57,371 bases of DNA from Perkinsus chesapeaki ATCC PRA-425 (Eukaryota > Protista > Perkinsozoa): assembly GCA_013115145.1 (NCBI GenBank), contig JAAPAO010000177.1:1-57371 (forward strand), read 5' to 3'. A program made the translations under genes and the position numbers. Shown here in pieces: positions 1 to 57,371 of this stretch. Under the pieces are notes generated by a model. The model was not told the origin of the DNA and did not search any database. It saw only the letters and a list, made by a program, of their open reading frames with translations. The first letter of the stretch is position 1, and each line of letters opens with the position of its first letter.

Positions 1-1
1 T

Positions 2-295
2 AACGGTGGTAACGACCTTCATCGCACTAACAACATAGCGGAAGGGCTGAACAGCTGCTTGGCTCGGCACTTCGGAGTCCACCCCAACATCAACTCGTTT
101 ATTACAAAATTGTTGGAATACGAGAGTACTGTTCTCGTTAAATTAAGATCAGCCAATATCCGCCCACGGCCTTCACAATCTAGGGAGCCTGCTAGGATTT
201 CTCTGGCTACCCGGTATCGGGCCAATGAAATTAGTCTGCTGCACTATTTGCATGCAGTGGGGAGAGTGAACACTTTCCCCGCATCTGTGTTTTAA
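2..295 (+). mobile_element. C-terminal fragment of a Mutator-like (MULE) DDE transposase, truncated by the window edge
   Basis: The open frame from base 2 reads NGGNDLHRTNNIAEGLNSCLARHFGVHPNINSFITKLLEYE. This matches the MULE C-terminal pattern RTNNxxEGxxxxLxx..HPNIxxFIxxL, which carries the catalytic E. Confidence 0.75.
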
Positions 296-1159
296 GCAGC
301 ACGGTGCAGAACTCTATTCCTCAAAAAGTTTCTTAAATGCAGGCCGTGTGCAGTGTGTCAGTTTGCAGCTGAATGTGTTTCTAACCGAGAAAACGTGTTG
401 CGCCAATGTAGTGTTTGGAATGGTAGCGGAACGCAGTTGACGGAACATCAACGAGGCAATCACTTGTAACGAAAAACGTCGCGCGATGACCGTACGAAGT
501 CACATAACCGCACTCGCAAAAGTAGCTTGAGAGCATAGACTGAGCATATTCGTTGCGTAGTGAGAGAATGATCTTCCGTATTTTATAATTGGACTTTCCC
601 GAATTGTGCAGAATGCTGTAAAATATACACTACTTGTTGCCACTCGGCGAGTGGCAACCGCAATACCTTCCAACTAATAAACTGAAAGTTATCGCGTGTA
701 ACACACAATAGAGAGTTTTTTGCATCGCTGCGATAATGCTGATTGTTGCGTATCAAGTTTTGCTTGGATTGGCGACCTCCGCATGATGACAGCGTGCTGT
801 CTCCAAAGAACAAGGCGTCATGCCGTAGGCCATTGTATCTCTGGTTATCTCTAGTACTTTGATTGTTCAATATGGCGTCTGCCAACGTGGCTCGAGTCCG
901 AAACTGTTAGGATAAGATCTGTTACGTATCGAGAGAGTTGTTCCAGAGTTACAATATCATATTTGTAACAATGCATTGTGTTTTTGATTAAGTAATAATG
1001 AAACTTATATTGACAAAAAACCCCAAGGTGAGCACGCGTTATCGTTAACAATGCTCGATTATGTGTCACGACGGAACATGAAAAATAGACTTGGGCACTG
1101 TGATGTGAGTATAAGTCGTAAAGTCGCACATCTGACAGGGCTCCAACACCGCCGACGAT

Positions 1160-1470
1160 TAGTTGTCCAAAAGTGACCAAAATCACGTTTGGACAAGTAG
1201 TTGACCTCGCTGAACAACTTAACGACAAAAAAAACAAGTTGTCCAAAAGGTAGAAAAGCAAGCTTTGGACACTTCGACAACGTTGACATGTCGAAAAAAA
1301 ATGCCCAGACGAGACCTAGAGGACGCATTCCGACACTTGTTGTCGTTATCCATTAATTTAGGGCGGGCGCTAAAGGTATTTGATGTGTCCGAACAAGGGC
1401 TTAAGGAGCTTGTTACGACACGTGTCGGCAGGACAGTTTTCGACTTAGAAGGCGATGTGTCGAAAGAAGC
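1160..1470. repeat. Cluster of short TGTC[C/G](A)A motifs in both orientations forming degenerate inverted repeats (possible transposon subterminal or foldback relic)
   Basis: TTGTCCAAA...TTTGGACAA hairpin at ~1163-1197 and a second similar one at ~1240-1271. 1263-1310 is loosely complementary to 1420-1464. Confidence 0.35.
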
Positions 1471-2050
1471 GCTTACGGACTGGACCCGAGATTGCGCACG
1501 CGTGCCATTTGAGCGAGCTGACCAACCACACGACCATTTGTGTTGGTGTGAGTAAATGATAGGATAACTTCACTTAATAATCATATATCATCTCCTTTTT
1601 ACTTATCGAATGAACACTTATATATCCCAGTTTAGCCATGTTGTGTGAAATATTTCAGAAATTGACAACAATAACGCTATAGAAAATAACACTTTTTCGT
1701 ACTTACGGACTATACAGTAGAGCCATTTAGACAAGATGTCGTTTTGCAAACTGAAATCCGCATTGTCAAAGTTGTCGAAAACGGGCCGTCCGGTTGTTTC
1801 AAAAGGCTTGAGAAGTCTCGAGTGCAATATAAACTCGGTATGATATTCTTGTGGCTGGCATAACATTACAACACCTTGCAGTTGGATATCCTTATATATA
1901 CTAATAATATATTATTATATATTAGTGCTATTAATGTTAATATAAGACTTATATATAATATCAATACTATTCTGATATAATACAAAATGTTGATAATAAC
2001 GTAATATCATTAACAGCATTCTTTAACAGTTTAATATTGACCTTTAAGAG

Positions 2051-5000
2051 ATGTCAGGCTTCTCCGGTGTAGTGAAGCTGGCTGATCTCGATGACTTCAT
2101 CAGTCCTAGCACGGTAATAGAGGGTCTTAATTGGGCAATGCACGTAAAATGCGATTCTAAAAGTGATCAGGAGGATATCCTAGGTTCATCCTGTTAAGAT
2201 TCATCTTAGCTCAGGAAGCACCGATAGCCTTTTTGCTCACATTTACCTCATTGCTTATTCATTAGGAATGCGTAATCCCTCTTGCTGGAGCTATTGACCA
2301 AAGTAAAGCTGAAAAAGATACTGGAGAAGTCAGACCGCAACTGATAAAGTCAAAAAAGGTAATGAGCGTCAATACCTCACTTAAGTGGTTAACGAATATA
2401 GAGTATATATAAACATAATAATTTGCCATTCGTTCCAGTTTACTATTCCCAATTTTTCCCTTCACGTTTCTATTTCATTAATTATTTTTATAACTTTTGT
2501 ATATGGGCCCTGGGCAAGCCTGTTTAGTATCTTGGCAAGATACTAAACTAAACCTTCTCTAGGATACTGCAAGATAATCTTGCATTCGTCTTGCTATTTT
2601 ATTTTTGCAAATTATCGTATTGCTATCAATTTTTCATTACGACACTTCGTTATTTATTATTTTTTCATGTCGTTCAGGCTGAAGAGAAAACCACAGGCCA
2701 AACGGCGACGATCGCCCAAGTGTCGTTGTCCGACTGCCTTGCTTGTAATAATAAATACTACTATTATTTAGTTTATATATATTACAGGTAGCGGATGCGT
2801 GACGTCAGCTGAGACAGTTCTCCTTACAGAGCAATCGACAGATGCACTGGTACAGCAACTCACTGTAATGGGGGGGATACGGAGGAGGAAGCCAAAGGGT
2901 CATCTGATAGCTAGGGATGAGCTCACGTTCACACTAGGAACATATAGCACTGTTTGAATCCCGAGCTAGCGTTACTTACTGCAACCGTCAAGGGAGAATA
3001 CACGTATACTTATTACCTTGTTAAACCCAGTTCGGTATACCTGGGGACCCTAAGTTAGGGTGAGCAGGCTTAGTCTCGGCCAGCCCTGTTAGCATTGACA
3101 ACGCGGAGCTCTCTCTCCTCGTTGTTGCCGGGTTCCTCACCTGTTCATTGCTCTTCAGCTATCCATATGGAAGCATTTTCCCTAAGGGCCAAAAATAGCG
3201 CATAGGAATGAAAATACAAGTATTGATGAGCAGAGAGGAACCGTCCTGTGCTTTCCTTCTGGGCCCAACACTTAATGTCTCTCTATGACTCCCTGGCTCT
3301 ACAAAATGCCATTTTTCGCCGAGGAGATTCGTTGACCTTTCCCATCATCATTGAGTCGAGACTTCCTATCTCAGACACCGGCATCCTCTGTCCCCGAGCA
3401 AAGGCCTCAGTCTCCACGGCAGGTAGTTATATCGGTAACGGGACCAAGCAGGACTTCCCTAGCAGAGTAAGATACTCCTCGGAAGCCGGCCATGGGTATT
3501 ATAAAGGTACTTTTCGATACCGTCGGATAAGGTAGTGCCGGCGTTAGGAGAGGCAATCAGGGAGTTGGAGAAGGAGCTGAATAAAGGAAGTGGAGGGAAG
3601 GAGGAGGATTCTGCCGTCGGTAATACAGAGCGATCGGCCGATAGGGCAAGTTTGATGCCATGTGTGAAATTGGATTTGTTGACGAGTCGCTCTGGCAAAT
3701 CGGCGCTCTCAGTGAGAGCCTCTCACTATCACATGAGAGCTTGAAAGTTGATATGATTGAAGCGTTTATTTCCGCAGTAGTATAACTTTGGATGCTGCTT
3801 CTTGTTAAAACAACTGTGCATCCTTTTTGTCAGGCTTCGAGCCTCCTTTGGTATCCTGTATTAATACTAGTGCGAGTGAGGCAGTGGCTTTGTTGTTAAC
3901 TAGGGACGAAGCTAGACGACGGAAGGAGGAGGCAGTGCGAAGTGGGGTAGTATGGGGCCTTTGGCGATGAATATAGTGGGAACTGCTCGGCGGTCTTGGT
4001 GCGCTTCTATGCCCTTAGGGCCAACAGGGAAGGGGCCGTGCGGGAAGGTATTTTATTGTATGTTCCTATTGCAATAGTACTCTTCCTTACATTTCCTGCA
4101 GCCTAAGAACATCCAAAGGCACACATTTCCTTACGGTTAGAAGTCTTTGATTCTAATAACTTGATGAGCATGTACTTAGCTCAACTCGATCACTAGCTAT
4201 TATTTCAAAGTTCGGGAGCAAAAATCTAATGTTGGGCTACCCAGGTCTAGTACTGCTCTTGAGCACTTATTACCGCATTAATTCACTGGTTGGACCTGGA
4301 AGTTGATCTTATATCTTGTGTCGGAAGAACTTTGTATAATTTCTTTATTATCATCCTTCCCACTAAGAGCCGCTGACAAAGATGTATTGCAACTCAGTTT
4401 CATTATAGTGCAGCAAAAGTTTTGCTGGTTTATGTGAAAAACCAAAAAACCATCATTTTTAGGCGTTTTTGGAAATTTCATATATTATCGGATTTGTCAA
4501 AGTATTACCCCATTCCATTTTCATGGCGCACGGTCATTAGTTTTATTCTTTCAGGTTAGCCCGAAGCCGCTGCTTACGTCTCATTGCCCTGGTTGGACGT
4601 GTTATGCTGAGAAGAGTCTTGATGGGAAGGTGGTGGAGTTATTGAGTAATGTGAGGTACTTTGGGGAGGGAGCGGTATGGCATCTTTGAAGTAAGCGTTG
4701 AAATGATTATACAGTATCAGAATAATACTTCGGAAAGCTAGCGTAATCAACCTAAGCTATTTATCCATATTAGTGTATCATACAAGCTTCCGGACGGGCA
4801 CATCCGGAATAATTGAGGACTGCCCACTACGGTATTAGTAGTTCTGGTAAGCCATACTAAAATAAATGCTACCAACATGTACATATCCTATTAACTATTA
4901 TTAATTCGATACTAAGTAACTGAAAGCATCTGGTGTCTGTTAAACCTTTTGGAGGTTCTCAGTGGCGGTTGTCTTCTCAGGTCTGCCGAGCAAATCCAAG

Positions 5001-6054
5001 GTCTATACGTAAAAAACGTCATACCGCAACTTGCCTTCATCGCTGCATATAAAGGCCTGTGGGACGCTTCCTTGCTCAGTGGAGTTGGAGCGGTTCTGGG
5101 TAGAGCTGCTAGGAAGGAGTGCACGATTGATTCGGTGTATCACGTATTGGTGTCACCATGCTTTGATAGGAAGCTTGAAGTGCTGCGACCTAATTATAAG
5201 ATACGGACGGGGGATACTGGTGAGGAAATGGGGGGGAAGTTGCTATGTGGCTTGGATGCTGTGTTTTGTATAAACCAACAAGAGCCTTGTTATTTATGGA
5301 GCCAGCATTATTGCGGTTTACGGTTTTTCTATCAGATTCTCCCAAGGATGTTCCGAGTATCGATCTGGTCCTTGGCACCAGCGAGATAGTTACTCTTTTG
5401 AAGGACCACGATTTGCATCTTTCTAAGTTCGTCGATGCCGAGCCGTCCAATGATCCTCTACTGTGTGGATCACATTGCTTTGTACCTTATCGAGATTCTT
5501 CAGAGTGCGGAGGATATGCCCGAGATGAGCTAAGCTCCGCGGAGAGTCCAAAATGGACCGTTGTGAAGAACCAAGATTTGACGCATGTTGGCCGAGTCGC
5601 CCGGGCGTATGGATTCAGGAACGTGCAAAATATTGTGAGGCGCGCAAGAAAGCGCGGATTCGATTACGATTTCGTGGAGATCATGGCGTGTCCCGGCGGC
5701 TGCGGGAGCGGTGGAGCCCAGGTCATTTCGGATACCATTGCGAAACGGCCGAAAGATTCTTCCGAGGTTGGTTGGTTCGCAAAAGCTACGGGAAAAATTC
5801 TCGGTAAAATACGGCGGAGCGAAACGCCCCATAAGAAAATTCGTCCGGAAGATCGAGTTGATGTGGCCAAGCTCGCCAGGGAATCTTTCACGAGAGTCCA
5901 TCACAGTGTGCCTGTCATCTCGCCGGAAAATTCGGCAGAGGCTCGAGTTCTGCGAAAACTTTTGGAAGGTCAAGATTTGAGTGCCGAATGGCGGTCCTTA
6001 TCGGAGGAGAAGAAGGATTCGACGGTTGCAACGGCATCATCATTGAAGTGGTGA
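2051..6054 (+). CDS. NAR1: Cytosolic Fe-S cluster assembly factor Nar1/NARFL/CIAO3 (Fe-only hydrogenase-like), multi-exon
   Basis: Spliced exons give MSGFSGVVKLADLDDFISPST|ECVIP..., DCLA|CSGCVTSAE, VVISVTGPSRTSLAE, LTSHCPGWTCYAEK, YHVLVSPCFDRKLE, AYGFRNVQNIV, FVEIMACPGGCGSGGAQ and a terminal ...LKW*. These are hallmark Nar1 motifs. Exon 1 2051-2113, exon 2 2266-2358; last exon ends 6054. Confidence 0.95.
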
Positions 6055-6503
6055 TAAATCGATCACGTGATCGATTTGGATATGTATCATTGGTAGCTCA
6101 CTGAAGAGAGCATTTGCTCTTGTATCTTTATTGTTCCTGTTTGTTTTTCCTTCATTTTCCGCCGAGTTTGAGTGATATTAATAATATTTCACTGCGCCCT
6201 CCTCATAGGTAAGGGACTTCCCTCAAGGCTCCCTTGCAGTATGCTTGGTCTACAGGACAAGTTCCTTTGGTCGTCTCGGCGAACAATGTCTCATCGGTGG
6301 GAAACTCTCATCGTTTGAGGGAACATGCCCTTTCGTTCGACACTCATCATTTCATACTCAACAATATGGAGCTGATTAAACCTTTTTCTTGGAAGCCTTA
6401 AGATACCAATTTGATGCGCTTCTCTGTTAAAGATAGCTTTTCTCCAACTAGGTGTTTTCTATCAACCTTTTGGTTCCTTCTCCTCCTCCTTTTCCTTCTT
6501 ATT

Positions 6504-9271
6504 ATGTCTTCTTCAATAGCAGCCTCTACGGTTCCTAGTTCCTATTACCCGGCCATGTTCGCTAAGAGTGTGCTGAAGACGACACTCAAGAGAATGGCCG
6601 GCAATTTCGCCCAGAATGAAAAAGTCTTCTGGCATGACCGCGCCATTATCGACTCCATATCGAAGGATATTGGGGATGGAGGCACTTGGAAGGATAGGTG
6701 TAATAAACAGGGGGGTAGGTGACGAGCTTTAGGGCCCCTAAATGGGGTCGGTACGCTTTCTGACGGTTTTCGGTGGAATAGAGTAAGATAATTCTAAGCT
6801 ATTTGGAAGCAGGTCGGTAAACTGCGAACTAGATCAGCATAAGATTCTCACTCGCCAGTAGGTGAGTTGTCCTATGTACTAGCAAATTCAAAATGGTGAA
6901 ATCGGCAACCTCCTTTTTACCATACCGGACAGTTAGCAGTCCCATTGGATGTTGTTACCCGAATATTGGAATGACTCTAGGTTTTTGTCCCACAGTTGTT
7001 TCCTTTCAGGCAAACTATCCTTTGTTAAAGTGTCGCCTGATTGCACCGCACACGTTCTTCGGTCCCGTCAGCCGGCCAGGACGTCGATATCTCGATGGAT
7101 GTTGTATCTTCATGGAGGATACTTCTGCATGTTTAGTCCAGAATACTATTATGAGGTGGCATCAAAGCTAGCTGAGGATAGTGGATGTCAAGGAGTGGTT
7201 ATACCTCATTATAGAAGGCCACCGGAACATAAGTAATAAAGAAGAGGAATTTTCGAAAGGGGAATAATGGTATTTTTACAAGGGGGAAACATTGGAAAAT
7301 AGGAGTCTCCCTCGCTCAACTGCGTTATTCAATTCGCTATATTGCTCTAGCAAGCACGCCTCAAATTAAGGCGACGCTGACTTGGTTGTTGTTAATTATT
7401 AGTGCCCCAGCAGCCTTGGAGGACTGCGTTAACGCATATCGCTGGATGAGATCAGAAGGAGGAGCCGAGGAAGTAGCGGTGGCTGGTGACTCGGCTGGAG
7501 GCAATTTGGGTGCGGCTATGATGCTGAAGACCCAGGATCAACCCCCAGAGGTGATGAGAAATCGATCGTGTGATCGATTTGTAGAGACGTTAGTCAATTC
7601 TTTAATCTGAGCTAGTCTCAGGTATATTCGTATCGTGGGGTTCTTCATATTTGTGTGTTGAGGAAAATTTAAAATAATGCAAAAACTCTTTTCGGAATTG
7701 TCAAATTGACTATTATCTCGAGAAATAATATGAAAATTTACTTAATATATCTCATTAATAATAGAGAAATGATAGTACCAGATTATTCTTGTTGTTTTTA
7801 ATGTATGAAGTCGATATTAAAGGTAAACAAGTTGGAAGTTTTTAAGCTTTATTATTAGTATAAAGTTTATTATTAGTTTATATTAGTATAATTTTCCAAC
7901 GTTGGTATTTCTGCTTGCTTCTTCAGGCATGCTGTCTGTTTTCACCATATCTAGATCTCACCAATAGGAGTGATTCCTATCAAATTAATAAAGACACTGA
8001 CCCTATAGTATCAGACGAGTTAAACCATAAAGTGGCATGGATGTGAGTTTAATAATGACAGAAAGGTTCCTGGTTCGAGTCCCGGTGATGTCGTTTTAGA
8101 TACCTTCAAGGAGCGTTCGACTATGATAGCTTAAAAAGCGAGGGAAAGGTACACCAGCCCTTCACGGCACAGAAGCGTGTCGCGCAAGTAGGGGAAAACA
8201 TCAAAAAAATCAAGCGGAGCGATGCGAAAAATTTTCGTTTTTAAATGCCTATGGACGTTCTATTTTTTCAGTTCCACAATGCTGCCCTGAACCCTCTGGC
8301 CTCGCCGGTGTATGCTCCAAATCTACCAGAGATTTTCCAGAATACTCCCTTACAGATTCAAGCCAGTAAGTTTATTGCGTATTGGGTAACGGAACTCTGA
8401 ACTTTAGGGCGGCCCCATGCGAAATTATTACAGTCTTTTCCAACGCTATCGGCGTGAAATTGCGGGCAAATCCTACGACTGAGACTGGCTCCAAATTTCA
8501 GCTTTACTCGAAGACGGGAAGAGCGTAATGTTCTGCTTTGCTCCTTATAGTATATTAATCTGATTTAGGAAATCTTTTCTTTGACTTTGAACCTTTTTAT
8601 TGAAACCCGAAACCGTTTGCAAAGCCGCATCCCTTTATTACTGCATTTCAACCAGTGGGTGATAGATAAGTCACTTGCTCGGAGGACTTGTAAGCAATAT
8701 CTAACGGTTTTCAGGTCTCTCTGAGGCACTTCTCACAGACTCGGTTCGCTTCTATTCTGAAGTAACTGGTGAGGAGATGCCGTCGACTGAAGACCTCGTG
8801 CATCGTAATGAGTATATGGAGTTCCATAGCCCACAGGGGCATGTTTTGGAGCTCTTCCCTCATGAAGGCCATGCATTCCCGGTAAGGACACGAGTTTCGT
8901 TATCCTGCCGTTTAATTGGTCACGCTGAGTTATTTAATATATTATCTATATAATATTACTACATTTTGAATAACTAAATTATATAAGCTTCAAAGTGTTG
9001 TGAGATTGACGATTTTTCTGCTAAATAGAGAACCGCGAACGAGGCAGTCGATAATGTGTTGAATATCGAGTCTCATGCTGTGAATTTCACAGTGGGAAAT
9101 CTTATTTATACCCATCGGCGTGTAATGTACTTTTTGGAAAGGGAATCAGGAATATCTTCGCATCATTGCTTACTATGTCAGGTTACATCACCAAAGCGTC
9201 CAGAATCGCAGAAGGCACTTCAGCTAACCGCGGCCTTTGTACAAGACGCTTTAAATACTCACAAAAACTGA
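6504..9271 (+). CDS. HSL-family (Abhydrolase_3) esterase/lipase, paralog 1, ~8 exons
   Basis: Contains LYLHGGYF (oxyanion motif), YRRPPEH, ALEDCVNAY, AGDSAGGNL (catalytic Ser), LFSPYLDL, NPLASP, SEALLTDS and ELFPHEGHAF (His). Exons join in phase; stop at 9271. Confidence 0.93.
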
Positions 9272-9967
9272 CCCATCAGTTCTATGTTTTCCACATTCTC
9301 GTCGTCGTGTGTTTGTTTTCTCTTAGTTCCTACCAGCACTTCTACAGTTTATGCTTTTGCTGTACTATTATAATATCTAGTTAACCTCTGTCGTTCCTGC
9401 TAATACGTTAGATTCTCAAACTCTCAAGCGACTGTTGAGTTTTGACTAGTGCGGCTACCGTCTTTTCCATGTGAAAAGGTTCATCCTATTCAGCATTCTC
9501 ATTATTGCTTTGTGATGCGATATTCAATGCTTGTATGAGTTGTTATATACGTTGTGGCAGATTAGTCGAACGTATTATCTACAGGCATCTATTCCATTCG
9601 CACATTTATGAAATAGTTACAATTCTTTAATTCTTACACTTCGAAATTGTGTGTGTACTGAAACAAATGGTGACGCCGAGTAGAAATTGTCTGCGATCTT
9701 CGTGTACAGTTTCAAGCTACTTGTGCCAAATCATAAAGAAGCCTATCGGAATTCGTTTCCGGGAAGGTAGAGAGTCTGCTATTTCCACATTCCACAGTAG
9801 CTCCTATTCAATAAAAGAAGTTCCCCGAAGTTCCCACCGCGCGCCGATCCGCACGCGTGCTCAAGCTGTACGCACACCCCTCTAGCAGTCACTTTGTTAT
9901 TTCGTTCCGAAGACTTCTGCACAGTTTTAATTTCTCTTGATTTGTTAACACCCTAAAGACCTTGAAT

Positions 9968-11952
9968 ATGCGTACTGGTCTATCTAAAGTCGTACAGATT
10001 GTCGCTCAAAGAGTCGGCCAATCACAAGCTACCTTTACGGCCGACAGAGCCCTCGCCAACTGGTTCGGCCGCCTTCTTGGTAAATACTGGCAGCGCAAAT
10101 ACAAATGTAAGTTATACTGAATCTTCGTTTGAATCCTTAGCACTCGACCTCTTCACTGCTATATGTGCTTCCCCATCTGTTGGCGGAGAAGTCAAATCCC
10201 GGACGCTTACTTCGTCCCTTCCACAGACTCTATGGCACTGAGAATTGTATCTTCGGAAATGTGGATTCTAGTGGCAAATATCACCTTGCTAGTTGACGGT
10301 CTTGTCTTCTTCAGTTGACCTCAAGAAGGTTCAAGTATCCCCCTCGTGCACAGCTCACGTGCTCACCCACATGGACGCACATTACGCCCCCGATCCCTCT
10401 CGATGGTTGATGTTCCTCCATGGTGGTGGATTCTGCATGCTTGACCCTCGCTACTACTACGGTATAGCGGCACATATGGCAAGGGACAGTTACTGCCAAG
10501 GAGTGGTCATTCCTGACTTCAGGCTCTCCCCTGAATTCGGGTAGGTCCCGCTTCGCTCCGCTAGCCGGACCTGCGGCCATTTCTTCAGGTTTCCCGCTCA
10601 GCTGGAGGACTGTGAAAGCACTTATGAGTGGCTCAGGAAGGATCAGAAGGCGAAGAAGGTTGCGGTAAGCTAATCTGTTGCACTTGTGTGCGCCGTTATT
10701 ACCATTTACCTGTGGGAAGATTCTGCTATTATTTCTAGCATCTCTGAAAATCCCTTTTAATATTTTCCAAAGAGCTTCGCGTGGCAGTATCTTTGTGCCA
10801 GAACTTGGAATGGCCAATCCAATCCTGCCATCCCAGCAAGTCTTTCTTTCATTTCGGATGGCTGAATTGTGTCCATCCAGCTTGCCTTTTGGCGTGGCAC
10901 ACATTTTTGCGCGGTTTTCGCTGTAAGTTTGATGGACGCGTCTTTCTTTCAGATTGCCGGCGATTCTTCTGGTGGTAATCTTGCAGCCGCACTCACTCTC
11001 AAGGAAAAAGATACCCCTCCTGAAGTGAGTTGCCCACAACAGCGGAGCGAAGCAATTCATGTTTCGCTGCTTTAGGCTGTTGCATTGCTCTCTCCTTTCT
11101 TGGATATGACAATCAGTGGCGAGACTTATGACCTCAATGCAGCAACTGACCGTCTGGTTTCAAAAACCAATGCCTCGCGTGCTGCCGAAATGTAGGCAAC
11201 GTCACTCGCCACGGAATTCCCAATTCCGACGTGATCAGGTATGTCGCGGGCAAGTTCGATCCTATCCCAACTGACGAGGTGAGTTAACGCGGACAAGTTT
11301 CCTGCGCCCCACGAAATTGGCTTGTAGTTGAAGGAGAAGGTCCAGAACCCACTGGTGTCGCCGTTGCTGGCTGATAATCTTCCTGAGGTTTTCAAGTCTA
11401 CCAAACTCCTCATCCACGCAAGTAGGGTATTTGCTGCTTCGCTCCACCGTTAATATTTGCCCAGGCTTGAGCGAGGCGCTTCTTTGTGATTCGGTTAACT
11501 TCTACGAGAAGGTCAGCGGTGATACTCTCCCGCCCCTGTCGGAGCTTGTGAAGAAGCAAGAGTATTCGAGGCATGAGAAGGATGGCCGTGTGCTCGAGCT
11601 GTTCCCCAACGAGCCTCATGCTTTTGAAGTGAGCGACGTCAGGTTCAATTGGTATGAGAATAGGACATTATGAAAAGGCTATTATAGCTCATTTGATAGC
11701 TGCTTGACTTTGATAATATTCCTTCATATCTTAGTATGCATTTGCTTTGATAAGATTGAGATTTGTGAACTCCCTTCTTATTTTCAGGCCTACGTTCCCA
11801 AGAAGCATTTGAGCGAGTTCGCTGTCCAATCTGTTGCAAGATTCCTCGACAACAGCCTCAGTGAAAAGGACACCACTGAACAGTCCATTTATCGTACCGG
11901 TTTCGGAACCAATGGCGACCGTGATGACACGTCGTCCCTCTCAGCATGCTAA
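9968..11952 (+). CDS. HSL-family (Abhydrolase_3) esterase/lipase, paralog 2, ~9 exons
   Basis: Contains MFLHGGGF, FRLSPEF, FPAQLEDC, IAGDSSGGNL, LLSPFLDM, NPLVSPL, SEALLCDS and ELFPNEPHAF. Most intron positions match paralog 1; stop at 11952. Confidence 0.93.
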
Positions 11953-12384
11953 TTGCTTTCCTGCAGACTCTTCCGTGCATAACGGAAGTGCTGCGGTTTC
12001 CCTAGGCCAAGCCAGCCCCGTACAGGATGACTGGCGGCCATTCATGAAGGCATTGCTAAGGAAACTCATCCATTCATTAAATTTACGACTATTGTATTTG
12101 GCGGCGGAGCGAAGCAGCCTCTCGTTTGCCAATTTTGTCTAGATACTCCACTTAAGTTTCTGATGAATACCGTTTAGCATTCCGTAAAGTCTGCTGTGTT
12201 CCATATGCGAGGTTGTTTTGAGTTTTACTAGTTAACGCAACATATAGGATGAAAAGCGACATTAACGGGAGGAGTAAAAACGAGTTATCATACTACAAAC
12301 GAATATATATTGAAGAGGGCGTCCTCATACAAACTATGGCATGTTGCCGAAAAATCGGTATGATATTGTTGCACGCATGCACAT

Positions 12385-14913
12385 CTACTTAATTACTGTA
12401 CTGCGGAGACCAACAAGAGTTCGCTGTGAGCGAGTTCGACGGGCTATCGGTGTGGCCTCGGCAATTGCGGTAACTGCTTGAGCTCTTGTGGAGCGGGTTG
12501 GCCTCTTCCTCGGCGGTGACTGGCCTTCTGGAATGAATTTCTGCAAGATAAACGACTTCTACGGAATTTTCGACACTTCTTACTGCGGGCAAATTCTGCC
12601 GTTGTGAAGTGCCCCGTGGACGAGCACGCTTCTGAACGGGAAGTCTAGAGCAGTCTTTTGAGTAGCCCACCTTCGGCTCCGGAGATGATCGCTTCGTTGT
12701 TGCTGGTGGCTGCTGCTGCTGCCTTGTTGTTCTGGTTGTACGAGCTGTACCAGTGGCCCACGGCTGAGCTCTAGTTGAAGCCCTAGTTGCAGTTGTCCGG
12801 GAGGCTGTGCCACCTGGGGCCCGTCCTGGCACAGGTAAAACTATCACGGGTATTTTCCCACGGCGGTAGTGGATGATATATGGCAAGTAAATCGCTAAGA
12901 ATCAGTACAACAATCCATCAGATGCCATCCATATAAAGAATCAGATACAATCATTTTGGACAAGCCCCCGAGGAGGAACGTGGTTTGAAAATAGGTAATA
13001 ACATCTTAGTAAGGTACTCTTCTATCTATCAGGTTCTAACTCGCCTTTTCAATCATCATACCGTGCATTATAATAAAACACACTACAGCTGCTTCATTAT
13101 AAGGTACACAGTCGAAGCCATGACAAGAACACAGGCTACCCGCTTACTGGCCGCCCCCGCCGACGCTGTTGTTGCTTGAATTCTGCCTGCTGTTGCAGCT
13201 TTTCTGGGAGCTTCCTGTGGTGGCTGAGCCACTGTAGTGTCCAGTGAGCTGCGGCCATCAGTCAGGAGGCTCTCCCCAAATGCTATGGAATCCAACACTA
13301 ACCAATACGTGTACGGCATGACGAGGAGAATGGCTCACGCGAGCTGCTGTTGAGTGGAACTGCGTTGGTGATCCGTGTGCTGACTTCTGGATCTGGCTGG
13401 GAACCGAGAGACCCTTTGGCGCCGCCTTCCCGAAGGCTTTCTATTTCCTGTTGCAACTTGCCTATACGTAGCTCTGAACAGGAGAAGTACTGTAACGCTC
13501 TATATTATAAATGATAACTGTTAACAATTTTGGTTGAGTGCGTGATGATAGTGTAGTCCTAATAATGACTCCCAGCAAAAATAAGAGAAATGGAGCTACA
13601 TGGTCGATTGCCCACCTGCATCAGACAACTTCTGTTGTAGAACAGCTCTCTCCTTCCTGCCTTCCTCAACCTCCTTAACACTCCTCTCAAGTTCCTCTCG
13701 TAATTTAATTGCCTCATTACGTGCCTGCCCCGAGAATCGAACCTGCGACCTTCGACTCATCATCTTACAGCAGCCAGTTGCTTCTCCATTTTTGACCTCT
13801 CCTTCAGCGTCTCCTGCCGGCGCTCCTCCAACAATTTCTGAAACTGACAGGGCCACCGTTTCTACTATTAATCCAACTCGGATGACCTCCTTAGTGCTTT
13901 CTTCATTTTCCTGTTTGACCTTCGCCAGCCTGGCCTGTCACCACCAGCGCTACCTCCCAACCCCCCCTTCCACGGTGACTCACTGTAAGAGCACGGCGCT
14001 GCGTTTCATACTGTGACGTTGCAGCCTCTAGCTTTTTGCTCGCTTCCTTTTTCTCATCTTCTCGAGACTTCCTCTCCTCCTCCAGCTGAAACTCCTTGTA
14101 AAAAAATCGACGAAATTTCCGTTTTTCGTTTTTTCCACTTTACTTTCCGCTGCGACGTTGTAATACCAAACACAAACGACGTGAACAAAGGTGATGAGTT
14201 AATGTAAAATAACATGCCTATGGGATAGGGATCGAAGCTATGTCGATTGTTAGCGTAGCAGGTAGTAAGATACGGCATGTGCTGCTGGGGCTGTAGATTA
14301 GATGTTAATCGACAGATGACGTTCTCTAGGCCTGCGGCGAAGTCCCTTTGTTTGGAGGGGGTCTCCTCGCCAGAGGTTTATCTACCCTCACGGGAATGCG
14401 TTCCTCGAGTTGAAGAGTGTCCCTTATGCGAGAATGTGAAAGTTTTTGAGACTCTCAAAAACTTACACTCAAATTGAGAGCTTGCCTGTTACGTAATTAA
14501 AAAAACATCAGATCGATTGCTACCCTGAAGCTCCAATGTTCCGGTATGGCTCTCTACTCTCCGCGCCTCGCCAACCCCCCAAAAGACTACTTTTTTCTTT
14601 GCTTCATCCGCAACTTTCGTAGCAGCTTCCAAACGGCGTTCAGCATCCCGAGATGTCGAATAGACCAGCGGGGCAAGGATGCGTATTCTAAAGCCGAGGC
14701 TATCAATCTCGCAGAGGATCTATCCCCGGTAGTACTTCTTTTTAAATGAATCCCTCAGTGCATGAGCCGCCTCCTGCTGCACTGCTGCCGCCTGTTGGAA
14801 TGCCTTCAACACACCCCTCTGGTCTGACACAAATGCACACTAATGGCATGTCGGACTTCACAGAGACAATTACTGTCGGCCAGTTTAGTGTTGGTTGAAG
14901 GAAGAGCGGCCAT
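12385..14913 (-). CDS. Hypothetical coiled-coil protein with low-complexity, basic C-terminal tail, multi-exon
   Basis: Minus-strand exons give MAALPSTNTKLAD..., EFQLEEERKSREDEKKEASKKLEAA, KLLEERRQETLKERSKMEKQLAA, ARNEAIKLREELERSVKEVEE, then a Thr/Arg/Ala-rich tail ending ...PIARRTRSQRTLVGLRSTVIK*. The junctions checked join in phase; exons between 14.1 and 14.6 kb are not fully resolved. Confidence 0.7.
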
Positions 14914-16080
14914 GTTGAGCGGATAAATGAAATGAGGAAAGTCTATTTTTCGGAATATCCATCCCAAATATCTTCATCTATTTTGTTCCTACATCCTCAA
15001 AAAAATCAACACGATTTCCCGAGATTCTACAGTACAGATATTAGCCAAAAAAGTATCCCGCGTTTTTCCATGCATTCTAGGGTACACCATTGATGCTGAT
15101 GATGATAGCTGACGGGGGGATAACGCGGTAATCACGTACCATAACAACACAAGTACAAATCATGCAAAGATCAATATCTCGTCATGGTGGCCTAGAGCAA
15201 GTGCCAATATGTATACATACTAAAGACTACATAACCTACCAAGGAAACGAGCTTTCCAACATTTTCCAGGAAAATTTTTCCTGGCCCAGTGCCTCCCCCA
15301 CTCCACAATTTGATAAATATACCGATAACGACGATTGAGCAATAAACTGTTCCATAAGAATTCCCAATTACTGTATATAGCGTCTTCTCCTTTCTAATAC
15401 AAGCAAGTTAGGGGACCCCTTGTAGCAGAAGATGTGAATAATTGACTGCAACTGAACTCTACGATACCTTCAGTGTATTGAATGACAGCTGTGATGTTGC
15501 AGTGGCATGGTAAATGGTAAGGACGACAATAAATTACAAGTCTACCAGACTGGTGGGTGATAGTATCGACGGCCGGATGCACTTAGTCTCAGACTGCTGC
15601 TCACGACAGAGGAACGTGAACCGATGTTACTGGCGGAATGATGGCTAACAAAAGCAGAATATAGTGACTGCTGATGCATACAGTTTCCCACGAGATCACC
15701 CAGTGTATTTCAATGTGGATGTCAGAAAAATGGGGAAAATTCCGCTCGCTTTTTCAAGCGGTTCGGTGAGCTTTTGGCGAGGGAATTTCAAGGATCAAGC
15801 ATGTTGGAGACAGAGTAATTGTGCAACATTATTTTCAACGATATGCGACTACCAAATAAAAAAAATATCTTCCTATCGAGGAAGAACATATGTGGAGTGA
15901 GTGTCGAAATCCATGCTTTTCTTCATTCCATGCCTGGTGAGTTGATTCATAACCGACCCATTGACCACATAAAAATAGATTACGAGAAGCATTAACAAAA
16001 TAATCCTTTTCCCGATTTTTCAATAAGCATTGACTTTTTCATATCCCATAAGGATAAAATATTTGCGGCAGTTTGAGATG

Positions 16081-17017
16081 TCATTCCCTTTTATGCTTAC
16101 GGATAAACTTCAGATACCCCCGCGGGGTAGTCGAGGCATGAGGACGTCACCGATCGGACCACAGACACACAATCATCATCTAAGCAGCTCTTCACATCAC
16201 TCCTAAAAGTATCTTTACTGCACGGTAGATCTGTTTGGTCTCACTGTTGAGTAGATGACGCTCTTGCGTGGCTGCCAGTTTTCGAAGTTGTTTGCCCTCC
16301 CAGAAGACTGCTGGCGGAGCGCTGTAACACTCCGCTGCATTTATCAACGGGGAGAGATGTAGCCGATCTGCTGGGAACTCACGTTCGTAGTATAAAAATT
16401 CCTACTTAGTCGAGGTGAGGGTCCTCTGTGGGAGATCGAACGAGCAAGTAGTTTCGGACGGCTGTCTTTGCCGTAAACCTGGGAGGACTTGGCGCCTAAA
16501 GTCCGCCCGATTCTGTCCCCGTCTGGTGGGATAGTAGCAACTGAAACGTTCCATACTTCCCAGAACATTCGCGTTAAAGCCACCTCATCATTCTTTCTTC
16601 ACTCCTTTCGAGACTGCCTAGATTGCTCGGCAGACAACCGTCCTGGGAAGCCCAGCCGGGCGTTGTACCGAACTCTCGCGCGCTCCTGAGGGGAAATATA
16701 ATGCGCAAGGTAGAAGGATGCATTAACTAACCGTAATGAGTTGATGGTTTATGTTACAAAAGTAAATTTGCTTTAAGTGATCAACTCGGAATGAAAATCA
16801 AGCGAAGTTGCAAAAAACTACTTAGAAAAGAAAGTCCCAAAGAACGTGTAATTCGCCTACTAGATGAAACTATTATGCTGATGGTTGTATAGATGGTATT
16901 AAAAGATTCTTTTACCGACCTTCCTCGTGTCACAGTATCTAAATATGGTATCCTTCGTAGTGCGTATTTGAAATCTCGTGCTATTGCTTCTTTAAACGCT
17001 GCATCTGTTAAAGACAT
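16081..17017 (-). CDS. Hypothetical protein (~190 aa), multi-exon, divergent from the Myb/SANT gene
   Basis: Exons MSLTDAAFKEAIARDFKY..., ERARVRYNARLGFPG..., CYYPTRRGQNRADF..., SATSLPVDKCSG... and SDVKSCLDDD...KHKRE* join with consistent GT-AG phases. No recognisable domain; the 5' end is uncertain. Confidence 0.45.
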
Positions 17018-17482
17018 TTAAGAGGCAATTCTACACAGTGCGTAATGAGTATCTTTTATTAGCTTCAGACATAAGGCTACAGATTGACTTCAACCCCTGG
17101 GGTCAGTCCTATCATTGAATTGTTAAACCATCATTAGCTCATTACGGAAATTGAATCAGAAAGTTGGCTACAGGTTTCGACATCTGTTCGCCGGATCCAG
17201 TGGCGATTCAGGCCTATCATTGAGTCGAAGAACGACGTTAACATCATTTTCATCAATATTCATACATTAATATAGATTATAACAGCAAATCGATTGCCTT
17301 CATAGCGAGCACACAAATATCTGCACGCATGCGCAAGAATGGCGAAGGATCGATCCCGGGCAGGGAGTTTTTTCCGCCATTTTACTCTCGCTCGCCCATG
17401 TAATCGATTTCAAAGTGAATCTTGAGCACTCGATAACGTTACGATCACTGCTCCCCTTAGCGTCTTGAGTTTCCTCAAAACA

Positions 17483-18510
17483 ATGGCAGATCAGATCATT
17501 GTGGAAGACTCTGTTGCACCTATCGATCATGCTGTTATATCTGAGCTAGCTGCTACCCAACAGGGGGGCTACCCTCAAGGGTTGGCCAATCCTGTGACGC
17601 CTCAGTCGGCGAGGGGCATTAAAAGGAAGAGTGGTGTTAGTGGTGGAGAAAGAGGCACGCATGGTAACCACGAAAGCTGTTTTTCTCTGCCTTGAGCGTC
17701 TTAGAAATCTCACCAGCTCAAATTTCCCGCAGCCGTTTCACATTTTCTGTCGACGTATCTTGCACGGTCCCGCCTTGGATAGCCCTCAAGGAGATCGAAC
17801 ACTAGCTCATAGCTAAGAATTAAAAAACTCTGGACGCGGCAATGGGGGCAATGCGGAAGATTCTTTTGGAGAGGAGCCTTTTATGATCAGGTGGATTCAA
17901 ACCTAAGTCTCACTTTACAGAAAGTGAAAACGTTATGTTGGTCGAACTAATCATTCGGAACCGATCAGTCTTGAAGAGCAGGCGACCCGAGGCCCAAGGT
18001 AACAGTTATACCAAAGTCGATTGCTGAGTGTTGCCGATGCCAGTTGAGAGAGCTAATGCCTTCGATGAGTTCACGCGTGCACTTAACGAAATGAATCCTA
18101 GTTCGCCGAAGACAGTTCTGCAAGTCCGCAAGAAAATGGACAATTTGGTGTCGAGAGTTAAGAAGTTGATCGAAGAACACCGTGAAGTTGGTTACGTTAA
18201 AAATAAGATACCAGTGTATCTCATTAACCTCGCAAACGAGTTCATTCTCTGGAGCCCTCCGGGCGAAGAAGTCGCCAGCGGTCACATTGTCCCCTCTGGT
18301 GTACATGATGATTTCGCGAGCACTGCGTCTTCTGCCGCTGGCTTCTCCCACGCATTGCATGCCTCCTCGGGGCCGATACAGACTCGAGAGGGTATGTTAC
18401 GTAAGAGGAAGCTCGAGCTCGAGTGTGAGCTGCTATTGGAGCAAATTAAGAAGGTGAAGGCCGAGAACGAGTTCACAGAGGCGAGATTTGGTGGTGTTGG
18501 AGTGTTGTGA
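17483..18510 (+). CDS. Myb/SANT-like (trihelix, Myb_DNA-bind_5-type) DNA-binding protein with C-terminal coiled coil, 3 exons
   Basis: Spliced product contains KPKSHFTESENVMLVELIIRNRSVLKS...ERANAFDEFTRALNEMNPSSPKTVLQVRKKMDNLVSRVKK and a C-terminal MLRKRKLELECELLLEQIKKVKAE. Two phase-1 introns join in frame. Confidence 0.75.
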
Positions 18511-20265
18511 AGTGAAGCTGATGTGTAGAGTATTAAATAATATTATTATTGCATTTTCGAACGTTGGTAAACCTGTAGCACTTTTGATAGAAAAACTGTA
18601 TTGCGTTAAGCCACAGTGGGGGATATCTTAGGTAGATGCGTGCTTCAATGTATGGAGCTGCCCACTAAGAACGTACGAATTCCGGGTCGCTTGGCACGTG
18701 TTGGAGGACGAACAGAAGGGAGCGAATGGAGGGTGTATACCGTTCCCGATTTGCGAACTTGGAACCGTCCGACGAACTTCCGTAAAGTATGAAAACTGTT
18801 ATTCTGACACCTCTAGCTGCACTGTTTCAGGTTATAAGGACATCAATGGGCGTGCAGGTTAATGAGCGAGATTTTCCTCCTTTAACTTCGCCGAATGAGG
18901 CGATGATAAGCAGTGCGATAAAGAAGTAGGCCTTGTAGAGTATCTACTCGCTTTTGAGGCTTTGGATGTAATTTATGTGGAATCTTGAAAAGTGTGAAAA
19001 TGCCAAGTGCAGAAAACACGTAGCGGCTTGTCCTGGAATTTAAAGTGTTATGAAATATATGCTAGATGGATCTCCTCTTCAGATTAGAATACAGAGTTGA
19101 TGCGTTTGATGATCGGCTCGCTCTCCTCGAGAATGAGATCATCCCACCCACACAGGATAGTAGCATGCCACCAATGCCGTTTGTTAGCAGTGGTCGTGCT
19201 GGCATAATCAGCAAGGCCTCTATTCGAGGACACATTGTCAAATTCGCAAAGTCAGAATCTCCTTTACCAACACCATGATCACATTGCATAATAATAAGGT
19301 TGTTGTGTTGCAGCTTGTAGTAGCAATGCTTGAGTTATTCAGCTTGAACACACGTTGCCCGCTGCCTCAGCTGAATGCACTCTTTAATGCAAAGGGATGC
19401 GACAATCGATTCGGAAAAGCTTTCCTCAAGGATTGCCAACAGATGTAGCCGACAACAAGCGCATTATCCAACAGGTTTTGAAGGGGTCGTGGATGAAACT
19501 ATGGACCATGGCTTCGATTACTTGGTTCAACTCAAACACTACTCATTCGGCAGGATGTGTGAGCAAGCTCCAAGAGCACTAGAAATCATAAAGCTTCGCA
19601 AATAATAGACAATTAGTCAGCAAGGAAACGGTCACATACCGTGCAGCCAATCTAGTAATGTTGAAGTTCAACGACTACTGTGGTGAAGATAAAGTCTGAT
19701 AACGAACCACAGTGGTCAAAACCCCAACACTCACTTTATTAATGTAATCATACCTGCAGGTAACCCTTATCTCCAATCACATCCGTGACAGATTTACAAA
19801 TCGATCAGATGGGCGAGCGCTAGTCAGATTTCTTCGGTGTAGACGTACTGCCGTTGTCACAGTCGTTACGTCATTGCGATATAAGTATAGAGGCTCATTA
19901 TGACGTACCTCCCGCTTTGGAAGCTTTGTTGTTTATTGCCTTCTGCTGATCGTATAATTTGAGCTTGTTTTAAACCACATTCGGAATAGTTCAAGATGGA
20001 GACGGTCAGTGGGGTTGGTGCTTCACGTTTGTGTCGAGTTGTCTTCGGCAATAGAATGCATCGTTTGGTGCGTATTATGTTTGGTTGATGAATAGCCTTA
20101 CTTTGTATATGAAGGTCTATGTGTAAAGGGGTTTGGAAAGCATTCTCAGGAGGAATCTTAGGTTGAAGGGCGTAAGATACAGAATAGGTCAATAGATATT
20201 CTCTTGTAGTGTCTTTGCTTTCTGCTGCTACATTCTTTTATCCTGCCTTCGCTACTCTCACGGGA

Positions 20266-20584
20266 ATGTCGGTTATCATCCGTATCGTATTCCTAACCCT
20301 TCTGATGGTGACCTCTATCTTTGCTGCTAAGGACGTTCCCAATGAGTTGGAGGAACTTGTCTCCTCTCTAAGAGCTAGGCAGGCGTCCAAGTACACTTCC
20401 AGACGTAACGGAAGCGCTGACGTTGTCAACAAGGGCGGTCGCTCTAGTGGTGCCAGCAAGAGCCAGGGCAATGTCAAGGATGGTAAGCCTTCTTCCCTTT
20501 TGTCTTCAACCTTCACGCTGTTGTTTAGGCCTATCGGAGATCCTAAGTGTATTGGACAGAGTGGTTGCAGGTCGCAGTGATTAA
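20266..20584 (+). CDS. Small secreted protein A (90 aa) of tandem array
   Basis: Exons 20266-20482 and 20529-20584, 46-nt phase-1 intron. Product MSVIIRIVFLTLLMVTSIFA-AKDVPNELEELVSSLRARQASKYTSRR...KD|GLSEILSVLDRVVAGRSD*. Confidence 0.85.
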
Positions 20585-21798
20585 CTAAAGCCTGTGTTGT
20601 TATTATTACTATTGGCTACGTGGCTATTATTCAAGGAGCATATGGAAGTTATCTTCTACTAACTTTTTGACTACTAATATCAACTATTGCTACCATCTGT
20701 TCTTATTATTCTGATACACGTTATTACTACCCCCAAATACCCCAGTGGTGATTGTCAAAGTCGCCGTGTCAGTGTTGAAGGCATTCTTCTCGATGTGTTG
20801 TTTGATATTTTTAACCATAAGGATGGTTTGAAATAGCGATTCATCATCGACAGTGGTTCACAAAAGAGAGTATTGTATAAGCTTTAATTCATTTGTCTAG
20901 GTTGTGAAGGCGGAGACGTTTATTGAGCTCATAGTAGTTCTGCGGTGATTGTGAGGATTTCTGGTACGTCTTTGTTAATACTGTCATTAGCAACGTCGTC
21001 GTCGACCTCCCCCTGTAATGTGTAAATCTCTTACTACTACTCCTACCACTAATACTACCGTTGCTGCTGCTGGTGTACTCGTCTTGTCTGCTGATCTTTG
21101 GCTTATTCTCCATTCTATTGCTGAGGGTCCAGAGTACTACTACATCATTCCAACTACTACAGTGTATGCTGATCATGATCATCATTATTATTATGACTTT
21201 TTTACCACTCCTTTAATAAAGTGCGATTTCCTAATGTGAAATTACAAAGAAAGCACTGAAGTAGCGGCCGTTCCAGTATCCACAAGTCTTCGACTTGGTC
21301 CCCATATAGTCACCATTGCTGCCGCCACCGCCGTGATCACGAAGGTTTGTTGTTCTTCTCGTAGTTGCTTTTATGGTTTGTTAGTATCCCTTTGTAGATG
21401 AAGAGTTCAAATGCTAACTCGAAGTAGGAAGTAGAAAACATGGTTTGTTAGTCTATGGCCATATGGCGACAGTATCAGGAAGAATATCTAACTTCACTTT
21501 GGGAATATAATCACAACATTGTTGTGTTTGGGTATTGGTGTTGTTTTTTATTATGCGTATTATTAACTTTCGTTTCGTTTTCCCGCATGGTCGTCTTGGG
21601 GTTGGCTGGAAATTAAGTGCTCTCCAAGAGTCCTAGAGTACCTCTTTTGGTGACTTAGGTTTAATTGGCAGATTCCAGGCTGAGCTAGATACCTTACGTT
21701 GACTGATAGAGTTAGATCCAAAATGGCTAAAATTAGACGTAATTTGTATCATGCACGCTTCAACTCAGGATATTTGCTCTCCATAATTGTCTTCTCTT

Positions 21799-22354
21799 AT
21801 GGCTTCTTTTGCTGTATTCCTTCGACGGCTGTCTCTACCTGTGATGTTCTTCGTTATGATGCTCACATCTGGTCAAGCCGTGTTGGATAGAAACACCGCA
21901 GCAGAGTCTCTAGGTTGTAACGAAAGTGTCGGTATCGAGCCGGTCACCACTACCACAAGCATCCCAGCGACCGCTGCAGTTAGAACCACCAGCGCCTCGC
22001 CTACGTCATATAATTTCTTATATTCAACTTCATCATCGCCGTATCGTGTAGCTGCTGAAGAATCGACAAGAACTTCTCAATGGAGTGATGAGTCTGCTTC
22101 TGTTGGAGTTGCCTCGGTGAGCATGCCGGAAGAGATTGAGGAGTTGGTGAATTCACTGCAAGCTAGGCAGGCAATGAAGTATTCCTCTTCGAGGCGTATT
22201 AGGGGAGACACTAGACCTGGACAAGAATCTACAGGTAACTATGCCGCTGAGGAGTACCGTATGTGTCTACGGTTATTGTTGTTCAGATATTTTTGACATT
22301 CTCAAGGTCATTGAGGCCCGTGAAGGTGTAGAAGGCCTCGGTGTGAAGAACTAA
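21799..22354 (+). CDS. Small secreted protein B with Ser/Thr-rich insertion, tandem array
   Basis: Exons 21799-22234 and 22287-22354, 52-nt phase-1 intron. Signal peptide, S/T-rich spacer, then PEEIEELVNSLQARQAMKYSSSRRIRGD...ST|DIFDILKVIEAREGVEGLGVKN*. Clearly homologous to A. Confidence 0.85.
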
Positions 22355-22379
22355 GATGAATCATGTGTGTTAAGAACGA

Positions 22380-23660
22380 GGGAAGTGCCTCTCGCGATAA
22401 ATCGCGACACAGTTTTTACCTCTCGCTCTTGGCAACCCCCTCAAGAACAACATTAACCTTTCTGTTACTCTCGTCGCCTTGGCAAGCGTCACTATCATTG
22501 TAGCCTTTGTGATGCAGCGGGTTTTCATTTTTTCTATCAGAAGTTTCAGTGCATAGCATTCCTGTATGGTTCCTTTTTGTCCATCTTCATTGTTGCACAA
22601 TTTGCTTCGTAGCAAGTTCAATCGAATTAGTAGAAAAAGATATCTGTACCAAATAAGTATAACCTTGTAATCTCTATCATTGGTCGTATACCGGAACTAG
22701 CTCACCAGTCGTGTCACCAGCGGAGGCGCAGGTTGTCTACTCGCACCAGCGCTCCTGTTCCTGACCGACAACGTGTGCTACATTTTGTTTTCGATGACCC
22801 TTATTGTAATCAGTTTTAATATCCACGGTTCAGTGGGTTAATAGTGCAGCATCATTGTTAATCACCTGATTGCTGATAGCTCTAACCCGTTCTAGTTTGC
22901 GATATGCTTCTTGAATAGGTTACGGTATTGAATGCGAACCTGCTACTAAAGGCCTTTGTAATGTTGGCGTTTGCTTGACGGCGAAGCTTCCGTTTAATTT
23001 CTGATAATCGTCGATCGCTGCTTCTAACTGTTTCTGCCTGCGTGTCGCCACCGTCGCCGCTATCATCATCAGTACGATTACTCTGTTGTTCTTGTTCTCA
23101 CGATAGATGTCTGTGCTTTGTAATGCGTACTGTGGTTGTTATCTTCCGCAGCTGTGATCGCCTTGCGCCCTGCCATTAGTGGGTTTCTCACTGATGGAGC
23201 GTCACGTTTTTAAGGCCCACATCGGTGAAACGACCTGATGACACGCTTTTGTTGCTGACTGAAAAAACTCTGTCGGCGACTGTGCTAAGATCAGCTTGCC
23301 ATCCTTACTTGTGAGGACCAGTTGCTGATGTTACTGCTTGATTGTTATTGCTGCACATACCATAGCTATAAGATCGTCGTCGTCGTAGTAGTAGTTTATT
23401 GCGTGCTGAGGTTTACGAGAAACTTGCTCGTCAACTACAGCAGCAGAAGAAATCTAGCGCTCAACTGTGATACGGTTCTCATGTTCTGTCTCACATAAGA
23501 GGATGTTATCATCCTTTCTGCGTATCAGTCTGCTGTCCTGATGAGTTTTATCTGTCCCTTGGCACTTGTTGACATCGTAGCCTCTACAATGGAAGCCCCT
23601 TGTGATGGGCTTTCCAGTGAGACCACGAGAATAACATACCTGTCGTTGTCGATGTGATCG
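22380..23660 (-). pseudogene. Degenerate coding-like relic (stop-interrupted, partly coiled-coil-like) between array genes B and C
   Basis: Minus-strand frames such as QLEAAIDDYQKLNG...IQEAYRKLERVRAISNQVINNDAALL are broken by stops. Family not recognised. Confidence 0.25.
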
Positions 23661-23984
23661 TGACCACCCATTTCATTCGTGGTTTCATTCATCACTATTT
23701 ACAGCATATTGTTGTGTTTCTTCTACCCTGCACGGCGCTCAATTTTCCCAGCCACGGTTTCCGTGGGTTTTCTTAAGGATTACTCCCTTATTAATATGTA
23801 TCTTTGTATCTTTGTATGTTTTTAAGATTTATCCCCACTTTGAATTGTTATTAGCGTATCTTGTACGAATGTGCGGCGTAGAATAGAGCCTCTACGTCAG
23901 CATGGCTTCTACGACACAGCTCAATTGTATATTAATTTATGTGCTCTATGTAGCTGATTTGGTCTCCTTCAATTCCCTATCTCG

Positions 23985-24224
23985 ATGAACATGTTCTTCC
24001 TGCTCGCGCTTCTCTTCTCAACAACCCAATCCATGATTTCCGCTGGTCCTGCCGGTGTCCTTGAGGTATACGAGAGCATGATGACTAACGTTGCGATGAG
24101 GAGAGACCTCAAGTTTGCCAAAGAAGCTGACAGTAAGGAGCGCAAAGGAAGGTTTGGGAAGTTGATTTCTTCAGATTATAGAAGAGTCCTTCGTGCCCTT
24201 GAAGTTCGTCCGAGTTGGCGCTGA
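23985..24224 (+). CDS. Small secreted protein C of tandem array
   Basis: Product MNMFFLLALLFSTTQSMISA-GPAGVLEVYESMMTNVAMRRDLKFAKEAD|NYRRVLRALEVRPSWR*. Putative 42-nt phase-1 intron 24133-24174 (GTAAGG...TTCAG), in frame and stop-free. Confidence 0.8.
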   Translation: MNMFFLLALLFSTTQSMISAGPAGVLEVYESMMTNVAMRRDLKFAKEADSKERKGRFGKLISSDYRRVLRALEVRPSWR

Positions 24225-24669
24225 TTATATTACGAACTCGGACGTCGGTGGATGATAGCATTCAAAAGCTATGCTGTTTCCGTTTGACTACTAATTTGTT
24301 ATTCGTAAAAACTATTAGAGACCTACTTGTAGTGATGACGACTGTTTCCTATAATATTGGTACAGATAAGAAGACATCGTTCGGAAGTGTTCCATCAGTC
24401 ACAGTCTTTTTGTAGTTTATTTCCTGTTCGTAAAGATCAGCTCAACTTTATATTAAAACGGTCGTCCAAGAGTCATATTAGTTGCTTTGTGCTTCTACCG
24501 TTTGTGGTTTGATGGTTGGAGAGCAAACATGCGCTCCAGCCCAGTGCTTATTGAGTATTGTAGGATCATCTCATTGATTGAGTTGAGTTGAGTAGTTCAC
24601 GATACGTCTTGTAAGTTCTGCGCTTTTGTCCCTCGACTTCTGGCTTGAACCGTCGTTATAGTCGGTATA

Positions 24670-24971
24670 ATGGCCTGCTTCCGTCGACTATTCCTCATCG
24701 TGGTTGTTGCTCTTTCTTCGACCGTAGCATCTGCTACTCCCTACAGAGGCAATCCTAGGTCGAATGGTTCTCCCACTATGAAGGGAGCTTCGGCAGCGGC
24801 CGCGCTTGATGTCGATAAGCTTATTTCATCTCTTGTTATTGAAAAAGCTTCCGTGAAGGGGGAGAGAAAATCTCCGAGTAAGCTAACTTTACATCTGGCT
24901 TGTATTTTTTCCTCTTAGGCTTGGATGAGGTGTTGAAGGCCATCGAGATCGGCAGTGGTGTTCGACGCTAA
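24670..24971 (+). CDS. Small secreted protein D of tandem array
   Basis: Exons 24670-24877 and 24919-24971, 41-nt phase-1 intron. Product MACFRRLFLIVVVALSSTVASA-TPY...LDVDKLISSLVIEKASVKGERKSP|SLDEVLKAIEIGSGVRR*. Confidence 0.85.
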
Positions 24972-26080
24972 GCGTTTACTGAGAACAAGGCGGCTACGAA
25001 ATTGCTATACTTCGTTGATCCTGCCATGCTCCTTCCTAGCTAATACCATTCTGTTTATGTTGGTCTTTTTATCCTGAACTGTGCCGCTTGTTTTCTCTTG
25101 TAATGAGTTGATGTGTTTGTTGTTTCCGACAGCTACAGTTTTGGACGAGTTTAACGCTTGGTGCTGTAGTAGGTATTAGTAGTAGCATGCATACACTGCT
25201 GGTGTACTATATGTCGCTGATCCTTAGAGCCCGCTATTTCCATGAGGCTGAGCCCATGTTTGCGGGTTATTTCTTATAGTAGACCTCTAGTAGTGCACCG
25301 AGGGGCAACGCTCTTCTCGCTTCTTGCGGGACCTCCGTTTCCCTCTATAATTTTATCGATTCATTTCTATTGCAATAATCTGGTCTGCTGTACAATCGCT
25401 ATTGTCCGAGAAATTTTCTAGTGGAGGATACCTGGTTGATACACCTCTCATTACTATACACTGGAAATGTCGAATGATGGAGACGATGACATCCTAGACG
25501 ATCTCTAGAAGACATTTCTATAGACATTCGCAGCCTTGTTGTGTTGAGTCAATTAACAATTGAAGACCTTTCTTCTGGAAACTCTTGCCCTACTGAAGGG
25601 GTTACAAAATCCTTGATGTCGATGTGTAGTGCTTCGCAAGAATACATCAACTCATTTTTGCATGTAAAAAGCAGTTCTAGAATCGATTCTGAATTTCATA
25701 ATCGGTTTATTGAACGACCCCGCTATTACTGTCAAGAGAAAGCGGTATCCTTTTGAAACCCGAAGGTACATCGAGATGACAATTTTTGTGTTCTGCGTAA
25801 CTTCTCTGAAGCACTCGAAACTGACCTGAACTTTAAACCGCGGTATTCTGGCCTGAAATGATCCAAGAAGGATTATTAACCTTATCACGTCCCCCTCTGC
25901 TCTTCTTCCGCAAGCGGTTTCGTCGTCTTGAACTTGAAACGCTTTCTATGGATTATTTAACTGCCGCTTGTCGCGATGAAGCGGTTTGGTAGTGTAGTGG
26001 TGTCACAATTTCCTTCAACCTGAATAGGCTCGGAAAGCTGCCAGCACCATAACCATTTGGTAGCGTTACTTTTCTTCCCC

Positions 26081-26361
26081 ATGCACCTTCTTTGGCTCAC
26101 GCTAAGCATCCTCTCCGTTCTTATTGCGCTCATCCCGGAGGCTAGAGCAGCAGCTGCAACCGTCTTCTCTGTTGAGCAAGTGTACGGTCAGATGATGTCC
26201 GATTTGGCTGCTAGAAGAAATGAGCAGCTTGCAGTTAGAAGAGTGGAGAAGATCGCTCGTGGTGTCGCCGGTTAGAGAAGTTCGCTCGATTATTTGAATA
26301 TTTTGTTTTGTTAGGTCTCGCTGCTGCCATCGGGGCGCAAGTCGGCCAAGAATGGAGGTGA
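26081..26361 (+). CDS. Small secreted protein E of tandem array
   Basis: Exons 26081-26270 and 26315-26361, 44-nt phase-1 intron. Product MHLLWLTLSILSVLIALIPEARA-AAATVFSVEQVYGQMMSDLAARRNEQLAVRRVEKIARGVA|GLAAAIGAQVGQEWR*. Homologous to C. Confidence 0.8.
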
Positions 26362-27451
26362 TCGTTGAATACTGCATTTCTGGGAAGTATGACCTTTTGA
26401 CGTTGGTGCGTACCAGCACCCATAGTAGGCGAAGATGTGACTAAGCTGTATATACCGATTATTACATTTATTTTCACTTATTATTATTACGTTCGAGGTC
26501 GCTGAGCCGCCTCTGAATGCCGATTATTTTATGATTGATCGCTGCCGGTATCGGCGTATCGTAAGGCACATGTCTTTTTGGTAATGGAAGTTTGTGCGTG
26601 GAGTACACTGTTGTGTTGGTAGTAAAACATGTCTTCCGGCGTATTTCACATTCGAGGTGGGGACATTTCTATCTTATCTGAGAGGCTCCAGTGACCGAGA
26701 TTCGGTCGCATGCAGGCAGAAGTAGTGTGGTTCGTAATTAAGTACTTGAATCAGTCCCTTCCTCTGTGACCACTTGGCTAAGACACTCGAGTCATGTTAC
26801 ACTTCTCGTGGTTTGCTGAGTCCCATAATCTATTGATAAGTCCTTTTGAAAAGCAAAGCACCCTAGCCTAGTCACGAGGGCCTAACTACGGCTCTAATTC
26901 TCGTGCTAATGAACGACGGCCAAAGCTGAGTTCGGGTAAAGCCCGCAGAGACATGATGTGCTAGAGATGCAACGACTGAAGAGGTCCGTCACGCTTTAGC
27001 AATATTCCGTATGCGAAGGGAGCTTCGTTTTAGCATACTCTATCCACGTGTTACAGGTTTATTCGCTTAATCTGTACATCATGTTTCATCGACACCCCCC
27101 ATGCCAAAGAGACATGCCTGTAGACGTTCCCGCTTGATTCGTTGAGTTTCGTGAACAAAATACTTCGAAATGCGATCTAGTTCATTCCAGTCGCACTAAG
27201 AGTAAATGCACGTGTACCATTTACTCGGAGCAAGCCGTTATCAATACTGTGATATAGAACCTATGTAGTGCAAAGATATCTCTGTAGTGCGCACGCCAAG
27301 ATACCCCATCGTTTCGAAACGGCCAGAGTTCATTCGAGGGTGTCATTTAAGTAGCTCACATTTTCATTTCACGACTCCGAGGAGTTCTCACGTAAATTCT
27401 TACAACCTACGCTGGCAGGCTCGCGTTTTGCGCTTCTTCGCTTTCCCTAAC

Positions 27452-27735
27452 ATGCCCTCTCTTCGTTCTGCAATCCGCACCTCAATGGTTACTGCCTTGC
27501 TTGGCAGTTGGACAGCGCCGGCGACCGCTGCTAATCGTGCTGCCGATCTCGAATCTCAGGTGAAATCGATGAGAACTCAGAAGAACAGCAAAAAGGCAAC
27601 CAAACCGAGTAAGTCCCTTCTCTTCTCGCATCGTATCAGTACTATTCACGGTTTGTAGGCCAATCTGAAGTCCTCGCCATGATTCGCGATGCTTCGAAGT
27701 CGAGCCACAATGATCATGCTACAAGATACACTTAA
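27452..27735 (+). CDS. Small secreted protein F of tandem array
   Basis: Exons 27452-27608 and 27659-27735, 50-nt phase-1 intron. Product MPSLRSAIRTSMVTALLGSWTAPATA-ANRAADLESQVKSMRTQKNSKKATKP|SQSEVLAMIRDASKSSHNDHATRYT*. Confidence 0.75.
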
Positions 27736-28670
27736 CTGACAGCTCTTGTCTATGAGCGTCAACGCAATTAATCACGAGTGTCGGGGTTACTACTTGCTGT
27801 TATTACTGCGCTGCCGTACAGGCTCGTTTTTAGGCAGCATGTGGTTAGACTCTGTGGCTTCGTTTGCTGGAGCCTCTTCTTAGTGGTGGATTGTGTGATT
27901 CTGTGACGTAACATCAATCCTTTCATTTTCCAAATACGGCTGATGTAAATTCTGATAGCCTTTCATGAGTGATGTGATAGATTTTTTATTTTAACATCTG
28001 CCCGAGCATTCGGAGTCCCATTGCTGGATGACTGTTTGCTCTGTGGTAGTGACTTGTGTATTTACTCCTGCTAATCTCGCTACTCTACGATGCTTTTTTA
28101 TTGCTGTTGTTCGTCGCCCAGTCGATTCCTGCTGACTTTCGTTGCTAGCATATAACGTTAGAATTGATGAAGTCGTACTGAGAGTCCTCAATGGTGCTCT
28201 CGTACGCATGTAGCTGCTGAAGGTTAATCAGACTGCTGACACTAGATACCAATTATGACGATGATGATGATGAGAGTTGTAACACACGCAGTTTCAGTGA
28301 TGGAGTAACTGTGATGGTGGGTTCATATTAGCATGTTGAGTTGGTAAATTGATTCTATCATTGCGTCGGTTTAAGCACTACTGGTCATGATTGCAGCAGT
28401 ACTATGCCTGGTAACGGTACTATCATTATGATAGTATCATAAGCTATCTCAATCTATTGTAATGCCGATCTTAGCTCGAGTTATGTTGGTATATATAAAC
28501 TGAGCCGTCGGTTGATCAAGTCTCGGAACCCAATGTACTTTCACTTGCTCTGTATACCATACAGTGTATAGCAACTTATTGACTCGAACGTAGAACTCTT
28601 CGTGGTAACAACACGCATAACATCCAGACTTATAAACCATGGACATCTTTATCTATTAAAGTAGACAGAG

Positions 28671-29434
28671 TCAGTACTGTTTCCCAATTTCCTGAGCGAT
28701 TTTCAGTAGCTCTTCTTTATTATTTTCGATCATCTCGCCAATCCAACGGCTACTTTCCTTATTTTGGAGTTCACTAGCACGTTCAATGATACGCGTGGCT
28801 ATATGACATGTCATGTCCTTATTCCTATAATAGGAGAAAGGTTCTTCAAAGGCAGAAAAGGGGCTTAATTTGTTCAGCTTCTCCATAGTCCTTGCCTTTG
28901 CATTCTTGATTACATAACCTTTGTCACCCACCTTAATCGAGAATTTAAAGGGTTTGTCGCACCTGAAATTGATATGCGTGTATTCACTGCAGATCTCACT
29001 AGTGGAGTGCTCCAACATTCTTACTGGGAAAAACTCACGAACTCTCCACCCCAGGGGTTATTCCAGTAGAGGGATGTGCCACCTTCCTTAGTTCTACTCA
29101 GATAAATTGTTTCATACGACGATTTGATTCTACATTCACCTGGCTCCTCTGTTTTCTAAATATCGCATAAATAGGAAGCGAAAGTAATACACGAAAGACT
29201 ACCGTGACAGTGAAGTCTTCCAACCGTGTGACTGCACTCTTCACAGAACCAAGAAGCTTCTCGATCGCATCGAGTCGGGATCCGACCACATCAGAGTCCT
29301 GAGGAGTGAGACATTCAGTGCGTAGCGACACTCTTAGCTACATGCTCAATGGGCGGACCGCGAGCCGCCTTTATGGCTAGGATTGGGATTAAATTCAACA
29401 GTACTGATAAAACTCGGCGAGGAGAGGCTATCAT
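28671..29434 (-). CDS. Hypothetical secreted protein (~200 aa) with N-terminal short coiled coil, multi-exon, convergent on the array
   Basis: MIASPRRVLSVLLNLIPILAIKAARGPPIEH|DSDVVGSRLDAIEKLLGSVKSAVTRLEDFTVT|KTEEPGECRIKSSYETIYL...CDKPFKFSIKVGDKGY...EIGKQY*. The first two introns are in phase; the third junction is uncertain. Confidence 0.6.
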
Positions 29435-30525
29435 AGAGTGAAGGATCGCAAATGGGATTCAATCGCCGAACAGAAGAACTGTTGAGGATGATGACACGGA
29501 AATGTTTCGGGATAAGTTGATAAGTTGATGTAATTTGCCACATTAGGAAATTAGGAATCTCTATTTTGTGCAACCATCTTCGCATTCGCCCAGTCTGGGC
29601 GACGGCCACGCTGTGATTTCCGCACGAATGAGGGCGAACGGTTCAGATTAAAGATATTATAAATCTCGTAAAGCTTGAAGCTGGTTGAAGTTCTCACTTG
29701 GTTGCTGAGTTGAAGTCCTGTCCGTTATGGCTAGAAATGCCCAGTAGCACAGCAGCAGTATTTAACCCTTAGGGCCGCAATAGATGCCTCTGAGCGACAT
29801 GTTAGTTAGTGTCAATCAACCGTGCACTAGTATGCTGCTACTAGCACAAGCTCGTATATATGCAAACTGTAACGTTCGCTGCTTATGAGGTGTGCTTCCA
29901 AAATTCGAGGGTGTCTTCTCTTGCCTTCCGCTGTTATATCCTCGTGACCTCCTCAACGCATTTGATGAGTAGTGTCCTTCGCGTCCCTTGCAGCAGTGAC
30001 TTATTCTCAACACAGATACGTCAAGTACTCGCATATTTCCCATAGGCCCTTCGTTGAGTGACTCGTCTTGTTATTGGCACTTGTTCTGTCCCATTGTACT
30101 GCTGCACACAACACAACTTTAATACTCTACGCTAGCCAGAGTGACGTAATAAGCTAGGAAAGCCATGAACGTCATCAACTGACTACTGCAAGTAGAGTAC
30201 AACCATCGAGAGCCTACCGTTCGCGCGTACACCTTGACGATGTCGCAACACTTGGTAGCTCTCTTAGGCGTCAACGAAAAAATCAGTAGTAGAGTACTGG
30301 CAGTATTGTAGAAGCAAAACCAACGGTAGTAGTACAACAGAATGACAGATTACAGAAATAAGCTGCAACACTCAGCATGAAGTGGATGATGATGATTATC
30401 CTCTGCGAAGGAGGATTAGATAATCAAACCTTCAAATATATCACAGCGAAAGACAACAGAAATATGTGAGCTGGTAAAGCTTACTCGGCCACCGCGAGAC
30501 GATTGTCATATCGGGCTTACTGCGT

Positions 30526-31452
30526 TTACCAGCGTATTTTACCACCTAGGCCGTACTTGTCGATGAGGCTCTGATAGAGTGGCTCAAGTTGATCTACATT
30601 GGGAAGGTCATCTCCTTTTGAGTAGAGGTCAAACTTGTTGAACTCGTTCACAACTCTGAGCTTTGCATCATCCTCGGGGGCCATCAAATGCTGATACGCT
30701 CCTTTGTCATGCCATGGGTAAAAGCTATGATAACGGATACACCATAGGCCTTCGATGGGAAGCGAACATGTGGTGTGATTATTTAACACTTGATAGAGGT
30801 ACTCATCATGCCCAAATGCCATCAAAACATTATCAAGTCCGCAGTGAGGCTGATACATGCCGTATGGGGTAGAATAGACTGGATGCTTAAAGTCGGGATT
30901 CCCCTCGAACTGATGGGCCAATACGATATCTTTGCTGAACTCGCAACCAACTGGAAATGTATCACCAACAACACACCATTGTTCCTCGCCCCAACATGAC
31001 ATCACCTTACCAAGGTCATGCAGGAAGCCAGTCAACCACAGCCAATCCTTGTCCGGGTGAAGCTTCCTGATGGCCTCGGCCGTCATAAAAGCGTGTAGGG
31101 AGTTTGGAATGTCGACATCTGGATCACTCTCGTCCACGAAATCATCTAGTTTGTGGAGAATCTCCATTATAGTGTATTCACCATGATTGAATTCGAGCCA
31201 CTTTTTGTGCAGGTCTCGAACTCTTTCAACGGTCATATTTTCGTGCTGCCTTTTATAGTTTGCCTCAACAATACTTTGCCTGGAGGAGTTCTCATAATTC
31301 CTATAAGTCTCCCCCAAAATGTTTGTTGGGCGGAAATTATTCGCCAACGCCTCTTCCGAATAGTGTTTGCTCTCTATGGGCGGCTCGAGTGCGGCGGCGG
31401 CTGCCACCACTGCCACGGGTCCGTCACCAATACACACCGGTGCTACTGACAT
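30526..31452 (-). CDS. MIOX: Myo-inositol oxygenase, intronless, 308 aa
   Basis: Single ORF with YRNY, VDESDPD, HAFMTAE, HDLGKV, QWCVVGDTFPVGC, GHDEYLY, IRYHSFYPWH and KFDLYSK. These are the MIOX di-iron and substrate motifs. Confidence 0.97.
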   Translation of the reverse strand: MSVAPVCIGDGPVAVVAAAAALEPPIESKHYSEEALANNFRPTNILGETYRNYENSSRQSIVEANYKRQHENMTVERVRDLHKKWLEFNHGEYTIMEILHKLDDFVDESDPDVDIPNSLHAFMTAEAIRKLHPDKDWLWLTGFLHDLGKVMSCWGEEQWCVVGDTFPVGCEFSKDIVLAHQFEGNPDFKHPVYSTPYGMYQPHCGLDNVLMAFGHDEYLYQVLNNHTTCSLPIEGLWCIRYHSFYPWHDKGAYQHLMAPEDDAKLRVVNEFNKFDLYSKGDDLPNVDQLEPLYQSLIDKYGLGGKIRW

Positions 31453-33040
31453 TGATGCCTCCTCAACGCAGACAACTGAACAAGTGAGTTAATTGCCTCA
31501 AAGCACCTTATAAGTCACTGGAATTTCCCAGCAACAGTTTGCCTATAAATTTTGATGGTCTCACAGACTCCTTTAAGTCCACGAAATATTGCCACTGGCA
31601 ATTTGCCAGTCTATCCCTTAAAGGGAATAGATAATCTGCGAGCCGAGCTAGAGCGTCAACCGCAATTATATATCAATATACTTCCCCAAGAAGTCTGATT
31701 TCTATTGCTGTCACGTGAAACTCGCCTCCCTCTACAAACTTGAAGTTCACCACTTGAGTCAAAATATCATTTGACTGCATTCCTTAGTACATGATCACAC
31801 TAGTTCTGGCCTTCGAGACACAATATGAAAGTTAATCCACAAAAGGTAGACGGAAAATTGCAAGTCCTCTTACGGTGTTGCAATTTCGTCATGGAAATTG
31901 TGCGCGCGTGCAAATCGCGGAGCGATGCGCTTACGACGCGTGACTGTCCGTCTGCTGCTTTCCAAAAGACAAGGGTGATCGGCTTCTTGAGGTTTCCGGT
32001 ATCGTTCTCAGAATTGGTTCAGCAGAGCATATTTGAATGGGAAATGTCAAAATCGTTCATCACACTGAAAATCGGTTTTAAGATCTAAACGATTCTACAT
32101 CTGAAAATGTCATACTTTAAAGCTTGACTCTAGTGTATGTTTCATTGGTGACATCTTCCGGGCTTCTCACTCTAATGGTCCCAAAGGGCGTGTTGTCAGC
32201 AACATTAGTACATTTGTGTTAATTCAGTTCCTATTATATATTCCGTTAATGCGGTATTGTTCCCCCATAGGCAATTGGTTCGACTTTGCTAAACGATTGG
32301 CCTGGGTTGCTGGTAGTATTGGAGGGAGGGGGCATTTCATATAAATAATCGTGAAAGGTGGTAAAAGATACGCCAAGGTAAAATTAATTCCAATTGACCT
32401 GGACTGCGTGTAAGTTGTTTTTCGTATATTTTACACCCTCCCTTGGGAGAGCTGAAAAGTGGAGGATAAAAATCTTCAACAATGTTTTAATATTTTCACT
32501 CGACAAGGAGAATACAGAGACAATCGAAGGCTAGCGATGTTTTTATTTTATTACGTACTGAATGGATTATATGTCCGCTCGCCTTCTTTAATCGAGAACT
32601 GAGTCTTCTCACCGAATCACCGTAATAAACTCTTTAATACTGGAAGGTCCGTGAATCGGCCCGAATCGAATGCGGAAGCTCCTCGAAACTCGCTTCCTTT
32701 CCCAACGTATGTGGGCTGGTACACACATCCCCTTGGGTGGAGGGACTGATTGATGACGAGTTTAAAATACGGGTATTTGGGGATCAAATAGCGATTAATA
32801 ATGAGTTAGAATTTAATCTTACTTTGCTGGAACGCAGGGCTGACTAGCTGGAGCAGGACGCGATGACGGTGGTTCTGAAATTATAGCTAGTTAAAGAACA
32901 GGTATTTGCGCATGCCACTTTTTGAACGTTGAATGTGCCATGAATGACGAGTTCCAAAATCTGCAACTCGGAATTGGAGTTGCATTTGGAGTCCAAATGC
33001 ATGGATCCGGGCCATCACTCCTATTGTTATCTTTTATAGA

Positions 33041-33674
33041 ATGATATCGTCAACGAATTCGATTAACGGTGTAAAAGTTGCACTAATTCGTATTCAGTAG
33101 GAGCAGCTGTTGGTTAAATAGGATGTTTCCTCTGTTGTCAGGCGTGTCAGCTCTTCTAGTGGCATGGATGGCTGCAGAAGCGCTGGGATTCACCGCGTGG
33201 CTCCAATACACTTTATTAGGCCTCTTTATTCTCCTTGTAAGATTCCTAATAGGTTGACTCGTGTGCATCTTCTTCTCTCAGGTAGCCGTTCCTGTCATCC
33301 ATGCTGCATGGAGTGTTATGGAGCCTTTGCGCCTTCCTGTGATGCTGACAGCTGCCGAATCCAGCAAAGCTGCGGACATAATATTCAAGACGAGCACAAG
33401 ACCGGTGTTGGCGCCTCCACCAGATGACTGTGCAATCTGCCTCGAACCCTGGCAAGAAGGGGAAAGTCTGAGGGAGCTGCGATGTGGTCACATGTACCAC
33501 GAAGCCTGTATTAAGGCCTGCATTCAAGGGTCATTACCCTTACGCTCTAAGCATGCTAGCGATTTAACTCAGCTGGTTAACTCGGTGTCTTGTCCGCTTT
33601 GTCGGCAGCCTATGGTGGCTCAGCCCGATGAGATAGCAAGATTGATCAGAAGTAAAAAAAGTAGCACACAATGA
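33041..33674 (+). CDS. Transmembrane RING-H2 E3 ubiquitin ligase (5' end uncertain)
   Basis: The last exon has CAICLEPWQEGESLRELRCGHMYHEACI...CPLCRQ (RING-H2). The upstream exon encodes a hydrophobic segment, GVSALLVAWMAAEALGFTAWLQYTLLGLFILL, which joins in phase. Confidence 0.85.
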
Positions 33675-34247
33675 GCTGTCTACTTTTCACGTAGAGTCGT
33701 CTTTAATCTATCGGGGTAGCCCTGTATCTATCATCTGTTCAAGATTCTCGAGAGCTCCATTAGCTGGCCTAGCCAGGAGCGGACAGAGAGGCGCCAAATG
33801 TTACTCTTCCCTTTTCGTCTGTATATGTATGTTTTAGTCGGCATACCTTCACCGTACTGTAATCAGTATTAGCACCATTATCACCATTGTTTACTGCAGT
33901 GCGACAGTGTTGCCCTTCATGACCGGTTTTGCGTTCTGAAGTTGACGGCTGAACACGTAAAAGATTCCTCAAAGCTACCGAAACTGTCGAACTGAGAGTT
34001 CCTCATATGGTTATATCCCTCATACAATATGTTCGAATCCCAGTAGGAGAGGTGCAAGCATCCTCACGTGAACTGCGCCCAGTAGCTCTAACGTGTTTCC
34101 TCTGTATCTTTGCGAACTGTCCGTACACCGGAATGACGATATAACCCAAAGTCTATCAGTGATAGGTCGGCGAGAATTCTTTGTTGTTACTGTATATAAA
34201 GGTGACAGATATGAAAAGGTTATCTGTTCTCAATAACTCTCCGTGAA

Positions 34248-37200
34248 ATGGTAATGTTATTTTCGCCTAATCGATGGAAGCTCTCACCAAGCCAAGTTCT
34301 GCCTCTATATAGGCGTTTGGATATCCTGCCCAGAGTTGTATTTAATACCTGGGAGGATCGTTATTGTGTGGTTTATAAGCCAGCTGGATGGTGTATGAAG
34401 GATAGTAAATGTGTCGATAGACCGTCATTGGAAACTACCTGTAAGCGAGGAGGGGAAATTCAATCTCCATCTGAGCCGTAAAATTCACATTTTTCTCATT
34501 ATGAGTCTTTACCACTAGAATGTCGCTCTCCGAACTTCCGATACCATCGCCAAGATATTCGCCCTTCTGAAAAAGTCATCCAAAAAAGCACATTTTTGGG
34601 GCCACAATTTACGTTGTATCTATATAGGGTTATGCATCCATATTCCTATACTGGTTACTGCTCTCTCAAAAAGAAGTATGTCGCACTAGATACTCACCGT
34701 AGAGATCGCTCATCAATTGCCCTAGTTACGCCATCCCTACCCTCGTATAACGCAGATGTTTGCCACTTGAGCCCTCAATCTGGCCACAATGAGGAGTTGG
34801 ATAGGATAAAGAGAGATCTCCCGTTACCAGATGAAATAGAGGATAACCCTCATCGATTGAGGGATGGAAAACTGTAGGGGGACAGCATTGCACAATAACG
34901 CCGTTTAGCTCGGAATCTTTCGAGTTGACTGAATTCAATCCTGGACTATCTCTACAGTATAGACTATCCTCTAAAGAGCATTTGTAGTTTCAGAGAGTAT
35001 TGAAGTTTCAGACTGAAACTTACCTCAGCGTGCTTACGTAACTCGAAGGATGTGTCTGAAATGCTTATGAGTTTCCGAGCTCGTCAGGCGCACTGTACGC
35101 CGTCGAAACCCGCCGTGCACATCCCATCAGTTAGCATTTCACCCGGAATCCGGGTCCCGGATCTTTAGCAATACCCCGCAGTAGAACTCTTTTCAGGCGT
35201 TTCCCGATTGCTATTGACCCAGATATATCGGGTCTCTGCGTAGTTTGTGCTGATAAAAGTATATCACGGCAATTCAAGACGCATTACAGAGAGTAAGAGC
35301 GCTGGTCGTTGCTAGGAGACAGAGAGGTGGAAAAATACAAATTTCAAAAGATGCATGAGGCCCGTTCAGGCCTCGTCTCTTAATTTGACGAATTTCCTAT
35401 CCGGAAACTTAGTTAAAGATGTTCGAGATGTATCTAGCACCTGGGGATCAGGGAGGCATACGTCCAGCTTGGGACGTCCTAAGCTAAGGACGGTGAGAAG
35501 CCCATCCCGGTTAGTAGGCCGGGATCCGAAGCCCGTCCTCCCGGCCGGATTACTCGAACGCGGTTTCCCGTAAATCCCGTTCTTGAGTCAGGGCACTCAC
35601 CCGTATCCGCAATAGACTAAATCTACCAGTACCTTATCCACCACACTTACGTACAGAGTCTGTACTACGAGCTCAGCTGGTGCGGCCTGAGGGTATCGGC
35701 AACATCATGTTGCCCACGCATCTTTCCACCCCATTGGAATCACCCAGTTGATTCCACTGGGCTAACTTAACTTTTGACTTGAGTAATCTGAGGTTGGCTC
35801 AGGGTGACATTACAACGTACAAGGAATTCAAAATCTCGGTGTCTAACGGTAAGCTCTCTTCTGTGGCTGGCAAGGTCCCCACTGTGGATTCTGAAGACCG
35901 CATCATGTTCATACAGCCCCAGGGGTCAGGGAAGAAGCCAATCTGTCTGAATGCCAAGAAATGAAGTTCCTGCTCGTACTGCAAGGTGCCGCTTCATTCG
36001 ACGAATTAATACTATGTCTGATATCCTTGCTGATCATGACCAATGTTAATTCGTCGATTAGAGCTGTTAACATTACCGGCGAGTACATTTTGACGTTATA
36101 CCATATTGTAGCGTCCCACGGTTTGGCAGCTGCTATGAACTACGATGAGAGCTTCCGTCAGCAACTGGCCTCTCAAGCGAAACGTTTGGCAGCCCAACGT
36201 TGGCAGCCAACGGTTGGCTAATAAGAAATCTATTGGTTACAGTGAAGCAGTGGCTAAGACTATCTTAAAGGGTACCGATAATATGTAGAAGAGTATGGAG
36301 CGCTTCATGAGGACCCCGTCAGGCTAAGCGCCTACTGCTATGCAGGAGCCGATTTCATAATCGACACTTCTTTCATAGACTTTTGAAAGTGCCCTCGTCG
36401 GCTCTGCCTCGATGATGATTATTATAATAGTAATATATTAGTTAAACTACCAATGGTCATGAGGCTGTCGGGCGCGGAAATTCATGGACAGTGTTAAACA
36501 GTCACTTCAGGTGACTCGTATGAATGCTGCGAAAGCGGCTTCCCCTATCTGGCTCATCAGTTCATTGCGTTGAATACTAGTAGCTACTACCAGTTGCCTA
36601 CCACTTGCCTAGCAGCTAGCATCTAGTTTCCATCTATAGAAAATGGTACATCGTGTACCTTACATGCTACCTACCGGGAGAATTTGGGCACAGGGGGTCA
36701 TAAACGCGGGGTCGGTAGGCTACTGGGGAACCCCCTGGAGGTTCCTGGCGACGTTTTGTCGAAATTCGATCTCTGCACTGTACCCGCTGTACCCCTCTGG
36801 CGCAGCTGCTCCAATCGATCTTGATCAGGAGAATTGTAAAAGCTGCGCGCTGTGTAGAATTTATAAAACTCTCGACTGTTGCTGTCTTGCAGGATCTCCT
36901 CAGGTTCTCCTTTCGTCAAACGTATCGGTTGCTTGCTCGCCCTGCGTCAGATTTCAAGGCTGCGACTAAATACAAAGATTTCTTTAATGCCAATGGTCGA
37001 CCATTACAACAGGGAGTTCTCGAGTCCTGTATGAGGTGGAACAGAGACTCTAAGGAGTGGCGAGCTGTGAGGCGGCACATTTAGGCCTTGACTGTTGAAC
37101 AAACGCAAAATTCAATAATATTGTTGATAAATATGTATCGGTGGAGTCGGAACATCGGCTGTTTCCTTCTCCAACTGTGCACTTCTTACGGAGTAGCCAA

Positions 37201-38115
37201 TGAAAAGTCGACGGGGACTTCGTGAGATTTCCTCGGATCCTACTTTCTGCTTTGTCGAGTGTCGAGATAAAACCTAGTGTAGAAGAGTAAACCTCTGACA
37301 AGCCATATGTCGCGTATGATATGTGCGGAAGTTCACGGCATAGAAGTCGACTTGATAGTCATTACTTAGGATAATTGGTAGGTAGAATGTGATGAAGGGC
37401 AAGGCTCTGCTGTGGGGACAGAATATGACTTGGTTGAGATTGGGGATGATAACAGGGCTTTGTATGAGGCCATGGTTACACCCTCCAAGGTTGGATATAT
37501 GATGGTGAGCATCTTACCCGCTTAGTGCTAGATGGTGATAGACATAGATGGTGATATCTATAGATATGTGATAGGCAGTGTTCCTAGCAGGATGGTTGCA
37601 CTTGTATAAAATGAGGAATATTATAGGCATCATTATATTCCTTCTAGGCGTCCGTCTTTGATTGTCTAAATGGCCTGACAAGCTCTCCCAAGCTTTATGA
37701 ATCTACTTATCGGCATATCAATTAGATATCATATTGCTTAGCCACGTAGGGAATGTGACAGTAAATGGCGATGACGTCTCCGAATTCTTGCAAAGGATGT
37801 TCTGATGCGCTTCATCATTGAACATATGCAACTTCGCTTGCCTATAAGGTTTTGGACGATAATGAAATTATAAGTTCAACTCAATGCAATTCATCCTCGA
37901 CCATGCACCAGCGTGACCCTCCGATCGCGTTGTTGTTTTTTCAGGCCCATTTTCGTGCGGGTGGCCTAGAAGTGATTGCCAATGCGGATGGTCTGCCTTT
38001 TATTCAACTCAGCAGACTCGAGTTTCCTGATCCTTTGAACCCTACTGGAGCGGAGATTGTGGTGGAAGTCGAGCCCGAAGAAGATATGCTGGCTGCACTC
38101 GGCAGTTGTACTTGA
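34248..38115 (+). CDS. Divergent RluA-family pseudouridine synthase-like protein, 6 exons
   Basis: Exons 34248-34440, 34756-34873, 35197-35292, 36904-37066, 37382-37504 and 37945-38115 join in frame. Motif I EDRYCVVYKPAGW, motif II-like FPIAIDPDISGLCVV, RQTYRLL, GTEYDLV, and C-terminal AHFRAGGLEV...QLSRLEFPDP...EDMLAAL. Confidence 0.8.
36080..36300 (+). mobile_element. Possible retroelement gag-like relic (DIRS-type YDxxFR motif) inside intron 3 of the RluA-like gene
   Basis: Reads HIVASHGLAAAMNYDESFRQQLASQAKRLAAQRW, flanked by stop-interrupted frames. The family assignment is by motif resemblance only. Confidence 0.3.
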
Positions 38116-39186
38116 TAATACAGCATGACAATTCATCGTTTCTGGTTGTTTCTTTTTAAAGGAAATGTTGATGTTGTGAAAGACTAAGCATTTGGTAGTG
38201 CAGACAAGCAACTGGAGTTAGGTGTAACCAGAGATATTAGTGGTTACTTCGCGCCAGTCGACACTCGAACGGAGCGGCGCTTATATTGTCACTTTTTCTG
38301 TCTACCTGTTATCTCTGTTGCAAATTATTTATGTATGAATCATACTGTCTGATACCTCACTGAGTGAAGTTCACTCTCCTTGCTGCCCCAGTAAGATTTC
38401 CCTACTTTCCACCATCCATTCGATCATCCTCATACAACTCCGTCACGCCTGGAGCTCCGTAGTTGTCCCGATTCTCCACCTTGTCTACGAGTGCCCTACT
38501 GACCGCTAGTCAAAACCGAGTTTTCAAATCATTGTATTATTCATTTATAATTGGTTTTCCCGATATGTATGTATCTGTATAGGTATTTACTTAGGTCTCA
38601 GCGGAGGCTTGAAGCATAGCCTACCCAAACTTCAAGGATACGCGAGACAGTCCTTAGGAATGTTACACTACTGTCATGCTTGGCAGTTGTTTTTGTGTTC
38701 CGCCAATGCGCCTGTGTTATACAGGCTGTATAAGTTTTTCATAATCCTATTTACAGTGTTATATAACGATCTATTCAGTCGGCGTACAATCTCAGATGGA
38801 GGAGCTCTCATTTCACTTGGCACGTGTGACGTGACGTGACAGCGTAGTTTTCCTGCAACTTGCACAACACACTAAAATTCAAATCGGTGTATCCCTCTAT
38901 AACTCACCACTTTATCTGCTGGGTTGTTTTACATCCCAGCGACCTCGCAAAATATCTTCGTAGATCGTATCTTACCCGCTTAACCTCTTCCTTCTCCAGT
39001 GAGCTTTTTGGTAAGCTTGGCCTTGATGCTTTCGTTCCTTCGTGACCCGCTTTGTGGAGCTCCTGCGAGGTTGTGTATTATCAAGTGTACATACTGTAGC
39101 TTAATCGATTATCAAACCTTAATAAGGTGGTATAGTTGAACTAATTGGATTACTGTTCATCAATGATGAATCATCATAGTATTACT

Positions 39187-39570
39187 TTTTATTATATCTA
39201 TTACTATTTATTATATCTATTACTATTTATTATATCTATTACTATTTATTATATCTATTACTATTTATTATATCTATTACNNNNNNNNNNNNNNNNNNNN
39301 NNNNNNNNNNNNNNNNNNNNNNNNNNNNNNNNNNNNNNNNNNNNNNNNNNNNNNNNNNNNNNNNNNNNNNNNNNNNNTATCTATTACTATTTATTATATC
39401 TATTACTATTTATTATATCTATTACTATTTATTTTATCTATTACTATTTATTATATCTATTACTATTTATTATATCTATTACTATTTATTTTATCTATTA
39501 CTATTTATTATATCTATTACTATTTATTATATCTATTACTATTTATTATATCAATTACTATTTATTATTG
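39187..39570. repeat. 19-bp AT-rich minisatellite (TATTTATTATATCTATTAC)n spanning an assembly gap
   Basis: 19-bp periodicity on both sides of the N run. True length unknown. Confidence 0.95.
39281..39377. other. Assembly gap (97 N)
   Basis: Run of N characters. Confidence 1.
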
Positions 39571-41032
39571 TTACTATCCACTTTAAGCCCTACTCTGATG
39601 ACAGGGTGTCACCGTTGTGTATGAGTATGAGCCTTCTGCCATCGTCTGGTCGACTATTCAACGCACTCTACCTGGTATCACCTTACCCCTAGATCGAGGA
39701 CCTTTAAGGATAGTAATCACTTTGACATGACTCGCTTGAATCTTTTGGGTGACCAAGATGAATGTAGACTTGAGCCCAGTCTAGGCAGTTTACTAAGATT
39801 TGAATTCTTTATTAAGACTATTAGCAGCCGAATTGATAGTACAGATGCTCCCTATCATGCAGCTCTGCTTTCTCCAAGCTCGAGAGTATCATCTTTATAA
39901 GTTGGCCTTTTTTCCTTCATGGACTCCGCACTGCTTCACCATAATACAGACTTTACCTGTAGTAAGCTGAGTGGCCCTACCAGCGTCTCCACTGAGGCTC
40001 CAACTATGGCCAACGATTCTGTATCTTCTACTTCAGCGGAAACAGGGGCGAGTGCAGGGTGCTTCTTGCCCTTGGCTACCAGGAGGGATATAGTGGAACT
40101 GTCCAAGGGGGTTACACGGGACAAACAAAGATTTAATGATGTTCACGCAAACTGGAGCGAAAAATTCAGGGCTAGTTCGACATTGTGGATGCGGAACAAA
40201 GTGGAGTATTTTCAGGGCACTCCAGGATCGTTGGGAAGTTACCAGTAATAAGGATGGTGGATGGGTAGCGGAACCTGCGTACTTGCTGGGATGGGCAATC
40301 GACGGTCTAGTGGCGGTCAAGTTTTTGACTCGGAAAGTTTTTGAGTGGCCCACCTTTCACAGTAGTTTTAATCAGTGACGCTTTGGCGAGCACATCTCGG
40401 AGGATCCTCCAAAACTCGTTAGAATTTCATCAGTCTAGTGTCGACCAACCAAAAGCCTGAAAGTTCCCCAAGGGGAGTGGCGGTATTGCTGCCTCATCAT
40501 CCTTGGTGTTAGTAGGAATGGGCCTAGGTATGTTACTTTCTTGACAACTCGAAAAAAATTTAATAACTAGATTTTATACTGGTTTCGAGAATTGTTATTA
40601 GTGAGACACAAATAACAATTCTCAAAACCACTAAAAGTGTGGCACTTGTGGAGCTATAGCGGGCGCAGATTGGGTTATAAAATTGAGACTCAGTGGGTCA
40701 TATAGTTGAGTGATGTGGAGTACTGCTTTATTGATGATGGGAGATTTCGGCAACTTATACCCGTGAACCCGTAACTGCTGGAAAGCTCGAAAACCAGTAA
40801 ATTTCTGGCAGTAATAAGCATCATCATTCGGGTGATGGCACTGCAAATTGAAGACATGTTGGTGATAGTGCAAGGTTCGAAGAGCGCGAAGTGTCGGTGT
40901 TTTGTCCGAGATAGGGAAGCCTAAAACCACTGTTGTAGCCTCGATATAGCATATCAATGAAGCATACCAGCAAAAATAATGAACAGTCAAATCTATAGTT
41001 TTTTAAAGCCCACGTGAGCTGGTAATCATCAG

Positions 41033-41330
41033 GTATATTTCGGGTCCACCTTGTCGCTCTTCACCCGAGTCATCGTCATCATCAGCGTCGTCGTCGTCGG
41101 TAGATCCTCGGCCGGACTGGCGGGATAATGCATTTAATAGAACTCAAAGGCAGTTAAAGAAAGAAGAGGAGTCTCATGCAGCTGAAGTTAAACGAAAACT
41201 TCAGATTGAGAATCCTCAAATAGTTGATTACCTGCGAGAACTTGAAGCCGAGGGCGGTGGACGCCGCAAACGCCGGTGTCGTGAGCGGCGAGATGAGAGA
41301 AAGGAGCGGTATGGAAGACGTGGTTGTTGA
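41033..41330 (+). CDS. Orphan coding-like terminal exon (Ser-rich then Arg/Glu-rich); parent gene unresolved
   Basis: After a CAG acceptor, a stop-free frame reads YISGPPCRSSPESSSSS...RQLKKEEESHAAEVKRKLQIENPQIVDYLRELEAEGGGRRKRR...GC*. Confidence 0.35.
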
Positions 41331-42032
41331 TTTTATCTGTACTGTGTGTGGCGACGTACTAAGTCGCTATTGAGAAACCACTGCGGTTTATCGTAGCGCC
41401 TCCTCCTCCTCCTCCTTCTGATTGAACTACAGACTTTCGTCGAGGTAGATAATAGTTGTACTTATTCGGATTGTAGTATCGTTGACGTATTCTTCTTCAC
41501 TGTAAATAGATAATGATGTAGACTTACCTCGCACAGGCAATAAACTAAACCTTAACAACGTATTTGGCTAACAGTGAAGTTGGGTTTGTTAATTATAGGC
41601 TTGTGCGACACAAAAAAAGGGACAGCATAGATACGTTTTGGTGGTCGGTAAGATTGTCATAGAAAAGTAATTATTACCATAATTACGATAAGTTAATTAA
41701 TAACTGGACTCCAGTTACTGCCCCAACAGAGGCAGGATCTGTGATGCGGAGTGGCGCGTCAGCTCTCCGCAAGACTCTTGGTCGGTGGGGCCGAGGGACC
41801 GCTCCGAGCCGTCCGCTGGTACAGTCTCATGTACATCTGTACCGCTTGTTAAGCTCTATCTGGTCAAGATAGACAGTACTTTTTTATAGTGCAGCACTTC
41901 TCCTTCGACCAGGCAGCAGGCGAGTGCCGGTATAGGCGTATGTAGTAACTGATGATATAATAGTAATGGGCATCCTATCGCTGATAATCTTAATGTGTTC
42001 ATTTAATAAAGGAAGTCTCATAGTCTTGTTAA

Positions 42033-45000
42033 ATGGGACGAACTGAATGGAAAATTAAGGTCGATATACACTCGGTGTACGCATTACGAAGGCCAGAGGG
42101 CAGCACCGATCTCCCCAACCCGTACGACGTTAGTTGGTAGCGGTATGTGTAGCTAGAGGTGTCAGATACTTGAAGGTTATAGTGGACTACCCGGGCGAAG
42201 AAGGCGATGTTGAAAAGCAGACTAGTTGGCAGAGCGCCACAGCCAGTTGTTCATTTAATTGCTTCTTTCTATTTGATGGAAGTTTGGCGAAGGCCGAGTT
42301 CAAAAGATCTAAAGTACCGCAGCTGGTCTTCGCTGAAGAAATTGGACAAACACTTCCCAAAGCAATTATCTGCATTACCCTCGACTCCAATTGCTGAGCA
42401 ACACTGTGTTAGGGCCGAAGAAAGAGGGATAGCCAAAACTGTGGAAACGATATGCACCACAGAAAGTTCAGATTTACGTTACTTAGGTTCTGGTCCGATG
42501 AAGTTGCTCAGAGGTTATAGCTGATTCGACGAATTCTTAATTGTTGCTTGGATTGTCAATCTCTCAGTTCCTTATTGGCTTCTCAATAATATTAAAATTA
42601 CTACAAAAAGGGATATGAGACCTAATAATTTAGCAGTTTGATAATAATGCTAGTTATTATTATAATATTATTGTTCGAGACAGTCTTGTGTATGAATACC
42701 ATTTAGTGTTGGTTTCATTTCTCAGATAACTCTACAGTGTTGGCATCATAACGCATTGCGAGCAGACCAATTGATAGGAGCATGTACCTTTGGCTTCAGC
42801 AAGGTGTAAGTAGGCAGCAGCACTAACGGCTTTCCACCCCCAGCGTTCCGGCCAGTCCCGTTTGTTTTTGGAATGCCCCCTCGCCTAACATTGATAAGGA
42901 TACTCATCAGTCCACGATGTTGGTTGTTGAACAGAAGTTGACGTTTTTTTCGCTGATTTCTTTCGGTATTTTTCTCTACGGTAATCGTCGTCTATTTGCA
43001 TGTGAATGATCATGAGTGAAACGGTTGATCGATTCGGCGCGGTTGATCATACTAGTGTGACAGTACTAGACTTTAAGACTCTGTATTATACTTGCTACGA
43101 AATAATTATGGTAGTACAATCAGTAGCGGACGAGGACTCATGAAAAAAAACAAAGTATTCTACTTCATTCGAGACGGCTGTATAGGATCGAAATTGATTC
43201 AAACAACCATTAAGTTGATAATGATGAATATTACCGAAAGCACACAGACAATGGTTCTATTGAACTGCTCCACACCATGCCGCACGCCTTGTCCTGTGCG
43301 AAGTTGTTATCGAAAGTAACTGATCTGTAATAACATCCGTAATATACTCTTTTAAAAATAATGTTTATAATAGTATTTCTCACATACTTCATTATTTCTA
43401 TTTTACATTATTATTTCTAATATTGATATATTATACCACTATATAGAGAGCAATAGCACTTGTTAATAATTTCAATATATAATCCTATCGAATGGTTGGT
43501 AAGGTACTCTTTAGTTCGTCATACGTTATTAAGACAATGGATGCCTTTAACGTTCCCAGAGAAGCCCGGAGATGTTAGGGGTTATGTCAATGTTAGTGTC
43601 GGTATTTACGGACCTGGAGATGATGTAAGCTATGAGAAGGAGAAGGGTCGATGATACAGCTTACCACAGCCAAAGGCGTCTAGTCACAGAAGAATGCTAC
43701 ATGGGTGCCAAGTCTGTGAGATTAGGTCTGCAAAAAGGACAGAGTGAACTATCGAACCTATTCGATAGAGAATTTGATGGAGATCCAGAATATACTCAAA
43801 TATCTGTTTTTTGGGAATAGGAAGTGAAAAAATAAAATTGCGATGAGTTCAACCAACGTTAGTTGAGCTCATCACATTTGAAAGGCAGCCATTGCTTTTG
43901 AAGAGAGTAAAAATAATTACCGATAAAACTAACAAGAACCATTTACACTGTAAAATGCAGTGATTCTACAACCATGGCAAAAGTAATTATTCATTGATTA
44001 CTTTTGACATGATTTGGGTTCATTGACATGTCCTATAATTGAATTATTGGATCATTAATTAGTAATGCCATAAAAACCATTAACCGGCGAAAGTACTCCT
44101 TAATAGCGGTATCTTCAGATAGGCCAGTATCCGCCTCTTCATGGTTCAGGGGGTTACTTAGGTTCCTAGTGGGTTCCGCTTAATCTCGGATGAAGATCAA
44201 ACCGTGAGTTCGATAACAGAGAGAGTGGTGCAAACACCTGATTCGAAGTTCAATCTTGTCATGTTAAATTTTAATGTAAGCCCCGTTTGGATCACACTCC
44301 TTCCCGTATCTATTGGCTCATTTAACGAGGTTCTCCTCGTGGTATATTTGATCTTTGTGTGATAGGATTACGTCTCTGAAGCCAGTAAGGTGTACTAGTC
44401 GAAATATAGGAACATTTATCGTCAATAATTTCTTGCCAATGAAGCAAATTTATGTATCCTCGAGTTTTACATCTGCTTCTGCATGCTCTATAATGTAGGG
44501 GGATGGAATATTGCCTAGATTATCGGAAACGCTCAAGGAGTTCGTAAAATCCTGATTATATTAATTGCAGCGAGTATCGGTATCGTGTTGACTATAAAAG
44601 TATAGTTTTGTCATTGTATTTTTTCTCGGCCGGGGTAGTAGCCAACCGACTAGTACCAGCCGGTCAGTTAGGCAGCCAGTGCACTACAGCTGGCCGGTCA
44701 TCGAGATAGTAGCGTTGTTATGTTGTTGTATCGATTACTGCTGTACTGTGTAATTAAGTAGTGATGGAGTTGTAAGAGTGTGTTCAGGTCCACAAGGCAG
44801 AGAATCTCCCTAAGAAGGGTGGAGGAGGGATGTTCGGTAGAGGCCCTACATGCAGCCCTTATGTGAGTATCATCCAATACACACCTTTGAGGGGTACACA
44901 GTGCTAGTACCTCTCGCAAAATATGACTGATGGTATCATGATTGGAAATCTTTTGAAATTAAATAGTTTGAGAAATTTCGAGGAAGTCAGAAATTGAGCA

Positions 45001-48000
45001 AAGTAGCTATAAAAAAATTAATGATACCTTCCTCACTGTAGAGGTCCCTTCATCTGTACAACCTATAATTTAACCATCATGGTGCCTAGTGTCCAGTTTA
45101 GCCTACGTTGCGCAATCCCATGGAGCATATGAAAAAGTTATATCACATTGCAATCTAGATGAATTTGTTGTTCGAGTATAGTACCGTGCAAGTGCATGAC
45201 TTGATAGTCTTTCATTCCAACAGATTTGCACACCACAATCGACTTTGTAGGTTATAGTATCATTTGCTGGAGTGAAGCTTCAGACTAAAATCGTGCCAGA
45301 TAACAGTAGACCAGTGTGGAACGAGTGCCTCAGGGTGCCGGTCATGTGCCCGACGTGGGACCAGAACGTAGGCACATCTGCACTACAGCACATTCTATTT
45401 TATATTATGAAGTATTTTAAGTAAACATCTACTGTATCCATATCGTCAAATGATGATGTGACTCTCACCGATAGACTCCATATCGTTTGGCATTTCATGT
45501 GATAGGCAGCGTCATTCTGTCAATAATGTGTATCGACTAATGCGTATCTTGGTTCATTTTTTCCTTTCCAGTATCCAGGGTCTCGTGAGGGGGGACACTG
45601 AATGTCTCCCCCCAGGAACGCATTTCGTGTTTAACTTTGGTCTAGCATCATTTTTCTTAGCACAACTATGCTGTATCTTGCTGATCTCGTGTCGATGGAG
45701 CTAGATCACCCCCTGCAAGTGTATTTAATTAGGTACTTATCGAGATTATGTCTCATGGCGATAAGAACGATATGATCGCCGCCGCTGATTTTGATTTTCA
45801 GTCCATTTACGAACGCGGGATGAGCCCAAGATGGGTTAATTTGTGAGTTGCTGCATCGCTTCGCTCCGCCAAGTTTTTAGTGGTAGGTATTATTATATAG
45901 AGGGCGATGATCCTCCACCACAAGTGTTTGATGAACCTTTAGAGTCAGAGTAAGTATACTATTTTCGGTGCCGAACCGTTCGGCAAATTCATTACCGTCG
46001 ATATGCAGCATACTTCCGTGACTTCTAACGGCAAACTTTTGAAGATTTCCTGAATAACGATTACAAAGCACTTCTTCCATGCTGTATGGAGTGAAAGGCC
46101 GGAGTTTACGGCATCTCTGTGAAAAGCTTTATATCCTTACTGCGTGTGAAATGCAAGTTTTCATGAAAGGAAATGAAAGGGTGAAGGAAGGAAACCCTCA
46201 TATACAATTTATAGTCTTTTTGGTCTATTGAGTCACCGGTAATTACTGACATTAAAGAATCATTAACTTGATGAGCCATTACCACGCTAATAGAATTAAC
46301 CCGAAACCCGGAACGCAAATCAATGAAGACGAAAAACCTTAAAATACAGTACAAGATGATTAGAAATGATCTTGTACTGTATTTTCGGTAACACTCGTGC
46401 GTTCAACTTAGCTGGGTTGAAATGTTTGAAAATGTTCTGAGCTCTGCATCACGCCAGTTGCTTTAATATTAACTAAATAAGCTTATGGAGATTTTAGCTC
46501 TGAAATAGAGGGCCCCAAGGCCCTGGCTGGCACCGGTCCTATCGAACCGTTCATCGTCGTTAGTCGTACTGGATCGAGACGAACCCGCGAAAGTTGCAGT
46601 TGCAATTGATACCTCCTGTGAAACTTAACGTGTCCAGATATGGCGGTCGTATTCTGGTATCGGCATCTGTTGAGCGATCGGAGGATCCAAAGTCATCGGT
46701 TGTGGCATGTGATGCACCTAGGGAGCCGGAGACTACAGAACACACTGTGTGGATAGATGTGTAGGTTATTAGGTAAATGTAGAGAAGTACACGGTGGAAG
46801 CTAGGAACCTACCTGTGTCATGATGATGATGATAGAAGCTAATGCTTTATACCGTATTTAATATTATATCGTTGTTTCTTCATTTTACTCTATAATTTTA
46901 TACTTATACTTTCTCAATACACTAGTATGAGATGCCACCACCTCATCACATTTATATATCATTATTATGCCTCCACTTCCTCATTACATTTATATATTGT
47001 TTTTATGCCTCCACTTTCTCATTACATTTATATATTATTATTATGCCTCCACTTCCTCACATACAGCTGTGTAGTGACCAAGCTCTCAGCTAGATACGAG
47101 GCGGCTCTGACTCCCGAGTTCCTGGAAATCGTCGCCCCCGATGAGGTCTTCATTGAGTTTCTCTTCGGCACACAATCGTAAGTGTTTTCCGCACCACAGT
47201 CGACTACTCCTCGGTTTCAGAATGCGGACACCGGTGCAGTCTTTGGACGACTTGTCGGTTATTTTTGAAGATGATGGTCGTCTGAAGCCGTTTTCAGTGT
47301 AAGTGTCAATATTTGCCCACGGAACTTATCGATCAATAAAGTATTGCTTTAAGTCAAGCTGTGCGTCTGTGGGATAAGCGTCTTCTGGCACAAATAATTC
47401 GTCTTGGTTTGGATGTGATCAAGTCACTTCGATGTCGAAGTCGCAACTACAAAATTTGCTTTAAACGCTACTGATTGCTAGAATGACATTACTTACTTGT
47501 CTGTTTGATGGTATCAATTTGCCTATGCTTGTTGGTTTATGAAGTATAAGAGTGCGAGACGTTCGAGCTTGTGTTTCTCCTTCGCGGCCAGTATAGGCCC
47601 TCCTTTGTTCATGCGTACGCCTCCTCCTGCTGTGGACACTCTGGTTCGACGTTAGACGGAGGGTGGAAAGTTTACAGCTACTACTTGGAAAGTTCAAAAT
47701 TGCTCGGGTTGAAATCTGGTTCTCGATATCCGACATTGAGTTTAGCATACAGTATGAAATACCTCACTCAGACTTGTGTGATTCAGATATCTCCCTGAGT
47801 TTCGCCAAGCCGTCGATCTAGTTGTGTCATTGGTTGGTAAGAAGGCTAATGATGGTGATGATGAATGGGAGCAACTGGCCTTTACTCGCCTGTCCTTGGC
47901 GGAAATTAAGACTTGGAATGAGAACGTATCATGGAGGAAAATGTAGGTTAATATTTCATATCTTTCAATATTAGTTAGTTGTTAGTTATCATTCTAACTT

Positions 48001-51000
48001 TTATATGTGAATCTTGTACACTTTCCAATTTAAAAATTCATCTTCAAACAGATTGACCTTTATTATTAACGCTCATGATAGGAAATGAATTCCTTTCCCG
48101 TTTGGGATTCGGTCGCAGTTGTTCAAGTAGCATTGGAACCGCGTGAGTTTTGTGACACTTAACCAGTGCATATCTTAGGTATATGTTATCAGTACCACCG
48201 GGCATTGACCAGGTAGCCGGGCATATCCTATTTGGTGTTAATGCGGGATGCAAGCCTCTCCCGACCAGGCCAGATCGGATGAGGTGCTTGTCTGGCAGAT
48301 TGTCTGTTGGCGGGTATACCTAATGTCACAGTTACACAGTACGGGAGTATGTGGTTCGAGGGTTTTTCTATCAAGCTGTCAATCTCCCCATATCTGATCC
48401 AGGAGGCTTGTCGGACCCTTTCGTCAAGATGAGTATCGGTGGCATCAGCGGCCGTAGGTCCTTGACAAGTGACTTCCCAGCTACAGCTTCGGCTACAGCT
48501 TCATGTTTGTCCACGACCTACCGATCTTTACTCCCAACTAATTACACACACTGCGCAAACTAGCACTTGTTCCCACGCTCCTCGAGAAGGCGGTCGTATC
48601 TTGCCGTAGATACGGATAGTATACCGAGCACACTGAACCCACAGTGGTGCGAAATTATTGAGTTCCCCGTCATCCTGCCCGAGGACGGAAAGCTGCAGCC
48701 TGATATCTACGTTGAAGTCTGTGACGCTGACGACTCTGTGTAGCTGGATGCCTCGGAACTCCTCTCAAGTCGCCACAGATACGAGCTTTTGTGTTCGCTG
48801 AGCTATCCCGCTTCTGAGGTCCCTGAGGAGTGGAACCGTGCTCCGAAGTGGTTTGAGCTCGAGCCCAGTAGTCAGCATCCGCATGCGCAGGCGCAGATTC
48901 TTGCGGCATTTGAGTTGCTCCCGTAACTTTGGAACCATTTCAGCCGATTTGACGAATTATTCAGGGCTGAGAAGGCAGCCGAACACGCTCCATTTTGCGA
49001 GGAAATCAGGCCACGCGTGAACAGGTGTGAAGTGGAAGTGCTGACGGTCGGGGTGAGGCTCATCAAGGACGAGTTAGTGGATATCAGCCCGAGACTCCAG
49101 GTTTATCGGAATCAGCCTTTGACAGAGAAAACTTGATTTGGTAGTTGTCTTGGCATCGCGACGACCGTGATCTCGAGGTGCCTCTGGAAGCCATCTTATC
49201 GGAAAAGCCTGAGAGCGGAAGCGGCGGACAGTAGGTCTATTTCCGTGAAATTCAGTTAGTACGATGAGTGATTATATATTCCGTCATCCTCTTTATATCG
49301 CCTACAATCTGCAATATGAACATGGGGATTGATTGACAGATAGTAGTTTGTGATCACATATTGGACACTATTCCAACGGTCGGCTTTACCGGACCGCGGC
49401 AGTCCGGCTGACTCGCGCTGGTTATGCCGTATACACTGCGGCATGACTCAAGCCACCTGATACCAGCGGGTGGGCCATGAGGAGAGCACTGTAGGTACAA
49501 CATGCTAGAGGTTCAGTCACTCGTCTTGGACTTGCCTCAATCCGCATTGTATCAAGAATTCTTGGAGGTCCGGCTAGTGAGGACCGTCTTGAGGGGATTA
49601 ATAACAGCTGAAGAAGAAAACGAAGTGATTGGTTTCGGGTAGGATCATACCGTATGATTCATACGCGACTTGGCGACCTGCATCTGAAAACCTTGGAAAT
49701 TCGTAAACTTGTAATGCTGGTTTTCTATCACCGACCGTAGAGAGTCTCTACAGATTAATAGTCTCTACTAGAGACTATTAATCTGTACCTCAACGGATTT
49801 TTTGACCTTACATTCAAAGAAGCTTGATCTATGAATCATCATGATTTGTGATGCTCATGAGATGAGTGAGGACTACGCTCCACTGTGGAGTGTTATCATA
49901 TCAGCTACTACAACTTCACTGCCATATTTGTTACCCACGGTGCAGTACCCAGAGTGGGCATCGCTCCTGAACAAATGGTATGGGTTCCTACACAGGCTTC
50001 CAGCGGCAGTACCGACTTAGGATAGCTCACAGGCTTGGGCCACTGAGTAGAATCCGGCGGAGAAAATCGTCTGACCCATTTGGTGAATGAGCTCCGTCCA
50101 ATCAAGTTAGTTAATGTGCGGGCCGCCAACCGCACACCGTGTGCGGTACACGTCTATTGACGCAGCCCACGTCACGAAGGGTACTAGATCCCCGTAACCA
50201 TACTATCGCCGCTGATCCTCTGTGTACCGGTTCGGCAGTGTGTGATCCCATGTCCTTGTCCGGGAAGCGAAGGAACTGGTATTGTGGGACAAATGAAGAG
50301 ATTTCTGTTCTGAACTTTTCATTTGCCCCGGTTGGTGTTTTACCAACCCTCTCATCACTTCCGTCCCTTCTCATCCTTCCAGTGAGTCCGGTATAGGTTG
50401 GTGCACAAAGCTCGCACTCGTAGTATTCAGAAAACTTTTCTGCGTTCAAGCGGTATCAGACCGGAGCAATTCATATTCATGGACATCACTAAGGCATTCT
50501 ACCGCTTCAGGATCACCCGAACCTTGTTTATGTATTCAGTGGGGGGAGGACACTACGTTTCCAAAAGTGTGATCTTCGGCATCACTGTGGGCCCAGCGGC
50601 TCTGGAGAGCGGTATAAACTCGCTCTTCGCTATTATACGCTATCTTCGCTATGCATATTGATGTTTCTGTATGTTACGGACGAGATCATTTCGATGGTGT
50701 TGAATTTCTATGCTTCTGACTTGGTGACATCAAGTTTATGTTATTTGCGATGACTGTCAACGGCCACGGCTATCATGCAGTAAGAATGTCGTCTCGTGGG
50801 AAAAACAGTTTCGTTTGTGCGTGCGTGCAAATGGTTGGTCAAGCGAAGACGCGCTTTTGAAGTTGCCCACGTCGCTCTCAGATAGTGCCCTTTCAACATG
50901 GGTTGTAACTACTACTAGAATGAGTACCGGAGCAATTCATAGTACGTATTTTACTATACTGTATGTATTTTACTACTACACGGTTTCGACCTTCTGAAGG

Positions 51001-54000
51001 TGTCGAGTTAAACGGCCATCTCTCTGTCTCTTTCAAAAAAATACTGCTTGTAAGTTTCGATCGACGTCAGGTCTTTTGTACCGTCATGGTACTACCGTGT
51101 GCCCTAAGCGAAGATCTTGAATTGTTTCATTAGAATTGCAATTTTTTATCATCGTCGCCACTGCCAGGGTGGCCACTGGCTATTTTCTACTCTACTTCAG
51201 GTACATTCATCTTAATCCGTCGTACCCGTGGCTAACCGAAGAAGAGAAGGAAAAGTGGCAAAAGCAAACGCCTTGAAGCTTCATCGACGCCCTCGATGTA
51301 GGTGCCGCGAAAGTTTCACACTGAAAACACCCACACAACTGAGGCGCGAGGAAGCCCTAAGAGAACAAGCGGAGGTGGAGCTGAGGCTCATACAGGAGAA
51401 GTAACCATCTTCGGACTCACAGTGATCATCTCCGGCTGCTACGGCCGAGAAAAGGAGGGTGACGGTTTTAACTGCAGGAGGTTGGAGCAAGAGGCCTCGC
51501 GAGCGAAAACTCGAGAAAGTGCCACAGCTGGCCGTGATCTGCTCCGCAAGCTCGAACTGGAGATCGAACGACGGTACGCAGAGGCACCATATTTGGATGC
51601 GGAAAGCTACATGTTCATCAGATTCGGGCTCCGGAAGAGCGAGTTCGGGTTGAGCGATGTGCTACGGAATGTATCAACTGAGCGTATGCTAGCTTTCAGC
51701 CAAGTCTGCGACCCCAAGAGTGGTACGACGACTGCTTACTGGCTTTTGGCATTGCTCTTGTGGAACTTAGATGGACTTGACTTCGGACTTGACACTGCGG
51801 AGGTTGACGAGAATTTTCTGGAATCTTTTGTGTGGCCCTTGAAGACGAATACTGGATTCGTAATGCTCCCATCTCGATCCATTCGGCCAGCGTTCCCTAT
51901 GAAGGCTCGGCGAGAGATAGAAGGGCCGGTTGAAGATGAACTATTGGGGGAGGAACTGCCGTATGACACGATAGTGCTGTTTAAGGGCAACAAGTGGGGC
52001 AGCTTTGATACTTTGGGATATCTCAATTAGGTTAGACGAAGGGGGTGGAGTTGAGCTATGGATGGTAGGTACAAGCTTAGAGTCAAACCAATGAAGAAAA
52101 AGAGACATAAGAAGGGGAAAGAACATGGAGGAAGACGAGGCAGCCATGACCGAACAGCAGCGGAAGGGAGAGGAGGAGGAGAGGACTCTGGCCTTCAGCA
52201 GACATACTTGTAGGCTATTCACAGTACCGCAGCGAAGCCTGGAGTACAATGCACCGTTAGTCAGTAAAGCCATTAAGTGACGGTCACTCATCCATATAAA
52301 GCAGATTACGTCTGCTGCATATTGGCCGTAAGCATCAATGTTGCGATATTGTGATGCCCTGTGATATTTTCTGGCAGCTGTTTTGATATATTTGCCTTTG
52401 TATCCCGAGTTGGAAAAGGAGGGCTTCTACTACCCCTATCATTTCCTCTCATTTCCAAATACTGTAAAATTACTATCCGTTGGCTAAGTTCCTGGCTTTT
52501 TCGGTATTTTACTGCGACTCTTTTCATTGAAGTATTCTTACTCATTTCGGTAGCGTGTGTACAACTGATCTCAAATCCCCCGCCATACAGCGACGCTGCT
52601 GCTCCAGCCGGCACTATCCCTTCCCTCACGGTCAGGCCGTTATTAAAGCAAGAGTACCTTGCCAGCCACACTCTTGTGTGTAAAGTCTACATCCTCGCCG
52701 CTAGTGGCATCATACCACCTGGAGGAAGCGCGGAGTGTGAGAGCTATCTTTGGGTGAGAGTAAGGCTGATACGAGATACCCACCAAACCCATATGCGATA
52801 CAAACTTAACAAAAGAACAACAATCAGTCACACTACGCATTGGACACCGCCACGAGCTCTCCAAAATGCCCTTCAGGTTTACAACTCTAAAGAGGATACC
52901 GCCGGTGGGCTGAACTCGATCAAAGATTCCAGCAACTCCCGATTGGGCACCTTGAACCCAGAGTTTAACAAGTGCTACTCGTTACCATGCCGATTTCCAG
53001 AGAACACCGCGCTTACTATCAAGTTGATGGAGAGACACTCTATACTGGGCGATGCGACCATCGGGGCAGCGGTCATCGATATTGAGAATCGCTGGTTCCA
53101 TCCAAAGTAGGCGTTGAAATCAATGGTGTCGAACGTTGAGGGGTAGATACAGACAGATGATGAATCTGGAGGGTGAGGACGGCAGCAATGTTAAACGGTT
53201 CTCAGATGTCCCTGTCGAAACTGTAAGAAATAATTTGACTACACCTTTTCAATATTCACTTCGTCCTTGGGAACATCAATTTCGTGGCGGCGAGCGAAGT
53301 TGAAGGTCCGAATCCGAAATAGAAAGATCATGTTCACGCTTGGGGCATTAAATTTCGTCTTTGAACTTTCAATTTCGTTCGGACCCAGGAGGTGCCTTCA
53401 ATTTCCCTCACTTAAGAAAATCAATTTCAACCTAGTCTACGAGGTGATAAAGTTCGAGTTAAACTATGAACGACTCAACGTCGACTGTGTGACTTCTATT
53501 TCGGATTCGGACCTCCAACTTCGCTCGCCGCCACGAAATTGATGTTCCCAAGGACGAAGTAGATATTGAAAAGGTGAAGTCGATCGAATACTGAGTAAAG
53601 TTACCAACGCTGAGTCAGCCTCAGCTTCGGTCAGCGTGGTTGTCCCTTGTGCATTGAATACCATGTACCTGTTTGAGACGTTATCATCGAACCCTCCAGG
53701 CCTAGCGGAGCTAAGTTAGCGTACCGATTCTAGGATCTCCACGTACCCGCAGTATACCCGCACTACTAGATGTATACATGAAGCCTCTTCGGGCGTACAT
53801 GAGAGATAATCTCAGGTGCCGCTTCTGATAGACGGCAGCTTCATTCCCACGGGGAGGTTGAAGATGTGGATTGAGATACTAGATGAATCTGAGGTTACTA
53901 AACAATACACCCCAAGGTCCAGCTATGCCTATGTCAGGCGATGGGCCGCCCGGAGCCTGTGCTACCGTCGGCCAACAAGGAGGTTATACAAGCACGGCTT

Positions 54001-55104
54001 GTGATATGGAAAACTCGAGGAGTTCCTCCGCCAGAAGGTCGGTCCCGAATGACGGAAATTGAGCTATGCACCGTTGCAGACGAGGAGGCATCCCACCAGA
54101 TCGTCGGTGGCCATCACCGAACTGACAGTAATGTCGACATAGATTTATTCACAGACACGCATTATGGCAGTCTGGACGGCACCGCTACTTTCAATTGGAG
54201 AATGCTCTTCGACATGGAGGTAGTCAGCCCATTCGAGCCGCTTCCCTCAATACTGCTCCGTTGAAATAGCCTCAGCCTGAGTCATTCAGGATGATGCTTC
54301 CTAGATCTACAAAGCACAGAAATTTCCTTAACTTCTTCCAAAATTTTCCTGTCCGGATCCGGTCCGTTAACTAGCGGAATTTATGGAAAATTGATGTTTG
54401 AAAACGAATACTGTACAGAACGCGGTCGAATCTTCGTGTGCACTCCAATGGAGAGTATAGGTCCGGCTTAGGTGCCATGTCACGACCCTGTCATTAAATT
54501 GCAGCTTTATCACAACCCTTTGCTCGGCCAGAAGGTCGCCTTAGGAGAAGCTACCTTAGACCTGGTACACGACACCTTGAGATGCAGGTTATCCTCACGC
54601 TTGTCTGTATTGCTATGTGATCTCCTGCACTCAGACGAACACGCCGGGCAGTTGAGTTGCCGAGAGGGCAGATACCTCTCAGTAACCCAGCGTATCCCGG
54701 TCAGAGTCGAGGAATGATCGACTGTCAAATGAAGCTCTTACCGATTGAGGAAGCAAACGCGATGCCTGTTGGTGAGGATGCTTCGATGCTGGGAGCGCCG
54801 CGAGCTCACATTGCATGCTTGTTAGGGTCAGGAAGAGATCTGCCTAACAGAGACCCGTACCTGGATCCCGAGGACTCTCATTTGAGAGAGCATCGCTCCG
54901 CCCTTGGCAACACGGCTTTTGTGAGGCAAGCCAAGGCTCTGGGCGAGAGTCTGATGAAAGGTAAGCGAGACGCCTACGTTACGAGTGGATTGCGTCATTG
55001 TGCTGTCAGGCGCGCGGGTTCTGTTTTACGTCTGGCTGGCATGCGCCCTCATTGGTGGCATCATATCACTTGTTATCGCATTGAAGATGTCTGGCATCAT
55101 ATGA
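42033..55104 (+). CDS. Ferlin (multi-C2-domain, C-terminally anchored membrane fusion protein), many exons
   Basis: N-terminal C2 WKIKVDIHSVYAL..PNPYLKV. Further C2 domains PVWNECLRVPV, YQAVNLPISDPGGLSDPFV, TLNPQW, TLNPEFNKCYSL..IGAAVIDIENRWF, GRLKMWIEIL, ARLVIWKT and TDTHYGSLDGTATFNWRMLF. Ferlin C-terminal GSGRDLPNRDPYL and a final TM exon VLFYVWLACALIGGIISLVIAL, stop at 55104. Confidence 0.92.
46932..47060. repeat. 38-bp tandem repeat (~3.4 copies) in a ferlin intron
   Basis: ATGCCTCCACTTCCTCATTACATTTATATATT... recurs at 46967, 47005 and 47043, with a degenerate copy at 46932. Confidence 0.85.
49737..49787. other. Perfect 18-bp-stem hairpin overlapped by a second 7-bp-stem palindrome, in ferlin intron 49639-51200
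   Basis: TACAGATTAATAGTCTCT-ACT-AGAGACTATTAATCTGTA at 49749-49787 and GTAGAGA-G-TCTCTAC at 49737-49751. Confidence 0.9.
50398..50920 (+). mobile_element. Degenerate LTR-retrotransposon fragments (RT and gag-like) inside ferlin intron 49639-51200
   Basis: FMDITKAFYRFRI...FGITVGPAALESGI corresponds to the RT motifs DxxxAF and FGxxxGP. It is followed by stops, then WEKQFRLCVRANGWSSEDALLKLPTSLSDSALSTW, which resembles a Ty3/gypsy gag helix. Confidence 0.7.
53237..53581. mobile_element. 345-bp MITE / non-autonomous DNA transposon with 88-bp terminal inverted repeats, in a ferlin intron
   Basis: 53237-53324 is the reverse complement of 53494-53581 with about 4 mismatches (core TTCGTCCTTGGGAACATCAATTTCGTGGCGGCGAGCGAAGTTG). 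No obvious TSD. Confidence 0.85.
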
Positions 55105-55300
55105 GCATGTTTCATGTTTATCGTCTCACAGAGGGCATTGACATTGCGTTGTCCAAAATGAGGGTTCTTTATTGAATACTTAAGATGTTTCTAAGGAGCG
55201 GGGTCCACTGCGTGAATTTGGTTAAAGCGGCTTCAACCATTGGAGCTTATCGGTCTATCAGCGGCTCTACAGAACTAGGCTCCAGTTAATATATGTGTGC

Positions 55301-57371
55301 ATGTCAGATGCTTCTAAGGTCCACCCGGTAATACAGCGTCTGCAAGGCAGGTGGTTCGGTCTGCCTTCGGGTGCTGAGATTATAGCTCATGGGGCTAAGG
55401 TCACGTTTAACGGTGTGCCTCTGCTGGGAAGGCTCACTCGCCATTCTGACGGCAAAGTGACTCTGCTCCAGTGGGTCTCCTACCCCGATAAGGAGGATAA
55501 ACCAGATGAGCTTACCTGGTTCGTCAACACTCGCAACGGACCCGTGATGAGCACTCAGTGGGTTCGCTCGTTACCAGAGCCAAAGAGCGCGCCGAGCAGC
55601 CCGAGCAAAGCTAGAAGGAAGTCCTCGAGTTCACTGCTCACCCTCCCGCCACCTGTAGGAATAACGAAGAGCGTCTCGAACACCAATGCTTTGACGGACA
55701 CTAGAAGATACTGCAGTGGTGTCACAGCGCGATTGACAGCATGCTCGCCCTCATCTCGGTGGACCTTGTGCGCGGTGGACGAGCTCGGACGTGACATGAT
55801 CTGGTTAAAGGAATTTATCGAGCGGATCCTCATCGCAGTTGGAGCTGCTATTGCTGTGGAGCAGCTAGGTCACCCCTGGCTTTCCCGCAATGATTCGGAG
55901 TTCGTTCTTTGGCATGCCTCTACCACTGTGCAGCGAGTGGGAGCGACGGGTGTTGGCGTAGACGATCATGTCAGTGGGCCGCAGGTTTCGGGTGCAATAC
56001 GAAGGCAAATCGATGGTCAAGTAGAGAGCGCTGGAATACTGCTTTGTTGGAAGGACGATGACTTCTCTTGTAGAAGACTGCGAGTCAGAGTCGAGAGGAG
56101 CGGTGGAAAAATGTCTTTTGTTGTGCACGATTATGAATTGTCATCGAGGACCTTGGATGCCTGGCAAAAAGGAGAGGCCAAGTTGGGTAACGGCTTTACC
56201 CTAAGGGTGATAACACCGACCCAGGAGACCGCTGAGGCTGTCCATGGCGCGATCCAAAGAAACTCTTTCCACCTTGGACGTTACCTTTCTGGTCTGGTGG
56301 AAGACTGCCGAACGGTAGAGCGAACTCGATGGCTGCTACTACGGTGGCATCAAGATCATATTCAAGGCGATGGTGTGCACTTTGGGCTGTTCGACCGCAA
56401 CGATACGTTCCTCGGTGTAGTTGAGATCGACAGACGTCCATTGCGAGACGAGATCGTCGGTGTTGTTGAGTACTGGTTGACCAGAGATGCATGTGGGCAA
56501 GGGCTGGCCCAAAGGATGTTCCAAGAAGCTATGAGATACGCTGTGCAAATGCTCGGTATCACATCGTTCCACTTGGACATCCACCCGGACAACAAAGGCT
56601 CTGCTGCAACTGCGATACGGTGCGGAGCGAAGCAGGCGAAGTCACGAAGAGAGCCGAGAGGGCAAGGCGGACGATATGCGATGGCAAGCACACAGATGTT
56701 TGATGTTTACAAGATAAACGCGGAGAACACAGGGGTGGCCTGTGGGGGCATTGGCGGGAATCGAGGCGCATGGATGGAGTTATGGATAGAAACCAAAGTG
56801 GCGAAAGCAAAGGAAGCTCTGAAGGATTTGAAGAACTCATCTTTGCACTTGGCAGGAGCTTTGACCAAGGTAAGTATACCCCCCCCCACCACAGCACAAT
56901 CAACACTTAATTGTTCGAACGCGTCATTTGCTACATATTTGACCATCACGTAATTGCTATTGGAAGCTCAGACATGAAAAATATCGCGCAGTATTGAATC
57001 GTTGTATTTGGCTGATTTATTGGCGAGAGCAGTTGTATTGCTTCCATGCTCTTTTGCATTTTCAGAGCGAAGAAGTGTTCCGCAACTTTGGCCTCAACGC
57101 CCGCGATCCGAGGCTCAGTTCCGCGAAGGATTTCATGACTCAACAACGTCTCATTATTGAAGCTCAAAATGAGCTCCACAACGTGAGCCATTTCGCCGTG
57201 TGCTCTCTGACCGATATAGCTTTTAGTTGAGAAAGCGAATCTCCAAGGACCAGGAGAGTATCGACCAACTGGAGACCAGAGGGCAGAGATTGACCGATCA
57301 GTTGAGGGGTGTGAGGGAGCGAATGCAAGAGCTGAAGAAAGGGAGTGATAATCACGGTGAAGACCATATTA
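55301..57371 (+). CDS. RimJ/RimL-type GNAT acetyltransferase domain protein with unknown N-terminal region and C-terminal coiled coil; continues beyond window
   Basis: Long exon 55301-56869 contains AIQRNSFHLGRYL...HFGLFDRNDTFLGVVEI...VEYWLTRDACGQGLAQRM...LDIHPDNKGSAATAIRCG (Acetyltransf_3 motifs). Phase-0 exons 57066-57182 and 57227 onward encode a coiled coil. Confidence 0.85.

Follow-up and report, generated by a model that had tools for sequence, protein, structure and literature searches.

The tandem genes A to F on the plus strand of a 57,371-nt window, which represents an entire Perkinsus chesapeaki contig, constitute a real, undescribed family of small proteins, predicted to be secreted, that is restricted to the genus Perkinsus and whose mechanism we infer from the comparisons given below. 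The original prediction had assigned the array to a parasitic alveolate and recognised no known family in it; the organism is indeed the shellfish parasite P. chesapeaki, and a Pfam scan and a profile search returned no described family.

Gene models, splicing and expression

All six genes between positions 20266 and 27735 are real and exist as originally modelled (Table 1), with intergenic distances of 0.45–1.6 kb (about 0.4–1.6 kb in the original prediction), GT..AG introns of 41–52 nt inserted in phase 1 and followed by a short last exon, and all six of the quoted helix-1 strings present verbatim. A helix-1 profile applied to all six frames found no further member in the window, and no Rfam match was obtained in the interval 19000–29000.

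Table 1. Positions of array features in the P. chesapeaki window.
Gene	Feature	Coordinates	Strand	Description
A	5' UTR	20210..20265	+	Spliced-leader acceptor AG 20208-20209; no ATG upstream of 20266
A	Exon 1	20266..20482	+	Signal-peptide-like leader, helix 1 (ELEELVSSL...), long basic linker
A	Intron	20483..20528	+	46 nt, phase 1, GTAAGC..TTTAG; missing from transcript contig L005
A	Exon 2	20529..20584	+	Short helix, Gly-Arg end; unaltered in divergent allele P0002
B	Exon 1	21799..22234	+	Leader, ~80 aa Ser/Thr/Pro-rich spacer, helix 1 (EIEELVNSL...)
B	Intron	22235..22286	+	52 nt, phase 1; RNA joint in runs X1, X2 (cut +3)
B	Exon 2	22287..22354	+	Gene model and RNA joint
C	5' UTR and exon 1	23954..24132	+	Acceptor AG 23952-23953; ATG 23985
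C	Intron	24133..24174	+	42 nt, phase 1; RNA joint in X2
C	Exon 2	24175..24224	+	Kept in P. olseni orthologue
D	5' UTR and exon 1	24616..24877	+	Acceptor AG 24614-24615; ATG 24670
D	Intron	24878..24918	+	41 nt, phase 1; RNA joint in 4/4 runs; missing from L007
D	Exon 2	24919..24971	+	Gene model and RNA joint
E	Exon 1	26081..26270	+	Leader, long helix; public model P0003
E	Intron	26271..26314	+	44 nt, phase 1, donor GTTAGA; predicted, no junction read
E	Exon 2	26315..26361	+	Ala/Gly-rich helix continuation, QEWR end
F	5' UTR and exon 1	27419..27608	+	Acceptor AG 27417-27418; ATG 27452
F	Intron	27609..27658	+	50 nt, phase 1; RNA joint in X3
F	Exon 2	27659..27735	+	Gene model and RNA joint

RNA contigs join the exons of B, C, D and F at the predicted sites, and the introns of A and D are absent from one transcript contig each (L005 and L007, respectively). 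The splice of gene A in two public models (P0001 and P0002) is the same as that predicted here. For gene E, the publicly annotated models of two species (P0003 and P0004) use an identical splice, and read-through of the intron meets an immediate stop. Exon 2 of this gene is conserved across all three species although the intron before it measures 44 nt in P. chesapeaki, 99 nt in P. olseni and 72 nt in P. marinus; an RNA contig spans positions 26350–26525. The intron of gene C is in frame if retained.

The spliced leader is joined at a genomic AG located 31–56 nt before the predicted ATG in A, C, D and F. Transcript contig L005 of gene A consists of the leader tail GGCTCAAG followed by window sequence from position 20210, and the RNA loose end of gene C, ending in GCCATCTGGCTCA before position 23952, matches the 21-nt Perkinsus spliced leader (PMC3101222). 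In RNA contigs of genes D and F, leader loose ends precede positions 24613 and 27417 (CCGTAGCCATTTTGGCTCA in the latter), with the qualification that the X3 libraries were made by RT-PCR and leader letters in X3 may derive from the primer. No leader tail was seen for B or E, and the window contains no spliced-leader gene. Genes A, C, D and F are spliced-leader trans-spliced Perkinsus mRNAs, and each gene of the array is shown to yield its own mRNA.

The public P. chesapeaki record calls only A, B and E and leaves C, D and F uncalled. Its gene A model (P0001) begins at an internal Met at position 20305 and therefore lacks the leader, while gene B is recorded as a 167-aa protein with orthologues P0007 and P0009. 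Among the public models of relatives, one from P. marinus is truncated and one from P. olseni fuses two genes. The exact gene models given here correct the public annotation with respect to the three missing genes, the truncated start of A and these errors in P. marinus and P. olseni. None of the literature found names the array genes or PMAR012039, and the search likewise yielded no usable data from a secretome or proteome study of Perkinsus.

Family relationships and conservation across Perkinsus

Conserved intron phase and position had been taken as the mark of an old paralogous family, and this interpretation stands. All 17 gene models, drawn from three species, share one intron position ahead of the short final segment. 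The phase is 1 in every one of the 15 intact models, and computes as 2 in the two P. olseni copies with a broken frame (A in L004 and F in L001). Together with a further member, G, the genes fall into two subfamilies, type 1 (A, B, D and F) and type 2 (G, C and E), within each of which the real score was reached by 0 of 200–500 shuffles. Similarity between the subfamilies is weak, being reached by about 0–8% of shuffles: cross-subfamily profile scores amount to 0–8 bits, and several of them, e.g. D/F versus C/E, are no better than those of shuffles, while some exceed all shuffles (C profile against A_Pm, 0/500; A/B profile against C_Po, 0/200). On sequence similarity taken together with shared gene structure, A–F and G form one paralogous gene family. 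No DNA repeats beyond chance 18–19-mers occur among the six genes, which indicates that the duplications are old.

When eight members were scanned against Pfam with E values of up to 10 allowed, only two sub-threshold chance matches appeared, to DUF1574 and UNC45-central. The profile search among 1.84 billion representative proteins recovered Perkinsus array members, with no credible relative outside Perkinsus and no array paralogues elsewhere; two long repeat proteins (P0008 and P0013) matched via many repeated stretches and were judged spurious. Within this search space, the family is restricted to the genus Perkinsus.

P. marinus and P. olseni carry the array in syntenic position and with gene order kept (L002 in the former, L004 and L001 in the latter), and the synteny extends to its flanks, where the upstream neighbour is a Myb-like gene and MIOX/RING lie downstream. 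Both species possess the seventh member, G; no G-like member lies between A and B in the P. chesapeaki window, where G has apparently been lost, leaving gene A without a subtype-2 neighbour. The full order A-G-B-C-D-E-F represents a perfect alternation of subtypes, one of 35 possible arrangements.

Orthologues are one-to-one in the three species. In comparisons between species, synonymous sites approach saturation (pS 0.6–0.8 versus pN 0.16–0.35), and pN/pS values are 0.18 in helix 1, 0.30 in exon 2 and 0.46–0.65 in leader, linker and spacer; interspecies identity amounts to 77% in helix 1 and 63% in exon 2. At the level of coding-sequence comparison, these ratios show purifying selection on the predicted helix 1 and on the exon-2 segment. 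In the divergent allele of gene A (P0002), all amino-acid changes fall outside both conserved segments, and the mature part of E is 80% identical between species, compared with 82% for the neighbouring enzyme MIOX.

Protein features and readings of function

The signal-peptide-like N-termini of the original prediction are borne out by hydrophobic leaders in the deduced proteins, with strong N-terminal cores in five of the six (Kyte-Doolittle 9-mer values of 2.5–3.7) and a weaker one in F (1.4). Small-x-small sites after the core were reported for A–E, the F leader being weak, and the leaders stay hydrophobic between species while their sequence drifts. The Ser/Thr/Pro-rich, mucin-like spacer of gene B is of a kind that is usually extracellular. 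No cysteine was found in the mature parts, scanned from just before helix 1 in B and D, and the B spacer of P. chesapeaki has one. A small cysteine-rich secreted effector or ciliate pheromone was rejected, since the mature parts share no conserved cysteine framework. Net charges of the mature parts range from -6 to +8 (+1 to +3 in E), and amphipathicity, measured as hydrophobic moment, exceeds that of shuffles in E only. AlphaFold2 models gene E as a single helix over residues 8–54 (pLDDT 88.8), crossing the supposed linker; the D-type model is of low confidence (pLDDT 64, pTM 0.23). When the E model was compared with Swiss-Prot models by Foldseek, nothing was returned, and the feature search with E gave bacterial hypotheticals at ≤0.61 together with single-helix structural neighbours, the latter without meaning.

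The explanation that best accounts for the data as a whole, and which we consider moderately probable, is that seven ancestral paralogues, confined to the genus and with six retained in P. chesapeaki, encode small helical secretory proteins acting intact. Each gene would give rise to a very small, cysteine-free, alpha-helical protein entering the secretory pathway. Its N-terminal hydrophobic segment would be removed as a cleaved signal peptide, and the mature product of 45–70 residues (about 140 in B, with the mucin-like spacer), shaped as one long helix or as helix-break-helix, would act uncut outside the cell, in a secretory compartment or in the wall, most likely by helix-helix association. 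Its alternating subtypes give the array the look of a duplicated two-gene cassette and suggest, by gene order alone, a pairing of type-1 and type-2 products. The trees of the two subfamilies show no obvious mirroring of each other.

The secreted peptide system originally proposed holds as far as secretion-like leaders are concerned and is not supported as regards processing into peptides. In prepropeptide precursors, a subtilisin/kexin-like protease would cut at basic pairs after removal of the signal peptide and free the conserved helices, with products such as parasite-parasite signals, host-peptide mimics or membrane-active peptides; we regard this as unlikely. The predicted dibasic pair is present, at least one K/R pair lying between the two conserved segments in every member and every species, and orthologues of A, B, D and E have it at conserved positions, but such pairs are expected from composition alone, occurring in 59–89% of composition-preserving shuffles per protein (joint probability 0.17). 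Moreover, A, B and D have no basic pair immediately before the exon-2 segment, and the confident model of E runs as an unbroken helix through both Arg-Arg pairs. The layout of leader, variable middle and conserved C-terminal segment fits a precursor, yet constraint is highest in helix 1, which directly follows the leader, and not in the C-terminal segment. Gene A ends in Gly-Arg(-Arg) in three of three species (Gly-Arg-Arg in two), resembling an amidation or cleavage signal, but such a Gly-basic ending is limited to A. In a language-model feature search, A_Pm was placed beside ten animal peptide-hormone precursor families at 0.86–0.92, with 110–146 shared features, which is below kinship level, and B_Po beside plant peptide precursors (0.67); however, shuffled proteins attain the A scores 4–10% of the time, the matched families are mutually discordant, and no Pfam hormone family was matched by the eight scanned members. 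A Perkinsus peptide-signalling system, with two alternating hormone-like precursor types cleaved (A being amidated at Gly-Arg-Arg) into short helical peptides that would serve as parasite-parasite signals or mimics of mollusc neuropeptides, is quite improbable. The exon-2 segment of gene A loosely resembles pigment-dispersing-hormone-type peptides.

The host-effector role, also raised in the original prediction, agrees with parasitism and leaders and conflicts with strict synteny and purifying selection, which tell against fast-evolving effectors. We judge it improbable that the proteins are secreted into mollusc tissue or haemocytes and manipulate the host, although the parasitic organism, the secretion leaders, the genus restriction, the clustering of genes as in many effector families and the mucin-like spacer in B would suit such a function. 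The one-to-one syntenic orthologues occur in three species of differing hosts, purifying selection acts throughout, with E conserved like a metabolic enzyme, and copy number is unexpanded, with no paralogues elsewhere. The genes are, moreover, expressed in RNA runs and transcript assemblies that we take to derive from axenic cultures, the records being silent on this point. No PEXEL-like host-targeting motif occurs in the members: a regex search of 16 mature sequences for RxLx[EQD] gave no match, and RRL is present in P. olseni G alone.

Signal-anchor proteins, whose uncleaved N-terminal segment would hold a short helix in the endomembrane or plasma membrane, are very improbable. The hydrophobic cores of A and E are 15–16 residues long, the mature parts are very small, and structure-based neighbours of full-length models include single-pass membrane proteins (weak matches), but the C and D cores have only about 9 residues, small-x-small sites follow the core throughout the members, and the leader evolves at linker pace, as do cleaved signal peptides. 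Finally, the low cross-subfamily scores, several at shuffle level, could mean that the A/B/D/F and G/C/E groups have no common origin, being interleaved families of small genes that share their intron phase by coincidence, but this is scarcely credible given that strand, two-exon plan, phase-1 intron position, size and leader are common to both, that some cross-scores beat all shuffles and that the subtypes alternate perfectly.

Comparison with known systems and significance

The array resembles the tandem clusters of genes for small secreted proteins that are specific to particular lineages of parasites and pathogens, sharing with them short, head-to-tail, leader-bearing genes, poor annotation and the confinement of homologues to a narrow lineage. 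It differs in its cysteine-free mature parts, alternating subtypes and a spliced leader per gene, and, whereas such clusters usually turn over rapidly, it is strictly one-to-one and under purifying selection in three species. Precursors of peptide hormones (pigment-dispersing hormone, PF06324; plant CLE/RGF/IDA-type) are alike in their size of 65–170 aa and in layout, but the Perkinsus family shows neither a profile match nor basic-pair enrichment, conservation is highest in its N-terminal helix, and E forms a single predicted helix; the likeness to these nearest neighbours in language-model feature space is architectural, at chance-compatible scores.

Cecropin-type peptides (PF00272) are leader-bearing, have an intron in the part coding for the mature peptide and fold into a basic amphipathic helix followed by a hydrophobic one. 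The product of gene E, likewise leader-bearing and encoded with an intron within its mature part, has a more hydrophobic, Ala/Gly/Val-rich helix after a basic amphipathic one, by analogy only; the Perkinsus members differ in having no Pfam match, a low charge and a conserved acidic N-terminal part. A cecropin-like cationic amphipathic peptide was rejected on the missing Pfam match, the charge range and the moment exceeding shuffles in E only. With exported PEXEL/TEXEL proteins of apicomplexans, the array products share their origin in an alveolate parasite, a basic stretch after the leader, and small size.

Were the products processed signalling peptides, they would be unusual for an alveolate; otherwise the array represents one more secreted orphan family of an ordinary kind. 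Localisation and deletion are practical, given the shortness of the genes and the fact that P. marinus is transfectable and editable (PMC8062965). The array, newly defined here with exact gene models, represents a conserved, expressed, genus-specific family of predicted secreted proteins, and its constraint together with one-to-one orthology points to products serving a core Perkinsus function rather than a host-specific arms race.

Gene models, transcripts and annotation of the array

Gene models built from a reading of positions 20000-28000 of the window comprise six forward-strand genes, A-F, with a shared two-exon plan, as the original prediction had proposed, and all six of its nine-residue helix 1 strings (such as ELEELVSSL, in the conserved helix that follows the leader) were found in these models. 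Each gene contains a single GT..AG intron in phase 1, directly before a last exon of 15-25 codons. No further family member was found within the window.

Coordinates of the array genes and of neighbouring genes in the window
Feature	Span	Exon 1	Exon 2	Strand	Intron (nt)	Product (aa)
Gene A	20266-20584	20266-20482	20529-20584	+	46	90
Gene B	21799-22354	21799-22234	22287-22354	+	52	167
Gene C	23985-24224	23985-24132	24175-24224	+	42	65
Gene D	24670-24971	24670-24877	24919-24971	+	41	86
Gene E	26081-26361	26081-26270	26315-26361	+	44	78
Gene F	27452-27735	27452-27608	27659-27735	+	50	77
Iron-hydrogenase-like (Nar1-type) fragment	5245-6054			+		
Myo-inositol oxygenase (MIOX), single-exon	30526-31452			-		
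C2-domain fragment	52361-53110			+		
GNAT acetyltransferase ORF	55295-56953			+		

Four public RNA runs were mapped to 21780-27740, and contigs assembled from the RNA were compared with the predicted introns. The introns of genes B (two runs), C and F, and that of D in all four runs, are skipped exactly in the RNA contigs; among the JGI transcript contigs, L005 contains gene A without its intron and extends to about 21291, and L007 lacks the intron of D. The predicted joints are thus confirmed by RNA for all array genes except E, which is covered by an RNA contig over 26350-26525 and is the sole gene with no junction read. Its splice is supported by the stop met at once on reading through the intron, by the same splice in public models of two species (P0003, from P. 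chesapeaki, and P0004), and by the retention of exon 2 in three species behind introns of 44, 72, and 99 nt.

RNA contigs for genes C, D, and F end in spliced-leader tails, namely ...GCCATCTGGCTCA before 23952, CCATTTTGGCTC before 24613, and CCGTAGCCATTTTGGCTCA before 27417, respectively, each abutting a genomic AG, and L005 starts with the leader tail ...GGCTCAAG, after which it matches the window from 20210 onward, upstream of gene A. The tails at C, D, and F match the 21-nt Perkinsus leader ACCGTAGCCATCTGGCTCAAG together with the canonical dinoflagellate leader (PMC3101222); in RT-PCR libraries, the letters of the latter may come from the primer. The 5' UTRs are 31-56 nt long and contain no upstream ATG, so that the predicted starts are the first available start codons. 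The 3' UTRs are very long relative to the tiny coding parts, that of A reaching ~700 nt (20585-21291), and RNA coverage continues for about 1.2 kb beyond B (22355-23589). Coverage of C stops near 24544, about 70 nt upstream of the D leader acceptor, and the forward strand across 20-26 kb is pyrimidine-rich, with an AT skew of -0.17 to -0.20; co-transcription of neighbouring array genes is possible. Two non-canonical joints seen in one run within the long B 3' UTR (22860-22897 and 22920-22991; AT..GT and TA..TC) look like indel differences between two alleles, not introns. Sequence identical to the P. chesapeaki contig also occurs in leader-primed 454 libraries labelled 'marine metagenome' (runs X3 and X6-X8) and in runs X4 and X5, which bear the labels of other organisms (B and C) in study P1; this suggests library carry-over or the presence of the parasite in those samples.

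The window spans the entire P. chesapeaki contig JAAPAO010000177.1, whose public record calls only three of the six array genes (A, B, and E); C, D, and F are unannotated, though they are the best supported by RNA, being both spliced and leader-bearing. The annotated start of gene A is an internal Met at 20305, which leaves out 20266-20304 and with it the signal-peptide-like leader. The P. marinus B model P0007 (55 aa; L002:10001-10540) starts at the Met before helix 1 and includes the last 55 residues only, P. marinus E is not called in the public annotation, its intron being read through in the Logan-derived ORF P0006, and the P. olseni model P0010 (L004:10001-11075) merges gene D with C exon 1.

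Synteny, allelic copies and family relations

The P. marinus locus (L002) has the same array order, namely A, a G-like member, B, C exon 1, an assembly gap, D exon 2, E, and F. The P. olseni array is split over two contig ends, with a Myb-like gene, A, G, B, C, and D on L004, and E, F, MIOX, and RING on L001; the window and the sister loci share the Myb-like gene upstream and MIOX/RING downstream. Member G of P. olseni (L004:6554-7038), located between A and B, is of the C/E type with a phase-1 intron of 260 nt, and its more divergent P. marinus counterpart occupies the same place (L002:8140-8400); in P. chesapeaki, the A-B interval of the window showed no sign of a G-like gene. Intron position is identical in 17 of 17 models, with lengths of 40-372 nt, and the 15 intact models all show phase 1. 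In the P. olseni assembly GCA_013115135.1, two copies carry frame breaks and are computed as phase 2: in A (L004:5279-5600) the breaks lie between leader and helix 1, and in F (L001:1346-1630) the two exons are out of register. The breaks may be assembly errors or mark a broken allele; P. olseni A also exists intact as P0011.

Transcriptomes contain one array version identical to the window and a second, divergent one (76-92% DNA identity), in which every amino acid change falls outside helix 1 and exon 2, and L007 is a chimera of both (transcript contigs L005-L007; also window 24613-24877 in run X2). The divergent copy probably reflects a second haplotype in a genome that is polyploid or heterozygous. 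The published draft genome is said to have reported polyploidy.

Pairwise BLAST and leave-group-out profiles, compared with shuffles, resolved two solid groups, A/B/D/F (type 1) and C/E/G (type 2), within which the real score was reached by none of 200-500 shuffles. The original prediction of an old paralogous family with conserved intron phase and position is supported. Some cross-group matches beat all shuffles (for example, the C profile to P. marinus A, 0/500, and the A/B profile to P. olseni C, 0/200), and other cross-group pairs scored no better than shuffles. Judged by sequence, the link between the groups appears weak but real, and a common origin of both is the economical reading because the gene plan is shared. 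The types alternate perfectly in the seven-member arrays (A-G-B-C-D-E-F, one of 35 possible orders), which is what duplication of a two-gene cassette would give; no DNA-level repeats were found among the members. The original prediction recognised no known family, and none was matched here: Pfam gave no match to any known family, and a 54-position profile compared with 1.84 billion representative proteins returned ten at E <= 0.001, eight of them Perkinsus array members. The remaining two are repeat proteins and were judged spurious. No paper mentioning the array genes was found in the literature.

Conservation and possible action of the products

Between species, pS is 0.6-0.8, with synonymous sites near saturation, and pN is 0.16-0.35. 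Amino acid identity and pN/pS are 0.77 and 0.18 in helix 1, 0.63 and 0.30 in exon 2, 0.54 and 0.46 in the leader, 0.59 and 0.48 in the linker, and 0.39 and 0.65 in the pre-helix spacer, respectively. Identity among species over the mature part of E is 76-80%, against 82% for the neighbouring enzyme MIOX. The N-termini of proteins A-E carry strongly hydrophobic cores with small-x-small sites after them (weaker in F), and the leaders remain hydrophobic despite sequence drift between species. No cysteine was found in the mature parts scanned. B has an inserted Ser/Thr/Pro-rich spacer of about 80 residues, conserved in composition but not in sequence, and its composition would be typical of extracellular mucin-like regions. 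AlphaFold2 predicted, at low confidence (pLDDT 64), a pair of helices interrupted at the Pro-containing linker for the D-type mature chain, and one continuous helix over residues 8-54 for E (pLDDT 88.8); amphipathicity exceeded that of own shuffles only in E.

The main alternative, that the products are prepropeptides processed into peptides, appears unlikely. A language-model feature search placed P. marinus A beside ten unrelated animal peptide-hormone precursor families (best neighbour pigment-dispersing hormone, 0.92, with 146 shared features) and P. olseni B beside plant peptide precursors at 0.67, matches that reflect architecture, not kinship, and are by the tool's calibration leads only, compatible with chance. 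The Gly-Arg(-Arg) ending that would also suit processing is found in A alone. Every member has a K/R pair, yet so do 59-89% of composition-preserving shuffles (joint 0.17); exon 2 lacks a directly preceding basic pair in A, B, and D, the Arg-Arg pairs of E sit within the predicted helix, and constraint is strongest in helix 1 rather than in the C-terminal segment. Of the diversified secreted peptide system originally predicted, a putatively secreted, old, and unknown family is supported, whereas processing into peptides is not supported. A fast-evolving host-effector role is disfavoured because the genes are syntenic one-to-one in three species whose hosts differ, evolve under purifying selection, and show neither copy-number change nor a host-targeting motif.

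We propose instead that the array products would enter the ER via a cleaved leader and that the mature products would act intact: as short helical proteins, they would work in the wall, in a secretory compartment, or outside the cell, probably by associating helix to helix and perhaps as type-1/type-2 pairs. Genes A-F, with G, form a genus-restricted family, not described before, that would belong to the broad class of small secreted proteins encoded in clusters, among which the Perkinsus array is unusual in its strong conservation, its freedom from cysteine, and its two alternating subtypes.
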